Assembly: GCA_011364965.1 (NCBI GenBank)
Contig: RDOB01000002.1
Span: forward strand, 545,849-609,848
Direction of reading: 5' to 3'
Length of the DNA: 64,000 nt
DNA from: Candidatus Heimdallarchaeota archaeon
GTDB taxonomy: Archaea > Asgardarchaeota > Heimdallarchaeia > Hodarchaeales > Hodarchaeaceae
Below, piece by piece: positions 1-64,000 of the stretch (the stretch's first letter is position 1; each line of letters opens with the position of its first letter). The notes below the pieces were generated by a model. It was not told where the DNA came from and did not search any database. It worked only from the letters and a program-made list of their open reading frames with translations. Both the position numbers and the translations under genes were made by a program.

Positions 1-849
1 CCTGGTCTAACCAATTTGATGGTTAAACATGCATATACTAGATTGGATAAAAACTCTCCTATGACCTTTGATATATCATGAGCAGGAGGTGCAGCAGACT
101 CGGAAGGTTTAGCAGTCATCATGCATGTTTTATACGCAATTACAGGGAATTTTCCTTCATATCAAAATGGTTTGTTCATTGACGTTCCTGCAGGAGAAGG
201 AAATTTGAAAATCGATTTTCCTGCACCATTAGGTACTATTGGGGTGTTTGATTGTGGGCATCCAGAGCCTGTAACAATCCCTAAGTTCCTTGATTCTAAT
301 GTTGAGAGAGTTACATTGAAGGGAGGATTGACACCAGATTGGAATAATAAATTTGCTACTTCAATGAAGCAATTACACCTAACTCAAGGGAAAAATCGGA
401 AAAAGATTCTTGCAAAACTTGTACATCTAACCGAGAAAATATTTGAAACAGGAGGGGTCGCTGCTTCCTCTGCTCGAGTTGATATATATGGCTTTAAGGA
501 TAATAAAAGAGTACATTGGGTTTATTGAACACCAAGTATTGTTATGGGAGAATTAACTGGGTATCCTGCGTCCATTGCAGCACAGCTCTTCACTGAGGGA
601 AAAATCCAAGGAGTAGGTATAATCCCTCCTGAATCATTACCTGAGGGAACAGCTAAATTATTTTTTGAGGAGTTAAAGAAGAGAAATATAGAGCTAATAT
701 TTGATGAAAAAGAACCTTTAGAGTGGTTCAAAAACCCAGTTCCCTATGTTCTTGGGTTTTTTTCGAATTATGGATTTATTATTTTGAAACTTATTGGATT
801 ATGCTCCATTTTTGTTATTATATATCAGCTTCTAGCAATTCTATTCTAA
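1..849 (+). pseudogene. Saccharopine dehydrogenase-like oxidoreductase (5' truncated by window edge) with C-terminal TM anchor, interrupted by in-frame TGA at 79-81 and 526-528 (pseudogene or recoded gene)
   Basis: Frame +1 reads PGLTNLMVKH...DIS*AGG...GHPEPVTIP...HWVY*TPSIVMGELTGYPASIAA...GIIPPE. ORFs 121-528 and 544-849 share this frame. PGxxN, HPEP and TGxPA/GxxPPE motifs are typical of the family. Confidence 0.65.
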
Positions 850-1002
850 GAACCTGTTTCAAACGCTAAATTCGGAAAGAATGATCCATAAAATCAAGAA
901 TTTTAAAGGAGTAGTATTTTATTGTGAATATCCTTCTCTTCCTTTTGAATTCTATATTCAAGATAGAATGGTAATTTAATCTCTTAGTAGGAGTTAAAAA
1001 TC

Positions 1003-3786
1003 ATGGAAAAGCAATATTATTCCCTCGATATCAATAAAATTGCTGAGGAGCTAAATACAGACCTAAATATCGGATTAACCTCAGAGGAAGCTCAACTACG
1101 CATGAAGCAATATGGACCAAATGAGTTGATATCTACCAAGAAAGTATCCCCTTTTATGATGTTCCTTCTTCAATTCAAGGATTTCATTGTATTTCTCTTA
1201 GTCGGTGCAACACTAGTTTCCTTGCTCTTTGGAGATTATATTGAAGCTTTTATCATTATTATAATAGTTTTATTAAACGGATTGTTAGGATTTATCCAGG
1301 AATACCGTGCTGAGGCCGCATTGGAAAAACTAAAGGAATTGACTGGTGACGATACATTAGTTATTAGAAACGGTCAGGAAACCAGAATTGACACGCGAAA
1401 TTTAGTGCCTGGTGACGTACTACTTATGTATGAGGGAGAAATTATTGCTGCGGATGGAAGAATCTACGAAGCAAGTCGATTACGAGTGGAAGAAGGATTA
1501 TTGACTGGAGAATCAATTCCTGTAGATAAAACAATTCAATCCATTGAAGGAGAGTTCCTTCCAATTGCTGATAGAACAAATTTTGTATATATGGGAACCA
1601 CTACTGTAAAAGGAAGAGGTAAAGCCCTCGTTACTGGAACTGGCATGAATACGGAAATGGGAAAAATTGCAAAATCGACCATTGAGTCAGAAGAGCAAGA
1701 TACCCCTCTTCAAGTTCAATTATCTCGTTTAGGAAAATTATTAGGAATTATCGTTCTAGTAGTTGTTGGTATTGTTTTAATTGCACAAATAGGGAGAATT
1801 GAAGAGAATATCTTAGAAGTGATTGAAACAGCAATCGCTTTGGCGGTCTCTGCGGTACCAGAGGGGTTAGCAGCAGCAATAACGCTCACTCTAGCAATAG
1901 GGGTTCAAAGAATGGCTAGAAAGAAAGCTGTTATACGAAAACTCCCTGCTGTTGAGACCTTGGGTTCAGTAGAGGTAATATGTACTGATAAAACAGGAAC
2001 TTTAACCCAAAATAAAATGACTGTGAAGAGAGTATGGACTCTAGATCGGGGTTTAATAGAAGTAACTGGAACAGGTTATATTCCCCGTGGATCCTTCATT
2101 GATATGGAGAAGAATGAAAGAATTAATCCAGGGGAAGATAAAGGAATATATGAAGTTCTTAAAGCTGGATCCCTATGTAATTCAGCTTCCATTAATTACA
2201 ATAGTATATTAGGTGAGTGGGTTGTTGAAGGAGATCCGACTGAGGGAGCTCTAATAGCCCTAGCTATGAAAGCTAATCTTCATTCAAAGTGGGATGAGAT
2301 CTATAACTTTCAAAAAGATGGAGAAATTTTCTTTGATTCCGATCGAAAAAGGATGACCAAGGTTTACAAGACATTGAAAGCTCTTAAAGAAGAAACTTGG
2401 GCATATACAAAGGGTTCTCCTGCAACAATACTTGAAATTTGTACTCATGCCTTAATAGGTGAAAAAGAGGTACCATTAGATAATGAAATGCGAGAGAGAA
2501 TATTGAAATCGAATTCAGCATTAGCAGGAAAAGCAATAAGAGTACTGGCTTTTGCACGGAAACAAATATCTAATGATTTACTCGAATTCAGAGAAGATAA
2601 CATTGAAAAAGAAATGACGTTTGTTGGACTCACTGGGATGATTGACCCTCCACGTGAAAAAGTAGCAGATGCAATCCGAAAGTGTAAAAACGCGGGGATT
2701 CGAATAATCATGATTACTGGAGACCAGAGGGATACAGCTTTAGCGATTGCAAAGGAGCTTGATTTAAAACCCTTTGAGGACGCCCATTATACGGTTGCTA
2801 ATTCTAGTGAACTTGAAAAAATGGATGATGATGAATTTAAAGAAATTTTAAAGGATTTAGATGTTTGTGCCCGTGCTTCTCCTAGTATAAAGAAAAGAAT
2901 TGTAGAAACTTTACAAGAAGAATTTGGATTAGTTGTTGCTATGACGGGTGATGGAGTGAATGATGCTCCTGCATTGAAAAAAGCAGACATAGGAGTAGCC
3001 ATGGGAATAACAGGGACTGATGTGGCGAGAGAAGCATCAGATATGGTATTAATGGATGATAATTTTGCTACAATCGTTGCTGCAGTAGAGGAAGGACGGA
3101 CTATATATGATAATATGAAGAAATTCATCAGGTACCTATTGAGCTCAAACTTCGATGAAATTCTTGTCGTTTTTACCGCAACAGTCTTACTCGGATTGAA
3201 ATCGCCTTATTTAGCTTTAGGAATTCTGTGGATAAATCTCATGACTGATGGGTTGCCAGCATTAGCCCTCTCCGTTGATCCAGGTGATCCTGAAATTATG
3301 AATCGATTACCAAGGGGTAGAAAAAGTGGAATGTTGACCGAAATATTAATATTTTCTATAGCAGCAGGAATTATATCCTTTTTTGCTACTATGATCATGT
3401 TCCTATCATTTCCACTAGATATAATTGGTGTAAATGCAGAAAATAGCGTTCAATTGCAGATCGCTCGTACATTGGCATTAACTGTTTCTGTACTATTTGA
3501 ATTATTCCAGGTATTTGTTTCTAAAGCTCCTGATAATAAAAGTATATTCCAATCCAATCCTATGAACAATCTCTATTTAATTGGGGCTGTTGGATTAGCA
3601 TTTATCCTACATTTATTCATAATTTATGTCAAACCACTCGCGGATATCTTTGGAATGTATGCTTTGTCATTTCAGCATTGGATTTTCATGTTTGTGGTTG
3701 TAATTATTGGAATTATTCTGCTCGATGCAATTAAACTGCTTCAATTTAAAATTATATCAAGAAGAAACTCAAAGAATAGACATTAG
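1003..3786 (+). CDS. P-type IIA (SERCA-like) Ca2+-transporting ATPase
   Basis: TGES, PEGL, DKTGTLT, TGDGVNDAP motifs; SSNFDE and WINLMTDGLP ion-binding segments; ~10 TM. Confidence 0.93.
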   Translation: MEKQYYSLDINKIAEELNTDLNIGLTSEEAQLRMKQYGPNELISTKKVSPFMMFLLQFKDFIVFLLVGATLVSLLFGDYIEAFIIIIIVLLNGLLGFIQEYRAEAALEKLKELTGDDTLVIRNGQETRIDTRNLVPGDVLLMYEGEIIAADGRIYEASRLRVEEGLLTGESIPVDKTIQSIEGEFLPIADRTNFVYMGTTTVKGRGKALVTGTGMNTEMGKIAKSTIESEEQDTPLQVQLSRLGKLLGIIVLVVVGIVLIAQIGRIEENILEVIETAIALAVSAVPEGLAAAITLTLAIGVQRMARKKAVIRKLPAVETLGSVEVICTDKTGTLTQNKMTVKRVWTLDRGLIEVTGTGYIPRGSFIDMEKNERINPGEDKGIYEVLKAGSLCNSASINYNSILGEWVVEGDPTEGALIALAMKANLHSKWDEIYNFQKDGEIFFDSDRKRMTKVYKTLKALKEETWAYTKGSPATILEICTHALIGEKEVPLDNEMRERILKSNSALAGKAIRVLAFARKQISNDLLEFREDNIEKEMTFVGLTGMIDPPREKVADAIRKCKNAGIRIIMITGDQRDTALAIAKELDLKPFEDAHYTVANSSELEKMDDDEFKEILKDLDVCARASPSIKKRIVETLQEEFGLVVAMTGDGVNDAPALKKADIGVAMGITGTDVAREASDMVLMDDNFATIVAAVEEGRTIYDNMKKFIRYLLSSNFDEILVVFTATVLLGLKSPYLALGILWINLMTDGLPALALSVDPGDPEIMNRLPRGRKSGMLTEILIFSIAAGIISFFATMIMFLSFPLDIIGVNAENSVQLQIARTLALTVSVLFELFQVFVSKAPDNKSIFQSNPMNNLYLIGAVGLAFILHLFIIYVKPLADIFGMYALSFQHWIFMFVVVIIGIILLDAIKLLQFKIISRRNSKNRH

Positions 3787-4047
3787 AAACAATTCCTTGG
3801 ATATATTCTTCGATAATAAAATAAATTGACTCTAAATTCGATTTCCGAGTTGAAAATGAAACTGATTCAAATACCTTGAATTCTCGAAAATCTCTCCATC
3901 GAACAATAGACTCCTTTACTCCATTCCCTCTTACGATGAGGGTAAATATACAGTCGAGTATTATTATTATTAAATATTCGGTCGAGTAGTAGCAACAATT
4001 TTGCGATTCAAAATGTAAAACCTTTTAAACTGTCGAGAAAGAGATTC

Positions 4048-4172
4048 AACTAGACTTTCTAGTTCTAAATAGCGAACTGGAAGCTAACATCCTACATTCA
4101 ATCCATTAACGTCCTAGCGTTTATATAATGGCTCCCACGGCCTTTAAAAGCGTTGCTATAAAGAAGGACGTT
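4048..4172 (+). promoter_or_regulatory. Putative structured 5' leader or small RNA upstream of the histone gene
   Basis: Inverted repeats 4057-4065/4074-4082 (one G-U) and AACGTCCT 4108-4115/AGGACGTT 4165-4172; TATA-like TTTTAAA at ~4023. Confidence 0.4.
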
Positions 4173-4229
4173 TAAAAAAAGTTAGAATTAGGAAAAAAAG
4201 TAAATTATAAGGAGAAAAGGTGAAAAATT

Positions 4230-4652
4230 ATGGGTACTTTTGCTAAAGCCCGAATTGAAGCTATTATGAAGTCGGCTGGCGCCGAAAGAATCTCTGCTAA
4301 CGCAATATCTCGAATGGATGAACTTTGTGCCGAATTTGGTGAGAAAGCTGCGAAAACTGCAATCAACCTTGCCTCAACCGCAGGAAGGAAAACTGTTCAA
4401 GCAGATGATATTAAATTGGCTGTCTCCAAGATAGGAGACCCGAAATATTCTCCCACAAAAGGTAAAGCATTCGCAAAGGCTCGCGTGGAAAAAGTGATAA
4501 GAGAAGCTGGCGCTTCTCGGGTTTCTGCAGACGCTGTCGATTATTTAAACCAAAAAATCGAAGCTCAATGCTATACTCTTGCGAAATCAGCCATTGAGAT
4601 AGCCCGTCATGCCAAACGCAAGACTATTAAAGACACTGACATAATTCCTTAA
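4230..4652 (+). CDS. Archaeal histone doublet (two tandem histone folds)
   Basis: Two repeats: FAKAR..AGAERIS..GRKTVQADDI and FAKAR..AGASRVS..KRKTIKDTDI; SD GGTGA upstream. Confidence 0.92.
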   Translation: MGTFAKARIEAIMKSAGAERISANAISRMDELCAEFGEKAAKTAINLASTAGRKTVQADDIKLAVSKIGDPKYSPTKGKAFAKARVEKVIREAGASRVSADAVDYLNQKIEAQCYTLAKSAIEIARHAKRKTIKDTDIIP

Positions 4653-4683
4653 GGAAAACTGGATAACCTATTTGGTTAGACCA

Positions 4684-4722
4684 TTTTTCTTTTCCTTCTC
4701 TTTTTTCTATAAGCTTTTTTTT
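4684..4722 (+). terminator. Oligo-T archaeal-type terminator after the histone gene
   Basis: Several T runs directly downstream of the stop codon. Confidence 0.5.
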
Positions 4723-4789
4723 AATCACCTCTCAATCAAATCTGTAAAAGACATTAATAGCTTTATGAAAACTAAATGATTGAAAGGCC

Positions 4790-6736
4790 TTGAAACTCCA
4801 TTCGCTGGCTCAATTTTATACTCCAAGTTGGATCGCGAAATATATTGTTGAAAGCGCTATTAATACATATATTCGATCAAATCCGAAAATTGAGGAAATA
4901 AAGGCGCTTAAAATTTTAGATCCGTCCTGTGGAGAAGGTATATTTCTACATACAGCACTAAAGTATTTGATTCAACAGATTTCGAATCACCCAGACAATA
5001 ATTGGACTTCAAGCAAAATTTCACATCATATTCTAATAAATCAGCTCTATGGAATAGATATCGATCCATCACAGGTGGAAATATGCTGTAAAAACCTCAA
5101 TTGCGAAAAATTTAACTTCAACTTGCGCAAATTCAATGCTCTTATCCCGCCTCCGAATTCAGTTCAACCTGTCCAAAATGCAATTCATGAGAAAGTTCGA
5201 AAAGAAATAAAAATTAAATTCATTAGACAATTTTATTCTGAAGAAGCTGACTCTGACTTTAATTCATTAATGAAATTGGAAAGTCAAATTTTTCGAGATG
5301 TGAGTAGAGATCATCAATTCGCTTTGAGTCTACCTGATAAGTCAATAGCAATCCCTTGGAGAGTGGCATTTCCCGAATGTGAGGGAAAATTTGATATTAT
5401 TATAGGAAATCCTCCTTGGGGAGGAGATTTAGTCCCCTCCCATCTACTGGAGAAATATATAGTTGGTAGTCATCAGGTGGATACTTGGTCGCTCTTCATT
5501 GAGCGATCTATGGAAGCTCTTAAGAATAATGGAATATTAGGATTTGTAATTCCTAATAGTTTATTGATGAATGAGAATTACATAAAAACGCGAGAATTAA
5601 TATTAAAAAGCTCTCAAATTAAAGAAATAATTAATCTAGGTGATGCTATATTCCCTGGAATTACCCAACCCTGCATGATTATTATTCTAGAGAAATTAGA
5701 GGAAGTTACTAAAGGTAATATCAAGATTATTCCACATCTTGGATATGAATTAGTAAACCAAGTCCGTGATGAGAAAACCAATCTATCATCTATAAACTAT
5801 AATTCTTGTTTACAAGAAAGATTCGAAGATAATTTAGATTATTCTTTTGATATATTCAGTATTGGATATGACGATTTCCTGAAGGAAGTTGAAAGAGATG
5901 TTGAATCCACACAAAAACATTGTAAATATTTAGGTGACTTAGTTGAAAATGGAAGGGGGGTTGAAATTAATCGTAATGGTATTATTATAATCTGTTCACA
6001 ATGTGGATGGTGGAATCCCCCCTTTTCTCAACGAAATCTAAATTCCAAAGCTTGTGTGAATCCTAATTGTAAAGGGATAATTTTTCAGGTAGATAAATCT
6101 ATTAATATTGTTTCAGATGAGAAAGTTACTTCTCAATCTAAACCAATTATTTCAGGATATCAGGTGTCAAGATATTATATTAGAGGACATAGGTTCATTA
6201 ATACGAACGGAAAGGGGATTAATTTTAAATCTGAATCTCTTTACCAAGGTAAAAAAATACTTTTACGTAAAACTGGTTTTGGATTTAATGCTGCAATTGA
6301 TTATGATAATCGTTTTACAACTCAAGTTGTTTACATTTTTAAACTGAAGAGAAGCGCCAATATATCCTTAGAATACATTCTGGGCTTGTTAAATTCCAAT
6401 GTCATTCATACCTATTATTATTCGAAGTACGCTGACCTTAACCGTCGTGAATTTCCTCATTTTACCCAAGGAAAAGTATTGAAACTCCCTATTAAAATCC
6501 CTGAATCTACATTAGAAAAAAGTATCGTCTTAAATATTGAACACAGAGTTAAAACCATCACAGACTTGTATAAATTGCAAAATGACTTAAAAGAAGAGAA
6601 TCTTTCAATACTCATAAAATTGAAGCAGCTAGATAAGGAAATTCACGATTTAGTGTTTGATTTGTATGATATTAACGAAAAATACAGAGATTTTGTGTTT
6701 CAAAATTTTCATATTTCGGAAAAACATAAGGGATAG
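4790..6736 (+). CDS. N6-adenine DNA methyltransferase, gamma class (Eco57I/TaqI-like with C-terminal target-recognition domain), orphan
   Basis: QFYTP, ILDPSCGEGIFL (motif I), GNPPW (motif IV), YILGLLNS...LPIK TaqI_C-like end. Confidence 0.88.
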   Translation: MKLHSLAQFYTPSWIAKYIVESAINTYIRSNPKIEEIKALKILDPSCGEGIFLHTALKYLIQQISNHPDNNWTSSKISHHILINQLYGIDIDPSQVEICCKNLNCEKFNFNLRKFNALIPPPNSVQPVQNAIHEKVRKEIKIKFIRQFYSEEADSDFNSLMKLESQIFRDVSRDHQFALSLPDKSIAIPWRVAFPECEGKFDIIIGNPPWGGDLVPSHLLEKYIVGSHQVDTWSLFIERSMEALKNNGILGFVIPNSLLMNENYIKTRELILKSSQIKEIINLGDAIFPGITQPCMIIILEKLEEVTKGNIKIIPHLGYELVNQVRDEKTNLSSINYNSCLQERFEDNLDYSFDIFSIGYDDFLKEVERDVESTQKHCKYLGDLVENGRGVEINRNGIIIICSQCGWWNPPFSQRNLNSKACVNPNCKGIIFQVDKSINIVSDEKVTSQSKPIISGYQVSRYYIRGHRFINTNGKGINFKSESLYQGKKILLRKTGFGFNAAIDYDNRFTTQVVYIFKLKRSANISLEYILGLLNSNVIHTYYYSKYADLNRREFPHFTQGKVLKLPIKIPESTLEKSIVLNIEHRVKTITDLYKLQNDLKEENLSILIKLKQLDKEIHDLVFDLYDINEKYRDFVFQNFHISEKHKG

Positions 6737-6808
6737 ACCATTTTGGGGTAATGTTGTGTTTTTGAGTTCTTTAATACTCATTAATTAAGCTAATGAAGGG
6801 AAAAATGA

Positions 6809-7441
6809 ATGACACAAAATAAAAAACCACAGAATCAAATCAAGTCGGCTTATTACTTTGAAACTGTTGATTTAGTAATCATTGCATTATTTGCTGCTCT
6901 TGGCGGGGCCTTCAGCGCTTATATTGGCAATCTAGGGAGAATAATCTTTGGATCTTCCCTCCCAGGTGGAGGCCAGTTATTTTCTGGTTTACATATTTTT
7001 TGGTATGTACTTATCTTTTATTTCACAAATCAGAAGAAAGGCGTTGTAACAACAACAGGAATAATTAAAGGGTTTATAGAAATATTTTCAAGTAGTTCAC
7101 TTGGAATTATGGCTTTGATTATAGCTTTTGCAAGTGCATTGATTTTTGAAGTCTGCTTTTTCGTTTTTTCAAATTTTATGAAGACCAAACGATTAGATCA
7201 TCTCTTAATTGCAATTTCTGCCGGCTTTGCGTCTGCAAGTAACGTTATTATTCAATTGGAAACATTTTTTGCAAGTTTTACTACTAGTAATATTCCATCC
7301 GAATGGATTTTCGTGATGTTCGCGTTTAGCTTCATTTCTGGTGTCGTACTTGGTGGGTATCTAGGATATATAGCATTTAAGTTATTTGAAAATTCAAATT
7401 TGCTAACTTGGAGGAAGATTAAAGAAAATTCACTGAAATAG
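6809..7441 (+). CDS. ECF transporter S-component-like membrane protein
   Basis: ~6 TM; DLVIIALFAALGG (AxxxA) N-terminus; KKG...G..KG..E pattern. Confidence 0.7.
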   Translation: MTQNKKPQNQIKSAYYFETVDLVIIALFAALGGAFSAYIGNLGRIIFGSSLPGGGQLFSGLHIFWYVLIFYFTNQKKGVVTTTGIIKGFIEIFSSSSLGIMALIIAFASALIFEVCFFVFSNFMKTKRLDHLLIAISAGFASASNVIIQLETFFASFTTSNIPSEWIFVMFAFSFISGVVLGGYLGYIAFKLFENSNLLTWRKIKENSLK

Positions 7442-7618
7442 TCACAATTATATTACAAACATTCCCAATGGACAAACGACCCCATTTCCCCATGTATATT
7501 CTTCGCACATATTAATACTTATATAATAGGCCAGATCATATAGTTTTATATTCAAATACAAGGAATCCTTCTCATATTCAAGAAACAAGGTGATTCTTGA
7601 TAGAAATTGTAGGAAAAC

Positions 7619-10606
7619 GTGGGATTGTTGGCTTTCCAAGCACATTTCAACAAAATCGTGGATCTCATCGTCGTTTCGACTGAGGTAGTTTTAGCAGCAA
7701 GACGGATGATTTTTGCAACACTTTTTGGTTTAATCATTGCTCTTACAGTAATTTCTCAAAGTTCAATTCTAATAGAATCTTATCGACAAAAAATATTCGA
7801 GGAACTAATGGATCAGGGGTCTTACTATAGTGATGAGGGTGATGTTACGATATATGTGCCCTATGGAAGCCTTCAATCAGAAGAATTTTCACGAATAGGG
7901 GGATCTAAATTCTTTACTAACTTCACAGAGTTTGATCAATTAATAAATAATAGTTTAACCATTAATAATTATACTGATTATCTAGATGAAAGATTATGGT
8001 TTAGTGAAATCGTAATAGGAGTCTGGTTAAATAGAACTGATTATCGTTATGAATCTTCGGATGTATTTCCCCAGCAAATGCTTTTTTATGCCTCATCAAA
8101 TGATTATTTTTATGAAGTTATCTCATCATTAGTTAAATCACAAGGAAAAGGAAGATTTCCGCAAATTTCATCGGAGCTATTACTTATTCGACCTCGTGGA
8201 TTTCCAGAATATGAATGGGATCGAGATAGAGAAGAGATTTTTGAAAATCTTACTGTTGGAACTGAAATTAATTTAACCTTTACTGAAATTTATAATGATA
8301 ATTCACTTGATTCTGCAAATCAAACAGCTAAAATTGTTGGAGTACTAGAATACAACCGTGAATACATGGATCGGGCATCACCATATAGCGATGATCTCTC
8401 CAATATCATAAAATCATATCTAACTCCTTATTTTCCTTGGGAAGGCTATTTTTTTCTTTATAATCGGACTAACTTCCCGCAAATGATAGATTTATTGCTT
8501 GAAAACGTACATTTCGGTGAATACTTTTCGATTAATGGTGAGGTTAATGGAAGACTCACTTTTGATCGATCCAAATTTAATGTGTATAATATAAACCAAG
8601 AAATAACTCATTTTGAGGATTTTCTCGATTTAGTAGAACGGCAATTATATAGTATAACATCTTATTCTTACATTTTTTCTTCTTTATTACAACAAATGCG
8701 CATGTACGAAGGAAGAATTCAAGAATTGAATATCTTTCTACTACTTATTAGTATTCCAATCCTTGCAATAGCTTTATATTTAGTAAATTTCTCCTTTGAG
8801 TTAATTAAAAGACAGAAACAGGAACATATTGGCATTATTAAGACTCGGGGAGGCTCTTGGGTTCAATTGCTTATAATTTTATTAGGAGAAATGCTTTTGT
8901 CAACATTAATAGCAGTTTTCATCGGATTTCTTTTCAGTACGTTGCTAGCTGAACTAGTGATGCGATCAACAGACTTCCTAGAATTCTTAGGCCCTGGAAT
9001 ACCAGTTATTGCCCCTGTTCAAACCCTGAGGACTCTGATTATGATCGGGGTGGTTATTGCACTCCTCTTGAATTTTCGACGAATTTTTAAAATGAGTAAA
9101 ATGAAGATAACTGATACTTTAGACTCTACAAAGGAAATATCGCCATTTTGGAAACGATTCTACTTGGATGTTGTAATGTTTGCTTTTGGCACAGTTGTTT
9201 GGTTAATCCTTATGAGTCTCTTAGAATCAGTTATGACTCCATCCGAGGAGTTTAATCCCATTATTTATATTCTTTACCCGATATTTTTCCTTCTAGGTAT
9301 TCCTGCACCTTTTCTGATGCTTTTTGGCTCATTGATGATGGTTTCTCGGATTTTTCCGATATTAATTGATCGTATTGGGAACTTTATGTGGAATATCAAA
9401 GGGGGAATAAACGCTTTCTCAGTTCGTAATATAATACGTCATAAACGCGCAGCAAATCAGGCCGTTCTATTGATTACTTTTGCTATTGCTTTTGCTATTT
9501 TATCTGCATCTTTGGTATATTCTCTTGAAGAAACCCAACGATTAAGGTATTACTATGAAGAAGGTAGCGATTTAAGTTTAACTACAGGCCAAGAGTTCAA
9601 TAATAGTATAAAAACAGTATTAGAAGAAAATATATCTGATATTTCCGAGATAACAGAAATTTATCTAGTTCAAGAAAACTCAATGGGATATATTGGAATC
9701 AGTTACACAATGATGTTTTTAGATCCCATTACTTTTCCAGGAACGATTTTTAAGAGTCCAGTTTATGGATTGAGCGATGCCATAAATAACCTAATGGAGG
9801 AATTGCAGGATAACAATTCAATTTTGCTTCTAGAATCCAATTTTCAGAAATCAGTCTCAGTAAATGAGATTGGAGACAACCTCTCTCTCTCTTTCAGTAA
9901 CGATACTGGAGTTATAGCTATTTCACCTCGTATTGCTGGAACCTTTAACTACTGGCCTTCTATGTATCCTACTCCTTGGTTGGATTATGACCGTGAATAT
10001 TTCCTAGTTGGAAGTCTTGGCATGTTTGAAAAATTGGATAGAGCTTATTTTACCGATGTGAGAGCGAAGTATTTAATGAAGCTATCTAGCCAAGGTAATG
10101 TCGAAACTGTTTATGAAGAGATTAAAAACAAAACAGGTATATCTCCAAATTGTCCCTTACTTAAGTTTGAGGAGTATAAAGAATCTTTTGATAGACACTT
10201 CTCTCTTTCGATTCTCAATTCAGATTTAATTGTAACAGGTACTATCTCGATTATTGGGGTAGTCATGTTTGGCTTTTTCACTCTTATAGAACGAAATAAA
10301 GAAATTGGGGTAGAACGTGCTCTTGGTATGACGCGTAAACAAACTGCACAGTCTCTAGTAGTTGAGGCAATTACTATTTTAGATTTTGGTCTAATTATAG
10401 GATGCATTGCAGGCACTTACTTTGTGAGTATGTTTCTAAAAGTTCTCTCGGTTGGATATCTGGTTCCTCCTTCAATTGTGAGCTATCCAATAGAAATTCT
10501 CATTCGATTAATCACTGGTATCGTCTTATTGGCAGTTTTGGGAACAATTGGTCCCGCTTTTTATGCAACTCGTCGAGATATCAGTCGTATTTTGAAAGTT
10601 GAATAA
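7619..10606 (+). CDS. FtsX/MacB-family ABC transporter permease (two FtsX domains)
   Basis: RQKQEHIGIIKTRGGS and ERNKEIGVERALGMT FtsX motifs; two large extracellular domains. Confidence 0.85.
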   Translation: MGLLAFQAHFNKIVDLIVVSTEVVLAARRMIFATLFGLIIALTVISQSSILIESYRQKIFEELMDQGSYYSDEGDVTIYVPYGSLQSEEFSRIGGSKFFTNFTEFDQLINNSLTINNYTDYLDERLWFSEIVIGVWLNRTDYRYESSDVFPQQMLFYASSNDYFYEVISSLVKSQGKGRFPQISSELLLIRPRGFPEYEWDRDREEIFENLTVGTEINLTFTEIYNDNSLDSANQTAKIVGVLEYNREYMDRASPYSDDLSNIIKSYLTPYFPWEGYFFLYNRTNFPQMIDLLLENVHFGEYFSINGEVNGRLTFDRSKFNVYNINQEITHFEDFLDLVERQLYSITSYSYIFSSLLQQMRMYEGRIQELNIFLLLISIPILAIALYLVNFSFELIKRQKQEHIGIIKTRGGSWVQLLIILLGEMLLSTLIAVFIGFLFSTLLAELVMRSTDFLEFLGPGIPVIAPVQTLRTLIMIGVVIALLLNFRRIFKMSKMKITDTLDSTKEISPFWKRFYLDVVMFAFGTVVWLILMSLLESVMTPSEEFNPIIYILYPIFFLLGIPAPFLMLFGSLMMVSRIFPILIDRIGNFMWNIKGGINAFSVRNIIRHKRAANQAVLLITFAIAFAILSASLVYSLEETQRLRYYYEEGSDLSLTTGQEFNNSIKTVLEENISDISEITEIYLVQENSMGYIGISYTMMFLDPITFPGTIFKSPVYGLSDAINNLMEELQDNNSILLLESNFQKSVSVNEIGDNLSLSFSNDTGVIAISPRIAGTFNYWPSMYPTPWLDYDREYFLVGSLGMFEKLDRAYFTDVRAKYLMKLSSQGNVETVYEEIKNKTGISPNCPLLKFEEYKESFDRHFSLSILNSDLIVTGTISIIGVVMFGFFTLIERNKEIGVERALGMTRKQTAQSLVVEAITILDFGLIIGCIAGTYFVSMFLKVLSVGYLVPPSIVSYPIEILIRLITGIVLLAVLGTIGPAFYATRRDISRILKVE

Positions 10607-10687
10607 GCTTCATCCAAACATTTATTTAACTTGAGTGTCATTTTAGCTATTGAAATATAAGTCCCTGAAGATTAGGATTCAAAAAAA

Positions 10688-10840
10688 ATGGGAGAAACAC
10701 TAGGACCATGTCGAAGGTGCGGAAAACTTATGATCCAACCTCATCCGACTGGATTATGTCGTGAATGTCGTGAGAAAAGTGGTTTAAGAGCACCTCCAGA
10801 CAATCCTGATATACCAGAACCATTAAGATTTGAAAAATGA
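10688..10840 (+). CDS. Small zinc-ribbon protein (50 aa), missed by the ORF track
   Basis: MGETLGPCRRCGKLMIQPHPTGLCRECREKSGLRAPPDNPDIPEPLRFEK*; two CxxC motifs. Confidence 0.75.
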   Translation: MGETLGPCRRCGKLMIQPHPTGLCRECREKSGLRAPPDNPDIPEPLRFEK

Positions 10841-10940
10841 TATTGTGGTATTTTGTATTCAATTCTTAATATCACAAATCTTTTCATCCAATTCATTTAT
10901 GATTCCAGTTAAATAAAATTATGCTTAAGGAGATAAAAAT

Positions 10941-12278
10941 ATGAAAGATGATATTTTTTCACAATATGATCCTCTAGAAGAAGCTTTGCAAGAGGGTATC
11001 AATCCTGAGGAGTATATTATCGGGAGTTACATGGTTCAACTTGGTCCCAGAATGGATCCATGGTACCTGGGTCGTGCAGCAGCTTGTGAACAGTCTACAG
11101 GTACTTGGGTTCCTGTACCAGCTAATACTCCTGAGCTTCGTGCGAGATTTGGAGCAAAAGTTATCGGAATTTACGAAGTTCCCAGTTATGAATTTGAAAT
11201 CCCTAAAGATGTTGAAGAACGTAATTATATTTATCAAATTGCATTTCCTGCGCTGAATCAGATTAATTCTATAGGTTTAATGTTAACAGCGGTTCATGGA
11301 AACATCAGCATGGGCGGAAAACTTAAATTATTGGACATACGTTTCCCTAAAAAATGGATAAAACAATTTCAAGGTCCAAAATTTGGTATTGAGGGAATTC
11401 GAAAACTTTTGAAGGTACCTGACCGTCCATTACTTAATAACATGATAAAACCTTGCTCTGGTTGGACCCCAGAAGTGGGAGCCCAACTTTTATATTCTGC
11501 TGCGTTAGGAGGCTGCGATGTAATAAAGGATGACGAATTAATAGCTGATATGGATTATAACAGGATTATAGATCGTGTACCACTGATGATGGAGGCAATA
11601 GACAAAGTTAGAGATGAAACTAATGAAGAAACTCTGTACACGTGCAATATTACCGACAATTTAACCAAACTCAAACAGAATGCACTTGCTGTTCAGGATG
11701 CAGGGGGCAATGCACTCATGCTTAATTATCTTGTTGTCGGACTTCCTGCCTTACGTATGCTAGCTGAAGATCCAGATATTAAATTACCGATTCTAGCTCA
11801 TATGGATTTTGCAGGAGCTTTTTATGAAAGTCCATATTCAGGTGTTTCTTCTTTTCTAATCATGGGAAAATTTGCTCGACTTGCAGGAGCAGACATTGTT
11901 GTTTATCCCGCCCCATATGGCAAAGCACCTTTTTTAAAAGAAAAATACATGGGTTTAGCAAAAGCGCATCGTTATCGAATGCACCATTTAAAACCAACCC
12001 TACCAATGCCCTCTGGAGGGATTACACCTGGGATGGTCTTACGAGTGATGCAAGATCTTGGAAATGATGTCATGATAGGCTCAGGTGGAGGAATACATGC
12101 ACACCCAGATGGACCAGTAGCTGGCGCAAGAGCATTTCGGCAAGCTATTGAGATTGGGATGAATGACATGGTCAAAGCGAGTGAGGATTTTGAGGATTAC
12201 GTTGAGGATCATGAGGATAGCTACCCTGAACTAGCTCGAGCGATGGAAACTTGGGGAGTCGCAGATACGAGATTCTAA
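10941..12278 (+). CDS. RuBisCO-like protein (form IV RLP)
   Basis: EQSTGTW, MIKP, DVIKDDE, SGG and GGGIHAHPDG motifs; AHMDFAGA in place of the HRAxH of true RuBisCO. Confidence 0.88.
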   Translation: MKDDIFSQYDPLEEALQEGINPEEYIIGSYMVQLGPRMDPWYLGRAAACEQSTGTWVPVPANTPELRARFGAKVIGIYEVPSYEFEIPKDVEERNYIYQIAFPALNQINSIGLMLTAVHGNISMGGKLKLLDIRFPKKWIKQFQGPKFGIEGIRKLLKVPDRPLLNNMIKPCSGWTPEVGAQLLYSAALGGCDVIKDDELIADMDYNRIIDRVPLMMEAIDKVRDETNEETLYTCNITDNLTKLKQNALAVQDAGGNALMLNYLVVGLPALRMLAEDPDIKLPILAHMDFAGAFYESPYSGVSSFLIMGKFARLAGADIVVYPAPYGKAPFLKEKYMGLAKAHRYRMHHLKPTLPMPSGGITPGMVLRVMQDLGNDVMIGSGGGIHAHPDGPVAGARAFRQAIEIGMNDMVKASEDFEDYVEDHEDSYPELARAMETWGVADTRF

Positions 12279-12377
12279 GCTTCATCCTTTTTTTCCCTCT
12301 CATGATTCAATAGGAGAAGCATTGATAAATATCACTAATGATTAAGTAAACAGTATTAAAATTCCGTTTCACTAAAG

Positions 12378-14141
12378 GTGAATTTAATTTTGAGATTTAA
12401 TGGTTACATTTTGTTTGGAATAACGTTAATTTTACTTTCAAATATATCCATGAATTCATATATAGAAATATCTGATGATTCATTTTCTAAATTTCACGTT
12501 AACGGTTATATTTCGTCTGAAACGATAGCACCAAAGGTTGAAATCGAAATTGCTCTGATAGATCAGGAAACCAACCAAATTATGGCTGAACCAACAGTAG
12601 TTAAGGTTCTAGTAATTAATGTTCAAGATAGTGGAACAGCTAATGATTGGATTGAAATCGCCAAAATCGAAAATGCTGATATAATAATTGCTGATGAAAC
12701 AGGATTATGGGGAAAAGATAACGATGCAATGCTTAATGAAATCCTTGCAGAACTGAATGCCAATTTTCCTACAGAAACACCCTATACTGGATATGCTTTG
12801 CATGGTCAAGAACGAGCAAGTGAGGGTGAGGCTGTTATTACGCGTTTTCCTATTGTGAGAGCTACGGAAGTTAAAGAATTTATTGCAGACGATGGAACCA
12901 TAATCAATCCATATTATCATGTTATTGATGTTGAAATTAATATCAGTGGTGTCGTTACTCACGTAGTGGGGGCTCGATTGCAGTGTTGTGGAGATGAAAG
13001 AGGTTATATGGATAGTAAAGATCCTCCCAAACGCCGTGCTATAGATCATGAGGGATATGTAAACTATCTTGACTCGCTTGGCTCAGTGCCAATTCTCTAT
13101 GGTGGGGATTTAAATTCTTATTCACCTTATGATGTTGGTGAGATTGCGCCTAGCGAAGCAAATTTAGGAGCTGCCCCAATATCAATGCTTGTTAATTCTT
13201 CATATCCAACTGCATCTGAAAATCATTCTTGGGTAGATGTATATCGTGAGACCAATCCTTACGATAAAGGGTATACTTATGTTGATTGGCAATATCAGAG
13301 TCGCATAGATTATCTTTTTGTTAATGATTTCTTTCACGATAAACTAATCAACTCCACTGTTTTACCCTTTCCTCCTGATATTACTCCTCCTGATCATTTT
13401 CCTCTTGTCGCATTCTTTAATATGAATCCTGAGCTAGCAGATCTACGTCCCCCTATTAAAATACATAATATTAGGGGAACAATAATTAATAGTACGAGTA
13501 TCAATATAACCTGGGATTCTAATCCTGAAGTAGATTTAACTGAATATATTATTCATAAAGATGATTTAGAAATCGATCGGGTGACAACTCCTAACTATGT
13601 TGATAGCACGCTAGTTCCTGGTCAAATTTACCGATTTCGTGTATCTGCAATAGATACTAGCAATAATATTGGAGCTAAATCCATTCTTTTCATTCTTAAT
13701 ACGACTTTCGGGATTTGTCGGACACCTGGACCCCCTGTATTAACAGCTACAGGAGGAATAAATAACAATACGTTATCTTGGATTTTGAATGATAATGGAG
13801 GTCTTCCAGTAACAGGATATCAACTATACAGAATTTATACATATCCCTCATCTGGTTATGAATTGATTCATCGTTATCCTACTGGTATTTCCGCTGGAAT
13901 CTTCCCACCTGAGCAAACTACTTTTATTGATACAGGAGTTGCACCAGGAAGGACGTATCGCTATTTAATTACTGCTCTCAATGAGCTGGGAGAAGGAGTA
14001 AAATCTGAGATTGCCTTTGGGACAGTTTTAACCTCCCCTACGACAACAACGACTGATGGGGCTCCTACATTTGGTTTCAGTATAATTCCGATTGCTTTTA
14101 CACTAACTTTGATTACGATTTATAGAAAAAAAAGAATTTAG
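12378..14141 (+). CDS. Secreted, surface-anchored endonuclease/exonuclease/phosphatase (EEP) protein with two FN3 domains
   Basis: Signal peptide; GGDLNS, SRIDYLFV, PDHFP motifs; FN3 W...Y.F/Y patterns; Thr-rich linker, TM and basic tail. Confidence 0.82.
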   Translation: MNLILRFNGYILFGITLILLSNISMNSYIEISDDSFSKFHVNGYISSETIAPKVEIEIALIDQETNQIMAEPTVVKVLVINVQDSGTANDWIEIAKIENADIIIADETGLWGKDNDAMLNEILAELNANFPTETPYTGYALHGQERASEGEAVITRFPIVRATEVKEFIADDGTIINPYYHVIDVEINISGVVTHVVGARLQCCGDERGYMDSKDPPKRRAIDHEGYVNYLDSLGSVPILYGGDLNSYSPYDVGEIAPSEANLGAAPISMLVNSSYPTASENHSWVDVYRETNPYDKGYTYVDWQYQSRIDYLFVNDFFHDKLINSTVLPFPPDITPPDHFPLVAFFNMNPELADLRPPIKIHNIRGTIINSTSINITWDSNPEVDLTEYIIHKDDLEIDRVTTPNYVDSTLVPGQIYRFRVSAIDTSNNIGAKSILFILNTTFGICRTPGPPVLTATGGINNNTLSWILNDNGGLPVTGYQLYRIYTYPSSGYELIHRYPTGISAGIFPPEQTTFIDTGVAPGRTYRYLITALNELGEGVKSEIAFGTVLTSPTTTTTDGAPTFGFSIIPIAFTLTLITIYRKKRI

Positions 14142-14313
14142 TGATGTGATCCTGAAAACAAATCTTTTTTTTTATTTTATCAATAATGAGACTAAATTAC
14201 CTTCTCACGGATTAGGATTCGCTAAGTTGATGAATTACGAGACGTAGTGGAATTTAAACCCCATTTTTTGGTAAAAACAATTCTAACACTTATTTAACTC
14301 TAAAGGGATCGAG

Positions 14314-14759
14314 ATGAAGAAAAACATAAGATTAACTCTTCTACTCAATTTAATGGTTATCATTTTGCTCTTTTCGAGCTCAATTGATAATCCTTATGGT
14401 GCACGTGTGAATATTGTTGAAACTAATTCCCTTTTAACTATGTTTTTGCTAATAATATCGATGAAGATCCTGATTGGCGGACTAATACCCTTTTCGATAG
14501 AAGAATTGCTTGTTATATTCGCAAGGATGATATTTACGTTAGAGATATGCTCCTTTTAAGTGAGGTTATAGAGCGATTAAATGCTACCTGAAGATTTCCT
14601 TTTATAACACCAACAATTCCAAGAATAAAAAATCCTAGTCCTCCCAGAGACTCAACATCAGTAACCAATAAAACAAATGAGCCATCTCCGGGGTTTCTGG
14701 TGATATTAACTGCCATTAATTTAGTTATTGCGTCAAAGAGGAAGAGAAAAGGAATTTAA
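14314..14759 (+). pseudogene. Degraded small surface protein (signal peptide to PGF-like C-terminal anchor)
   Basis: Signal peptide from 14314; frameshift near 14427; TGA at 14589-14591; then ...TSVTNKTNEPSPGFLVILTAINLVIASKRKRKGI*. Confidence 0.55.
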
Positions 14760-14776
14760 TAAATAAATTCACACTC

Positions 14777-15070
14777 TCATTCTCTCCCTCCTGCAACTGG
14801 GGGAAAAATTGATATAATATCATTATCTAGTATGACAGTGTTTAGTCCTTGAAGATATTTAATATTTCTCCCGTTGATTAATATATGATTCCATTCTTTG
14901 AGGGAATAGTCTTCATTGACTAGAATATCTTTTATTTCGGGTAATTTATAACAGATTACTTTCAATAAATGCAAAATGGTGGAATTTTCGTCTAATGCCA
15001 AGGTTAACTGGTTATTTTTAGTAAGGTGTCTAAAAGTAGCAAAAAAATTGACTTGAACCAGAATGCTCAC
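14777..15070 (-). CDS. moaD: MoaD/SAMP ubiquitin-like sulfur carrier with C-terminal GG-RE extension
   Basis: FFATFR, ILINGRNI, ISIFPPVAGG(RE); last gene of the AOR operon. Confidence 0.85.
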   Translation of the reverse strand: MSILVQVNFFATFRHLTKNNQLTLALDENSTILHLLKVICYKLPEIKDILVNEDYSLKEWNHILINGRNIKYLQGLNTVILDNDIISIFPPVAGGRE

Positions 15071-15103
15071 AATTAATTCTCTCTGAATATTTTTTTCAAC
15101 GAT

Positions 15104-16807
15104 TTAGCTTTCTGATTTTGCTTGCTCTTCTCGTCTTAGTTTTTTCTTATCAAGCTTCATGACTGATGTTAGGGGTAATTGATTTCTAAACTCGACGCTT
15201 TTTGGAATTGCATACGGAGGAAGTTTTTCTTTGCAGTAATTAATAATATCCTCTTCAGTAACCTGATCGTGATCGGATTTTAAAACTAAAAATGCTTTCA
15301 CTCGTTCACTCCCAGGTCGTTCTGGATCTGGAATACCTATAACTCCTGCGACATTAACAGCTGGATGAGCATATAACACATCATCAACTGTTTGAGAATA
15401 AACTTTCATTCCAGAAACATTAATCATGTCTTTGATCCGATCTACGATATGAAAGTATCCCTCTTCGTCAATTTTTCCGATATCGCCTGTAGCAAGCCAA
15501 CCTGCGTCATCTAAACCCGATCCTGGAGTCGGCCAGTAACCTTTCATCACCTGAGGTCCGCGAATCCATAATTCTCCTGGATTTCCAGGACTACATTCTT
15601 CTCCAGTATCGGGATCAATCAACTTTACTTCAGTATCTGGAATAGGAATTCCAATTCCTACTTTTACCTTGGGGATAAATCCAGTAACCTTTGACAATCC
15701 AGATAGATTTAAATGAGTACATGCAGTCGCTTCACTCATTCCATATCCTTCTCCTAATGGAATCCCAATTTTCTTTTCCCATTGTTTTGCGACGTCTCTC
15801 GGAAGAGCTGCTGCTCCAGAAAAAAAGAAAACAGGCATTTTTGGGAGATCTGAATTTAAGAGAAGGGTATAATGGGTAGGAACGCCTCCAACCATGAATG
15901 GGCGATATTTTTTGATGGTTTGAGTAATTGTATTTAAGTCTCTTGCGTCAACAAGTAAAATCCTCAATCCCCATGATATACACGCATGCATCATCCAATG
16001 TCCCATTTGATGGAATATTGGAACCATGATCACAACAGCAGCTTTTCCAATAACTCCAGTCCGTAAGGGATGAACCATCCAATGGAATGCTTGTACAACA
16101 TTGGTCGTAACATTTGCGTGAGTCAACATTGTTGCTTTTGGCATTCCTGTTGTACCCCCAGTAAAGGGTAAAAGGGCTAAATCTTCCTGAGGAATAATTT
16201 TTAAAGTGGGTGGAGGTAATTTGTCATAATACTTTTCTGTTAACTCTTTCATTGAATGCAAATTGCTTATACTCGGTAAGACAGTAGTATCTGGTATTGT
16301 ATAATCAGGAAAACTCGGAACTTGTGTATAAATTACGTGATCGATCTGGATTTGTTCTTGTATTGCTACAATTCTATCCAATCGCCTATAAGAACAAATT
16401 ATTATCCTAGATCTCGTTTGTTGTACTTCATATAGCAATTCAGGAGCCTGATGCAATATACTTAATGGAGCATGGATTCCACCAGCTTTCATTATTGCAT
16501 AATCAGCAATTATGAATTGGGGGCAAGAGGGAAGAATTGTAATAACTATATCTCCTTTTTCTACTCCGATGTCTACTAAAGCTGCAGTAAAAGCATCAAC
16601 TTCATTCTTTAGCTCTTTATAAGTCATTTCGGACAGAAAATTTTCTCCTAAGAATGTACATGCGATATTGTCTGGGTAAGTCTTTGAAGAATCATCTAAA
16701 AATTGATAAACTGGGATATTGGGGTAAGGAGCCATTGAATGTGGCAATTTAAAAGGGCCAATTTTATAATTTTTTAACCAAGGTTTCTCAACAGACAAAA
16801 ATTTCAC
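15104..16807 (-). CDS. Long-chain fatty acid-CoA ligase (AMP-binding family)
   Basis: FTGGTTGMPK, EGYGMSE, TGDIG, DRIKDMI motifs. Confidence 0.88.
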   Translation of the reverse strand: MKFLSVEKPWLKNYKIGPFKLPHSMAPYPNIPVYQFLDDSSKTYPDNIACTFLGENFLSEMTYKELKNEVDAFTAALVDIGVEKGDIVITILPSCPQFIIADYAIMKAGGIHAPLSILHQAPELLYEVQQTRSRIIICSYRRLDRIVAIQEQIQIDHVIYTQVPSFPDYTIPDTTVLPSISNLHSMKELTEKYYDKLPPPTLKIIPQEDLALLPFTGGTTGMPKATMLTHANVTTNVVQAFHWMVHPLRTGVIGKAAVVIMVPIFHQMGHWMMHACISWGLRILLVDARDLNTITQTIKKYRPFMVGGVPTHYTLLLNSDLPKMPVFFFSGAAALPRDVAKQWEKKIGIPLGEGYGMSEATACTHLNLSGLSKVTGFIPKVKVGIGIPIPDTEVKLIDPDTGEECSPGNPGELWIRGPQVMKGYWPTPGSGLDDAGWLATGDIGKIDEEGYFHIVDRIKDMINVSGMKVYSQTVDDVLYAHPAVNVAGVIGIPDPERPGSERVKAFLVLKSDHDQVTEEDIINYCKEKLPPYAIPKSVEFRNQLPLTSVMKLDKKKLRREEQAKSES

Positions 16808-16879
16808 CCCAAGAAGATAATTCTCGTAGTTTATTAATTTAAAACTTTGCAGATAAAAAGAATGGGATTAGGTTTTTGT

Positions 16880-18736
16880 TTAAATCTTTACCCAATCCAA
16901 ATTAAGTCTCTCGAGGGTGGCTGAGGTTGGTTTACCATCAATATCCCACCCTCGATATTCATAATAGGAGTCTAAAAGGGGCTCTAAATCTACAATATGG
17001 CCCTTTGCAGGCCCTTCGGGAAGAGGTTCCTCAAGTAAACGCTTTGGGAGGGTATCGTTAGCTCTAGTTAAACCTTCACGTATATTGTATAGTCTCTGAA
17101 GATTAAAAATACGTTCGCCCAATATCCTAAAATCAGATTCCGAAAATTCATATCCCATAAGTGTTTCAATCATTTTAGCCCAATCCTCTCCAGTGAGGAC
17201 CATACCCATGAATTTACATCCCCCTATGGAATCAAATACACCAAAAGCGTTTTCATAATCCATAAGAATTTTTGTATCTTCTTTGCTTGCTTCTAACTCA
17301 TCACTAAGTTCTGCGTCTACAATCAGAAAAGGCATTGAAAGAAAAGTTGGGCCTTCTATAAAAGAAGTCATGTGATCTCCCCCTCGATTCGCTGTTGCAA
17401 AACCCAAACCAGTAATTTTTGCTGCTCGGCTATCATATGCAGGTAGTTCTAAACCTTTTACATGCATAGCAAAAGCTTCTGAACCATGACCGAGTTTTTC
17501 AGACATTTTTTTAGAACCTTCTGCAAGTAAGTTCCCAATTCCTTCTCTCTTGGCTATCAAATGTACCATTTTAATTAAAACATCCGAATCACCAAATTTA
17601 ATCTCTATATTCTCTGTTTCTTTGAGAGTTAAGATTTTTTTCTCAAAACATTCCATAGAGAAAGCAATTGTCGCACCTGCAGAGATAGTATCTAATCCAT
17701 ACTCATTACATAAGAAATGGGCGAATGTTATAGCTTCTAGATTATCAATATCACACATACTTCCGAGGGAGCAAAGAGATTCATATTCAGGTCCTTCACC
17801 TTTGCTTTGATAGGTACCTTCCTTAATCTCTGATATACGGCCACAATGAATTGGACAAGCGAAACAAGGTTTTTGATCTACTAAAATATTATCATTAATT
17901 GCAGTACCATTTATATTGTCAGCTCCTTTAAACACACCAGTTTGAAAGTTTCGTGTAGGGAATCCTCCTTTAACATTTACCATATCAAGCATAGTTGCTG
18001 TCCCAAAAACTTCCAAACTCATTTTTAGCAGACTTTGGTTCACCCAATCAAATCTTAATTTAGCTTCCTCACGATATTTTTCATTATCAGCCACCTCAAT
18101 CTTCGCAGTCCCTCTAACAGCAATTGCTTTTAATTTTTTGGATCCCATTACTGCTCCTAAGCCACATCTACCCGCAGCACGTCCCCAATGTGGTTCATCA
18201 GCGTCATTAATAATTGCAGCATATTTTACTAGGTTTTCCCCGCCAATCCCGATTGTCGCAACATTAAATTTTCCTCCTAATTCCTGTCTAATTAATTTAG
18301 TAGTTTCAGAAGTATTTTTTCCCCAAAGGTGACTAGCATCCATTAACCTGGCTTTTCCTTCATCTAATACTAGAAAAACTGGTGTTTCTGAAATACCTTC
18401 AAAAATCACTCCATCAAATCCAGCTCTTTTAAAATCACGTCCCCAATAGCCTCCTGAATTTGCGTGCCCCCATAGTCCAGTGAGAGGGGATTTGGCCACG
18501 ACTGAATATCTCCCTGTGCTAGGAGCTGATGTTCCCGTCATTGGACCAGTCATGAATATCAATTTATTTTCAGGACCCAATGGGTCAATTCCTGCTTTTA
18601 CCTCATCGAATAAATATTTTGTGGCTAACCCACATCCCCCTAGATACAGTTTTAACGTTTCTTCGTCAGGAAATTCCTCTGTTATAGTTCCAGCGGTTAG
18701 GTTTACACGTAATAATTTTTTCATATAACCATACAT
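16880..18736 (-). CDS. aor: Tungsten-dependent aldehyde:ferredoxin oxidoreductase
   Basis: AKSPLTG, GRCGLGAVMGSKKLKA, CFACPIHC, GPEYE, GLDTIS motifs. Confidence 0.93.
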   Translation of the reverse strand: MYGYMKKLLRVNLTAGTITEEFPDEETLKLYLGGCGLATKYLFDEVKAGIDPLGPENKLIFMTGPMTGTSAPSTGRYSVVAKSPLTGLWGHANSGGYWGRDFKRAGFDGVIFEGISETPVFLVLDEGKARLMDASHLWGKNTSETTKLIRQELGGKFNVATIGIGGENLVKYAAIINDADEPHWGRAAGRCGLGAVMGSKKLKAIAVRGTAKIEVADNEKYREEAKLRFDWVNQSLLKMSLEVFGTATMLDMVNVKGGFPTRNFQTGVFKGADNINGTAINDNILVDQKPCFACPIHCGRISEIKEGTYQSKGEGPEYESLCSLGSMCDIDNLEAITFAHFLCNEYGLDTISAGATIAFSMECFEKKILTLKETENIEIKFGDSDVLIKMVHLIAKREGIGNLLAEGSKKMSEKLGHGSEAFAMHVKGLELPAYDSRAAKITGLGFATANRGGDHMTSFIEGPTFLSMPFLIVDAELSDELEASKEDTKILMDYENAFGVFDSIGGCKFMGMVLTGEDWAKMIETLMGYEFSESDFRILGERIFNLQRLYNIREGLTRANDTLPKRLLEEPLPEGPAKGHIVDLEPLLDSYYEYRGWDIDGKPTSATLERLNLDWVKI

Positions 18737-19006
18737 AAATTATGCACCTTTTGTCAAATTTAACAGTTAATTTTTGTGTGATTTTCGTTTTGAGTTTATT
18801 AACATTCCTGTTACAAATATCGCTTTAGATTTCCCTAATCTTGGTAATATATTATCAAGAGGTAGATTTAAGATCGAATTTCTAAAGCTCTCTCTAGCAC
18901 TAATTCACAAAATTATCTCAATGTCTCGGTGATTCTAGTGCCGGGAAACGATAATTATGGGATTAATTCTAGGAAAACAATAGTACATGAACAAACCAAG
19001 GTAAAG

Positions 19007-19453
19007 ATGATTAATATGAGTGAAAAAGTAATATTTCCATCCAAAGAATGGGTAGCTAAATTTAAGGATGTCGTTAATTCTAGTAAAGATTATGAAGAAG
19101 CAGCTAAAACTTGGGAAGGTGATTTCATTTTTGAGATCATTCCTGATGGAACTAGAAATTTATCCGAAAAACATCAATTATATTGTGATTTATGGCATGG
19201 AAAATGTCGTGATGCGTTTCTAGTATCCACTGAACAACCAGCTCCTGAAAAAGTAGAATATATATACTCTGGAAAATATAATAATTGGCTAGCTCTCTTT
19301 GATGGAAAGGTGGGCCCTCTAAAAGGAATTATGCAAAGAAAATTTACAGTAACTTGCTCTCCTGGTGCAATGGCAAGATTAATGAAGGCTTTAAAAGCAG
19401 CTCAAGAACTGGTTAAATGTACTACAATGGTAGAAAATGTGGAATATATATAA
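19007..19453 (+). CDS. SCP2 sterol/lipid-binding domain protein
   Basis: FPSKEW...YEEAAKTWEGDF...DLWHGKC...PLKGIMQRK, typical of archaeal SCP2-like proteins. Confidence 0.78.
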   Translation: MINMSEKVIFPSKEWVAKFKDVVNSSKDYEEAAKTWEGDFIFEIIPDGTRNLSEKHQLYCDLWHGKCRDAFLVSTEQPAPEKVEYIYSGKYNNWLALFDGKVGPLKGIMQRKFTVTCSPGAMARLMKALKAAQELVKCTTMVENVEYI

Positions 19454-19468
19454 CGGAGAAATTTTGAC

Positions 19469-20647
19469 ATGTGGGATTTTACATCTCCGAGGAAAGTTAT
19501 TTTCGGAGAAGATGCATTAGAATACTTGTCTGAGTTATGTTTCGAAAATGTATTCATTGTTACAGATCCTACGATTAAAACCATGCATCTAGAAAAAATT
19601 TTGGCCCAATTAGGAGACTCAAAAGTAACTGTTTTTGACAAAGTATCAGGTGAACCCTCCCTTGATACAGTAAAAGATGGGGCGTGTTCCATGATTGAAG
19701 CAAAACCAGATGTCATTATTGCTCTAGGTGGTGGTAGTGTACTCGATTCTGCTAAGGGAATGTTTCCTATCTATTCACAACCCGACATCCTGATAGATGG
19801 CTTGTCTCCTTTTGAAGTCTTGGACATGCGGAAGAAAACAAATTGCATTTTAATTAACATTCCTACTACAAGTGGAACAGGAGCTGATGTGACTTGGGCG
19901 ATTGTTCTAACTGATTTATCTGAAGGTACTCCTAGGAAGATATCCCTAGCAAATCGCGAATTGGTAGCTGATATTACTATCTTAGATCCGGTATTAACTA
20001 AGACAATGACACCCCGTTTGATTGCAGGAACTGGTATGGATGCAATGTGTCATGCTATAGATGGTTATCTCTCAACATGGAGAAATGATTTTTCTGATGC
20101 ATTATCATTGCATGCTTTCAAACTTTTATGGAATAATTTACCAATAGCATTCGAGCAAGCAAAAGTAGGAGAGGTAGATTTCGCAATTCGTGAAAAACTC
20201 CATAATTCTGCAACTATGGCTGGTTGGGGTTTCGGGAATTCCCAGATTATTCTTTCTCATTCATTAGCACATACAATAGGAGCTGTTTTCAAAATCCCTC
20301 ATTCTGTGTGTATTGGTGCAATGTGCTGGTATTCTCTCATGTTCAATCAAAATTATGAATCCGAACGAATCTGTGATCTTGCGAAATTGGTTGGATACAC
20401 TGGAACAGCAGGAGAAATAGTTACAAATTTCGTCAGTTCTTTCAAAGAACTTTTGTTGAATTTGGAACTTCCGTTATCATTACTTGAAATGAAAGTCACC
20501 GAAGAAGAATTTCAATCGAATCTTGAAGATCTAATTGCTTTTGCAGAAAATGATTCTGGAACGCTATCCAATCCGAGATCTATTGCTCATGATGATTTTA
20601 TCACAATCTTCAAATGTGTTTTCGAAGGAAAAGATATCGATTTTTAA
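19469..20647 (+). CDS. Iron-containing alcohol dehydrogenase
   Basis: GGGSVLDSAK, PTTSGTG, DAMCHAID, HSLAH, H..C metal ligands. Confidence 0.92.
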   Translation: MWDFTSPRKVIFGEDALEYLSELCFENVFIVTDPTIKTMHLEKILAQLGDSKVTVFDKVSGEPSLDTVKDGACSMIEAKPDVIIALGGGSVLDSAKGMFPIYSQPDILIDGLSPFEVLDMRKKTNCILINIPTTSGTGADVTWAIVLTDLSEGTPRKISLANRELVADITILDPVLTKTMTPRLIAGTGMDAMCHAIDGYLSTWRNDFSDALSLHAFKLLWNNLPIAFEQAKVGEVDFAIREKLHNSATMAGWGFGNSQIILSHSLAHTIGAVFKIPHSVCIGAMCWYSLMFNQNYESERICDLAKLVGYTGTAGEIVTNFVSSFKELLLNLELPLSLLEMKVTEEEFQSNLEDLIAFAENDSGTLSNPRSIAHDDFITIFKCVFEGKDIDF

Positions 20648-20753
20648 CCCGTATTACTTTGAAATTTGGCAATATACTTCATTAGACTTATAGATATAAA
20701 AGAATAATCCAAAATTGATGTAATTGATTCATCTTTAGGAGTGTTTAATACAA

Positions 20754-21131
20754 ATGGTAAATGAGGATCTATTAAGAACATTATTTGTTAAAAAATCGCT
20801 TAAAAATACCGAAAATGGTTTCCAGATGCAGATGCAAAACAGTATTAGTGATGCTACTATCATTGAACCAATAAAAGTTGAAATTTCAGGTGAAGGAGTA
20901 GATAAAGAGAAGTATAAGGATTTTATAATCGATTTAAATGGCGAGAAAGTCGAGAATAAAACAATTAGCGAATCCAATCCCGCTAAATTCTCAGTTAAAG
21001 CTCTAGCGACTTTAATATTCAATAGAGACAGTCCATTGCCAGAAGGGAAATATAAAATTCGGTTTACAAAGCTTCTGACTGAAGAATATGGTGATATTCC
21101 TTTCACAATGAAGGAAAGAATACGAGACTAG
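20754..21131 (+). CDS. Hypothetical beta-rich protein
   Basis: 125-aa ORF with SD AGGAG; no recognised motif. Confidence 0.7.
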   Translation: MVNEDLLRTLFVKKSLKNTENGFQMQMQNSISDATIIEPIKVEISGEGVDKEKYKDFIIDLNGEKVENKTISESNPAKFSVKALATLIFNRDSPLPEGKYKIRFTKLLTEEYGDIPFTMKERIRD

Positions 21132-21330
21132 CTAATCTCTTTATTCTATTTTTTTATTTCAATTTACTTGATCCTTTTCAACTTCAATAAGCAGAAATTC
21201 TAGATAAAAATCTTGAATTTTGATTTATTCATTCAAATCTTAGATCCCTAGAAATATTCTTAAGACTAGACTCCGTGTTCATCCTTCAATTTATTATATT
21301 ATTTTTAGTTTCAGAGGTTGAATTATTAAA

Positions 21331-22707
21331 ATGGACCACAAGCAAAAAAGATTATTTTCAGATGAAGAGATTTTATCTTGGATCGGGGAAGTTACTGATC
21401 AAGAAATAAATGAGGTACACCAAAAATCATTAGTTCCATTTTATGATCAGATTTGGGAATCTGGAGATAGCTCTTATCTTAAGCAATATAAAACAGACAA
21501 AGAGTTTCTTGATTGCACTTCCCAAGCATGGACATCAAATATCGGTTTCTCTAATCCAGATGTTGCGTTTGCAGTGAGCCATCAACTAAAAACGTTAAGT
21601 CATGTTCGTTATGGATTTGCTACAAAACCCCGAATTAAATTCATCCATAAAATCACAAGTTTAACCCCAGGTAACTTGAAAAAAGTAGCAGCGAATGCCA
21701 TGGGTGGTGGAGCTAGCATAGAGGCTGCATTGAGGTTAGCAATGATAAATAAACCTGGAGCTCAACAGTTCTATACCTATACAAGAAGCTACCATGGTAG
21801 TTCCTTAGCGACAATGTCTCTTTCAACACGTTTTGCAGGAGTAACTAGATTCAAACCCTGGGGTCTTGATAGAGTGGCAAAAATACCTTTTCCCTATTGT
21901 TACAGATGTCCTATGGGACAAGAAGGTGAGAATAAGTGCAATTTAGAGTGTTTAGAATTAGCTCAAAATTTAATTGAATATGGATCTGTGGATAAAGTTT
22001 GCGGAATTTTAATGGAACCTATACAAGGCCCAGGAGGACATGTTCCAGCTCCGAAACGATATATCAGAGAGTTGCGAAAATGGACTGAAAAAAACGAGAT
22101 TTTCTTTATCTGGGATGAAAGCCAGCTATTCACTCGGATTGGCCATTGGTTTACTTCTGAATATTATGAAGGTGTGACTCCAGATATAACATGTCTAACG
22201 AAGGCAATAGGAGGATCCCTTCCAATGGGGGTTACAATAGCTCGTGAAGACATCAATGGTTTTAATTCTGCCGAGGAACATAGTACATTTGGAGCGAATC
22301 CTTTAATGTTTGCTGCTAGTATGGTTTTTATGAATTATGTAGAGCGAGCAGACTTATTGAAAAACACTCGTGAACAAGGAGATTACATAACTTCTAAACT
22401 TCGAAATTTACAGAAAAGATATGATTATATTGGGGATATACGGTGCCCCGGATTAATGATTGGGATAGAGCTAGTAAATGATCCAGAAACTAAAACTCCT
22501 GGAAATACTCTGGCAGCGGACCTAGTAGAAGAAGCTATGGATCAAAGGGTAATTTTTGGACTTATGGCTCCAATATCAACTGATTCAGGCAAATTATTTA
22601 GGAATGTGGTCAAAATTAAACCCCCTCTAATAATAACTCGTGAAGAGTCAGATCACATTCTGAATGTCTTTGAATCTTCCTTAGAAGAAGCCATTGATTA
22701 TCTTTAG
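21331..22707 (+). CDS. Class-III PLP-dependent aminotransferase-fold enzyme (possible phospho-lyase)
   Basis: SYHGSS, EPIQG, WDESQ, LTKAIGG (PLP Lys), STFGANP, RNVVKIKPPL. Confidence 0.88.
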   Translation: MDHKQKRLFSDEEILSWIGEVTDQEINEVHQKSLVPFYDQIWESGDSSYLKQYKTDKEFLDCTSQAWTSNIGFSNPDVAFAVSHQLKTLSHVRYGFATKPRIKFIHKITSLTPGNLKKVAANAMGGGASIEAALRLAMINKPGAQQFYTYTRSYHGSSLATMSLSTRFAGVTRFKPWGLDRVAKIPFPYCYRCPMGQEGENKCNLECLELAQNLIEYGSVDKVCGILMEPIQGPGGHVPAPKRYIRELRKWTEKNEIFFIWDESQLFTRIGHWFTSEYYEGVTPDITCLTKAIGGSLPMGVTIAREDINGFNSAEEHSTFGANPLMFAASMVFMNYVERADLLKNTREQGDYITSKLRNLQKRYDYIGDIRCPGLMIGIELVNDPETKTPGNTLAADLVEEAMDQRVIFGLMAPISTDSGKLFRNVVKIKPPLIITREESDHILNVFESSLEEAIDYL

Positions 22708-22731
22708 TAAAATTTTTTTGAGGTGATATAA

Positions 22732-24336
22732 ATGAGTAATGGATTGTTTTTATCTTATGATTTAGGTACCACTGCAACAAAGGCTGTTCTTATATCCAAT
22801 AATATCAAGTTTCTTGCGTCTTCAGTTGCGCAATATGATACAATTTTTCCTAAACAAGGTTATGCAGAACATGACCCGAAGGATTGGTGGCGTACGCTGA
22901 AATCTACAACTATCGATCTTGTATCAAAGACAAACACCAATCCTGAGGATATTGCAGCAATAACTTTTAGTTCTCAAATGCAAGGTCTGTTACCAGTTGA
23001 TAGAAACTGCAATCCTTTGATGAATGCAATGATCTGGCTTGATGGTCGTGGAGTGAAATATTTAAAAAAGGTATTTCCATGGCCAAGAATAATGGGATAT
23101 AATCCTTATCGTCTATTCCTTAAATTCCTTAAAATAACTGGTGGGTCTCCTGGGTTATCTGGAAAAGATCAGATTCCCAAAATTATATGGTTAAAGCACG
23201 AAGCACCCGACATATACGATCAAACGTACAAATTTTTGGATGTAAAGGATTATATCATATACAAACTGACTGGCGAGGTAGCTACTTCAACTGATCTTGC
23301 ATATGTCTGGTGGTTAATGGATTCTCGCAAAAAAGATGGTAAGCCAATTAATGAATGGTCAAAAAGTTTATGTGAAATGTATAAAATCGACATGGATAAA
23401 TTACCTGAGATTAAAAGGCCTACCGACATTATAGGTAATGTATCAGCTTCAGCTGCCCAAGAATTAGGGCTCAGTACAGGTATTCCAGTTGTCTGTGGCG
23501 CAGGGGATATGACTTCAGGTGCAATTGCCTCGGGTGCTTGTCTAGATGGAGAGCTACATTGTCAGATTGGCACATCAGGTTGGGTTGCAGGTCATGTTCG
23601 TGAAAGAAGAGTAAATATCACCGCATACACTGGATGTGTGGGTAGTGCGCTTCCAGATCAATTTTACCTAGTTACTGGCCATCAAGAAATCGCAGGTGCA
23701 TGTTTGGAATGGGTAAAAAACAATATTCTATATTTTAAGGAGCAATTAGAAGAAACAGAGAAGAAAGAAGTATATCAGATCTTTGATAATCTTGTCTCAG
23801 AATGCGAACCTGGTGCCAAAGGAGATGGTGGAACCTATTTAATGTTCCTCCCGTGGTTGCATGGAGAAAGATGTCCTTTAGATGATGATAATGTAAGAGG
23901 TGGTTTGATTAATCTCAGTTTAGATCATGATCGTCGTCATTTACTTAGAGCAGTTTTTGAGGGAGTAGCAATGAATGCTCGATGGGCTTTAGATACTGTT
24001 GAAAACCTATATTCCTCCGTTGATTGGCTTGCGATTATTGGAGGAGGAGCTAAATCAGATGTTTGGTGTCAGATATATGCAAATGTCATGAATCGCCAAA
24101 TCAAACGTGTTGAAAATCCTCAAGAAGCTGGAGCATTAGGAGCTGGGATAATTGCTAAACTCGCACTTGGAGAAATACGTGATGTGTCCGGGATCAAAGA
24201 ATATTGTCATTATGATCATGAATTCCGACCTGATCCTAAGTATAGAGACCTTTATGATAATCTTTACAAAGAATTTAAACAAATATACAAACAGAATAAA
24301 AATTGGTTTAAGAGGATGAATAAAAACAAGAGTTAA
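22732..24336 (+). CDS. FGGY-family kinase (xylulokinase-like)
   Basis: DLGTTATK, GAGD, GTSGW, FLPWLHGERCP, GGGAKS. Confidence 0.9.
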   Translation: MSNGLFLSYDLGTTATKAVLISNNIKFLASSVAQYDTIFPKQGYAEHDPKDWWRTLKSTTIDLVSKTNTNPEDIAAITFSSQMQGLLPVDRNCNPLMNAMIWLDGRGVKYLKKVFPWPRIMGYNPYRLFLKFLKITGGSPGLSGKDQIPKIIWLKHEAPDIYDQTYKFLDVKDYIIYKLTGEVATSTDLAYVWWLMDSRKKDGKPINEWSKSLCEMYKIDMDKLPEIKRPTDIIGNVSASAAQELGLSTGIPVVCGAGDMTSGAIASGACLDGELHCQIGTSGWVAGHVRERRVNITAYTGCVGSALPDQFYLVTGHQEIAGACLEWVKNNILYFKEQLEETEKKEVYQIFDNLVSECEPGAKGDGGTYLMFLPWLHGERCPLDDDNVRGGLINLSLDHDRRHLLRAVFEGVAMNARWALDTVENLYSSVDWLAIIGGGAKSDVWCQIYANVMNRQIKRVENPQEAGALGAGIIAKLALGEIRDVSGIKEYCHYDHEFRPDPKYRDLYDNLYKEFKQIYKQNKNWFKRMNKNKS

Positions 24337-24358
24337 TCGTTAATTATTTGTTTTTATT

Positions 24359-25387
24359 TCATATGCTAGCTTTTGCTAAATCGTTTGGAAATTTCATCTG
24401 TAAATATCCATGTATTTCCGAGCTATCCACGATCTCAGGTTTTATATCAAAGTCAGGGAAGTGCATCCTTGTCCAAAGGACAAGATCTTTTCCGATTTGA
24501 ACACTTTTTCTCATTGAATCTGATTCCTCAACAATTAAAATCACTGAGAAATCAGCTTCTTCGACTCTTACTAACTTATAATTGTCCGAAACTTCATCAT
24601 CACCAGCACTTTCACTGCGTTTCATTAGAATTTCTCTAACTCCAGCTCCAAGACTTGCTTGTGCGAATGTATTTACTGCAGAAAACATGCTAGTAATAAG
24701 AGAGGGATCTTCCATGAGATGTCCGTGGTTTGAATTTGTAGAGCTGCTTCCTACTAATAATCCAGATTCAGTTTGATAAATGCAAACATTATGGATGTTA
24801 ATTGTGGGTAGAATTATCTCACCTGTCATTGTTTCAATAAGCCAATCAAAAGCTTGGTACAGGTTACTTCCAGTCTTTGCGCTCATATGAAAAATGTTAA
24901 CAGCTCGGAATCTACCTTTTTGTTGAATATCGTACAGATCAAAATGCTTTAAAAGTAATACATAAGGGTCTACACCAGATATGTCTGCTTTATTCGCAGC
25001 TATAAGAAGAACTGCTTTTTCAGGAATATCTGGAAGTGCTTTATATAGCGCCGTTTTACTCTCTTCAAAATCCTCCGGTCTTGAACAATCTACAACAAAT
25101 ACAACAGCTCCTGAAAGCCTTACGTAATCTGGCCAAATTTCTTGAAATGTAGTCTGCCCACCTAAGTCGAACGCTTGAAATATGATATTTCTGTACTCAA
25201 ATCGTTCAACGTTCAGTCCCATGGTTCTAAGAGAATCGGCATAAAACTCTCCCGTACGCAATCGGTGGAGAATGGTAGTTTTACCTGCATAAGCTCGACC
25301 GATGAAAGTTATTAGCTCGTTCTTTCCTGCATTAGAGGATTGGATTTTTTTAGAATGTCGGCGGAATAACCTTTTCAGTAATGAGAT
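24359..25387 (-). CDS. Arf-family small GTPase fused to a C-terminal longin/roadblock-like domain; probable ATC start
   Basis: Frame is open upstream of 25261: ISLLKRLFRR...GRAYAGKTT (G1), DLGGQ (G3), NKAD (G4), SAK (G5). SD GGAGG lies 8 nt before ATC at 25387. C-terminal VCIYQTESGLLV..DPSLITSMFSAV. Confidence 0.88.
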   Translation of the reverse strand: MSLLKRLFRRHSKKIQSSNAGKNELITFIGRAYAGKTTILHRLRTGEFYADSLRTMGLNVERFEYRNIIFQAFDLGGQTTFQEIWPDYVRLSGAVVFVVDCSRPEDFEESKTALYKALPDIPEKAVLLIAANKADISGVDPYVLLLKHFDLYDIQQKGRFRAVNIFHMSAKTGSNLYQAFDWLIETMTGEIILPTINIHNVCIYQTESGLLVGSSSTNSNHGHLMEDPSLITSMFSAVNTFAQASLGAGVREILMKRSESAGDDEVSDNYKLVRVEEADFSVILIVEESDSMRKSVQIGKDLVLWTRMHFPDFDIKPEIVDSSEIHGYLQMKFPNDLAKASI

Positions 25388-25642
25388 TTATTATTCCTCC
25401 TTGGAGGTTTCGAAAATTTCAGATTTCTTTGCATGTAGTATTCAATCATCATTTTCTATAATTGTTTCTAGATATTCTGTCTGTATTTTTATAGTAGGTT
25501 CATCCTATATAAGGCGTGGGGAAAGGATTGAAGAGGTAATTTAAATAACAATAGATAAGTTGCGCGAAATGAATTTGATTGACATCATTTCAAACTTTTT
25601 TTTGCCAGTAATTGAAAATTGCAACAGCTAGACGGTGTAAAA

Positions 25643-26434
25643 ATGCTAAAAATTGAGAATCTAAAGGTTGAAGTTACTGATGAACCTGATAAGGTGATAT
25701 TGGATGATTTAAATCTAAATATACCCGAAGGAGAAGTACATGTACTATTTGGGCCAAATGGATCTGGCAAATCGACTCTTCTACAAACTATCATGGGTTT
25801 CCCAGCATATAGAGTGCTTGAGGGTTCTATTCTATTTCGAGGTGAGGATATTACAAATAAATCAATTACAGAGAGAGCAAAGCTCGGACTAGGAATCAGT
25901 ATGCAAAGACCTCCAAACATTCCTGGATTAAAATTACAAAAACTTGCTGAATTCTTAGTCAATCAGCGAAGAGAAACTACTGCTGAAATCGGATACATTG
26001 CTAAAAAGTTGGAAATGCGAGAATTTCTCTCTCGAGATTTAAATGTACACTTCTCAGGAGGTGAAATTAAACGTTCGGAGTTATTACAACTCCTTTTGCA
26101 AGCACCTAAATTCATTCTCCTAGATGAACCTGAATCAGGAGTTGATATTCAGGCACTTAAGCTAATTGGGGAGATGACCAATGTTCTTCTTGGTACTTCT
26201 CCAAGACAACCCACTTATCCATGGGATAAAAGTCGAGGGGGACTAGTTATTACTCATACAGGTCATATTCTGGATTATATTCATGTTGATCGAGGCCATG
26301 TAATGTGTCATGGTCATATTGGTTGCTCGGGAACACCATCGCGACTTCTAGACGATATTCGTAATTTAGGTTACCCTGAGTGTGCTAAATGTCATCGATT
26401 CACATCTAAAGACTTAAGTTTAAAAATAACTTGA
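25643..26434 (+). CDS. sufC: Fe-S assembly ATPase SufC/SmsC
   Basis: GPNGSGKST, FSGGEIKR, LDEPESGVD, ITHTG, C-terminal ECAKC. Confidence 0.92.
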   Translation: MLKIENLKVEVTDEPDKVILDDLNLNIPEGEVHVLFGPNGSGKSTLLQTIMGFPAYRVLEGSILFRGEDITNKSITERAKLGLGISMQRPPNIPGLKLQKLAEFLVNQRRETTAEIGYIAKKLEMREFLSRDLNVHFSGGEIKRSELLQLLLQAPKFILLDEPESGVDIQALKLIGEMTNVLLGTSPRQPTYPWDKSRGGLVITHTGHILDYIHVDRGHVMCHGHIGCSGTPSRLLDDIRNLGYPECAKCHRFTSKDLSLKIT

Positions 26435-26446
26435 AGAGGAATTTCA

Positions 26447-27664
26447 TTGGATCCAAAAAACAGCTTTAAGCAAAAAGCAAAAGAAGCTAGAGATAAAAAA
26501 GCAATTTACGGTGATGATATTGATCTTACAAAGTATTCTAATCCTCAACCTCATATCCATAAGGAAATTGACGACCTTTCCGATTTAAAAAGCCATAAGA
26601 ATCTCAAAATCCTCAGAAAATCTGGATTTTCAGAGAACGATAGCCGTGTATCTGGTAGTTATCTGCAATATGATTTTGATACAATTTGTCATAAAAATAA
26701 TGATTCTGGAGTTGAAGTTTTACCTATTGATGTTGCTCTTGAGGAGTATTCAGATTGGATCCAGGATTATTGGTGGAAAAATATTGCTATTGATACTGAT
26801 AAATTTACAGCTAACACCGAATTAAATATGACTCGTGGCTATTTTATCAGAGCTAAGGCTGGTGCTAAGATAACATATCCGTTACAGTCATGTCTTTTTA
26901 TATCCCGTAACTTTGGAGCTCAAAATGTTCACAATATTGTTATTGCAGAGGAAAAAAGCGATATACATATAATTACTGGATGTGCAACTTCAGCAAAAGC
27001 AGGTTTGCATATTGGTGTATCAGAATTTTATGTAAAAGAGGGAGCAGCATTAACATTCACAATGGTTCATAATTGGGCTGAGAATTTTTATGTTCGCCCA
27101 CGAACGGTAACAACAGTCGCTGCTGGAGGGAAATTTAATAGCAATTATATCGCTCTTGAGCCTGTGAAGTCTTTACAACTTTTTCCAACAACAATACTCA
27201 AAGAGGACGCCACAGCTCGATATAATAGCATATTATATGGACATCCAAATACTATAATGGATGTGGGTGGTAAAGTAATTTTGGAGGGAAACGGAGCCCG
27301 TGCAGAAGTTCTTTCTCGAGCGGTAAGTGCTGGAGGGAAAATTATAGCGAGAGGGATTCTTGATGGAAAAGCTTCAGGTATAAAAGCCCATTTAGCATGT
27401 GATGGATTAATATTGGCCGAAAGCGGAATTATCCATGCTGTTCCTGAATTGATTGCTGATAGACCTGACCTTGAAATGTCTCATGAAGCTTCAATTGGTA
27501 AGATTGGAGAAGATCAGTTAAATTATCTAATGGCTCGTGGAATGACTGAAGAAGAAGCAACTGATGCGATTGTAAGGGGATTTCTAAGCATTGATATAAC
27601 AGGATTGAGACCCGAAATAGCAGCAGAACTTGAAAAGATGACAACATTACCTAAAGGATACTAA
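26447..27664 (+). CDS. sufB: Fe-S scaffold SufB/SmsB
   Basis: PLQSCL, HIITGC, HLACDGL, PEL, SHEASIGKI, YLMARG. Confidence 0.92.
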   Translation: MDPKNSFKQKAKEARDKKAIYGDDIDLTKYSNPQPHIHKEIDDLSDLKSHKNLKILRKSGFSENDSRVSGSYLQYDFDTICHKNNDSGVEVLPIDVALEEYSDWIQDYWWKNIAIDTDKFTANTELNMTRGYFIRAKAGAKITYPLQSCLFISRNFGAQNVHNIVIAEEKSDIHIITGCATSAKAGLHIGVSEFYVKEGAALTFTMVHNWAENFYVRPRTVTTVAAGGKFNSNYIALEPVKSLQLFPTTILKEDATARYNSILYGHPNTIMDVGGKVILEGNGARAEVLSRAVSAGGKIIARGILDGKASGIKAHLACDGLILAESGIIHAVPELIADRPDLEMSHEASIGKIGEDQLNYLMARGMTEEEATDAIVRGFLSIDITGLRPEIAAELEKMTTLPKGY

Positions 27665-28938
27665 TTATTTCTCTGTTGAGATGTTATTTTCCTAAATATT
27701 ATCATGAATAGAAGGATAAGAAGCCAACAAACAATTGCAACAATACTCAGAAAAAGAAAACTTGCATTGAATCCAATTTCATCTGCTAAATAACCAAAAA
27801 TTGTTGGTGCAATCGCTCCTGTAAGCGTGGCGCCTGAAAACAAAAGACCAAAAGCTGCTGCCATTCCATGTGATGTCCCTGTAATTTCTGCTAAAATTGT
27901 TGGCAAAATTGCAGCCCCCAAAAAAAAGAAAAAGGTTAAAGTAACATATTCCGCCAATAGTAGAGGTGATTCGTGTGTGGGAGTGAGAATTAAGAGAAAT
28001 AGTAAAAATGCGGCAACTGTGTTCGAAATAAAGATGGTTTTCGCTCGAAATTGAATTCGTTGATTCCTAGTTGCTCCACGAAGAGCTTTTCGATTATTTA
28101 AAACACCAATTATGAAGGTTGCGAATGCTCCTATACCTAAAACAACACCTGAAAACAGTGAAGCTTCAATATTAGAAAATAAAAATGCATCAGAGAAAAC
28201 AACTGTTGTAAAATAGGAAAGCGATCGAAAGACTGGTGCCCGCGCGGCTGAAATAAATACCAGCAATAAACTTAGAATGAGTACCTGTTGATTTGTGAAT
28301 TTTATTTCATTTATTTGTTCGTTTTTAGTATAGTTATTCAAAGATTCATGAAGTTCTGGGGAATTAGGGAATATGAAACCAAACAAAAATCCTGCTATTA
28401 ATTGGTAAATTGAGAATAGTATAAATGCAATTCTCCAATTAAATAGAACTGCAAAAACCATAGCAATAACTGGAGTGATGGCAGATCCCATATTGCCAGA
28501 TACTGCATTCACCCCCATATTTCGATCTTTATTGGGCATGGTATTCAAAAAGTTAAATGCAAGTGGATGATATGATGAAAGTGCCACCCCTAAAATAATT
28601 GTTGCTATTGCTAGGTCAGTGAAAGAGTTAGCTAGCGACATCAAGAATCCAAAGAATCCAATCAAAATCATTCCAATCCAAATTAAATGCTTTCTCCACA
28701 CTGGTCGATTATCCCCAATATACCCTATAGCAGGTGACAGAAAAACAAGCATGATCATAGGGATTGATCCTAGTATTCCCCGTTCTGTTTGAGTAAGAAG
28801 AATATCTGTTTGAAGATATATCAACAGAGCTGGTGTGAGATAATTTCCAACGTGATTAGAAAAATGCCCTATGCTCGTCCAAAGTAGAATATGCCTTTCC
28901 ATTGAATGAGAAGTTTCCGAACTCTGTGTTATTGCCAA
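27661..28938 (-). CDS. MFS transporter
   Basis: 12 TM; GYIGD motif A-like; YHP motif; GYLADEIG. Confidence 0.88.
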   Translation of the reverse strand: MAITQSSETSHSMERHILLWTSIGHFSNHVGNYLTPALLIYLQTDILLTQTERGILGSIPMIMLVFLSPAIGYIGDNRPVWRKHLIWIGMILIGFFGFLMSLANSFTDLAIATIILGVALSSYHPLAFNFLNTMPNKDRNMGVNAVSGNMGSAITPVIAMVFAVLFNWRIAFILFSIYQLIAGFLFGFIFPNSPELHESLNNYTKNEQINEIKFTNQQVLILSLLLVFISAARAPVFRSLSYFTTVVFSDAFLFSNIEASLFSGVVLGIGAFATFIIGVLNNRKALRGATRNQRIQFRAKTIFISNTVAAFLLFLLILTPTHESPLLLAEYVTLTFFFFLGAAILPTILAEITGTSHGMAAAFGLLFSGATLTGAIAPTIFGYLADEIGFNASFLFLSIVAIVCWLLILLFMIIFRKITSQQRNN

Positions 28939-29145
28939 ATTAGATCCACTCTAAGATACTGAATATTCATATATCAAGTTTAAAATCGAAAACGACACTT
29001 TAAGAAAGGTTTTAAAAAAACACTGCGTGTTTATGCAATGAATTTCTTTTATTCTGTTGCTTAAATGATTGGTTCGATTAAAATAACCGTAAAAAATACA
29101 CAAAATTGAATTTTTGCTATTCTAACATTTTAGAGCGAGGAAAAA

Positions 29146-29847
29146 ATGAACAAAGGAAGAGCTTTAGCTACCATAATGGTTATATTGGGCGTTTTATGTT
29201 TAATTTTTGGTATTCTTAGCATTACTTTTCTTCAGGTGTCAATAGCTGAAGTAGATGCGACTGAATCTAACACATCTGATTATTTCTATCTAAGAGGAAA
29301 AATTAGTTATTATATAACAATAGTTGGTTCAAAGTCACCGTGGGGATATGGTTCTGGTAATCTTGAAATAATCTCCACAACCAGGATTTATTCTGAAACT
29401 ACATTAATTACCTACAGTTTCGATGGTACAGCAGATTTGTCAATCATTACTATTGGATCGATAACTGTACCGATATCTGGCCAGTATCAGCTTATTTTTA
29501 CTCCTCTAGAAACATATCTTTCAGGGGGAAGTGTAAAAATAGCGATTCAAGAATCCTTAATCCATTCATTAATCGGAATTGATGATATTCAGCTGATAAT
29601 TCTCGCATTTCCTTTAATTATTGGCGGATTAATTTTAAGGTTCGCTATAGGGAAAAATATTTCTACTTCAGAAGTTCATTATACACATGATATCAACAAT
29701 GAAGATAAACAAACATGGGATAATGATATTGACTTAGATTTCAATCATAAAGAACTGATATTTAAAAAAGTAAAGTGTCCAACATGTGGAATCCCATCTG
29801 ACAGTCTTTACTGTCATAATTGCGGTACTCAAGTAAGGGAATATTAA
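29146..29847 (+). CDS. Membrane protein with C-terminal double zinc ribbon
   Basis: N-terminal and internal TM segments; CPTCG...CHNCG. Confidence 0.7.
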   Translation: MNKGRALATIMVILGVLCLIFGILSITFLQVSIAEVDATESNTSDYFYLRGKISYYITIVGSKSPWGYGSGNLEIISTTRIYSETTLITYSFDGTADLSIITIGSITVPISGQYQLIFTPLETYLSGGSVKIAIQESLIHSLIGIDDIQLIILAFPLIIGGLILRFAIGKNISTSEVHYTHDINNEDKQTWDNDIDLDFNHKELIFKKVKCPTCGIPSDSLYCHNCGTQVREY

Positions 29848-29869
29848 ATGACAGGTTTACTGAAATCAA

Positions 29870-30913
29870 TTAGAAAAAATCATCAAGCTTTCTATCTTCA
29901 AACTTCTCTAGATTACTACAATCCGAGAAATACCTGTTTAAAATGGGTAGATTTAAATCTAATTCCTTTAACGTCTCTTTTAGAATCTCTAACTCAACTT
30001 GTTCTTTTTTTGTGAATTTAAAAGTGCATGATTCCTTTAAAAAGTCATAATCGAGTTTTTGACACAACTTTGTCAAAATTGAAGCTGTTAATTCTAAATG
30101 AGGAAGTAGAATCGTAGGTGTTAATCTTGGTTGAGCATTCAAAACTGTATTTCGTATTATATTTTTTCTTGGATATTTTTCATAACCAAAAGATACTTTT
30201 CCTAAACTATTTGCCGCTGCAAGTGTGCTTCCCGTTCCTGCAAATGGATCGAGGACAGTTTCCGCGTTAGTTAACTGAATGCATTTATAAGGGAGCTCTA
30301 TTGGGAAGGGAGCTTCATGTCCCTTCTTTATTGTAGATCCTGTAGTCTGTAAATATGGAATTAACCACACATTTCCCGGATCACGGAGGTTCTCTTCAGA
30401 ATATCTTCCGATATTTGAACGATCTGCGTAAGGAATTCCGATTGCTTTTGGATATAAACGGTACTTTTTCTTGTTTTTGACTAAGAGAAAAATACTCTCC
30501 CAAACATTATTTAATCTTCTATTTCCTCCTGATGGGGTGTAATGGCCTTTTCCAAGTAATGATTTAACCCAGATTATTGTTTGAATTCGGAAAAACCCAA
30601 CGTTTGAAGTGAGGTTGACAACTTCCTCACTTAAGCCTTGATCATTAGCTGAATCACCAATATTGAGAAAAAAAGTTCCCTCAGGTTTCAAAACTCGAAA
30701 ACACTCTGTCCAAACATTGGTTAAAAGTTGATAGTATTCGCTTTTAGACTTTTTATCGTTATAAATCCCCCCTGAATCGTCCGAGTAAACTTTCCCTCGG
30801 TTATAGGGAGGGGATGTAATTATTACATCTATTGAATTGTCTTCTAGCTCTGACATCTTTTCTGAGCTTTTAAAATATACCGTTGATTTACCTAATTTCT
30901 CAAGGTTGACCAT
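29870..30913 (-). CDS. Site-specific DNA methyltransferase, beta class (N4-C/N6-A), orphan
   Basis: TSPPY precedes DPFAGTGST; HEAPFP. Confidence 0.88.
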   Translation of the reverse strand: MVNLEKLGKSTVYFKSSEKMSELEDNSIDVIITSPPYNRGKVYSDDSGGIYNDKKSKSEYYQLLTNVWTECFRVLKPEGTFFLNIGDSANDQGLSEEVVNLTSNVGFFRIQTIIWVKSLLGKGHYTPSGGNRRLNNVWESIFLLVKNKKKYRLYPKAIGIPYADRSNIGRYSEENLRDPGNVWLIPYLQTTGSTIKKGHEAPFPIELPYKCIQLTNAETVLDPFAGTGSTLAAANSLGKVSFGYEKYPRKNIIRNTVLNAQPRLTPTILLPHLELTASILTKLCQKLDYDFLKESCTFKFTKKEQVELEILKETLKELDLNLPILNRYFSDCSNLEKFEDRKLDDFF

Positions 30914-31200
30914 ACTTAACTACTCGAGTGTTTATATCGCCAATTTGCTAGCTTTTAGGGAGAAAAGGATCTAAAATTTCCAGTAATAGAGGAGGATAGA
31001 AATAATTTTGAATCCTCCGTATAGCTATTTCAGATTAAATATCAATATTATACAATAAGGTTAATATTTTCAATTTTTTCTTGTTTGAACTGCATCGTAA
31101 GTGTATGATTATTCAAGATAACAGTTAAAACACTTGTTTTTCTTGTCTTTAGTAATACAGTTACGAATATTGCACTGTAAACATCAATAACGTGAAAAAA

Positions 31201-31668
31201 ATGTCTGAATCTCAACCTGAAGAATATACAACAAAAACTATAAGTGATTTGACCCCCTTTGATAGGAAGCTTCAAGTCTCGTTTGTGGTAATTGAAAAAG
31301 GTGAAACTCGATCAATCACCAGTAAAAAAACTAATGAGGAGCATCATCTCGCTGATGTCAAAGTGGGCGATGGCACTGGAACCATTATTCTGACCCTCTG
31401 GGACGAAACCATTGACAAGGTCACGGAGGGTGAAACCTATGTCATAAAAAATTCCTATGTCAACGTATTTCAAGAACATATGCGTCTTGCACTCGGAAAA
31501 TGGGGAACTTTGGAAGATTCCGAGGAAAAGATTGGATTAGACTCTGTGAACATGGAAAATGATCGCTCATCTGAGACTCATCAAGGTAGACCCCGACGAA
31601 GACGGTATGGTGGTCGACGAGATGATCAAAGAGGTCGATCCTTCAACGAAGAGAAGTATAGATACTAA
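31201..31668 (+). CDS. ssb: Single OB-fold ssDNA-binding protein (crenarchaeal SSB-like) with Arg/Gly-rich tail
   Basis: VGDGTGTIILTLW, NSYVNVFQ..LALGKWG, tail RPRRRRYGGRR. Confidence 0.85.
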   Translation: MSESQPEEYTTKTISDLTPFDRKLQVSFVVIEKGETRSITSKKTNEEHHLADVKVGDGTGTIILTLWDETIDKVTEGETYVIKNSYVNVFQEHMRLALGKWGTLEDSEEKIGLDSVNMENDRSSETHQGRPRRRRYGGRRDDQRGRSFNEEKYRY

Positions 31669-31870
31669 ATATATCCTTCTTCATCATTTTCCCTCCTTTT
31701 TATTCTTTTTTCGAATACTCCAAATCCTTAGTTTTTTGACTCCAAAGTATTTATTATTATTGGGATAAAAATTTTTCAATAAGCAGTCATTTGGGCTAAT
31801 TGTCAATTAGGCTACATATTTTTGTATTCAATTGGAATATCTCTCATATAATTTCTAGTAGGTTTTTATA

Positions 31871-33193
31871 ATGTTAAATATTTTGGGAATGAGGCTTGAA
31901 GATAAAAATAAGTGGGAACGAAGAGCTCCTTTGATACCAAAACATGTCAAGGAATTAGTAGAAAAACATGAAATACAATTCATAATTCAATCTTCCTATA
32001 TTCGCATTTTTGAGGATCAAGAATATCTTAATGCAGGTGCAGACGTATCTACTAGCCTAGATAAAGCAAATATTATTTTTGCTATCAAAGAAATCCCCTT
32101 ACCGACTTTGAAGGAGAACAAAATATATATCTTCTTCTCTCATACTATCAAAGGGCAACGACGCAATATGCCAATGTTAAAACATATTTTGAACTTGAAT
32201 TCGACATTAATAGATTATGAAAGAATAGTAAATAGTAAGGGGTTTCGTTTAATATTCTTTGGGAATTACGCTGGATTAGCAGGCATGATAGAAACCTTAA
32301 GGGGTTATGGTCAAAGAGTTTTGGCAATTGATGGTGTAAAAACTCCTTTCCTCAAACTTAAACATACATATGAATATTCCGATTTAAGCGAAGCAAAGCA
32401 AGCAATTTCAAATATTGGGAGCGAAATTCAAAAAAATGGACTACCAGAAGAAATTATTCCAGTTGTTGTAGGTTTCGCAGGTTATGGCAATGTTAGCAAA
32501 GGCGCCCAATCTATTTTAGATCTACTTCCTGTAATTGAGATTTCTCCAACCGAATTGGAAGATTTTTGGAAAACCAAAGACTTCTCTTTTAACCATATTT
32601 ACAAGAGCGTTTTTAAAGAAGAGCATATGGTTCAGCGTAAGGATCAAGGAAAATTTGACCTTCAAGATTATTATAAATCAGGATTATCGAATTATGAGGG
32701 AATTTTTTCAAGTTATACTCCCTATTTAAGTATACTCGTGAATGGAATATATTGGAGTGAAAAATATCCTCGATTACTTACAAAAAAACACATTAGAGAC
32801 ATGTTTCAATCAAAAATGCCTGTTCATTTACGAATTATTGGTGATATTTCATGTGATATCGAAGGAGGAATTGAGGCTACTATTAAAGTAACAGAACCAG
32901 ATAATCCTATGTTCATCTATGATCCTTTCACGGAAAAAGCTAGCCATGATGGAAAAAATGAAGGATTAGCTATAATTGCTGTTGATAATTTGCCGTGTGA
33001 ATTACCTCGAGAATCCTCTACGAATTTCAGTAACACATTAGTTCCTTTTATCCCAATAATTGCAAAAACTGATTTCAATAAACCATTCGAAGATTTAGCT
33101 CTTCCACCAGAACTTAAAAATGCAATTATCGTCCACCAAGGTAAACTAACTCCATATTTTCAATATCTAGATAATTTTCTGAGAGAAATCTAA
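31871..33193 (+). CDS. Lysine-ketoglutarate reductase (LKR/LOR domain of AASS)
   Basis: EDKNKWERRAPL, FFSHTIKGQ, IDYE, GNVSKGA, DISCDIEG, VDNLPCELP. Confidence 0.9.
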   Translation: MLNILGMRLEDKNKWERRAPLIPKHVKELVEKHEIQFIIQSSYIRIFEDQEYLNAGADVSTSLDKANIIFAIKEIPLPTLKENKIYIFFSHTIKGQRRNMPMLKHILNLNSTLIDYERIVNSKGFRLIFFGNYAGLAGMIETLRGYGQRVLAIDGVKTPFLKLKHTYEYSDLSEAKQAISNIGSEIQKNGLPEEIIPVVVGFAGYGNVSKGAQSILDLLPVIEISPTELEDFWKTKDFSFNHIYKSVFKEEHMVQRKDQGKFDLQDYYKSGLSNYEGIFSSYTPYLSILVNGIYWSEKYPRLLTKKHIRDMFQSKMPVHLRIIGDISCDIEGGIEATIKVTEPDNPMFIYDPFTEKASHDGKNEGLAIIAVDNLPCELPRESSTNFSNTLVPFIPIIAKTDFNKPFEDLALPPELKNAIIVHQGKLTPYFQYLDNFLREI

Positions 33194-33267
33194 AGAATTT
33201 TTAAATCTGCCATAAAATTAAAACTATAATTGAATAAAGTAAGAGATCCTAAAAGGAGAATTATATA

Positions 33268-34623
33268 ATGAAAAAAATATTGGTACTTGGCGCTGGAATG
33301 GTTGCAGGGCCCCATATTAATTATTTGCTTGATCATAACTTTCGAGTAACAGTTGCTAGCCGAACTCTCTCCAAAGCAGAAGCTCTGATTAAGAATCATC
33401 CAAATGGATTTGCTGTAAAGTTCGATATCACAAAAACACCAGAAAACTTGGAGGGTCTGATAAAAAATTGTGATCTTGCAGTAAGCTTGCTTCCATATGT
33501 ATATCATGTGGATGTAGCCCGAGAATGTATCAAACAAAAAAAACACATGGTAACTACTTCTTATGTCAGCCCAGAAATGAGAGAGTTGGATAAAAAAGCC
33601 AGAGAAGTTGGAATTACCATTTTAAATGAAATAGGAGTCGATCCTGGGATTGACCATATGAGTGCAAAAAAAATTGTTGATAAGGTTCACAAAGAAGGAG
33701 GAGAAATCTTATCGTTTAAGTCTTATACAGGAGGACTTCCCGCTCCAGATGCTAATACCAATCCTTGGGGTTATAAGCTATCGTGGTCTCCACGAGGGGT
33801 GATTTTGGCAGGACGAAACCCTGCTAAATACTTAGAGAACGGAAAAATTGTGGAAATTCCAGGTGAGGATCTATTTGATCATTATATTCCATTCTATATC
33901 CCTGAGAAAGGCCCTGGAGACGAGGAAGAACTTGGAATGTTAGAAGGATATCCAAATAGAAATTCTATAGAACCTTATATTGATGTTTATGAGATCCCTG
34001 AAACTAAAACGATAATAAGAGGAACTCTTAGAAATACCAGCTGGTGTCGGACAATGAAAAAAGTGGCAGATATAGGGTATCTCAATTTAAATGAAGAAGA
34101 ATTTCCAATTACTTTAACATATGGTCAACTAACTAATAAGCTTCTAGGTAAACCTTTAGATGCCGATACCAAATCAGAATTTATGGACCAATTTGACTAT
34201 AATGAGTCGGATGATGTAGTGAAAAGATTTGATTGGATGGGTTTATTCGGAACTGATTCTTTACCATCTAATAAGATATCACCACTAGATGCTTTATGTC
34301 ATCAATTCGAACAACACTTACAGTATTCTCTCGGAGAACGAGATATGTTAATAATGGTTCATGAATTCATATACAAAGAATCTAACGGTAAGAAAAAAAA
34401 GCATACATCAACTATGATTGATTATGGGCTTAAAAATGGCCCGAGTTCAATGTCTAGAACTGTTGGTCTTCCAGCTGCTATTGGATCTCGTATGATACTG
34501 GAAGGAAAGATTAAAGATAAAGGAGTTCTCATTCCAGTGAAAAGCACCATTTATGAACCAATTTTAAAGGAATTACAAGAGCATGGAATTGGATTCATTG
34601 ATAAACTGGAAGATATCAAGTAG
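33268..34623 (+). CDS. Saccharopine dehydrogenase (glutamate-forming; SDH/Lys9 type)
   Basis: LGAGMV, SLLPY, TTSY, NEIGVDPGIDHM, GGLPAP, YPNRNS, RGTLR. Confidence 0.92.
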   Translation: MKKILVLGAGMVAGPHINYLLDHNFRVTVASRTLSKAEALIKNHPNGFAVKFDITKTPENLEGLIKNCDLAVSLLPYVYHVDVARECIKQKKHMVTTSYVSPEMRELDKKAREVGITILNEIGVDPGIDHMSAKKIVDKVHKEGGEILSFKSYTGGLPAPDANTNPWGYKLSWSPRGVILAGRNPAKYLENGKIVEIPGEDLFDHYIPFYIPEKGPGDEEELGMLEGYPNRNSIEPYIDVYEIPETKTIIRGTLRNTSWCRTMKKVADIGYLNLNEEEFPITLTYGQLTNKLLGKPLDADTKSEFMDQFDYNESDDVVKRFDWMGLFGTDSLPSNKISPLDALCHQFEQHLQYSLGERDMLIMVHEFIYKESNGKKKKHTSTMIDYGLKNGPSSMSRTVGLPAAIGSRMILEGKIKDKGVLIPVKSTIYEPILKELQEHGIGFIDKLEDIK

Positions 34624-34670
34624 TATCTATTTTAACTCTATAATTTTTCCTTTTTATTATTCCGTGATTA

Positions 34671-35477
34671 TTAGAATTTGCAATCACAGTATGTTGCTAA
34701 AAAGCTACTTTCGGTCTTGAATCCAAGCTTTTCATATAATCTACGAGCGCCAAAGTTACCTTCATCTACCCACAATACGATATTTTTCACCTCTAGCTGG
34801 TTGAAAAGATATTGGATGAGTTTCCCTACAGTTTGTAATCCAAGACCTTTTTTCCTCTCCAAGAGTTTTGTCTCAACACTTCTAATTATAGCAAATGAAT
34901 AATTTTGTTTAATTAATATATAAGGAGCAGCTGCAAAACTGATTATTTCATCACCCTGAAGCACTCCATAGTTAATTCCCCCATTAAGGTGTTTATATCG
35001 CTTAGGAAGGTCAGTGTTCTGTTTGGGTAATCGGATGGTATTGATTTCTTCTTTTTCTAAAAAAGAAAAATCATTAGGGGTTAACCGGAGTGTTAAATAA
35101 GTATTAAAGACGTCACTTGATTCATTCGTTTCTAATGACCTAAAATTTTGAAATTTTGAATGGATCAAATCATCAAATGAGCTGTCTTCAAACATTACCA
35201 CAATATTTGTTTTGAGCCATTGGATTTTCCTGTATTGCTTCCATGCATTTTGGCCATATAAATAGTATTTATTTTCAAATCTATATATAAAATTTAGAGT
35301 GGGCTTTAATTTATACGAGAATTCAATGTTTTTTTCATTTCTATGGTGATTCCATAGAATATAAGCTACTTTGCTAAGAGGAAACTGATCTATATTCTCA
35401 ATGAATTTTTTTTCAGAATTATTTTTATTAAAAATATAAAGCCATCTTTTCCTCATGAAAGTTACAGATCCAGACAC
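34671..35477 (-). CDS. GNAT family acetyltransferase
   Basis: ERKKGLG (motif A); NFGARRLYEKLGF. Confidence 0.85.
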   Translation of the reverse strand: MSGSVTFMRKRWLYIFNKNNSEKKFIENIDQFPLSKVAYILWNHHRNEKNIEFSYKLKPTLNFIYRFENKYYLYGQNAWKQYRKIQWLKTNIVVMFEDSSFDDLIHSKFQNFRSLETNESSDVFNTYLTLRLTPNDFSFLEKEEINTIRLPKQNTDLPKRYKHLNGGINYGVLQGDEIISFAAAPYILIKQNYSFAIIRSVETKLLERKKGLGLQTVGKLIQYLFNQLEVKNIVLWVDEGNFGARRLYEKLGFKTESSFLATYCDCKF

Positions 35478-35557
35478 TTTTGATATTAAAATTCCTAGAA
35501 AGTATTTAATTCTATCTCAATAATTTATAATCTGAGGCTTCAGATCTGGAATAGAGC

Positions 35558-36451
35558 TTATTCCACGAAAGAAAATTCCTTATTTTGGTCAGATAGCGGG
35601 TGTCCGAGATCATATGATTTCCTTAGATGTTCTAACGAGACATGGGTATATAATTGTGTAGTGGATAGTGAAGAGTGACCTAGTAATTCTTGAATAACTC
35701 GAATATCAACTGAATTTGAGAGTAAATGGGTTGCAAAGGCATGCCTTAACGTATGAGGTGTTAATTTCTTACCTGTTAATCCAGCTAATTTCTTATATTT
35801 ACTAACTAGCCTCTGGATCGATCGTGTAGTCATTCTCGTGCCTGATTTATTCAAAATGAGTGCTTTTTCCATAGATGTTTTATTATGATTATTCAAGAAT
35901 TCTTCGAGAAGAGGAATTAATTGCCCAGGTAATGGTATAATACGATCCTTATTTCCTTTTCCTCCCTCAACCCTTAAAATTCTCTCCTTTATATTGATAT
36001 TCTGAATATTTAAGTTACTTAATTCTGACACTCTCATCCCTGTCGCGTAGAGTAGATAAAGTATGGTTTTATCACGTATATTTTGAGGAGTATTTAGGAG
36101 TAAGGCGGCTTCTTTAACTGTGATAGTTTTTGGAAGTGATTTAGGTATTTTGGGGGATTCTATTCCCTCTGCTGGATTAGATGTTATATACCCTTCTTTT
36201 TTAATGAATTTATAAAATGACTTCAGACAACAGATTTTTCTATGTAGACTTCGTGGGGCATAATCTTTATCCCTCTTGAGATGTAAGAAAAAACGGCGTA
36301 AATCAGCTGTTTTGGCTTTTTCTAGGTTCTTGGCGTTAGTAAATCCTTCAAACATCTTCAAGTCGTATGTATATTCACGAATTGTTCTAGGGGAATAACC
36401 TTTCTCAATTTCCAGATATGTAGTAAAATCATCAATTAAAGTGCTATTCAT
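35558..36451 (-). CDS. xerA: Site-specific tyrosine recombinase XerA
   Basis: TGMRVSEL, GKGNKDR, TPHTLRHAFATH, LLGHSSLSTTQLY; N-terminal SAM-like domain. Confidence 0.9.
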   Translation of the reverse strand: MNSTLIDDFTTYLEIEKGYSPRTIREYTYDLKMFEGFTNAKNLEKAKTADLRRFFLHLKRDKDYAPRSLHRKICCLKSFYKFIKKEGYITSNPAEGIESPKIPKSLPKTITVKEAALLLNTPQNIRDKTILYLLYATGMRVSELSNLNIQNINIKERILRVEGGKGNKDRIIPLPGQLIPLLEEFLNNHNKTSMEKALILNKSGTRMTTRSIQRLVSKYKKLAGLTGKKLTPHTLRHAFATHLLSNSVDIRVIQELLGHSSLSTTQLYTHVSLEHLRKSYDLGHPLSDQNKEFSFVE

Positions 36452-36543
36452 TGTAGCTAAGTTTGACGACTTTTAATCCTAAATGAGATAATATCATGCA
36501 AAGAATATCCCAATTAGAGAGTAGCGTGCAATATTTCGATTTA

Positions 36544-37095
36544 CTATTCGTATATACGATTAGTTAATGTAGCTTGTCCAGTCTCTTCATTGTAAGAAAC
36601 GAGTTCAGCTCGATTTAATTCATGGAGTGAATGTAATATAATCGCTGGAGCAAAACCAGTTGCTTTTGTTAGTTCCTCTCGGTTCATTGCATTCTTATCT
36701 CCGTGAAGAATGTATAATATTTTTGCATGAGGTTGAGCTGCGAATACTTGTTCGAGTAAAGTAATATAGATGCTCAAAAGTTGTTTGATATCTAATGTAA
36801 CTTCTTGTTTCCCTGACATTTCTTTGAAGAGATCCGAAATCCGTTTGAATTCCGCTTCTAGGGACATATAATCGAACTCTAGCTGTTGTCGTTTAAGATT
36901 GGCTTCATCCAACTCTTTGGATGCCTTATTCAACTTCTCTTCTCTTTCTGTGAGTAATTTTTCCTTTTGCTCCAGTTCCTGTGTGATAGCTTCTATAGTG
37001 TTTTTTACTTTCTCAATTGTTGGCACTATTTCCTCTATTGAGATTGTTTTTCCTTCCATAAAATTCACCAATGTATCATAAACTGAATATAACAC
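36544..37095 (-). CDS. Coiled-coil plus C-terminal winged-helix protein
   Basis: Long heptad E/K/L region followed by KILYILH..MNREELTKATG..LHELNRAELV. Confidence 0.7.
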   Translation of the reverse strand: MLYSVYDTLVNFMEGKTISIEEIVPTIEKVKNTIEAITQELEQKEKLLTEREEKLNKASKELDEANLKRQQLEFDYMSLEAEFKRISDLFKEMSGKQEVTLDIKQLLSIYITLLEQVFAAQPHAKILYILHGDKNAMNREELTKATGFAPAIILHSLHELNRAELVSYNEETGQATLTNRIYE

Positions 37096-37185
37096 AATTT
37101 TATAATCTTAAGAAAAAGAACTTTATAAATTATGAGTAATTTTTAGATTTCTTTCTCAGATCGAAATCAACATTTAAATAATAAA

Positions 37186-38127
37186 TTATTTATTGAATAA
37201 AGTTAAATATCCATAAGTATCAAACAGATCAGGTAGATTCCTAATTGAATCTTGTTCCCAGATTCTGCGTCTCTCATTTTTTATTACTAAGGCTTCTCTA
37301 AAGTGAAGATTCTCCTTTAAGGTTTTTACTTTGTCTAAAATGCTAATATTATCTCCAGGAGAGTGAAAAAATTTTGATAATTTATAAAATGTAATTAAAA
37401 CCACAGGAATTTGAAAAATTTCTATAATATGTTGAACTGTTTTGATAATCGATGTTTTATATGCATTGAACTCCAAAGATTCCCTCTTTGGCCGATTTGC
37501 AAAGATTTGATTATATTCAACGAAATCTCCTAAATTAATACGCAATATATCAAATTTCAAAGGTGCAAAATCAATTAATGATCGAACTGATCCTACGGCA
37601 ATTGTATTCTTTGTGATGGGAATGATTGGTTGGGTGTATAATTCAAACTGCGGCGGCAAAGTTACAGATTTTGACTCAAATCCACTTTCGTCTAAGGATG
37701 CATGATAATGTACATCCGAGCTAAAGATTGCAATTGGATCAAACTTCGAGACACTAGAACCTTTAATTATCGAATATCTTAATTTTGGGATCTCAGTGAA
37801 ATCTAGTCTTGTTCCCACAACAGATAAATCTAATTGCTTTGAAAGTGGAAAATAAAAAGGAGCATTATTAAGTGCAGTGGAACCGTCAACGACAAAAAGA
37901 GTCTTTAAGGTGCAGGATTTGCTATAAACTTCTAGGTCGTCTGCATCTTCATCCTCATCTACCTTATCAGTTATCTTTCTAGCAATAATTGAATATCTTG
38001 GAATCCCAAGAAATTCTCGGTATAATTTTTGGGAATGTGTTCTAAAAAAAAGATAGTCTGGAAAGGATAATAGCCCTATTCTGGGAGTTACGATTATATT
38101 TTGATTTCGAAGAAAAATCTCAAGCAT
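37186..38127 (-). CDS. Hypothetical protein
   Basis: 313-aa ORF; no recognised motif. Confidence 0.65.
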   Translation of the reverse strand: MLEIFLRNQNIIVTPRIGLLSFPDYLFFRTHSQKLYREFLGIPRYSIIARKITDKVDEDEDADDLEVYSKSCTLKTLFVVDGSTALNNAPFYFPLSKQLDLSVVGTRLDFTEIPKLRYSIIKGSSVSKFDPIAIFSSDVHYHASLDESGFESKSVTLPPQFELYTQPIIPITKNTIAVGSVRSLIDFAPLKFDILRINLGDFVEYNQIFANRPKRESLEFNAYKTSIIKTVQHIIEIFQIPVVLITFYKLSKFFHSPGDNISILDKVKTLKENLHFREALVIKNERRRIWEQDSIRNLPDLFDTYGYLTLFNK

Positions 38128-38239
38128 GAATTATTCATAGCAACAAGCAGGTATTAATTTGTTGCGTATAATTATTAGTAACACATACATAGATTTCTTA
38201 ATTAAAGATAAAATAAAGAGATCACCCAGCTGATATGTT

Positions 38240-39241
38240 ATGGAATTTCAATACGATTTAGAGCTTAATAAGATTGAAAGTATGATCAAGAATAAAAACA
38301 TTAAGCGAATTCTAATTCAAATGCCTGAAGGGATGTTAGATACTCCCTTAAAATCTATTATAACTAAATTTTCTGATTCTAATATTGAAATTTTTCTTGC
38401 TGGCGATGCTAGCTATGGAATATGTGATATAGCAATAGAGAAAGCCAAATTTCTTGACTGTGATCTATTGATTCATTTTGGTCATACAGATTTTGCGTTC
38501 GCTGATCGGATTCATTCGACAGTAGAAGGGATTAATATATTGATTATCCCCGCTTTGGTAACTTTTAACATTTCAAGCTCGCTTAATAATATCAAGAATA
38601 AGCTAGATGAATTAAGGTGGAGAAAAGTAATTATTACAGCTACTGCTCAACACTTAAACAATTTAAAAGAGTTAAAAACCTTCCTAGAAAAACAAAAGAT
38701 AATAGTTTCTAATGAGACTCAAATAATAGGCTGTCACATAGGTTCATTACGAACGCCAACTCAAAATGATGGAATTATCTCCTTACATGCTGGGGAATTC
38801 CATACTCGGGGATTATTACTAAATTCCTCAATACCAGTGCTTCAAGTTAACCCTTATACCTCTAATATCAGCTATTATTCATCTGATGAACGAGAAAGGA
38901 TAATCAAACAAAGACTTAATGTAATTACCAAAGTAAAATCCGCTCAATATTGGGGAATAATTTCTAGTTCAAAAATTGGTCAATATAACCCCACAAATAT
39001 AGAAAGTATAAGACAGAAGTTATCAAATGCAAAAAAGAGGCATCTTATAGTAATTGCTGAAAATATTGATACTCAAGTTTTATTTAATATGACTTGGGTT
39101 GATGCGTGGGTGAATACAGCATGCCCCCGGTTAATCGACGATCAAGAGCGTTTTTTTAAGCCTATAATAACCTTTAAAGAATTTCTATATTTATTTGGAG
39201 ACGTTACTTGGGAAAATTTGCTTGAAAAGGGGTTTATATAG
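38240..39241 (+). CDS. dph2: Diphthamide biosynthesis 2-(3-amino-3-carboxypropyl)histidine synthase (Dph1/Dph2 family)
   Basis: QMPEG, YGICD, HFGH, QIIGC, KIGQ, TACPRL (all three Fe-S Cys present). Confidence 0.9.
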   Translation: MEFQYDLELNKIESMIKNKNIKRILIQMPEGMLDTPLKSIITKFSDSNIEIFLAGDASYGICDIAIEKAKFLDCDLLIHFGHTDFAFADRIHSTVEGINILIIPALVTFNISSSLNNIKNKLDELRWRKVIITATAQHLNNLKELKTFLEKQKIIVSNETQIIGCHIGSLRTPTQNDGIISLHAGEFHTRGLLLNSSIPVLQVNPYTSNISYYSSDERERIIKQRLNVITKVKSAQYWGIISSSKIGQYNPTNIESIRQKLSNAKKRHLIVIAENIDTQVLFNMTWVDAWVNTACPRLIDDQERFFKPIITFKEFLYLFGDVTWENLLEKGFI

Positions 39242-39363
39242 TATCAAACGGCATTCTTCATTATTTATTCGAATTCTTTCTCTAGTTTACCTTAAGAATT
39301 AGTCAAGGATATTTTATTTATTGTAAGATAGATTAAACTCGTTTATGCAGGAAGTCATAATTA

Positions 39364-40314
39364 TTGACTCGGGAACAATCCGATGAGATTTCGTATGAAA
39401 AGGTGACTTCCGGGCCAATTACAACTGGTAAATCATCAATTAAAGGGAGTAATCTGGTTGTTGTTCTTGCAGATGAAGGTGGATTACCAGTTTATACAAG
39501 ATCAATTCATATTGACAAATCAGGTTATATTCATGAAAGAGAAAACGAAACATTTGATCCAAAAAATGAAAGCGTAGTTTTGATATCTGGGCTAATTGAA
39601 GCCATTATGCAATTAAAAGAAATCGTTCGGCCAACATTAATTGATATCACTCTTGATAAAGAATCAGATAAACCAATATATGTGGATTATGCAAAAGCTC
39701 CTGACGGAATTTCCCTCCTCTCCTTATCAACTTCACCTGAGTTTCAACAGCTTCCAATTAACTTGCTTAAGTATTATACTCCTCTTAGAGGAGAATTTGA
39801 CAAATCCATAGCAAATTGGAACGAGAGATTTGTAGAAATTGTTGAAGATCCTATTAATGAAGATGCTGCCATCTACTGGAGAATTTTATCACAAATTAAG
39901 CGAGAATTATCTGAATTTGTTTCATTTATCTTGGTTTATGATCCAGATGGTAATTATCTTTTTTCAACCGCACGAAATCAGGAACGAGGAAGCCTACCGG
40001 ATCCATTATTGGATTCGATTTCTAAATATATAAAACAAGAATATCTTCTTCGGAAATATCGGAATAATGTTTCCCTGATTGGAGCAAAGCGCTTACGTGA
40101 TTCTGTTATATGGCATTTCAAATGTTTTGACAAAATTTTTGTATTCTTCACTTATCGTGTTCCTGACCTTCATACTTTCTCTACTTTACAATCTGAAATG
40201 ATTACTTTTATTTCTAATAACTTGGAGCGATTCATTGAAACAGCTAACGTTCATTCCCTTTCAAGTAGTATTAAAAAGAACTTTAATTCTACTAGGTTTA
40301 TTTTTCTATCCTGA
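39364..40314 (+). CDS. Putative tandem longin/roadblock-like domain protein
   Basis: VVLADEGGLPVYTR..VLISGLIEAI and FILVYDPDGNYLFS repeats of the beta-beta-helix pattern. Confidence 0.55.
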   Translation: MTREQSDEISYEKVTSGPITTGKSSIKGSNLVVVLADEGGLPVYTRSIHIDKSGYIHERENETFDPKNESVVLISGLIEAIMQLKEIVRPTLIDITLDKESDKPIYVDYAKAPDGISLLSLSTSPEFQQLPINLLKYYTPLRGEFDKSIANWNERFVEIVEDPINEDAAIYWRILSQIKRELSEFVSFILVYDPDGNYLFSTARNQERGSLPDPLLDSISKYIKQEYLLRKYRNNVSLIGAKRLRDSVIWHFKCFDKIFVFFTYRVPDLHTFSTLQSEMITFISNNLERFIETANVHSLSSSIKKNFNSTRFIFLS

Positions 40315-40408
40315 TTGGGTAAAATCAGCTTTCTAAAAGATTTTAATAGTATTTTATGTAGGAAAGTCCTTAAGCAGGTTAAATCCCTTAGTTTTTTAAT
40401 TGATAAAA

Positions 40409-41176
40409 ATGTCAGAATCAGATAAATCCCCAATATTAGAAGCAGCAAAATCAAGTAGATCAGCATGTAGATTATGTCATCAAAAAATAATGAAGGGAGA
40501 GTATCGAATAGGTATCCCTTACGACTTTACCACTTCTGATGGTAATATAGTGACTTCTTATCGTTATCACCATCCAAAATGCGTTCCAGTTAGAAATATC
40601 GACTTGGTAACAAAATTAATTAAAAATAACACCACAATTGAATCAGCTATCAAAGAATTAATATTTAAAGAACTAGATGAAGCGAAAAAGGCGCAAAAAG
40701 ACAGATCATCTTCTCCTTACATTGAGGAATCTAAGAGTTCAAGAAGTACATGTCGACTTTGTGAAGAAAAAATTCAAAAAGAGACATACCGCGTTGCAGA
40801 ACCAGAACAAGTGGAATTGGAGGATGGAAGGTCTTTTTCTTCACATAAATATTTCCATATAAACTGCTATTTAGACCATCAGAAAAATCCGAAGGAAATT
40901 TTTGATAAACTTACACAAGTTTCCATAAACAGAAATATTTTTACAAGATCTGAAGCTGCGCTTTTAGAAAAGAAGTTAGATCAAATTTTATCATCAGATA
41001 AATTGAGTTCAGATATTCTATCAATGATTTCAGATAAACCTATTGATTTAGATCAGTTAAAGCACCGTGCACAAGAATTGGGAGTTTCTAATGAAACATT
41101 AATGAAAAGTATCGAAAGAGGTTTGCTTCAGGGAATTTATTTTGAACCTTCACCAGGAAAAATTCAAAAATTATAA
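40409..41176 (+). CDS. Tandem PARP-type zinc finger protein with C-terminal winged helix
   Basis: EAAKSSRSACRLC..RIG..HPKC and EESKSSRSTCRLC..RVA..HINC; C-terminus GIYFEPSPGKI. Confidence 0.85.
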   Translation: MSESDKSPILEAAKSSRSACRLCHQKIMKGEYRIGIPYDFTTSDGNIVTSYRYHHPKCVPVRNIDLVTKLIKNNTTIESAIKELIFKELDEAKKAQKDRSSSPYIEESKSSRSTCRLCEEKIQKETYRVAEPEQVELEDGRSFSSHKYFHINCYLDHQKNPKEIFDKLTQVSINRNIFTRSEAALLEKKLDQILSSDKLSSDILSMISDKPIDLDQLKHRAQELGVSNETLMKSIERGLLQGIYFEPSPGKIQKL

Positions 41177-41180
41177 TTTT

Positions 41181-41741
41181 CTACTTTGAACTGTAATTAG
41201 TCGATTCTCTAGCGTGTTTTGTCTGGATTCGTTTAAAAATAATCGGGATTAGAGTTAGAGCGGAATTTTCATTCTGAAAAACGTGTACAATTAAGTCTGC
41301 AGCGAGAGCATAATCTTCTAGGCACACATGGGTTGATAAATTAATTTGTTGCTGTAATTCAAACAATTTTTGAAAAACTACAGTAATTTCTCGCAATTTA
41401 GTTCTAAAAAAAGAATGAATACATTTAGTTATCAATACAGAGATTAAATTTTCATATTCCTCAATTAAAACTTTCTTCTCCCCTAGATCAATTAATTTAA
41501 GTGAAACAGATGAATCTACAACTTCTTTCATCATTTTCGACATTGCAGTGAATCCCATCCCTATTAGCTGATTTTCAATTGCTGATATTTCTCCGATTTG
41601 AAAATAATGAGAGAAAAGACAAATTCCATCTAAGCTTCTTATGATATACAAAGCGATAATATCATTTTTCCAGTTTTCTGGAGTTTTAACGGGGTTTTTT
41701 ACCCTTTTCCTTGTTTTAAAAGAGTACTTCAGATTCTGCAT
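41181..41741 (-). CDS. Longin-like domain protein
   Basis: ALYIIRSLDGICLFSHYF..QLIGMGFTAMSKMMKEV..LIDLGEKKVLIE..ISVLI. Confidence 0.65.
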   Translation of the reverse strand: MQNLKYSFKTRKRVKNPVKTPENWKNDIIALYIIRSLDGICLFSHYFQIGEISAIENQLIGMGFTAMSKMMKEVVDSSVSLKLIDLGEKKVLIEEYENLISVLITKCIHSFFRTKLREITVVFQKLFELQQQINLSTHVCLEDYALAADLIVHVFQNENSALTLIPIIFKRIQTKHARESTNYSSK

Positions 41742-41859
41742 TATTTTTCAATTATTTTAACATAAAACCTTTATAACCACCAGAAAACTCCCAGAAAATT
41801 CAAATAGTCATTTATGTAATGATTTATAGGATGGAGTATAATTCGTAAATGCATAACCT

Positions 41860-42462
41860 TTATAGAATCTCTAGTATAGCTTGGTGAATAACCGTCGCAA
41901 TTTGTTTATACCCTTGTATGGATAGATGAACTCCGTCCCCTGAATTAAAGCTTCGATTTAAATAACCATTTTCCTTTAAAGCAGTATGAATATCAACAGG
42001 GATATAATTGCTGGTCATTTTTAAATTCATTATATTGTTGTTAATCTCCATCAGCTGATCAAAAGTATCGCTCCAATTCATAGGAGGTATAGTTAATAAG
42101 AAAAATTTTATATTCAGGTCATGAATGGTCTTTAAAGCTTCTTCCATATTTTTCCATATTTTATCAACACTATAACCCATTGCTATATCATTCGCTCCCC
42201 CGCAATAGATTATCATATGATATCTTCTATTTGATACAAGTCCCTTAAGTCTAAGAGTAATTTCTTTTGTTGTTTGCCCACAGATACCTTTATTATCAAT
42301 TTCAAATCTTATATTAGGATATGAAGAATTCAATAACTCACTTAACCAGTATTGATATGAACTTTTAGGATTTCCTCCGTACAACGGATCATATAGAGGA
42401 AACCCCGCGGTATGAGAGTCTCCAATACACAATATTGAATATAAAGTAATCATAGGTTTCAC
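41860..42462 (-). CDS. SGNH/GDSL esterase-lipase
   Basis: GDSHT, NKGICG, GANDI, DGVH. Confidence 0.9.
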   Translation of the reverse strand: MKPMITLYSILCIGDSHTAGFPLYDPLYGGNPKSSYQYWLSELLNSSYPNIRFEIDNKGICGQTTKEITLRLKGLVSNRRYHMIIYCGGANDIAMGYSVDKIWKNMEEALKTIHDLNIKFFLLTIPPMNWSDTFDQLMEINNNIMNLKMTSNYIPVDIHTALKENGYLNRSFNSGDGVHLSIQGYKQIATVIHQAILEIL

Positions 42463-42466
42463 AGTT

Positions 42467-43249
42467 TTAGTTTTGCGGAGAATCCAGAATATTTAATATT
42501 GTATTTATGTCAATTTTCTTGAATTCGATTTTCTGAGAATATATTAAAGCACCTAGAAGAACTCCAGCATATAAGGCCACATTAAAATACACCATCCAAT
42601 CAAGGAGATTCCAAGTTACGATATCAAGGGAGAAAGCTGGAATTCCTTTGAACAACAACCACAAAAAGACGCTAATAAAAGTGAAAATAAGACAGCTTCC
42701 TCCAACGATAAATAAGCGCTGAGTTAATATTAATAAGCTGAGTTCTTCTCCATCAAAGTTACCAAGAACCATATTGATTCGATTGTAAGCCATTATGAAA
42801 AGATAGAAGACAGCAAAAATCGAAATAATATATATTCCTGCTTCGATTCTTAAAGGGTTGATTATTAGATATACTTCTGGATTTAGCGCGTTAAAAAGTG
42901 AAATTCCTATAGCTGCACCGAATATAGGAAGAACATATCGTTCTAATGCGTTTGTACGATTCATAAATGCTGAGAGATAAGAATTCCCGATTTCGAGGAA
43001 TAGAAACCAAACAACAATATTAACAATGAATATGAGAGATAATTGGGTGGTTGAGGGAGAGAACCACGCAATAAGGAATAAAGAAAAGATCCCACCTGAA
43101 GAGAGGAAAACAAGAGCAATATGAAATAAAGTTGCTTCAGCTTCTTGTCTATACAATCTGAAGAACGAAAGGAAATTCAAAAATGATAATATTGTAGTGA
43201 TGAATAAAGGAATAGAAAGAAAGAGGGTTTCAATTAATCCCATTGTCAT
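42467..43249 (-). CDS. Seven-TM membrane protein of unknown function
   Basis: Seven hydrophobic segments; start overlaps the upstream stop (ATGA). Confidence 0.7.
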   Translation of the reverse strand: MTMGLIETLFLSIPLFITTILSFLNFLSFFRLYRQEAEATLFHIALVFLSSGGIFSLFLIAWFSPSTTQLSLIFIVNIVVWFLFLEIGNSYLSAFMNRTNALERYVLPIFGAAIGISLFNALNPEVYLIINPLRIEAGIYIISIFAVFYLFIMAYNRINMVLGNFDGEELSLLILTQRLFIVGGSCLIFTFISVFLWLLFKGIPAFSLDIVTWNLLDWMVYFNVALYAGVLLGALIYSQKIEFKKIDINTILNILDSPQN

Positions 43250-43449
43250 TCACCTCCGTTTACATCTCGTTCTAACCCGAGCTCGTAATAAATTCGAGAC
43301 GCATACTCTTTCGACCAATCATCGGTTTTATCTTCTAGAACTTTAGCTGCTAACACTGAAAGCTTTAGGTTCAATATTTTAGCATTTCTTTCAAGTATCT
43401 CTTGAGTATTTTTGTTGATTCGGATAGAAATTACACGAGTTCGAGCCAT
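43246..43449 (-). CDS. Ribbon-helix-helix DNA-binding protein
   Basis: MARTRVISIRINKNTQEILERNAKILNLKLSVLAAKVL; SD AGGTGA before ATG at 43449. Confidence 0.7.
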   Translation of the reverse strand: MARTRVISIRINKNTQEILERNAKILNLKLSVLAAKVLEDKTDDWSKEYASRIYYELGLERDVNGGE

Positions 43450-43575
43450 ACCAGTCACCTGATCTAATATAAATGCTGATGTAAACACTGTAACTTATTG
43501 TAAGCACAAGAATATGAATATATCTTTTAAATATCTCTTCGTAGGTTTTCTTCCCTTAAAGGAGATTTAAATTCA

Positions 43576-44541
43576 GTGGTCGACCAGAATATAAACCTCT
43601 ATACCCCAAAGACTTCCTCACAGATGTCTCAACGCAGTAAATTACTCATTTGGATTCAAGCTATTAGAGCACCATTCTTCACTGCAAGTATAATACCTCT
43701 ACTCCTTGGTTTGGCTCTTGCATGGTATGAAACCAATATCTTTGATCCATTGTTAGGATCTCTAGTTTTAATTGCAGGAGTTGCGGTTCATGCAGGTACA
43801 AACTTGCTAAATGATTATTTCGACCAAGAAACTGATCAAATGAACAATTTCTACTCTCCTTTCAACGGAGGATCCCGAATGATTCAAAACGAGGTCATTC
43901 CTCCTCATAAGATTCTCTTTGCTGCAATTGGATCCTATTTCATAGCTTTCGTGACAGTTCTAGGAATAATTGTTTTAACCCGAGGTATTTTCCTTGTTTT
44001 CCTTTTATTTATTGCTATAGCTTTAGGGGTTTTTTACACTGCGATCCCCGTTAAATTAAGTTATAGAGGATTAGGAGAATTTGCTGTATTTGTGGGATTT
44101 GGACCTCTCGGTGTCATCAGTGCATATTATATACAAACTAATATTCTAAATCTCTCCACTGCAATAATTGTTTCTATACCTATAGCTTTTCTAATCGCAA
44201 TGGTATTATTCCTAAATGAATTCCAAGATTTCGACGCTGATAGTCAAACTGGCAAAAAAACCATGGTTGTTCTTATTGGGAAGGAAAATGCAGTAAAAAT
44301 TTACGTATTAGGTATAATTTTTTCTTATTTAGCTCTCTTCATTTCAATTCTAATATCAGCTCTACCTTATCAAACTATGTTAATGTTCTTATCATTTCCA
44401 TTGTCTATTAAGGCAATCCAAATAATTAAAGAAAATTGGAATGAAATCAACGAGCTTTTACCTGCTAATAAATTAACTATCATGATACATCTATTATCAG
44501 GTTTACTTCTCTCCCTCTCGCTAATTCTTGCGAATTGGTAA
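43576..44541 (+). CDS. menA: 1,4-dihydroxy-2-naphthoate prenyltransferase (UbiA family)
   Basis: RAPFFTAS, NDYFD, GGSR, YRGLGE, NEFQDFDAD..GKKT. Confidence 0.88.
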   Translation: MVDQNINLYTPKTSSQMSQRSKLLIWIQAIRAPFFTASIIPLLLGLALAWYETNIFDPLLGSLVLIAGVAVHAGTNLLNDYFDQETDQMNNFYSPFNGGSRMIQNEVIPPHKILFAAIGSYFIAFVTVLGIIVLTRGIFLVFLLFIAIALGVFYTAIPVKLSYRGLGEFAVFVGFGPLGVISAYYIQTNILNLSTAIIVSIPIAFLIAMVLFLNEFQDFDADSQTGKKTMVVLIGKENAVKIYVLGIIFSYLALFISILISALPYQTMLMFLSFPLSIKAIQIIKENWNEINELLPANKLTIMIHLLSGLLLSLSLILANW

Positions 44542-44544
44542 ATT

Positions 44545-45294
44545 TTACCAATCAAAATGAGAAATCAAATCAGGGAGCTCAATTAGGTCACAGATTTCTA
44601 GATTTGGTTTTAATGAATCAGGAAGTCTGTGTCGTCGATTTTGAAAAAAACCAGTCTTCAAATTTGCCTCTTTAGCTCCAATAATATCAGTTTTTGGATT
44701 GTCTCCGATATGCAAGATTTCTTGAGGATTATCAATACTTAATTCTCGCATAGATGCATCAAAGATGAGACTATGGGGTTTTAAAAACCCTATTTCATTG
44801 GAAAAGACCATCGAATCAAATATCGATTGAAAACCAAGATTAATTATAACAAATTCACGAAATGCATCTCCAGATGAAAAAAGTGTGTTCACAATTAAGC
44901 CCAGCTTAAATCCCTCTCTTTTCAGATGTTCCAAAACTGCGTATGATCCTTCCCGAGGGGCTAGTTGCAAATTAAAAATCGAATCATTGAATAATTGTTC
45001 TATCATTATTCTTGTAGCATATTCTGGAACTAGTGAGAGATTTGTGAGTAATAAGTGGGTAATCCTGGCAATTCCATAATCGAAGCAGCGGTTCTCCCGT
45101 TCAAATTCGATTGTAGAGAACGTAGACTCGACAGCTTTGTCAAATTGAGGACGAGTGATATCATATTTTTCAACCAATAACTCAAATATCCTATATTCAC
45201 GCCTTTCTTTTTCAAATAATAAAACTTCAGGTTGAGGAATAGATGTTAAAACTCCAATCATGTCAAATGTGATAGCACTCATGAGAGATCTCAC
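44545..45294 (-). CDS. HAD-superfamily hydrolase
   Basis: FDMIGVL, KPHSLIF, HIGDNPKTDIIGA. Confidence 0.88.
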   Translation of the reverse strand: MRSLMSAITFDMIGVLTSIPQPEVLLFEKERREYRIFELLVEKYDITRPQFDKAVESTFSTIEFERENRCFDYGIARITHLLLTNLSLVPEYATRIMIEQLFNDSIFNLQLAPREGSYAVLEHLKREGFKLGLIVNTLFSSGDAFREFVIINLGFQSIFDSMVFSNEIGFLKPHSLIFDASMRELSIDNPQEILHIGDNPKTDIIGAKEANLKTGFFQNRRHRLPDSLKPNLEICDLIELPDLISHFDW

Positions 45295-45484
45295 TTTACA
45301 AAGTTTAAGGTCATATTCTTCTTCTTTGTTTATAACCTTTATTCGCTAGATGCCATTTTTTGATAAATCATTAATAAAGCTTTTATCAGCAAGGGAATTG
45401 AGTAATGAGTAAGACCGTTCTTCAATAATTCTTTTCAAATAAGTTGGAAATCCCATAACACTCATGAAACTAAGGGTGATACAT

Positions 45485-47512
45485 GTGCGTTGTCTTGGAA
45501 TAGATATAGGTGGCACTTTTACTGATTTCATTGTAATAAATGACGAGGGGGAAGTATTTCTAGAGAAAATATCTTCCACTCCCAAAGATCAATCACTAGG
45601 CGTAAGAAATGGTTTAATCCAGTTAAAAAAAAATACAATAATATCAGATCTTAACATATTAGTTCATGGAACCACAGTTGCCACTAATGCAATCCTTGAA
45701 AGAAAAGGAGTTAAAACTGCTCTACTAGTTACTGAAGGGTTTTCCGATGTACTAGAAATCGGACGGCAAAATCGAAGTAAGATTTATACGTTATTTCCAG
45801 ATAGAACTGAACCATTAGTTCCAAGTAATTTACGATTTGGTATTGAGGAGCGAATTGATTCTACTGGGAAAGTTATTATTCCATTAAATCTCCTTCAATT
45901 ATCGAATATCCTAGATGAAATTGCTAAGAATGATGTGAAGTCAGTAGCTGTATCATTTCTATTTTCTTTTTTTAATTCGAATCATGAGAATAGAGTTTAT
46001 GAAGAAATTAAAAGCTTTATGCCTAATCTTCATGTTTCAACGTCAAATTGGGTTTTACCGATTTTTCGTGAATACGAGAGAACCTCAACGACCGTTTTAG
46101 ATGCTTACGTTGCTCCAATCATGCAGAGCTATTTCACTTCATTTACCGAGAAAGTTGCTACAGAAGGAATTAACATTCCACCACTTGTTTTACTATCTAC
46201 AGGTGGAGTCACTCAAATGAAAAATGCTGCTGAAAGATCCGTAGAAACAGTTCTCTCAGGTTTAGCAGGAGGGGTTTTAGGCGGTTTATATTCATGTCGA
46301 GAATTGGGGATGACTAATGCTCTAACTTTAGATATTGGAGGAACCTCAACAGATGTTGCTGCTATCTTAAAGGGACAAGTGGAAATATCCTCCAATAATG
46401 AAATAGGCACCTTACCCTTACATATTCCTGCAATTGCAGTCAGAACGATAGGAGCAGGTGGGGGCTCTATTGCTAGATTTGAACATGGAATATTGCGGGT
46501 TGGACCAGAGAGTGCAGGAGCTGATCCAGGACCTGCGTGTTATAATCTTGGAGGAAATTTACCAACTGTTACGGATGCAAATCTCGTTCAAGGTTTTTTA
46601 AACCCCAACTATTTCGCGGGAGGAACATTACCAATTTTTCCAGATTTAGCTAGAAAAGTGGTTCAGAAGTTATCTGAAGAATTAGATTTCGATTCCGTTG
46701 AACAGTGTGCTGCTGGGATTATCGAAATTTTTGAAAATAACATAGCTTTGGCTCTACGAAAAGTTTCCACTGAAAAAGGATATGATAGCAGGAATTTTGC
46801 ACTTGTTGCCTTTGGTGGCGCTGGTCCTTTAAGTTCCTGTTCATTAGCAGACCGATTGGCAATGAGCACAGTTATAATTCCTCCATATCCTGGCGTTTGG
46901 TCTGCTTACGGCTTAATTACAGCGGATATTCGCCACGATCTATCAAGTTCTTATCTTAAACCCCTACTGAAAAATGATCAAAAATCAAATCAAATTTTGG
47001 AGGAAGCTTTCTCATCTCTCGCACATCGAGGAATTCAGATGTGTGTGGACGATGGATTTGCAGAGAAAGATGTTTTAATTGCACGACAGCTTGATATCCG
47101 ATTGGAAGGACAATCACACGAGCTAAATGTCCCATATTATGGTAATCTTGTTGCAGCATCACATAATTTTGACAGAGCACACGAACTGGCTTATGGTTAT
47201 TCTTCTCCAGATGAACCACGAGAGATAGTTAACCTGAGAGTATCAGCAATGGTCCATCTGCCGAAATTTTCACTTCCTGCTTTAAAAGAAGGAAATATTG
47301 CTATTAATGATGGATTCATTGGCACTCGGGAGGTGTATCTAAGGGGGGGTTATAGGGAGGTAAATATTTATCAAAAATCCCATTTAAAAGCAAATAATGT
47401 AATAATAGGCCCCGCTATAATTGAGCAAACTGATTCCACAACTCTTGTGGATATTGGTTGGAAAGCTCGTGTGAAATTGGACGGTCATCTCTTGATTACT
47501 AAAATAAGGTAG
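45485..47512 (+). CDS. Hydantoinase A / 5-oxoprolinase subunit
   Basis: DIGGTFTD, HGTTVATN, DIGGTSTD, GPESAGADPGP, FGGAG. Confidence 0.92.
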   Translation: MRCLGIDIGGTFTDFIVINDEGEVFLEKISSTPKDQSLGVRNGLIQLKKNTIISDLNILVHGTTVATNAILERKGVKTALLVTEGFSDVLEIGRQNRSKIYTLFPDRTEPLVPSNLRFGIEERIDSTGKVIIPLNLLQLSNILDEIAKNDVKSVAVSFLFSFFNSNHENRVYEEIKSFMPNLHVSTSNWVLPIFREYERTSTTVLDAYVAPIMQSYFTSFTEKVATEGINIPPLVLLSTGGVTQMKNAAERSVETVLSGLAGGVLGGLYSCRELGMTNALTLDIGGTSTDVAAILKGQVEISSNNEIGTLPLHIPAIAVRTIGAGGGSIARFEHGILRVGPESAGADPGPACYNLGGNLPTVTDANLVQGFLNPNYFAGGTLPIFPDLARKVVQKLSEELDFDSVEQCAAGIIEIFENNIALALRKVSTEKGYDSRNFALVAFGGAGPLSSCSLADRLAMSTVIIPPYPGVWSAYGLITADIRHDLSSSYLKPLLKNDQKSNQILEEAFSSLAHRGIQMCVDDGFAEKDVLIARQLDIRLEGQSHELNVPYYGNLVAASHNFDRAHELAYGYSSPDEPREIVNLRVSAMVHLPKFSLPALKEGNIAINDGFIGTREVYLRGGYREVNIYQKSHLKANNVIIGPAIIEQTDSTTLVDIGWKARVKLDGHLLITKIR

Positions 47513-47513
47513 A

Positions 47514-49118
47514 ATGAATATGGAGACTAGGAAGTATACATCTGAAGATATTATAACTCTATCAGTAATACAGAAAGCACTTGAAAACATTGCAGAGGAG
47601 ATGGGGATAGTGTTAAGGAGAGCTTCTTTTTCTCCAAATTGTAAAGAACGCTTAGATTTCTCATGTGCAATTTTCAACAAAAATGCTGAACTAGTAGCAC
47701 AAGCTGAACACATTCCTGTTCATATAGGAGCAATGTTTTCTGCTATATCTTCAATTCTTGATGAATTTCCACTTGAGACTATAAAACCTGGAGATATTAT
47801 AATTCTAAATTCCCCATATTATGGAGGAACTCACCTTCCAGATATCACTTTCCTAATGCCTGTATTCATCGATGAACAACTCGCTTTTTTTGTTAATAAT
47901 CGTGCTCATCATGCTGATATTGGTGGTTCTGTACCTGGTTCTATGCCAGGAATTTCTTCAGAATTATATGAGGAGGGATTGATTATACCTCCAATTAAAC
48001 TGTATAATGAAGGGAAAGAAGTTACAGATGTAATGAATTTAATACTTTCTAATGTCCGAGTGAAAACAGAAAGATTAGGAGACTTTAGAGCTCAGAGAGC
48101 CGCCCTTCTCAGAGGTGAAGAGAGATTACGGGAATTAAGTCAGAAATATGGCTTAGATTTTTTACTAGATGCTGTAAATAAATTAATGAATATTTCTGAA
48201 AAGTCATTTCAAGAGGAATTGAATAAGATCCCCGATGGGACGTACCAATATGAGGATTTTCTTGATTCAAATGGAATCACTTCAGATCTAGTGAAAATAT
48301 GTGTTAAGATAACAAAAACATTTAATAAAATTTTAATATCATTTAATGGTACAGATCCCGTTCAAGAAGGCAATGTTAATGCTCCACACAGTGTTGTTTA
48401 TTCCTGTGTATATTTTGTGTTTCGAGCATTAACTGATTCCTCCATAATGACAAATGCAGGTTTATTTAGAAATATCGAAATTGAAATACCTGAGAATAGC
48501 ATGTTGAATCCTCAAAATCCGTCTGCAGTTTCATCGGGCAATGTTGAAACTTCCCAAAGATTGGTAGATGTAATATTAGGTGCTTTGGCTCAATCATTGA
48601 ATCAAATACCAGCAGCATCACAAGGAACAATGAATAATGTAACAATCGGTTCAAAAAAGGCAAAAAATGCCTTTACTTATTATGAAACCATTGGAGGTGG
48701 AGCAGGAGCATCGGGTGTTAAGAACGGAACATCAGCTATTCATTCACATATGACTAATACTTTAAATACACCTATTGAAGCATTAGAGCTTACTTATCCA
48801 CTTCGAGTTAAAGAATATTCTATAAGGAAAAATTCTGGTGGAGAAGGTCGTTATAAAGGGGGTAATGGAATTATTCGGGCAATCGAATGTTTAGTGGATT
48901 CGATAGTATCTTTACAATCCGAAAGACGAACAAAACCTCCGTATGGTCTCCATGGGGGAAAACCAGGCAAAACTGGAGAAAATTTCAAGATAAATATCAA
49001 GGGAGAAGTTCAAAAACTACCTGGTAGAGCGACTGTTGAGTTCTATGCTGGTGAAACTCTCGTTGTGAAAACTCCTGGTGGCGGGGGGTATAAATTGAGT
49101 GAAAATTCTGCTGATTGA
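47514..49118 (+). CDS. Hydantoinase B / 5-oxoprolinase subunit
   Basis: ERLDFSCA, HIPVH, GGTHLPD, HHADIGG, TPGGGGY. Confidence 0.92.
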   Translation: MNMETRKYTSEDIITLSVIQKALENIAEEMGIVLRRASFSPNCKERLDFSCAIFNKNAELVAQAEHIPVHIGAMFSAISSILDEFPLETIKPGDIIILNSPYYGGTHLPDITFLMPVFIDEQLAFFVNNRAHHADIGGSVPGSMPGISSELYEEGLIIPPIKLYNEGKEVTDVMNLILSNVRVKTERLGDFRAQRAALLRGEERLRELSQKYGLDFLLDAVNKLMNISEKSFQEELNKIPDGTYQYEDFLDSNGITSDLVKICVKITKTFNKILISFNGTDPVQEGNVNAPHSVVYSCVYFVFRALTDSSIMTNAGLFRNIEIEIPENSMLNPQNPSAVSSGNVETSQRLVDVILGALAQSLNQIPAASQGTMNNVTIGSKKAKNAFTYYETIGGGAGASGVKNGTSAIHSHMTNTLNTPIEALELTYPLRVKEYSIRKNSGGEGRYKGGNGIIRAIECLVDSIVSLQSERRTKPPYGLHGGKPGKTGENFKINIKGEVQKLPGRATVEFYAGETLVVKTPGGGGYKLSENSAD

Positions 49119-50521
49119 AATTGAAAATTACCAATTATTCAAGATTAACACAATTTCCTCAATCTAAAGGAAGAAAGCTACTTTTAAATCTATTCGAAAT
49201 CGGTGTTAATGCTGTAGATCCTTATTTATCTGTTCTTAAGAATGTCGAGGTAAATCAAGAAAGAGAACAATTAAGAATCAATCAAGACTTATATTCAATT
49301 CAGAACCGAAAAGTATGGGTAATAGGCGCAGGGAAGGCAGTTGGAAGAATGGCTGAAGCAATTGAAAAAATTTTTTTCAAAAAGTCTTTATCTGGGATTA
49401 TATGTGTACCGGAGGGGCTAAAGAAGGAAATTAAAACTACTAAAGTTAAAGTTTACGAATCTACTCACCCTTTACCATCATCTATAAATGTTCAAAACAC
49501 CAAAAAGATTTTTGAAATGCTTAAACAGGTTAAATCAGAAGATTTAGTTATTGTGCTGATTAGCGGAGGTGGCTCTGCTATTTGGGCAGCTCCAATTCCT
49601 CCAATAACCATTTCTGAATTTGTTGAACTTAATAAATTACTTATACATTCAGGTATGACAATTCAGGAGATAAATACTGTTAGAAAACATGTTTCATTAA
49701 TAAAAGGTGGAAAATTGGCAAGAAGAATCCCTTGTGAAACAATAACCTTTGTTTTGTCAGATGTAATTGGTGATTCATTAGAAAATATTGCATCTGGACC
49801 AGTATCTCCTGACTCCACTACTTTTACAGAAACTAAAAATATATTAAAAAAATATGATCTATGGTTTGATGCTATACCAGAATCTATTAAGACTATTATA
49901 AGAAAAGGGGCGAATGGACAAATTGAGGAAACCCCGAAACCAACAGATGATATATTTAGGAATAAGAAGGGATATATTGTCGGTTCAAATAAAATTGCGT
50001 GTGACGCAATTATTAACGAATGTAATAAGCGACAAATCGATAATTTATTTTTAACGGATAAAATCGAAGGAGATGCGCGATGGATTGGAAAAATCTTTGC
50101 TAGAATTGCTATTGGACTAATAAAAGGAAAATCTAACCCATTCCTCATCATTAGTGGAGGAGAACCCACAATGATGATTAAAGGCACTGGAAAAGGAGGA
50201 AGAAATCAGGAAGTAGCTGTTGCATTCTTACAGGAGTTATCAAAAATAGATTATACTTCAGATATCACTTTTCTTTCTGCAGGAACTGATGGTATTGATG
50301 GAAATTCTCCTTATGCTGGAGCTATTATTGATAGAAATATTTTAGAAGCTCTTTTGACCAGAAAATTGAATATACAGCAATATCAAGAAATGAATAATAC
50401 TTCAAGTCTTCTTTCTGAATTAGACGAATCTTTGATAGAAACAGGACCAACGGGAACTAATGTGATGGATATACATCTGATCATTTTGAATTCTGATCAA
50501 ATAGAAAATAATAAATTATAA
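49115..50521 (+). CDS. Glycerate 2-kinase (MOFRL family)
   Basis: GAGKA, ISGGGSA, SDVIGD, GGRNQE, GTDGIDG, TGTNVMD. Confidence 0.9.
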   Translation: MKLKITNYSRLTQFPQSKGRKLLLNLFEIGVNAVDPYLSVLKNVEVNQEREQLRINQDLYSIQNRKVWVIGAGKAVGRMAEAIEKIFFKKSLSGIICVPEGLKKEIKTTKVKVYESTHPLPSSINVQNTKKIFEMLKQVKSEDLVIVLISGGGSAIWAAPIPPITISEFVELNKLLIHSGMTIQEINTVRKHVSLIKGGKLARRIPCETITFVLSDVIGDSLENIASGPVSPDSTTFTETKNILKKYDLWFDAIPESIKTIIRKGANGQIEETPKPTDDIFRNKKGYIVGSNKIACDAIINECNKRQIDNLFLTDKIEGDARWIGKIFARIAIGLIKGKSNPFLIISGGEPTMMIKGTGKGGRNQEVAVAFLQELSKIDYTSDITFLSAGTDGIDGNSPYAGAIIDRNILEALLTRKLNIQQYQEMNNTSSLLSELDESLIETGPTGTNVMDIHLIILNSDQIENNKL

Positions 50522-50604
50522 TCCATATATCAAAATATATCAAAAGTATTATGAAAACATATAAGAAAAAGTACTAAATAATATATTAAATAAGGTGAAG
50601 AAAT

Positions 50605-51318
50605 TTGGAACTCCAAAAAACTGGCCTTCCTGGATTGGATAAATTACTTAATGGGGGTATTCCCAAAGGTTGGACATGTATCGTATCAGGTGAACCTGGC
50701 GCAGGAAAGACATGTTTATCCGTCGGATTTTTGGTTGAAGGCATTAAAAAATTCAATGAACCGGGGATATTTGTCAGTTTTAATGAAGCGAAAAAAGAAT
50801 TGTATATGACTCAGGAATCTTTTGGTTACAATTTGAATGAGCTGGAAAAGGAAGATAAGTTTTTATTTCTTGATTTTTCTTATGGAAGGGCTTTGGGGCA
50901 AGGTCAATTTGCACTTCAGCAAAAAAAATTTGATTTACCTGCACTCACGAAAGCATTAAAAGATGCAATAAACAAGATAGATGCGAAACGTCTCGTGATT
51001 GATCCTTTGACAATAATATCGCTTCTCTTTGATAATGAACGGGAAATTCGTTATAATTTTCTTCGATTCTTTGATATTATCCGTCGTTTTGGTGTTACGA
51101 CAATAGCAATTGTAGAGAAAGGAGTAAACTCTTATAGCGTTGAAGAATTCTTAGCTTCAGGTATCATTAGACTTTATAACGAAAGATCAGGAGCAAAAAG
51201 GCAAAGAGGGATTGAAGTGGTGAAAATGCGTGGAGTAAATCATAAACGAGGTGTATTTCCACTATCAATTACAGGAAAAGGAGTGGTAATCTCTCCTGAT
51301 GTAGAAATGCCCTCATAA
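50605..51318 (+). CDS. Single-domain KaiC-like ATPase
   Basis: TGLPGLD, GEPGAGKT, RLVIDP, EEFLASG, VVKMRG. Confidence 0.88.
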   Translation: MELQKTGLPGLDKLLNGGIPKGWTCIVSGEPGAGKTCLSVGFLVEGIKKFNEPGIFVSFNEAKKELYMTQESFGYNLNELEKEDKFLFLDFSYGRALGQGQFALQQKKFDLPALTKALKDAINKIDAKRLVIDPLTIISLLFDNEREIRYNFLRFFDIIRRFGVTTIAIVEKGVNSYSVEEFLASGIIRLYNERSGAKRQRGIEVVKMRGVNHKRGVFPLSITGKGVVISPDVEMPS

Positions 51319-51428
51319 TGTTTATCTGAATGATATTATATAATATTGAAGATCACATAGTGAGTAATGGAACTTCCTTCCCACTCTAAATAAATCCATA
51401 GGACGTGAAATTTGGAAATTGCGTCCAA

Positions 51429-51569
51429 TTACTCTTCCTTTGGTCCAGTAGGAATTTTTCCTTCCAATTTTTTCTTAGCATCCTCAATGGAATGATAACC
51501 ATCTTCTGATGTTTTTTTTAACAATTCTTTCTTCAAATCATCTGGTATCTTCTTTTCTTCGTCAGTCAT
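51429..51569 (-). CDS. Small charged protein (46 aa), missed by the ORF track
   Basis: MTDEEKKIPDDLKKELLKKTSEDGYHSIEDAKKKLEGKIPTGPKEE*; SD GAGGA upstream. Confidence 0.55.
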   Translation of the reverse strand: MTDEEKKIPDDLKKELLKKTSEDGYHSIEDAKKKLEGKIPTGPKEE

Positions 51570-51795
51570 TCTAGTTTCCTCAATTTTATATGAGCAGAAA
51601 TTGTGGTAATTTCTTTAATCTAACCTAATACATCTCTCCCCCTTAATATATATTTTTTTATTATTTGTTTATAATGAAAACGAATCCAGATCTTTTTGAC
51701 TTATTACTCACAATAAAATTGAGTAATATATAATAACAATTTTTTGTCGGATCGAGATTAGGTAAGCTCCTTCCTTCTTAAAAAGAGGAATAAAT

Positions 51796-52830
51796 GTGAC
51801 TACTCGAATTATCATAGAATCGTCCTTTCTTAGTGAAATTCCCCCTAAACCCGGTTTATATAGATTATATGATACAAATAATGAATTACTTTACATAGGA
51901 GCATCATCGAATCTTCAAAATCGAATAAAACAACATTTCTCCCATAATAGTACTAAGGAACGAAAACGAGGGGTAATTAGGCAATATACGAGCTATCTAG
52001 AATTTGAAAGTTATGATTCGGTTGAGAGGGCATTTGAGGAGGAACGTATCGAGATTTGGACGAAGCAGCCTCCTTATAATAAACGTGGGATTACAGATCT
52101 GAGTTATTCCTTCATTATTTTTCGCAAAAAAGGACAAATAAAAACTCTATGCTTATCTAATAGAGAAGCGGATAAATTAGATCAGGATGACGAATTTTTC
52201 AGAATGAATATGTCAAAAAAATATGTTTTAGACGCTTTAAATTCGATTAGAAAATATTATCCATTTTGTTTTCCCTCATCTACCACGAAATGTTGGGATC
52301 ATTTAATTGGTCTGTGTTATGGATCATGTATGCAAGATGACCTTGATCAGAGTACTTATTGGAAAAATTCTCTAAATTTAATGGACGCAATTTCAGGTAA
52401 AAATAATGCATTAGTTAACGAAATTCATGATGAGTTGACAAGCTTGATCATTAAAATGGAGTTTGAAAAAGCTCAAAAAATATCTAATGCTTTGGAATCG
52501 TTAAAAACTCTTAGATTGAAATATGGAGGACAAGGTGTAATAAGAGACCTTGATATATTTGAATTTAAGAAGAAAAATGATATATGGGTTGTGAAAATTC
52601 ATTTTCTTCGTAAAACATCCCTTATTAAAGAGGAATTGATGGTTATTAAAGGTACAGAGAGAGATGAAGCGGAATCTTATACCTTTCTCAAATTTTTATT
52701 GAAATTTTATCGTTTTACTGGTTTTCCTCCAATCAAAATTAAAATAAAAAATTATTTTCCTTCCCCCTATTATCATATTTTAAAGAATTGGTTCCAACAT
52801 TATTTTGGGGTTCCAATCATCATCATCTAA
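51796..52830 (+). CDS. GIY-YIG nuclease, UvrC N-terminal half (Cho-like)
   Basis: PGLY..LYIGASSNLQNRIKQHF, QPPYN, Cys cluster, UVR-like MEFEKAQ; lacks RNase H and HhH C-terminus. Confidence 0.8.
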   Translation: MTTRIIIESSFLSEIPPKPGLYRLYDTNNELLYIGASSNLQNRIKQHFSHNSTKERKRGVIRQYTSYLEFESYDSVERAFEEERIEIWTKQPPYNKRGITDLSYSFIIFRKKGQIKTLCLSNREADKLDQDDEFFRMNMSKKYVLDALNSIRKYYPFCFPSSTTKCWDHLIGLCYGSCMQDDLDQSTYWKNSLNLMDAISGKNNALVNEIHDELTSLIIKMEFEKAQKISNALESLKTLRLKYGGQGVIRDLDIFEFKKKNDIWVVKIHFLRKTSLIKEELMVIKGTERDEAESYTFLKFLLKFYRFTGFPPIKIKIKNYFPSPYYHILKNWFQHYFGVPIIII

Positions 52831-52831
52831 T

Positions 52832-54733
52832 TTATTTGCCCTCAAAAAATGATGGGAGAAGCACATTGGCACCAAATTTGGCTTTCGCTTCCAAAAGGCG
52901 TTTCTTTTGATTATTCAATTCGTTGAAGAACTCCTGTGGCATAGAAGCTTCTCCAGTATAGGCTTCTTCAACTCTATCCATTTTAGCAAGATATTTTTCA
53001 ATACGAATTGCGAATTCATTCTCGTACCGTATTTTTGTATAATCACTTTGGAAAACGTGTTTGAATAGGTCTTTAATATCTTCATAACGCGGGATGTAGC
53101 CGATTGGAGTCATATATGCGTCAAAATCACCATGAATCCTTCCTTCGGCCCACAATAACCAAATTTTTTTATCGACTTTGTCATCATAGTATTTACCCGC
53201 TGAATTTTTTAGGAAATAATTTGTACCAAAAACCTTGGGAACTCTTGAACATTGAATTCCAAAATCAATATGGTGTTTGATATAATTACCCAAAGGAACA
53301 ACAATGAAATCCAAATTAGCAAAAGGATTAAATTTTCGTACTCCTTCCGCTCCTAATGTCGCAAAAGTAGTCTCCGATTCAAGAGTTGCTCCTATAAAAA
53401 CCCCATGATTCCATGATAATGCCTCTACTATCGGAACAGACGTATCTGAATCTCTTCCGCCATATAGGATTGCATGAAATTCCAACCCAATCGGATCTTC
53501 CAGTGCCTCCATATCAGTATTCTCAATATCGCGAAGATGGACAGTAAAACGGGCGTTTCCATGCGAAAGAAGTAATTCTTTCCCAGTTTTCGGATCTGTT
53601 TTTCCTTCATGCCATTCTCCATAAATTGAACTAGTCCAGTTGACACCATGATTAGGAGTATCAATTCCCATGCCTAGCCAGTAAGGTTTACCCTCATGGA
53701 TCAAAACATTTGAAAAAATTATTTCCATAGGTTCATTAAGAGTTTTATAAATTAATGGGTCGTCTATCGCATTTACATCTTGAATGATACCAAAAATGCC
53801 CACTTCGATATTAACAGCTTTTGGGATCCCATCAATTATACGTAAATAGGCAATATCATCACCGACAATCTGATTTCCAGGAATCATTGCTGTACTTGTT
53901 TTTCCACAGGCTGATGGAAAAGCACCAAGGAAATATGTCTTTCTATCTCGTTTTAATGGTATGGTAGCAGCTATATACATATGTTCAGCCCAAAAATCTC
54001 TATCCCTTTCAACAGCTTTATTCACAGCTAATCTAAGAGCCAGTTTTTTTAATCCAATACTATTCCCAGCATATTGATTATTTACACTAAGAACTCTGTC
54101 TTCTTCCAGATCGATGTAAATTCTTCTATCTTTAACATTTTTCGTAACCTGCTTATCTGTGAGTTCACCAGCAGAATGGATAAAATAGAAAAAATCTGGT
54201 GACCCTTTCAATCGTTTGAACTCCTCGTAACCAGATCTATAAAGTAAATCTTCTGAATGGGCAACGTAAGCACTGTCTGTAAGTTGAAGGGCTGGGATTG
54301 AGAAAAGAGAATTAGTTGGACCGAGGCAATAGAAGCGGATTAAGCATTCTTTTCCCTTCATTGAGCCATCAAAAATCCCCATGATATCTTCAAGGCCTTC
54401 TTCACGTTCTTTTTGATTTATGTGCTTGCCTAGGGTTTTTCCCTTGGGAAGGAGGACGCAAGTGTTTTCTTTATCTCGAGCTTGGTCAAAATACCCATCA
54501 AAATGTATAGTATGACCCTCCATCTCTAATTTGGCTTCTTCTTTATTTAAAAGAGCTAAATTTCGAATATAATCTATATCTTCAGTAGAATCCGTGATTA
54601 CTGTTACTTTCGATGGTTTACAAAGTTTCACGAACTCTTCAATGATTTTTTCGGCCTTGGGGTTATTAATCGCTTCAATCTTAACACGATTTTCTTCATC
54701 AAGAATTTTAGGATCAAGATCCATTTTTTCCAC
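52832..54733 (-). CDS. pckG: Phosphoenolpyruvate carboxykinase (GTP)
   Basis: AEHM, AFPSACGKT, VGDDIA, HGNARF, YGGRD. Confidence 0.93.
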   Translation of the reverse strand: MEKMDLDPKILDEENRVKIEAINNPKAEKIIEEFVKLCKPSKVTVITDSTEDIDYIRNLALLNKEEAKLEMEGHTIHFDGYFDQARDKENTCVLLPKGKTLGKHINQKEREEGLEDIMGIFDGSMKGKECLIRFYCLGPTNSLFSIPALQLTDSAYVAHSEDLLYRSGYEEFKRLKGSPDFFYFIHSAGELTDKQVTKNVKDRRIYIDLEEDRVLSVNNQYAGNSIGLKKLALRLAVNKAVERDRDFWAEHMYIAATIPLKRDRKTYFLGAFPSACGKTSTAMIPGNQIVGDDIAYLRIIDGIPKAVNIEVGIFGIIQDVNAIDDPLIYKTLNEPMEIIFSNVLIHEGKPYWLGMGIDTPNHGVNWTSSIYGEWHEGKTDPKTGKELLLSHGNARFTVHLRDIENTDMEALEDPIGLEFHAILYGGRDSDTSVPIVEALSWNHGVFIGATLESETTFATLGAEGVRKFNPFANLDFIVVPLGNYIKHHIDFGIQCSRVPKVFGTNYFLKNSAGKYYDDKVDKKIWLLWAEGRIHGDFDAYMTPIGYIPRYEDIKDLFKHVFQSDYTKIRYENEFAIRIEKYLAKMDRVEEAYTGEASMPQEFFNELNNQKKRLLEAKAKFGANVLLPSFFEGK

Positions 54734-54927
54734 CTTATTCTGCTGGTTTTATGGATAAATTTTCGCTGGTTCTCTCTTTAATTAGCATATTACAACATTA
54801 AATCATGATTTATTAGCTAATTCAAGATTGGAGTGAGTAAGGGCAAAATTCAATGAGTTCTTAAATTTCATGGATTGTATGGAATTCATTAAAAATGAAA
54901 TTTATTACAAGTAAATGTGATCTACTA

Positions 54928-55665
54928 TCATTTATTTATGAAAGAATAAATTAATCTTTCTTTGTTTTTCCCTTTATTTTTCATCTCGATAAATTTAACA
55001 AATCCGATCTCAGAAGTATTACGTACATGGGTTCCTCCGCATGCTGCCCAATCATAACCCTCCACTTCCACAATGCGGAAATCAATTACAGATTTCGGCA
55101 CCATTTCAAGATATTTGGTTTGGTACTTTTTTGATTGTAAAAATGCGATAGCTTTTTCACGGGGAAGAAAATTAATGCAAACTGGAAGATTCTGGGAAAA
55201 TATCTTATTAATTTCAATGTTTATTTCTTGTAGTTCTAATTCAGACATTTTATCGATGGGATGAAAGTCTAATCTGCTTTGATTTTGTCTTATTTGAGTA
55301 CTGACTGTTTCAGCATTAAGCTCAATCTGAAAATACCTACTAATTACATGTTGAGCTGTGTGTGCTTTCATATATTGATAACGAAGATTCCAATCTAGTT
55401 TCCCATGAATTTTGGTTCCTTTTTCGAGCCCAATTGTATTATTCAACAAATGTATTATGTTTTCCTTCGCTTGTTTAGTGTCTTTAACCTCATAAGCTGT
55501 ATTTCCAGCGTAAAATGTCCCCTGATCCCCTGGTTGACCCCCGCTTTCTGGAAAAAAGACTGTTTGAGTTAAAATCACAGAATTATTGGGAAAATCAGTG
55601 ACATCAATAATTTCTGCGTCAAATTCCTGAATATAACAATCATGTAAATATAGTCTATCGGTCAA
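54928..55665 (-). CDS. alaX: Free-standing alanyl-tRNA editing protein AlaX
   Basis: FPESGGQPGD, HTAQH, CGGTHV. Confidence 0.9.
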   Translation of the reverse strand: MTDRLYLHDCYIQEFDAEIIDVTDFPNNSVILTQTVFFPESGGQPGDQGTFYAGNTAYEVKDTKQAKENIIHLLNNTIGLEKGTKIHGKLDWNLRYQYMKAHTAQHVISRYFQIELNAETVSTQIRQNQSRLDFHPIDKMSELELQEINIEINKIFSQNLPVCINFLPREKAIAFLQSKKYQTKYLEMVPKSVIDFRIVEVEGYDWAACGGTHVRNTSEIGFVKFIEMKNKGKNKERLIYSFINK

Positions 55666-55682
55666 ATTGATCCCTGTTTGAT

Positions 55683-56066
55683 TTATTTTGAGGCTTCTCG
55701 ATTTTCCTGTTCTAAGAATTTGTCTAGAGGAACTACACGTTTATGATGTAGAATTTTCTTTTTAACAATCTCTGTTGCTAGTTCTTCTCTTTCTTTCAAT
55801 GTTTTTTCAGGAAATCTTTCTCGGATGCTAATTCTTGCATCATTATACCATTGAGCTACTGTTTTTTCCTCTAAGGAAGGAGGGAAATATATTTTATGAG
55901 ATTTCCGATATGCACGTAATTTATCGTCAAAATGATGTTCAATCAATTTCATCTGATTTTCTTTTGATTCATGTGGATAGGCTAGTTTTACATTCGTTTC
56001 AGCCTCCTTCCACCATTTGACTAAATCTAACGGATCTAGTTCGATGTTGTATCTTCGCCTATTCAT
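55683..56066 (-). CDS. Hypothetical protein with two internal helical repeats
   Basis: LVKWWKEAETNVKLAYPHES.. and VAQWYNDARISIRERFPEKT.. Confidence 0.65.
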   Translation of the reverse strand: MNRRRYNIELDPLDLVKWWKEAETNVKLAYPHESKENQMKLIEHHFDDKLRAYRKSHKIYFPPSLEEKTVAQWYNDARISIRERFPEKTLKEREELATEIVKKKILHHKRVVPLDKFLEQENREASK

Positions 56067-56615
56067 GACGTCAAAATGTATAATGCAATTCTATAAATCT
56101 TTTCCCCTATGGAAATGGAACTTCGGTTTGCCAGAGATCAGGTTCAAACCAAAGTCATTTTTCCTACTATAATGGAGTTATAGACCATGTGGGATCACCA
56201 AATATATAACTAGTACATTTTCTGCATTCTTGTCTTCTTTAAATATGATAAACTCTATAAAACTCTTTTCAAATATCTTATTGTCTCCAGTTCAAGACTA
56301 TTTGGAAAAAAATTGCTTTCTATTGTCGAGGTAAATAGGATGGATCACAAAATTTGATGATAAACCTCGTGAGTGATCAGTTAAGTAAATTTATGCAGCT
56401 ACTAAAATACCAAACTTCTGGAAAAAGAAAAAACTCCAATTTTTCAATTAAAACTTTATTAGAGTTGGAGGAGGTTATATTGAATTTTAGAGAAACTCTT
56501 AAAATTTCCTTTTTTTAAAATAGAAATCTATAAAAAAGGATTTTTCTCACTCTTCGGCTATTGGATTATCTTCTTTATGGAGGAAATACCAGCTTTATTT
56601 AAAATGGGGATCTTT

Positions 56616-57977
56616 ATGGTAAAAATTGAACGAATATCACGAAAGCATGGCTTAATGCTTGTTGATCCTGAAGAACGTGATTTCTTCCATTGCTGTAATA
56701 GATGTGAGGTAGCCTCTTCGCTAGGGTCTGTAGAAGAATGTCCTCAGCGAATTCACACGGGTAATAGCTGTTGTCCTTCCTGTAGTTCATTTATAGAGCA
56801 CGGGATTGAAGCGTTATTATCCCACTGGGGGGATCAGGGACAATTTCTTGTAGGATTTCAAATTATTGTTCCCTTAAATTCTGGAATAACTGAAGATATT
56901 TTACGAGCAGCATTCCATCTATATAAAGTACCTCTGAATCAGCTGCATTTACTATACGAATGGCAAGACACTAGAACTCTTGATATTTCCTTTGAATTTC
57001 ATACTTATTGGACGATGATAATTCGACATATTTATTGGCCATTGAACCTAAACGTTCCTTTTCTAAGAGATGCTTTAATCTATGCATTAACGGGTTTTCC
57101 TGATAGAGCTGCAGCCACAGTTTACTCTCACCTTCGTGATCTGTTTGCTGATTTTTCAGATTGGGTAAAAGATAATTACAGCATTGATCCACTGGAAATA
57201 TTCAATGTCACTGTTAAGAGTAATCGGAGTACAATCTCTTATTATGCTTCTTATTTTCTAAGGGTCGAAAATGCAGAAAACATCACAATAGATATTCTTT
57301 CTCCTGATTATGAGAGATCCTCAGATCCAGAAGCCTGCATTGTTCGCTTGGGGAGTTCTCAAATACCTGTAATCTCATTTCAAAAAGTAAGTTCTGCTTT
57401 AGTGATGAGAAAGGGTCTTGAAACTGCTTGGGGTTCTATTGAACTTTCCCTGCAAAGAATGTTAGAGGAATTGAGTAATATTACATCAGAGATGCGTAGT
57501 TCTAAGCCAGTGTCAGCTAAACAAGTAGGAGATCTACTTGATCGAATTCAGACAATCCAAGTTCAATTTCTAAAGTTGAAACCTATTATCTCAAACATGC
57601 AAGGAGCAATCTCTCCTTTAGTACCTCTTCTCTCTGAATCCTTAATTCAACAATTACTGCCTACTTTCAATCTGAATTTAGTGAATTCATGGTTTGAATT
57701 CTCTAAGTCTGTTGAACGATCTATTGATGGAGCAAACTCATATATTCGCGGAAAAATGAATATTTTGGCCATAGAGCAGGAGAAAAGAACTACCAAACGC
57801 TTGAATCTATTAACTGCTTTATTTGGATGTTTATCTGGCCTAAATTTGATAGTCGCATTCCTATCATGGGGTACCCCTGAGCCCAATCCAGAATTATTGA
57901 TATTATCGGGTAGTTTAATAGTATTTCTAATATTACTTACATTGATCATAGTTGGCGGAGTGCTTTCAAGAGATTAG
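56616..57977 (+). CDS. CorA-like architecture protein (Cys-rich N-terminus, helical stalk, two C-terminal TM)
   Basis: HCCNRC..CPQ..CCPSC; long helices; RLNLLTALF..SGLN..TM1-TM2. Confidence 0.55.
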   Translation: MVKIERISRKHGLMLVDPEERDFFHCCNRCEVASSLGSVEECPQRIHTGNSCCPSCSSFIEHGIEALLSHWGDQGQFLVGFQIIVPLNSGITEDILRAAFHLYKVPLNQLHLLYEWQDTRTLDISFEFHTYWTMIIRHIYWPLNLNVPFLRDALIYALTGFPDRAAATVYSHLRDLFADFSDWVKDNYSIDPLEIFNVTVKSNRSTISYYASYFLRVENAENITIDILSPDYERSSDPEACIVRLGSSQIPVISFQKVSSALVMRKGLETAWGSIELSLQRMLEELSNITSEMRSSKPVSAKQVGDLLDRIQTIQVQFLKLKPIISNMQGAISPLVPLLSESLIQQLLPTFNLNLVNSWFEFSKSVERSIDGANSYIRGKMNILAIEQEKRTTKRLNLLTALFGCLSGLNLIVAFLSWGTPEPNPELLILSGSLIVFLILLTLIIVGGVLSRD

Positions 57978-58095
57978 TCATTACTAGACCTAGTGTATTA
58001 TCCCAATACCAGTAGTCGCAATTAAATTCCCAAATACTTAAAAGAAATAAAAGAGATCAATTTTCATTGACATTCTAATATAGGATGAAATTAAA

Positions 58096-58422
58096 ATGGC
58101 ACGAGTAAGAGCAATGAGTAAACCTGCACCATTATTGGATCGCTGTATAGCATCATTAATAGATGGATTTATATGCAGCCCCTTATCAGTTATTTGTTAT
58201 CCAGTGTGGAAAGACGGAATTAGAGATGGGCATAGTTTTGGCAAAGGATTGATGGGCTTACGCGTTGTAAAATATGGTACAAGACAAGGAGCATCAGTCT
58301 CTAATTCATGTTTAAGAAACTGTTGTCATTTTGGAGTCGGTCTCTGCCTGCTCTGCTTCAATGGTGATCGACGTCACCTTGGCGACTATATTGCAGGAAC
58401 AATGGTTGTAAAAGATAGATAA
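58096..58422 (+). CDS. Short Cys-rich RDD-family protein
   Basis: RCIASLID, SFGK..GLRVV, RRHLGDYIAGTMVV. Confidence 0.8.
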   Translation: MARVRAMSKPAPLLDRCIASLIDGFICSPLSVICYPVWKDGIRDGHSFGKGLMGLRVVKYGTRQGASVSNSCLRNCCHFGVGLCLLCFNGDRRHLGDYIAGTMVVKDR

Positions 58423-58484
58423 TAAGTTAAAATGGACTTATTAAAATATTTCTTCTTTTTTTTTGATTTAAAAGAGTATAGCTC

Positions 58485-59096
58485 TTAGTCATCCATCTGT
58501 TCTGGAGGTAAAGAAAAAGGATCTTTTATTCCTCCATGAATGAGTTGAGAAACGAAAATCTGTTCACGATCCACATAAATCTGATAACCTGAACAATAAG
58601 GGATATTACCATACTCTGGGCATAGGTGGCAAATTTCTTCATTCTTTTTAGCTCGTCTTCTATTTAAATAAAGATAACCTGGAATAAAGTTAAGAACAAT
58701 CCATATTTTAATGAAGACGTTAGGAGTGAATATAAATTGAATTATTGCTATAGTAAATGAAGCTCCAAGCATAAAACGGGCAAAATCTTTCATCTTTCTA
58801 TTTTTAATTATAAATGCAGTGATAAAGGTTGGTAAAATCATTAAATAAATTATTAAACCAACCTCTATTTCGTTTAGTCGATTCCACAATTGTAAGGACG
58901 GTAGACTTCCAAGTAAAATGATAAATAAAGATAAAATCATACCTGAATATTGCATAAAACACCCTCGACATACTTTTCTGCTATTAATATTATAAGTATG
59001 ATCAGAAAAGTTATTACATAATGGATGATGAGAAATCCTATATGGGCCAAGTATTTTTTTAGATAGGTTCTGGGGAGTTTTCATATGCTTTCTCAT
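58485..59096 (-). CDS. Cys/His-rich 4-TM membrane protein (DUF2085-like)
   Basis: SHHPLC..VCRGC before the TMs; CHLCPE..C after them. Confidence 0.55.
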   Translation of the reverse strand: MRKHMKTPQNLSKKILGPYRISHHPLCNNFSDHTYNINSRKVCRGCFMQYSGMILSLFIILLGSLPSLQLWNRLNEIEVGLIIYLMILPTFITAFIIKNRKMKDFARFMLGASFTIAIIQFIFTPNVFIKIWIVLNFIPGYLYLNRRRAKKNEEICHLCPEYGNIPYCSGYQIYVDREQIFVSQLIHGGIKDPFSLPPEQMDD

Positions 59097-60617
59097 CTAG
59101 AATTGGCTTTCTATCAGTTTTAAGAATATTTTGTGCTCTTTTTCAAGTTTTTGGCTTAAAGACGGAGACAGTGTAGGAATACTTAGCATTGGAAGTTTAA
59201 ATGAGGGCTTGATATCTCTCTTATTCTTGGACCAAAGGTTCAAAGCACTTTCTGAATTACCAATTAAATGTTGAATAAATGCTAATTCAAAAATTGCTTG
59301 ATTTTTAATTTCATCATTCTTCATTTTATTAATTGTAGGAATTAGATATTTTTTAAGAACGGAAATCACTGCTGAAAACGCTTCTAGTTCAACTAAACCA
59401 TCACGATAATTCGAACAGACTATCAAAAATTCATCGAAATCTTTGATTTTCCAATAGAATTTTTTAGTCTCTTCCAGAATGTTTAATGCAAAATTTATCT
59501 CTTTAAGTTTAAGAAAGATATATCCCAAATTAGCCTTAGTAGCATGCAAACTCGCTTCATCTAATGGTTTCATTTTTTCTAGAACTTCAATTAGTTGAAT
59601 GAAAAGAGATTTCGCTTCTTGATATTCTTTTGTATCTATAGCAATTTTTGCTAGTGAGTCTAAGGCAAAAACTACTCCCTTATCACTTTTATTTGAAAGA
59701 TTTAAAATTTGCTCAAATGCATTCTTTGCTTCTCCTAATTCCGAGTTTAATAAATAGCAGTTACCTAACTCTAGTAACACATCTTCTGATAAAATCTGGG
59801 GTTCTTCTTCAAGAATACACTTTAGTGTATTAATTGCTTCCTCAATTTTATTATTAGCTTTCTGAATCCTAGCTAGCGTTTTTAAGCTAACTATTGTCCC
59901 TGCGGAGTTGATAATCTGAGTGTACAGTTCAACCGATATTTTTGCACATTCCTCTGCTTTTGCCATATCATTCCTCAATATATACACCTCAGCGAGATTC
60001 AGGTTGACTGTAGCTAGAGAAGGAAGGTCATTTATCTCTTGAAAATGGTTATTTGCTGTTTGGAAATATGAAAGTGCCTTGTCAACTTCTCCATCTTGAT
60101 AATAAAGGCTTCCAATATTCAAATGAGAGCTAGCAATTGCAGGAACATCTTTCAACTTCTCTGCTATCTTCAATGATTCAAAATGATAAGTTTTTGCCTT
60201 TTTTATATTCCCAAATAGCAAGTAGATATTTCCAATGTTATTATAAATTTTAGAAAGCCCTATTGAATGATTGATGGTTTTGAAGTACTTTTCTGCTTGT
60301 TTGTAATGCTTTAATGCCTCTTCATATTTCTGATAAATCCGAAAAATTTTACCAAGGAGATTTTCAACATCCCCCTTCAATTCAAAGTCATCAGTATCAC
60401 TTAAATTCGATAAGATCATTTCTGCTTCGCATTTTGCTCTTTTAAAGTCTCTTTTCCCATAATAAGCCTCTGCCATAAGATGTCTTATTTTTTGCTTCTC
60501 CTCATGACTTGTAGATGAAGAAAAGCTTTCATTTAGCATTTTTAATATTATCGAATATTTCCCTTGATTAAATAGCTCATACAATTCCTCTTGAAGGGCA
60601 CTCATATTAATAGACAT
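59097..60617 (-). CDS. Tetratricopeptide-repeat protein
   Basis: Repeated NLLGKIF, NNIGNIY, LNIGSLY, LNLAEVY units. Confidence 0.88.
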   Translation of the reverse strand: MSINMSALQEELYELFNQGKYSIILKMLNESFSSSTSHEEKQKIRHLMAEAYYGKRDFKRAKCEAEMILSNLSDTDDFELKGDVENLLGKIFRIYQKYEEALKHYKQAEKYFKTINHSIGLSKIYNNIGNIYLLFGNIKKAKTYHFESLKIAEKLKDVPAIASSHLNIGSLYYQDGEVDKALSYFQTANNHFQEINDLPSLATVNLNLAEVYILRNDMAKAEECAKISVELYTQIINSAGTIVSLKTLARIQKANNKIEEAINTLKCILEEEPQILSEDVLLELGNCYLLNSELGEAKNAFEQILNLSNKSDKGVVFALDSLAKIAIDTKEYQEAKSLFIQLIEVLEKMKPLDEASLHATKANLGYIFLKLKEINFALNILEETKKFYWKIKDFDEFLIVCSNYRDGLVELEAFSAVISVLKKYLIPTINKMKNDEIKNQAIFELAFIQHLIGNSESALNLWSKNKRDIKPSFKLPMLSIPTLSPSLSQKLEKEHKIFLKLIESQF

Positions 60618-60763
60618 TCCCTATGACGCAATTATAGAATAACAGATAATTACATACTTCTTCAAGAAGTACAAAATTATTTCTCTTTGAAAATCAACTC
60701 AAATCTGCTTTTATATTCCTATTAGAGAAAAACGTGGAATGAGGACTAGAGATCGTGATTATT

Positions 60764-61282
60764 TTACTGATCAAGTATTACGACAGTTCCTGCTATTTGA
60801 TCGCCTATTCGCCGTCCGTTTCCATCAACTAATGCTACCAAATAACAGCAAAGAGTATCTAACCAACCACACAGACAATTTCGAATACAAGATTGGCCAA
60901 TAGTTGCAGGTTCACCAGTACGATAATCAATCACCCTTAAATTCATCAATCCTTTGCCAAAAGATTGGCCATCTCTGATTCCATCTTTCCAAACGCCATA
61001 ACAGAGACAAGCCAAGCCAATACTGGAAAGAAAATTGTCAATACATAATGCCACCAATCGTTCTGCAATAGGCGCCTTCAATCTTGGATGATAAGGTCTA
61101 GATCGGTACTGGGGGCTATAAGCTTGTTGAGGCTGGAATTTTGGTGATGGAGGAGAAGCTTCCCATGAACTAGTCACTCTCTTAGGGGAAGGGTGAGATT
61201 CAGGAAGTTTTTTGCCACAGTTTAAGCAATAGATACTATCCCGATCAACTTCTGCTCCACAGAAAGGACAATAACTTGTCAT
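60764..61282 (-). CDS. Zinc-ribbon + Pro-rich linker + Cys-rich RDD protein
   Basis: CPFCG..CLNCG; RLVALCID; QSFGKGLMNLRV; RRIGDQIAGTVV. Confidence 0.82.
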   Translation of the reverse strand: MTSYCPFCGAEVDRDSIYCLNCGKKLPESHPSPKRVTSSWEASPPSPKFQPQQAYSPQYRSRPYHPRLKAPIAERLVALCIDNFLSSIGLACLCYGVWKDGIRDGQSFGKGLMNLRVIDYRTGEPATIGQSCIRNCLCGWLDTLCCYLVALVDGNGRRIGDQIAGTVVILDQ

Positions 61283-61488
61283 TATTTTTCGCTCCAATTT
61301 TAATTTAATTACTCTACAAATTCCAAGTCTATTATTAAAAACTTATGCTCATCAGAGGGTATTCGTTATAATATTGTATTTAATTCTTAATTATCTAAAT
61401 ATTCATACATAATCTTTAAGTTAGAATCAATTTACAATTTAGAATACGTTGAAGAACGATATTCATTTGATAAATCTTAATCCAGAAT

Positions 61489-62646
61489 GTGGCAGTAAAC
61501 GTGAAGAAATTCCATCGTCCTAAATTTGTGGATATTACTCCTGAGACCGAAAGGTTGAAAGATCTTGACCATTTTTGGATCTTACTTGATCATTGCCGAG
61601 AACTAGGGATGTGGAGATTCTCTTATGTTTCAGAAGATGAAACGGGAGAATATATACCTTCGCGACAGGTTCGATTTACAGAACCTATTTTGATGATTCA
61701 TGGTGAAGGAACTTCTCATACTTTGTTTAATTGGACTGCGCGCGAATATTGGTTTTCAGGATTTAGGTTTCTCTTTGCATTAGATGTTGAGGATGTTTCT
61801 GATATTCAGCGGTCTGCAGATAGAGTTGCGCGAGCCATAGAAGAGATAAAAACTATTACAAATGCTCATAGAATCTCTGTTATTGCCCATTCCGTAGGAG
61901 GGGTTATAGCACGATATTATACTAAATTCACAGAAGGAGCTGATAGTAACATCCGAATATTGGCAATGATTGGCGCTCCTCATGATAAATCACAGTTTTC
62001 TAAGAAATTGCAGAGCTCTCACCATGATAAACCTGAAATACTTCGTGCTTTAGATTACTTAGAAGATATTAATTCAACTATTACTGAAAAAGAGCTATAT
62101 TATCTCACGCAAGTTAATATTGGCGGGGGACCTTGGACCATCAAAGATAAATTCGGAGAATCACGTTTTATTCCTTTATCTGACGCTTTGAATATCATGG
62201 TAAGTCAAACTCACATGAGAATCCATAGACATAAGGTAACATTTCAAACCTTGAAACCTTACCTCATTCCAACAGTTGCAGTTTTTAAAGTCCGCTTATT
62301 GGCAATTTCAGGAATAAAGGATCCATTAGTATTCCGAATTCATTATAAGGGTAATATTACACAAAAATATCCTAAGAATGGCGCGATTCGCACCCCAACA
62401 GATCAATCTGGTCCATTTTTATTAGAGATACCTATTATAATGTTTATGAATTCCTATTCTCTCTCTCAAGAAGCACAACCTAAAATTGCCATTTATCCTT
62501 TTTTAACTGATGGAGTCAAACAAAAAGGGTTGGGTAAGATCGAAATGACTATTGATTGTCAAAAACTGCCATGTGTTAGTTATTTTACATTTGTAGGTGA
62601 AAACCATGAAAGGGTGGATTTTGCAGTTTACAGTTACATTCCTTAA
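61489..62646 (+). CDS. Alpha/beta hydrolase (lipase-like) with beta-rich C-terminal domain
   Basis: MIHG oxyanion motif, IAHSVGG nucleophile elbow, IGAPH. Confidence 0.75.
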   Translation: MAVNVKKFHRPKFVDITPETERLKDLDHFWILLDHCRELGMWRFSYVSEDETGEYIPSRQVRFTEPILMIHGEGTSHTLFNWTAREYWFSGFRFLFALDVEDVSDIQRSADRVARAIEEIKTITNAHRISVIAHSVGGVIARYYTKFTEGADSNIRILAMIGAPHDKSQFSKKLQSSHHDKPEILRALDYLEDINSTITEKELYYLTQVNIGGGPWTIKDKFGESRFIPLSDALNIMVSQTHMRIHRHKVTFQTLKPYLIPTVAVFKVRLLAISGIKDPLVFRIHYKGNITQKYPKNGAIRTPTDQSGPFLLEIPIIMFMNSYSLSQEAQPKIAIYPFLTDGVKQKGLGKIEMTIDCQKLPCVSYFTFVGENHERVDFAVYSYIP

Positions 62647-62661
62647 AAAGGAGCAGCGTGG

Positions 62662-63426
62662 TTGAATCAACTAGTACGCAAAGCTGCAGAATTAATTGCA
62701 TATTCACATAATATTGTAACATTAACAGGAGCTGGAGTAAGTACAGAATCAGGAATATCCGATTTTAGAAGCCCTGGGGGTCTTTGGGAGAGATTTGATT
62801 CTTCTGAATATGCTGAATATTCAGCATTCTTGACTCATCCTGAAAAATTTTGGAGCATGCATCGGGAATTATCAACAGTTATATTGAGGGCGGAACCTAA
62901 TGATGCGCACAAGGTATTAAGTGCCTTAGAAATCGAAATGAAAAAGAATATGGTTATTATTACTCAAAATGTGGACTTTTTACACTCCAGAGCTGGCAAT
63001 TCCCGAGTTTTGGAACTTCATGGATCAGGAGAAACATCCAAGTGTCTTGATTGTGGAAAAATCTTTCATTATCTCGAACTAGCTCAATTTCTTGAGAAAA
63101 ATACCACTGTCCCACGGTGTGATGTTTGTAATGGACTAATAAAACCAAATGTGGTTCTTTTTGGAGAATCCCTTCCAACAGGGGTATATATAGAGGCTCG
63201 TGAAGCTATATCATCAGCTGATTTATTGCTTATTATTGGTAGTAGTCTAACCGTAACTCCTGCAGCTTTTCTTCCTCACATTGCATTAGAAAGAAAAATT
63301 CCAATTATTATAATAAATCGTGAACCTATACCAATGGATGATTTTGCAGAAGTCGTTATCCATCGGACTGCGGGTATAGTTCTAAAAGAAATTTATAATG
63401 AGATAAAGAATATTATAATTAAGTAG
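62662..63426 (+). CDS. cobB: Sir2-family NAD-dependent protein deacylase
   Basis: TGAGVSTESGISDFRS, TQNVD, LHG, CxxC/CxxC, KPNVVLFGE, GSSL. Confidence 0.93.
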   Translation: MNQLVRKAAELIAYSHNIVTLTGAGVSTESGISDFRSPGGLWERFDSSEYAEYSAFLTHPEKFWSMHRELSTVILRAEPNDAHKVLSALEIEMKKNMVIITQNVDFLHSRAGNSRVLELHGSGETSKCLDCGKIFHYLELAQFLEKNTTVPRCDVCNGLIKPNVVLFGESLPTGVYIEAREAISSADLLLIIGSSLTVTPAAFLPHIALERKIPIIIINREPIPMDDFAEVVIHRTAGIVLKEIYNEIKNIIIK

Positions 63427-63445
63427 CTATTGTTCGTGGATCAAG

Positions 63446-64000
63446 GTGAAAATACAATTCAGATGTATTGCTTCTGGAAGTAATGGAAATTGTGCTTACA
63501 TATCTACTCCAGAAGGTGTTTTATTGGTTGATGCGGGAATAAGCACGAGAAGAATTCTTAATGCATTATCAGAAGATAAAATTCGATCAAAGGATATTTT
63601 GGGCATCTGCGTCAGTCATGCTCATTCTGATCACATAATGGGGCTTCCAGTTTTATCTACTAGACTTAAAGTTCCCGTATTATGCTCAACAGAAACCAAA
63701 ACAATACTTCAACGATTTAATAGATATGATAGGCGATGGAATGCAATAGCTCAACATTCAATCAATTTTGATTTCAATAAAGCCTTTTTTATAGGCCCAT
63801 TCACTATTAAAATGATAAAAACAATTCATGATGTTGAAGGATCTACTTCTTTTCAGATTGGATACAATGACGAATTTATTACGACTCTCACAGACACTGG
63901 TCAACTCCTGTCTCACCATATTAAATCTATGGCTGAAAGTTTCCTTGTTCTTCTAGAAATGAATCATGATATTCCATCTTTAATCGCTTCTCGAAGGCCA
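63446..64000 (+). CDS. MBL-fold metallo-hydrolase (YycJ/WalJ-like), 3' truncated by window edge
   Basis: GTG start; ASGSNGN, VDAG, SHAHSDH, HD, TDTG, LEMNHD. Confidence 0.85.
   Translation, partial: MKIQFRCIASGSNGNCAYISTPEGVLLVDAGISTRRILNALSEDKIRSKDILGICVSHAHSDHIMGLPVLSTRLKVPVLCSTETKTILQRFNRYDRRWNAIAQHSINFDFNKAFFIGPFTIKMIKTIHDVEGSTSFQIGYNDEFITTLTDTGQLLSHHIKSMAESFLVLLEMNHDIPSLIASRRP

Follow-up and report, generated by a model that had tools for sequence, protein, structure and literature searches.

A conserved module of a class III PLP enzyme, an FGGY-family kinase and a form IV RuBisCO-like protein in Asgard archaea and Chloroflexi

The phospho-lyases ETNPPL (6TOR) and PHYKPL and the Arthrobacter enzyme A1RDF1 (5G4I) have the class III fold, carry Lys at the position where transaminases have Arg, and are paired with kinases. 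In systems of the ETNPPL/PHYKPL type the partner kinase is of the APH/hydroxylysine-kinase type and is often fused to the lyase. BioA and the omega-amine transaminases act on amines without an alpha-carboxylate. Regarding RuBisCO-like proteins (RLPs), the kinase OiaK of D-apiose catabolism reportedly makes a phospho-keto acid-sugar which the RLPs OiaX/OiaC decarboxylate or cleave. The locus described here resembles each of these systems only in part. Its PLP enzyme shares the fold, the Lys and the kinase pairing of the phospho-lyases, but its partner belongs to the FGGY family, its N-terminal region is BioA-like and a phosphate-dependent RLP is co-conserved with it. It has N-terminal motifs, including a pocket Trp, in common with BioA and the omega-amine transaminases, whereas these retain the conserved Arg and it carries Lys428. 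The kinase-then-RLP logic is that of the D-apiose pathway, in which, however, the kinase is of the DUF1537 type and the amine-handling step present here has no counterpart.

The window analyzed was a stretch of 64,000 nucleotides from Candidatus Heimdallarchaeota archaeon. The gene cluster for which a first-pass annotation had proposed a pathway (14777-24336) is real, since all nine genes were found at their positions by ORF calls and each was supported by Pfam and NCBIfam. The gene of the class III (fold type I) PLP enzyme (21331-22707, plus strand; PF00202, E 2.8e-73) precedes that of an XylB-like FGGY-family kinase (22732-24336, plus strand; PF00370 and PF02782). The gap of 24 bp noted between them was measured as exactly 24 nt (22708-22731, plus strand) and its sequence contains a Shine-Dalgarno ribosome-binding site, GAGGTGAT. 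Both genes (21331-24336) constitute a single bicistronic unit. The form IV RLP (445 aa; 10941-12278, plus strand; Pfam RuBisCO_large and RuBisCO_large_N) is encoded 9 kb from this pair, outside the span considered by the first-pass annotation, which overlooked this partner of the pair, one that recurs in different phyla.

The motifs RNVVKIKPPL and HVRY previously pointed out were both read in the translation of the PLP enzyme, within FRNVVKIKPPL (residues 423-433) and LSHVRYGF (residues 89-96). The enzyme has an invariant catalytic Lys (K291) in the TKA motif of the Schiff-base Lys, the motif R424-N-x-x-K428-I-K430-PPL, H91/R93 and W67, and its family has four invariant Cys. An alignment of 14 diverse relatives showed K430 to be invariant and K428 nearly so, and the motif table and the tree showed the same across a monophyletic clade (about 60 loci), position 428 being Thr in the Jord/Frey enzymes of the motif table. 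Judged by these alignments, the motif is evidently not due to chance. As had been proposed, it is common to known phospho-lyases: the aligned segments are RNVLKIKPPM in human ETNPPL and DNVLKMRPPL in 5G4I, both with Lys at the position of the Arg in N-x-x-R-x-x-PPL. In contrast, racemases and the Bathyarchaeota relatives have Arg where the PLP enzyme has K428; the aligned segments are GNVIRITPPL in the Pyrococcus Ala/Ser racemase and GNILRFQPPL in the Ile 2-epimerase.

The assignment of the enzyme to the ETNPPL/PHYKPL type did not withstand comparison over its whole length. In searches against the PDB the scores were 173 bits for 7VNO, 164 for the Ile 2-epimerase, 150 for BioA and 126 for ETNPPL (6TOR), so that ETNPPL fell below the 144-173 bits obtained for racemases, BioA and archaeal class III enzymes. 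The match to the fused-kinase model PRK06148 (176 bits, cut-off 1128) was confined to the aminotransferase part of the model. The N-terminal substrate region aligned best with BioA (DCTSQAW vs. DGMSSWW; SHVRYGF vs. SHVMFGG), and the segments DCTSQAW, SHVRYGF, WDESQ and HST, which correspond to the pocket Trp, the SHV-type motif, the D-E-x-Q motif and the phosphate-binding Thr of the BioA/amine-transaminase type, were invariant or nearly so. The Arg that binds the keto-acid carboxylate in amine transaminases is nevertheless K428 here. Membership of the ETNPPL/PHYKPL family was rejected, given that both the overall similarity and the N-terminal region indicate the archaeal class III and BioA/omega-transaminase types. 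As regards the kinase, its score against the xylulokinase model TIGR01312 was 299 bits, under the cut-off of 380, and its best PDB match was the gluconate kinase 3GBT. The genome holds four FGGY paralogs and none of them attains the XylB cut-off.

The PLP enzyme, the FGGY kinase and the RLP constitute a widespread conserved three-enzyme module. The first two, whose linkage had already been claimed, are co-conserved with tight spacing in lineages ranging from Asgard archaea to Chloroflexi, the proteins being 35-47% identical. Of the 24 clade-A loci, 19 have the FGGY gene after the PLP gene and 14 have the RLP gene within 10 kb of the PLP gene, co-linear with both. The genes are co-located in Hodarchaeales/Heimdall, Odin, Baldr, Jord/Frey, Scotarchaeum and Thermoflexus/Anaerolineae, frequently in a single direction and in the order PLP enzyme, kinase, RLP. 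The five genomes with a solitary PLP gene all have the RLP (52-57% identity) and an FGGY kinase (35-42%) elsewhere. Among 121 sampled Asgard genomes, 40 encoded the PLP enzyme, 32 of them together with an RLP ortholog and three more with a truncated one. Other counts speak against grouping the three enzymes: the PLP enzyme is missing from 27 of the 59 RLP-positive Asgard genomes, family f16 retains the PLP gene but has an RLP that is split or truncated, or none at all, and in an RLP-centred sample the PLP gene was within 10 kb in only three of 20 loci. In the bacterial Lys-x-Lys clade, the FGGY kinase was paired in 14 of 33 loci and the RLP in none, which suggests that the pair can function without the RLP, as a kinase/lyase pair would. 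No paper describing this module was found, and the earlier view that the pathway is undescribed appears to be borne out.

Among solved structures, MtnW/YkrW, the 2,3-diketo-5-methylthiopentyl-1-phosphate enolase (2OEK from Geobacillus kaustophilus and 2ZVI from Bacillus subtilis; E 1e-73), is closest to the RLP. However, the RLP remained below the cut-offs of NCBIfam MtnW PRK09549 (334 bits, cut-off 409), rubisco_III TIGR03326 (246 bits, cut-off 497) and OiaX (160 bits, cut-off 700). An alignment to 2OEK and a family alignment of ten sequences from five lineages gave its active-site residues, designated here by RuBisCO numbering. E60, T65, W66, N123, K175, K201, D203, E204 and H294 are retained and invariant in the ten sequences, as are the loop-6 Lys (K334), S379-G-G and the GGG phosphate-1 site. 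With MtnW it shares the metal site of carbamylated Lys, Asp and Glu (KDDE), the K175 equivalent (IKPC) and the presence of hydrophobic residues where the second phosphate would be bound. It differs from MtnW in having Asn, as true RuBisCO does, instead of the general base Lys98 (HGNISM vs. FGKLSL; 10 of 10 members), in keeping E60 and the loop-6 Lys, both absent from MtnW, and in that methionine-salvage genes were not found nearby. Form III RuBisCO, which acts in the archaeal AMP/nucleoside pathway (Thermococcus kodakarensis 3A13), has in common with the RLP the N-terminal and barrel domains, E60, N123, K175, K201, D203, E204, H294, K334 and the phosphate-1 glycines. The RLP departs from bona fide form III enzymes in the second-phosphate ligands R295, H298 and H327, replaced by Met, Ala and Val (HMDFAG, VVYPAPYGK), and in K177, which is Cys (KPC vs. 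KPK); in addition, genes for AMP phosphorylase and ribose-1,5-bisphosphate isomerase are both absent from its immediate surroundings. This make-up predicts a monophosphate substrate with a 2-keto-3-hydroxy head, whose far end would be without phosphate because the second phosphate site consists of Met, Ala and Val.

A further indication came from loci without the PLP gene. In L093, L097, L099 and L101 a saccharopine/carboxyspermidine-dehydrogenase-like gene is located immediately before the FGGY gene, and in the Asgard locus L093 the dehydrogenase gene is followed after 62 nt by the kinase gene and this after another 95 nt by the RLP gene. Enzymes of the saccharopine-dehydrogenase-like family interconvert C-N bonds and carbonyls using NAD(P), without phosphate. 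The presence of such an oxidoreductase in the slot of the PLP enzyme suggests that the step preceding the kinase is most likely conversion of an amine to a carbonyl.

Taking the sequence comparisons together, we consider, with a probability of about 45%, that the three enzymes act sequentially by amine removal, phosphorylation and RLP chemistry. We infer the reaction type of each enzyme, the step order and the substrate as follows. The PLP enzyme would transaminate an amino-alcohol or amino-polyol, in the simplest case a 2-amino-1,3-diol, to a ketone flanked by hydroxyls. The xylulokinase-like FGGY kinase would add phosphate to a terminal hydroxyl, giving a 1-phosphate, either after or before the step of the PLP enzyme. 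The RLP would enolise the RuBP-like 1-phospho-2-keto-3-hydroxy head, and then isomerise, cleave or carboxylate it. A lipid is a possible substrate of the module. It should be considered that a transaminase must bind a keto-acid acceptor; K428 in place of the usual carboxylate-binding Arg is thus unexplained if the enzyme is a transaminase, and the same Lys occurs in the lyases ETNPPL and 5G4I.

The latter fits the order of events proposed in the first-pass annotation, in which an amino alcohol or a lipid headgroup is phosphorylated by the kinase and then loses phosphate and ammonia through the action of the PLP enzyme. The resulting aldehyde would be oxidised by aldehyde:ferredoxin oxidoreductase (AOR) or reduced by iron-containing alcohol dehydrogenase (Fe-ADH), the acid would be activated by the acyl-CoA ligase, and SCP2 would carry the lipid. 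In its favor are the near identity of RNVVKIKPPL with the ETNPPL motif and the Lys shared with 5G4I, the Arg that ETNPPL also has at the HVRY position (TNSRF in the 6TOR alignment), the kinase pairing that spans the Lys-x-Lys clade, including bacteria without the RLP, and mirrors known kinase/phospho-lyase pairs, and the presence of all the downstream enzymes in the window and in four relatives. Even so, phosphate elimination by the PLP enzyme seems unlikely. The co-conserved RLP keeps its phosphate-binding site, a poor fit with a phosphate-discarding step, after which it would be left without a substrate, and the dehydrogenase-like replacement likewise speaks against elimination. The lower score of ETNPPL, the BioA-like N-terminal region, an FGGY rather than an APH/HYKK kinase, Thr at 428 in the Jord/Frey members and the restriction of AOR, ligase, SCP2 and Fe-ADH to one lineage point the same way.

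The resemblance of the RLP to MtnW raises a different option, namely that the module salvages 5-deoxy or 5-methylthio pentoses, by-products of S-adenosylmethionine, with the kinase forming a 5-substituted ribulose 1-phosphate, the RLP isomerising or cleaving it and the PLP enzyme aminating the final keto acid. RLPs of methionine salvage and of the isoprenoid shunt isomerise or cleave comparable substrates, the closest solved and curated relatives are the MtnW/YkrW enolases and the hydrophobic second site is similar. Locus L015 has in addition a Nit-family amidase and L009 a class I/II aminotransferase, both reminiscent of mtnU and mtnE, and IF-2B-family and class II aldolase genes occur elsewhere in the genome. 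We nevertheless hold this to be quite improbable, as Lys98 is Asn in every RLP member, no mtn genes were found near the module, a class III enzyme that lacks the Arg for the alpha-carboxylate is poorly suited to synthesis of alpha-amino acids, and both the dehydrogenase replacement and the fact that the operon begins with the PLP gene favor an entry over an exit step.

That same gene position, together with transporters in or beside the module loci (MFS in L085 and L015, SBF in L101, an Opp/Dpp-type permease in L093), which fit uptake and catabolism, and the lack of recurring glycosyl- or acyl-transferases, makes a biosynthetic role very improbable. In such a role the RLP and the kinase would supply a keto-phosphate and the PLP enzyme would aminate it to an amino-polyol phosphate, for instance of a lipid headgroup or cofactor; transaminases are reversible, the Lys-x-Lys pocket could hold a phosphate ester and the patchy distribution is like that of an accessory trait. 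Finally, although both families are large and generic and all four FGGY paralogs fall under the XylB cut-off, the absence of any common pathway, with an ordinary omega-aminotransferase and an ordinary xylulokinase adjacent by chance, is hardly credible given the tightly spaced pairing kept from Asgard archaea to Chloroflexi at that level of identity and the phyletic co-occurrence with the RLP.

The 125-aa protein preceding the PLP enzyme (20754-21131, plus strand; PF25653/PF19906), formerly annotated as hypothetical, is a beta-sandwich protein encoded in its own transcription unit, with a T-run beyond the stop codon. Its score against PF19906 was 27.9 bits (cut-off 27.6). The AF2 model (pLDDT 84.6) gave as top Foldseek matches the beta subunits of C-glycoside deglycosidases (DgpC/DfgB/CarC; 8UN2, 9M3A, 7BVS and 7BVR; probability 1.00, TM 0.5-0.65), and no gene for a xylose-isomerase-like alpha subunit was found among its annotated neighbours. 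In L089 and 11 archaeal loci the gene has that of the PLP enzyme or of the RLP as a neighbour, and fused forms of the domain were found only in HMG-CoA reductases of Acidobacteria.

The remaining genes are Hodarchaeales/Heimdall additions outside the conserved module. The minus strand encodes a ThiS/MoaD/SAMP-type small beta-grasp protein (14777-15070; PF02597), best matched by NF041918 SAMP1 (68 bits vs. 59 for TIGR01687 moaD_arch), a FadD-like AMP-forming acyl-CoA ligase (15104-16807; PF00501 and PF13193), whose best NCBIfam models are long-chain fatty-acid-CoA ligases, all with scores far under their cut-offs, and an AOR of the tungstopterin family (16880-18736; PF02730 and PF01314). Across a divergent spacer of 192 nt, the plus strand encodes an SCP2-domain protein (18929-19453), whose match to PF02036 is weak yet above threshold (26.5 vs. 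21.3 bits) and whose relatives are 141-146 aa long, so that translation probably begins downstream of 18929, and, starting 15 nt past it, the Fe-ADH (19469-20647; PF00465 and PF25137), which attained no NCBIfam equivalog. Among the surveyed loci, the MoaD-type gene and an acyl-CoA ligase ortholog adjoining the module were found only in L001/L006 and L008, AOR orthologs (70-80% identity) only in these and L005, and Fe-ADH orthologs only in L001/L006, L004, L005 and L008, while an SCP2 HMM built from five orthologs matched, among 107 loci, those of Hodarchaeales/Heimdall only. The co-conservation expected from the first-pass annotation consequently held for the PLP enzyme and the kinase but, outside one lineage, not for these five genes: their presence beside the pair is limited to five loci of close relatives, whose PLP enzymes are 73-79% identical, and they were found neither in about 20 other loci carrying the pair nor in 20 RLP-centred loci from at least 10 Asgard families. 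Confined to near relatives, their co-conservation reflects shared ancestry and is not independent evidence. They might handle a hydrophobic tail fragment.

The near-complete RuBisCO catalytic set and the hydrophobic second-phosphate pocket would also suit a more specific function, which we regard as very doubtful, in which the RLP would carboxylate, or cleave a C-C bond of, 1-phospho-2-keto-3-hydroxy compounds derived from 2-amino-1,3-diols such as sphingoid bases. If this were true, the module would convert sphingolipid backbones into 3-phosphoglycerate and a fatty acid without requiring oxygen, and in Hodarchaeales the lipid tail would be dealt with by the SCP2 protein, the acyl-CoA ligase and AOR/ADH.

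All the genes named in the first-pass annotation were present in the ORF list and in the Pfam and NCBIfam scans. The minus strand encodes a protein of the ThiS/MoaD/SAMP type (14777-15070), an AMP-forming acyl-CoA ligase (15104-16807) and an aldehyde:ferredoxin oxidoreductase (AOR; 16880-18736). A divergent spacer of 192 nt separates these from the plus-strand genes, whose products are, in order, an SCP2 protein (18929-19453), an Fe-ADH (19469-20647, 15 nt after SCP2), a protein of 125 aa (20754-21131), the class III PLP enzyme (21331-22707) and the FGGY kinase (22732-24336). The last two are 24 nt apart, as previously stated, and GAGGTGAT is located inside this spacer, four bases upstream of the kinase ATG. 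Because a T-run lies 3' of the 125-aa gene and AT-rich promoter-like stretches lie 5' of both this gene and the PLP gene, the plus-strand genes look like three units, consisting of SCP2 and ADH, the 125-aa protein, and the PLP enzyme and kinase. A form IV RuBisCO-like protein (RLP) gene (10941-12278, plus strand) was missed in the first-pass annotation since it is located 9 kb further upstream, on the far side of an unrelated fn3/EEP gene. The latter (12378-14141), between the RLP and the rest of the cluster, encodes a protein of 587 aa in which an endonuclease/exonuclease/phosphatase domain is combined with fn3, and no counterpart was found in any related locus. Directly after the kinase, on the minus strand, there is an Arf-family GTPase gene (24359-25261; the listed ORF starts at TTG), which was in the same position in all Hodarchaeales/Heimdall loci, with 67-73% identity. 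This GTPase and the identity of the relatives assign the window to a Hodarchaeales (Asgard) genome.

The conservation of the cluster was surveyed in 80 loci around relatives of the PLP enzyme and seven more with precomputed annotation, searched with the window proteins by tblastn and HMMs. The closer relatives (clade A, at least 43% identity, leaving out a Loki-type subclade) came from 24 distinct loci, and in 19 of them the PLP gene was followed by an FGGY gene; of the other five, two had only about 1 kb of downstream sequence. An ortholog of the RLP was within 10 kb of the PLP gene in 14 clade-A loci, and the co-directional order PLP enzyme, kinase, RLP was found in Baldrarchaeota, Scotarchaeum, Thermoflexus and Anaerolineae. 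The AOR, ligase, ThiS, SCP2 and Fe-ADH genes appeared only in loci L001/L006, L004, L005 and L008, which constitute one lineage since their PLP enzymes are 73-79% identical to that of the window. Thus, of the cluster proposed as a lipid amino-alcohol pathway, the PLP-FGGY pair is widely co-conserved but the other five genes are confined to this lineage.

The RLP was linked to the pair at genome level as well. Five genomes in which the PLP gene has no such neighbors, Lokiarchaeum ossiferum and an Atabeyarchaeia chromosome among them, all encode orthologs of the RLP (52-57% identity) and of the FGGY kinase (35-42%) elsewhere. In 121 sampled Asgard genomes, an RLP ortholog (at least 600 bits against the RLP family profile) was detected in 59, about half, and a clade-A PLP enzyme in 40; the RLP clade also occurs in Chloroflexi. 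The RLP was present in 32 of the 40 PLP-positive genomes, truncated or split in three and not found in five, all of them MAGs 75-94% complete. The reverse link fails, given that 27 of the 59 RLP-positive genomes had no clade-A PLP enzyme. Around twenty RLP orthologs from at least 10 Asgard families, an FGGY gene was within 10 kb in nine loci and a PLP gene in three, while SCP2, ADH, AOR, ligase, ThiS and the 125-aa protein were in none. RLP orthologs seemingly split into two pieces were seen in L. ossiferum (CP104013.1, G001:C1:4487132-4488353, with an in-frame TAG) and Atabeyarchaeia-1 (CP147779.1, G002:C1:2712485-2713643), two complete genomes in which the PLP enzyme and the FGGY kinase are kept; truncated copies are also found in genomes G028 and G043.

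Four loci around RLP orthologs (L093, L097, L099 and L101), devoid of a PLP gene, have directly before the kinase a gene whose product, about 405 aa long, contains both saccharopine-dehydrogenase domains; the four products share 53-54% identity with each other. In L093 (7019-11295) the dehydrogenase, kinase and RLP genes follow one another at distances of 62 and 95 nt, and the unit of L101 also contains an SBF-family transporter. The closest solved relatives are saccharopine and carboxyspermidine dehydrogenases, enzymes which convert C-N bonds to carbonyls and back with NAD(P). We read this gene as probably encoding an unrelated enzyme that has taken the place of the PLP enzyme. If this is right, the step before the kinase would make a carbonyl from an amine, as a transaminase does but a phospho-lyase does not have to. 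The best reading of the locus is an undescribed module of a deaminating enzyme, an FGGY kinase and an RLP, and we estimate a probability of about 0.85 that the three belong together.

The PLP enzyme had been proposed to be a phospho-lyase of the ETNPPL/PHYKPL type. Both motifs noted for it are present, as the translation reads LSHVRYGF and FRNVVKIKPPL, and the Lys motif aligns with RNVLKIKPPM of human ETNPPL (6TOR) and DNVLKMRPPL of the Arthrobacter phospho-lyase (5G4I), the first Lys position being Arg in the Pyrococcus Ala/Ser racemase and in Ile 2-epimerase. Membership of the ETNPPL family was nevertheless contradicted by the scores: 6TOR gave 126 bits, against 150 for BioA, 164 for Ile 2-epimerase and 173 for the archaeal class III enzyme 7VNO, the highest of those compared. 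BioA was the best match for the N-terminal substrate region, where the enzyme has DCTSQAW and SHVRYGF instead of DGMSSWW and SHVMFGG. Where GABA and ornithine transaminases have their second Arg, the enzyme has Ser (YHGSS). Residues H91, R93, R424, N425, K430 and the Schiff-base K291 are invariant in 14 diverse relatives, and K428 nearly so. Judged from these residues, the enzyme would take an amine substrate without an alpha-carboxylate in a cationic pocket, which fits a lyase or a transaminase alike. No residue-level rules were found in the structural literature on phospho-lyases.

In a set of 81 full-length relatives taken from public genomes, those with Lys-x-Lys form one monophyletic clade; members of the next group outside it, mostly Bathyarchaeota (31-34% identity), carry the usual Arg and no R93. 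Within the Lys-x-Lys clade there is a bacterial sister clade (35-40% identity) from Solirubrobacterales, Sphingomonadales, Anaerolineae and Rokubacteria. In 14 of its 33 loci (L046, L050 and L067 included) the PLP gene adjoins a gene for an FGGY kinase with 24-29% identity to that of the window, and an RLP was found beside it in none of the 33. A known pathway was sought in the annotated contexts L050, L059 and L067, which contain LysR and pyruvate kinase, a PotA-like ABC transporter, and DUF1349 with an MFS transporter, and none was diagnostic. Because the Lys motif and these RLP-free bacterial pairs are otherwise unexplained, we retain the phospho-lyase reading, although as an unlikely one. 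In addition, the PLP enzyme contains four Cys (C190, C193, C203 and C207, PYCYRCP...C...EC; residues 189-208, window 21895-21954) which are invariant in clade A, also occur in the Arg-type Bathyarchaeota relatives and are lost from several bacterial members; they may form a metal or Fe-S site of archaeal class III enzymes.

With respect to the kinase, it is XylB-like with 299 bits, under the equivalog cut-off of 380 that none of the four FGGY paralogs of its own genome reached either, and among solved structures a gluconate kinase comes closest to it. A plain xylulokinase, which the first-pass annotation regarded as fatal to its pathway, is unsupported, though still conceivable.

The RLP matched Geobacillus kaustophilus MtnW (2OEK) with an E value of 1e-73, and scored too low to pass either the MtnW or the form III model. 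Apart from Lys98 of MtnW, residues follow RuBisCO numbering. The general base Lys98 of MtnW is replaced by Asn, as in true RuBisCO, and the equivalents of E60, T65, W66, K175, K201, D203, E204, H294, the loop-6 Lys, S379-G-G and the GGG of the first phosphate site are kept. In contrast, Cys stands in place of K177, and in the second phosphate site Met, Ala and Val replace R295, H298 and H327. All these kept and changed residues were invariant in ten sequences from five lineages. Because the first phosphate site is kept and the second replaced, the RLP should bind one phosphate beside a 2-keto-3-hydroxy unit, plus a tail without phosphate. The same genome has a second RuBisCO-family gene on another contig (G000:C15:39674-40963). 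It scored 537 bits with the RLP profile and probably represents an RLP paralog rather than a form III enzyme; a similar second copy is present in genome G067.

Deamination at C2 and phosphorylation at C1 of a 2-amino-1,3-diol would yield exactly the head group expected by the RLP. We thus predict that its substrate is a monophosphate derived from an amino-alcohol, with a 2-keto-3-hydroxy head and a phosphate-free tail; our confidence in this chemistry is tentative, slightly under even odds. Elsewhere the module is accompanied by MFS, SBF and Opp/Dpp-type transporters, which suggests an imported soluble or amphipathic amine as substrate. Other accompanying genes encode a class I/II aminotransferase, DUF2848 with a Nit amidase, GNAT, an aromatic amino-acid decarboxylase and 2-hydroxyacyl-CoA dehydratase. 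In a Jordarchaeia locus (L018:6673-9836) a dehydratase pair and its activator directly precede the PLP enzyme and kinase. In an Asgard contig (L087:6938-8371) a decarboxylase gene precedes the 125-aa protein, PLP enzyme and kinase; its Pyridoxal_deC product was considered as a sphingosine-1-phosphate lyase and rejected, being of the aromatic-amino-acid decarboxylase type (4OBU, E 3e-111). No lipid genes recurred with the module outside Hodarchaeales in the surveyed loci, and a long-chain (sphingoid-type) substrate seems improbable to us. The SCP2/ADH and AOR/ligase genes could serve a hydrophobic tail fragment in this lineage, to judge from synteny in this one lineage only. Overall, the first-pass annotation was accurate in what it observed, that is, genes, gap and motifs, but its interpretation stands only in part.

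The structure of the 125-aa protein (PF25653/PF19906), modelled with confidence (pLDDT 84.6), matches C-glycoside deglycosidase beta subunits with a TM of about 0.6. Its family comprises 379 cluster representatives, mostly stand-alone and of about 120 aa. A search for fusions to the RLP, PLP enzyme or kinase found none; the only fused architecture was a PF25653 domain N-terminal on HMG-CoA reductases of about 515 aa from Acidobacteria (Pyrinomonadaceae; P0124-P0154). The gene precedes the PLP gene in Hodarchaeales loci and in L087, and is beside the RLP in L002, L003 and L086; in L089, an independent metagenome contig, it begins 15 nt after the RLP gene. Contexts of distant homologs are mostly on contigs too short to show neighbors. 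A predicted complex with the RLP scored 0.01, the mark being 0.32, which points neither way. Our guess is that it is an accessory subunit.

A literature search found no paper describing the module or assigning a function to this RLP clade. RuBisCO-like proteins have repeatedly been found to catalyze unexpected chemistry, and linking this one to an FGGY kinase and interchangeable amine-removing enzymes provides a concrete, testable substrate prediction. If the chemistry is true, it would show whether the Lys-for-Arg swap in class III PLP enzymes truly predicts lyase chemistry, and also how anaerobic sediment archaea near the eukaryotic ancestor use amine-bearing compounds, possibly lipid backbones.

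What the first reader, a model, noticed from the sequence alone, without database searches (positions are those of the whole stretch)
40409..41176. PARP1-like tandem zinc fingers fused to an MCM-type winged helix: candidate archaeal DNA-break sensor
Seen: two CxxC...HxxC fingers (~40427-40590 and ~40715-40870), each with E-x-[AS]-K-S-x-R-[SA]-x-C-x-x-C-x-x-x-I-x-K-x-x-x-R. This closely matches the zf-PARP signature (PARP1 Zn1: EYAKSGRASCKKC...WYHFSC). The C-terminus (IERGLLQGIYFEPSPGKIQKL) resembles the winged-helix end of archaeal MCM. There is no catalytic ADP-ribosyltransferase or ligase domain. Established: zf-PARP fingers sense nicks and breaks in PARP1 (tandem Zn1-Zn2) and DNA ligase III, and are mainly eukaryotic. 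Inference: a stand-alone break sensor that recruits repair or replication factors through its WH, and a possible precursor of the PARP1 DNA-binding module.
Basis: partly seen in the sequence, partly recalled or inferred. Interest (0 to 1): 0.8.

Follow-up and report, generated by a model that had tools for sequence, protein, structure and literature searches.

The report
Archaeal PARP-type fingers with MCM-like tail
An Asgard (Hodarchaeales-like) archaeon encodes a small protein with no enzyme domain that joins two genuine PARP1-type DNA-break-binding zinc fingers to a winged-helix tail like the one on its own replicative helicase MCM, so it probably links nicked or gapped DNA to the replication machinery, though nobody has tested this.

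Summary
ORF 40409-41176 (+) encodes a 255-aa protein with two zf-PARP fingers (Pfam PF00645, 83 bits against a cut-off of 39). All zinc ligands and all DNA-contact residues mapped on PARP1 finger 2 are kept.

Its last 65 residues form a winged helix. A profile of this helix matches the solved Sulfolobus MCM tail best (E 3e-5). In the own genome it matches the MCM C-terminus next after itself (43 bits).

There is no catalytic domain. The 87%-complete genome shows no PARP catalytic or WGR domain.

The architecture appears only in the window's own genus, in 19 of 22 genomes including the window's. Other Heimdall and Thor lineages carry other finger combinations.

Stand-alone tandem fingers are also common in bacteria. 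zf-PARP in Heimdall- and Thorarchaeia is already published (Eme et al. 2023, supplement). This scan has already reported orthologues of this protein in other genomes.

A finger tree does not favour this protein as the ancestor of PARP1's finger pair, but cannot exclude it (AU p = 0.20).

A fold of the tail with the genome's Orc1/Cdc6 gave only weak support (0.51 against 0.00 in controls).

Verdict: a real, uncharacterised, new variant of a known kind.

The parts
40409..41176 (+). Whole coding sequence (255 aa plus TAA stop) of the finger-finger-winged-helix protein, P0001
   Evidence: ORF list and translation. The ATG start agrees with 10 homologues.
40430..40582 (+). zf-PARP finger 1 core, residues 8-58. 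Zinc ligands are C20, C23, H55, C58.
   Evidence: Pfam PF00645 stretch 11-80. Own-genome scan 48.2 bits. Ligands invariant or nearly invariant in the family. Modelled as a three-stranded sheet.
40589..40699 (+). Helical extension of finger 1 and linker, residues 61-97. Poorly conserved.
   Evidence: Model helices 61-73 and 79-97; pLDDT drops at 97-99. Only 23% mean identity to relatives.
40715..40867 (+). zf-PARP finger 2 core, residues 103-153. Zinc ligands are C115, C118, H150, C153.
   Evidence: Second Pfam stretch. Own-genome scan 40.7 bits. Aligns to PARP1 F1 and F2. K109, S110, R112, K124 and R128 are invariant.
40868..40978 (+). Helical linker between finger 2 and the winged helix, residues 154-190
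   Evidence: Model helices 161-174 and 180-189. 26% mean identity to relatives.
40979..41173 (+). C-terminal MCM-type winged helix, residues 191-255, ending G-I-Y-F-E-P-S-P-G-K-I-Q-K-L
   Evidence: Model H-S-H-H-S-S topology. Profile A2 matches SsoMCM winged helix 2m45 at E 3.2e-5 and the own MCM C-terminus at 43 bits. BLASTP to the own MCM tail gives 30% identity over 67 aa, E 3e-10.

Best explanation
The gene encodes a non-enzymatic adaptor. Its two PARP-type CCHC zinc fingers bind discontinuities in duplex DNA (nicks, gaps or ends) in the way PARP1 F1/F2 and the DNA ligase III finger do. Its C-terminal winged helix is a paralogue of the tail of the replicative helicase MCM and acts as a protein-docking module. 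The protein would thereby connect a damaged or interrupted template to the replication initiation or replisome machinery. The most likely partner is an Orc1/Cdc6 protein, the known docking partner of MCM tails.

Shown here: the domain identities, their conservation, and the absence of any catalytic domain. Inferred: DNA-break binding, the docking role of the tail, and the identity of the partner.
For: Fingers:
- Pfam zf-PARP scores 83 bits against a cut-off of 39.
- phmmer hits PARP1 F1F2 (2n8a, E 1e-8) and the ligase III finger (1uw0).
- Foldseek on the AF2 model (pLDDT 82.7) hits PARP1 Zn1/Zn2-DNA complexes at probability 1.0.
- Residues shown by NMR and mutagenesis to contact DNA in PARP1 F2 are K119, S120, R122, K134, R138 and W157 (PMC3094755). 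They align to K109, S110, R112, K124, R128 and Y148 in finger 2, and to K14, S15, R17, K29, R33 and Y53 in finger 1. These are invariant or nearly so in the family.
- A same-genus variant (P0013 / G064) carries an SSB-like OB fold (PF21473, 53 bits) between the fingers. This fits recognition of gaps or junctions.

Tail:
- Profile A2 matches the SsoMCM winged helix best in the PDB (E 3.2e-5). The P. abyssi Rpa2 winged helix scores only E 0.13.
- In the own genome the ranking is self at 103 bits, MCM tail at 43 bits, and an RPA2-like protein at 16 bits.
- The tail has net charge -2, so it is not a basic DNA-binding surface.
- MCM winged helices latch onto ORC/Cdc6 in eukaryotes, and Orc1-1-ATP suffices to recruit archaeal MCM (PMC5538431; PMC12141716).

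Selection:
- Identity to relatives is concentrated in the finger cores (61-67%) and the tail (48%). The linkers share only 23-26%.
- The gene is present in 19 of 22 genomes of the genus, counting the window's own.

Complex prediction of the tail with the own Orc1/Cdc6:
- Verdict 'weak support', score 0.51, best of 3 controls 0.00.
- The mark was reached by 58 of 80 solved complexes and by 2 of 110 mismatched pairs.
- At 0.60 or under, only 7 of those 80 solved complexes reached it, as did both mismatches that passed.
- The runs agree in 100% of contacts and the partner's pLDDT is at least 77.
- My own alignments were used, and the pass may reflect memory of solved ORC-MCM complexes.
Against: - No binding of DNA or of any partner has been measured.
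- PARP1's base-stacking Phe44 aligns to Glu138 in finger 2, so the exact mode of end or nick recognition may differ.
- Structure comparison alone cannot tell an MCM tail from other winged helices. Cullin WHB and Rpa2 WH score Z about 8.6-9, while MCM WH scores Z 6.6-6.8.
- The complex score is in the range that the tool says is 'more often wrong than right unless the guess was likely beforehand'. Only one of four Orc1/Cdc6 paralogues was tried, and no alternative partner (MCM core, PolD, primase, PCNA) was tried.
- The gene neighbourhood holds no DNA-metabolism genes. It contains Dph2, two hypothetical proteins, a GDSL lipase and a hydantoinase.
- The window's copy is the most divergent of its family: 44-49% identity to the others, which share a median of 63% among themselves. 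Orc1 from the same genomes is 83-88% identical.
Confidence: 0.55

Rival explanations
1. It is a plain DNA-binding or architectural protein, or a transcription factor. The winged helix is a third DNA-binding element, and all three modules bind DNA without recruiting any partner.
For: Winged helices are the commonest archaeal DNA-binding fold. Many top structural matches are transcription regulators such as PadR, IclR, MarR and Z-alpha. No partner is encoded nearby.
Against: The tail carries net charge -2. At the sequence level it is specifically like the MCM tail, not like regulator winged helices. zf-PARP fingers recognise DNA structure, not sequence (PMC3094755).
Confidence: 0.2
2. It is a decoy or checkpoint protein. 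On damaged DNA the MCM-like tail competes with the real MCM tail for Orc1/Cdc6, or docks on the MCM ATPase tier. This blocks helicase loading or slows the helicase near a nick.
For: The tail is a paralogue of the MCM tail. Deleting the tail of SsoMCM raises helicase activity about 15-fold, so the tail is a regulatory element (PMC4619765). The predicted docking on Orc1/Cdc6 has weak support: score 0.51, best control 0.00, with the counts given under the best explanation.
Against: This is pure inference. No competition or inhibition data exist, and the direction of the effect (recruit or block) cannot be read from sequence.
Confidence: 0.12
3. It is the direct evolutionary precursor of the tandem F1-F2 module of eukaryotic PARP1.
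For: The tandem arrangement is the same. The host belongs to a lineage close to eukaryotes, judging by labels on homologues. The AU test does not reject a clade of these fingers with the eukaryotic ones (p 0.20).
Against: In the ML tree PARP1 F1 and F2 group with each other, with plant multi-finger proteins and with Asgard single-finger proteins (SH-aLRT 92). This protein's fingers group with bacterial and Zn-OB-Zn second fingers (SH-aLRT 83-89). Its fingers match only positions 1-59 and 1-70 of the 87-position Pfam model, whereas the single-finger proteins match 1-86. Tandem fingers are common in bacteria.
Confidence: 0.1
4. The fingers bind RNA or another ligand, and the protein has nothing to do with DNA damage.
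For: No functional data exist. The neighbouring genes are not DNA-related.
Against: All DNA-contact residues are conserved. One variant has an SSB-type OB insert. The tail is of a replication-protein type.
Confidence: 0.05

Closest known systems
Human PARP1 N-terminal zinc fingers F1-F2 (Zn1-Zn2; PDB 2n8a, 4av1, 3od8, 3odc, 9mi8)
   Same: Two tandem CCHC zf-PARP fingers with the same fold. The same phosphate-grip residues are kept (K-S-x-R, K, R and an aromatic before the His ligand).
   Different: There is no Zn3/PADR1, BRCT, WGR or catalytic domain. Phe44 of the base-stacking loop is not conserved in finger 2. The helical part after each finger differs, so the Pfam match ends at model position 59-70 of 87. 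The tree does not place it as sister to PARP1's fingers.
DNA ligase III alpha zinc finger (PDB 1uw0)
   Same: A zf-PARP nick sensor. Finger 1 aligns over residues 10-91 at E 0.0016.
   Different: Ligase III has a single finger fused to a ligase. Here there are two fingers and no enzyme.
Bacterial stand-alone 'PARP-type zinc finger-containing proteins' of about 175-215 aa (Pirellulaceae, Planctomycetales, Kofleriaceae)
   Same: Enzyme-free tandem zf-PARP proteins. Their second fingers group with finger 2 of this protein.
   Different: The bacterial proteins lack the winged-helix tail (sequences read). They too are uncharacterised.
C-terminal winged helix of archaeal MCM (SsoMCM 2m45, MthMCM 2ma3, and the genome's own MCM)
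   Same: It is the best sequence-profile match of the tail (E 3.2e-5 in the PDB; 43 bits in the own genome). The motif G-x-[IVL]-[YF]-E-P-x-x-G is shared. The topology is the same.
   Different: It is attached to zinc fingers rather than to an AAA+ helicase, and is only about 30% identical.
Winged helix of Pyrococcus abyssi Rpa2 / RPA32 (PDB 9f26, 9f27, 9f2a)
   Same: It is the best structural match (Foldseek TM 0.61-0.79, VIA Z 8.6). It is a protein-docking winged helix that binds PolD and primase, by the titles of those entries.
   Different: The sequence-profile match is much weaker than to MCM (E 0.13). The genome's own RPA2-like tail scores 16 bits against 43 for MCM.

Membership tests
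zf-PARP domain (Pfam PF00645) | HMM score above the curated gathering cut-off | tested here: met
   83.1 bits against 39.3 in two stretches. Each finger scores 48.2 and 40.7 bits alone.
zf-PARP domain (Pfam PF00645) | CCHC zinc ligands, C-x2-C-x(about 31)-H-x2-C | tested here: met
   C20/C23/H55/C58 and C115/C118/H150/C153. They are invariant, except where one homologue is N-terminally cut.
zf-PARP domain (Pfam PF00645) | Fold: three-stranded sheet with a zinc hairpin, followed by helices | tested here: met
   AF2 model with pLDDT 82.7. Foldseek probability 1.0 to PARP1 Zn1/Zn2 and the ligase III finger.
zf-PARP domain (Pfam PF00645) | Conserved DNA-contact residues (PARP1 K119, S120, R122, K134, R138, W157) | tested here: met
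   They align to K109/S110/R112/K124/R128/Y148 and to K14/S15/R17/K29/R33/Y53.
zf-PARP domain (Pfam PF00645) | Preferential binding to nicks, gaps or DNA ends | not testable with these tools
   Needs EMSA or anisotropy with defined DNA substrates.
Poly(ADP-ribose) polymerase (PARP1-like enzymes) | PARP catalytic domain (PF00644) with regulatory, WGR and PADR1 domains | tested here: not met
   None is in the protein. No PF00644 or PF05406 match was found anywhere in the 87%-complete genome.
MCM-type C-terminal winged helix | Significant sequence-profile similarity to solved MCM winged helices, and to the genome's own MCM tail ahead of other winged helices | tested here: met
   2m45 E 3.2e-5 and 4fdg E 0.003. 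Own MCM 43 bits at E 1e-10, next hit 16 bits. BLASTP E 3e-10.
MCM-type C-terminal winged helix | A curated family model for an MCM winged helix passes its cut-off | tested here: inconclusive
   Only WHD_MCM8 (PF25051) appeared, at 16.5 bits against a cut-off of 26, and only for one homologue. Nothing appeared for the window's own tail.
MCM-type C-terminal winged helix | Winged-helix topology (H-S-H-H-S-S) | tested here: met
   Domain model: pLDDT 81.5 overall and 89-94 over the winged-helix core. VIA Z is 6.6-6.8 to MCM winged helices and 8.6 to the Rpa2 winged helix.
MCM helicase | MCM AAA+ core (PF00493) | tested here: not met
   Absent from this protein. The genome's MCM is a separate gene on contig 12.
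RPA32 / Rpa2 C-terminal winged helix (PF08784) | HMM or profile similarity | tested here: inconclusive
   There is no Pfam match and the profile gives E 0.13 to P. abyssi Rpa2. It is nevertheless the top Foldseek match.

The most novel reading that the evidence does not exclude
In Hodarchaeales, DNA discontinuities are read by PARP-type fingers and passed directly to the replication-licensing machinery. The protein's MCM-mimicking tail docks on Orc1/Cdc6, either loading MCM at breaks (origin-independent restart) or withholding Orc1/Cdc6 from origins while DNA is damaged. This would be a break-to-replication signalling route without ADP-ribosylation in close archaeal relatives of eukaryotes.
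Probability: 0.15. Interest if true: 0.8.

Novelty: new variant of a known kind. Interest (0 to 1): 0.55.

Why it matters
PARP-type fingers are the front end of eukaryotic DNA-break signalling. Here they sit in an Asgard archaeon with no enzyme attached, fused to a module copied from the replicative helicase.

This gives a simple, testable system for two questions:
- What did these fingers do before poly(ADP-ribosyl)ation existed?
- How do archaea couple template damage to replication initiation or restart?

The protein is small and soluble-looking, and should be easy to express.

The significance is limited in three ways. The domain's presence in these archaea is already published. The same architecture has been reported repeatedly by this scan. 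The evolutionary link to PARP1's own finger pair is not supported by the tree.

Tried and rejected
Searches on the tail alone:
- Pfam and NCBIfam gave nothing above cut-off.
- Single-sequence phmmer of the tail against the PDB gave nothing. Only the 19-sequence profile worked.

False lead: a PF08784 (RPA_C) scan of the genome pointed to a 317-aa regulator-like ORF at 21 bits, below cut-off.

Structure searches cannot assign the winged-helix subfamily. Cullin WHB, Rpa2, PadR and MCM all score Z 6.6-9.

Gene context:
- The order Dph2, hypothetical-316, fingers gene, hypothetical-200, GDSL lipase, hydantoinase A/B is conserved across relatives.
- The whole block is syntenic within one genus and holds no DNA-metabolism gene.
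- It says nothing about function.

Literature:
- Four full-text searches for zf-PARP in archaea or prokaryotes found nothing useful. A fifth, for PARP together with Heimdall names, found no paper holding both.
- The published mention was found only in the supplement of Eme et al. 2023.

Tree test: the AU test of 'these fingers plus eukaryotic fingers form one clade' was inconclusive (p 0.20).

A macro-domain ORF lies about 5 kb before the window. Macro domains also occurred in 8 of 14 control genomes, so I draw no link.

Only one complex job was available. MCM core, PolD, primase, PCNA and the other three Orc1/Cdc6 paralogues were not tried.

Full report
**1. What is there**

The window holds an ORF at 40400/40409-41176 on the + strand. 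Ten homologues start at the position of the ATG at 40409, which gives a 255-aa protein, P0001. [quoted passage not shown]

Pfam assigns zf-PARP (PF00645) with 83.1 bits, E 2.4e-23, against a gathering cut-off of 39.3, in two stretches. No other family passes its cut-off in Pfam or NCBIfam. A six-frame scan of the window's genome (2.97 Mb, 16 contigs, 87% complete) finds the two fingers separately above the cut-off, and nowhere else in the genome.

phmmer against the PDB returns PARP1 F1F2 (2n8a, E 1e-8; 4av1; 9mi8) and the DNA ligase III finger (1uw0).

An AlphaFold2 model built on an 11-sequence alignment has pLDDT 82.7. It shows two sheet-plus-helix finger domains, a helical linker and a C-terminal H-S-H-H-S-S domain. 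Foldseek matches the fingers to PARP1 Zn1/Zn2-DNA complexes at probability 1.0.

**2. The fingers look functional**

NMR and mutagenesis on PARP1 F2 identified K119, S120, R122, K134, R138 and W157 as conserved DNA-contact residues of PARP-like fingers (PMC3094755).
- In the HMMER alignment these correspond to K109, S110, R112, K124, R128 and Y148 of finger 2.
- By the internal repeat they correspond to K14, S15, R17, K29, R33 and Y53 of finger 1.
- All are invariant or nearly invariant in the family, as are the eight zinc ligands.

One difference: PARP1 F1's stacking residue Phe44 aligns to Glu138. The neighbouring Leu137 and the D-G turn are invariant.

Conservation is concentrated where function is expected. 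Mean identity to nine relatives is 61% and 67% in the finger cores and 48% in the tail, but only 23-26% in the helical linkers.

**3. The tail is an MCM-type winged helix**

Taken alone, the last 85-96 residues match no Pfam family and no PDB sequence. A profile of 19 family tails (A2) finds:
- the solved winged helix of Sulfolobus MCM as its best PDB match (2m45, E 3.2e-5; full-length 4fdg, E 0.003);
- the Pyrococcus Rpa2 winged helix at E 0.13;
- the MCM8 winged helix at E 0.43.

The same profile searched against all six frames of the own genome ranks:
- itself at 103 bits;
- the C-terminus of the 705-aa MCM at 43 bits, E 1e-10;
- far behind, a 219-aa OB-plus-winged-helix protein that looks like RPA2, at 16 bits.

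BLASTP of the tail against the own MCM tail gives 30% identity over 67 residues, E 3e-10.

A domain-only model (pLDDT 81.5 overall, 89-94 over the winged-helix core) is a generic winged helix structurally. Foldseek's best hit is the Rpa2 winged helix bound to primase or PolD (TM 0.61-0.79). VIA-align gives Z about 9 for cullin WHB, 8.6 for Rpa2 and 6.6-6.8 for MCM tails. Structure alone therefore does not discriminate; the sequence profile does.

The tail has net charge -2, which argues weakly for protein docking rather than DNA binding.

**4. Who has it**

Labels on homologues name Hodarchaeales, Heimdallarchaeota, and some 'Thorarchaeota' or 'Promethearchaeota' MAGs. The genome's Orc1 is 83-84% identical to that of Candidatus Hodarchaeum mangrovi. 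I take the host to be a Hodarchaeales archaeon.

PF00645 occurs in 101 of 400 genomes of the phylum. It is concentrated in the window's class and in one family of another class (43 of about 89), and is nearly absent from the largest family (1 of 135). [quoted passage not shown] 2023, Supplementary section 4.1.3; PMC10307638).

The finger-finger-tail architecture is narrower. Tails scoring 82-123 bits occur only in the window's own genus, in 19 of 22 genomes counting the window's. They always lie in ORFs of 258-300 aa, or in one case 380 aa.

More distant full-length relatives (37-38% identity) exist in metagenomes.

Other lineages combine the same parts differently:
- finger, SSB-like OB, finger, tail, in a same-genus genome (PF21473, 53 bits);
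- finger, OB-like insert, finger, about 320 aa (no OB family reached significance for the one insert scanned);
- finger plus an OB-like region, 208 aa, and finger plus a winged-helix-like tail, 165 aa (read by eye only);
- an unknown 150-aa domain followed by a single finger, about 230 aa, the commonest form.

Outside archaea, enzyme-free tandem-finger proteins of 175-215 aa form at least 552 clusters at 90% identity. The few with labels come from Planctomycetota and Myxococcota, and NCBI names some of them 'PARP-type zinc finger-containing protein'. Of 162 representatives found by exhaustive HMMER, 132 carry exactly two fingers. 'Mainly eukaryotic' is therefore no longer accurate.

**5. Relation to PARP1**

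I built a maximum-likelihood tree of 87 finger domains over 88 columns. Support is weak throughout.
- PARP1 F1 and F2 from five eukaryotic PARP1-like proteins (four confirmed with the full domain set) group with plant-like multi-finger proteins and with the Asgard single-finger proteins (SH-aLRT 92).
- Finger 2 of this family groups with the second fingers of the Zn-OB-Zn and bacterial proteins (89).
- Finger 1 of this family is sister to that group (83).

This suggests that PARP1's pair arose by duplication within the eukaryotic or single-finger lineage, and that the tandem here belongs to a prokaryotic tandem lineage.

The AU test does not reject a clade of this family's fingers with the eukaryotic ones (delta lnL 14.8, p 0.20). 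The 'precursor' idea is therefore disfavoured, not excluded.

**6. How it probably works**

Shown:
- two intact DNA-structure-sensing fingers;
- an MCM-type docking module;
- no enzyme domain;
- conservation concentrated on exactly these parts.

Inferred: the fingers hold the protein on nicks, gaps or ends, and the tail contacts a protein that normally reads the MCM tail.

In eukaryotes MCM winged helices latch onto ORC/Cdc6, and the Mcm6 winged helix binds Cdt1 (PMC5538431). In Sulfolobus, ATP-bound Orc1-1 suffices to recruit MCM (PMC12141716). Deleting the tail raises SsoMCM helicase activity about 15-fold (PMC4619765). From my own recollection, not checked here, Samson et al. 2016 mapped the Orc1-1 contact to the MCM winged helix.

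The genome has four Orc1/Cdc6 genes. One lies beside the PolD small subunit and one beside MCM.

I folded the tail (alignment A2) with the one beside PolD (alignment A3). The verdict was 'weak support':
- score 0.51, best of three controls 0.00;
- the mark is reached by 58 of 80 solved complexes and by 2 of 110 mismatched pairs;
- at 0.60 or under it is reached by only 7 of those 80, and by both mismatches that passed;
- the runs agree in 100% of contacts and the partner's pLDDT is at least 77;
- my own alignments were used, and the pass may reflect likeness to solved ORC-MCM complexes.

I count this as a small increase in the odds, not as evidence of binding. Whether the protein would recruit the loader to breaks or act as a decoy cannot be decided from sequence.

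**7. Context and other checks**

The neighbours are Dph2, a 316-aa and a 186-aa protein without Pfam family, a GDSL hydrolase, a membrane protein and a UbiA prenyltransferase. The same order recurs in relatives. This is genus-wide synteny without functional meaning.

No PARP catalytic or WGR domain was found in the 87%-complete genome. One macro-domain ORF lies about 5 kb before the window, but macro domains are also common in the control genomes.

The window's copy is the most divergent of its family. It is 44-49% identical to the others, which share a median of 63%, while Orc1 is 83-88% identical across the same set. All functional residues are kept.

**8. Novelty and verdict**

The presence of zf-PARP in Heimdall- and Thorarchaeia is published. 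Stand-alone tandem fingers are already annotated in bacteria.

I found no description of the fusion to an MCM-type winged helix in the searchable literature. No member has been studied experimentally as far as I could find.

This scan has already reported orthologues of this protein from several other genomes, with the same reading.

I rate it a new variant of a known kind, of moderate to good interest.

Noticed in passing
L020:1091-2215 (+) (G064, same genus; equals P0013): A 375-aa variant of the same protein has an SSB-like OB fold (PF21473, 53 bits) inserted between the two fingers and keeps the MCM-like tail.
   Followed up: partly
L016:1114-2061 (+); P0026, P0028, P0035: A family of about 320 aa in another Heimdall family (10 of 12 genomes) has a finger, an OB-like insert, a second finger, and no winged helix. 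The insert of P0026 gave only insignificant OB-type hints (POT1PC, E 0.06).
   Followed up: partly
L012:502-1203 (-), L013:910-1602 (+), L014:828-1517 (+), L019:1733-2449 (-): The commonest Asgard zf-PARP protein (about 230 aa, in Heimdall and Thor families) has an unknown 150-aa N-terminal domain with no Pfam match, plus one C-terminal finger. That finger matches the full Pfam model (1-86) and groups with eukaryotic fingers in the tree.
   Followed up: partly
L021:909-1406 (+) (G079, same order) and L015:1052-1678 (-) (G042): Two shorter combinations exist: a 165-aa protein with one finger and a winged-helix-like tail (…EGDIYRAKDGIY…), and a 208-aa protein with one finger and an OB-like region. 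The domains of both were read by eye only.
   Followed up: no
L030:953-1666 (-), L031:418-1128 (+) (Thor-like family f31): Proteins of about 237 aa have an N-terminal CxxC…CxxC zinc ribbon and a C-terminal tail ending GEIFEPRSGQVQLV. The tail matches the tail profile at 35-39 bits. The MCM-type winged helix therefore seems to be a mobile module in Asgard archaea.
   Followed up: partly
L024:1480-2139 (-) (own genome, contig 13): A 219-aa protein has an OB-like N-terminal half and a C-terminal winged helix ending GEFFEPKAGIY. It is probably the RPA2/RPA32-like subunit. It scores only 16 bits with the tail profile.
   Followed up: no
window 39364-40314 (+) and 41181-41741 (-): The two immediate neighbours (316 aa and 186 aa) have no Pfam family, yet keep their positions next to the finger gene in relatives. 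Their sequences look like roadblock/longin-type small-GTPase partners; this was not tested.
   Followed up: no
window 38240-39241 (+): A diphthamide synthesis protein (Dph2-like, PF01866, 206 bits) lies two genes upstream. The arrangement is conserved in relatives.
   Followed up: no
L009:1-1449 (-) (own genome, contig 12, next to MCM): A helicase-like ORF beside MCM appears to be interrupted by an intein-like insert (…ATPTLCVAKNTKI… then LMLGDGY). In relatives many MCM ORFs exceed 1000 aa, presumably because of inteins, whereas the own MCM is 705 aa.
   Followed up: no
own genome contig 9, 540919-541263 (+), about 5 kb before the window start: A stand-alone macro-domain ORF of 188 aa (PF01661, 140 bits) is present, in a genome where no PARP catalytic domain was found.
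   Followed up: no
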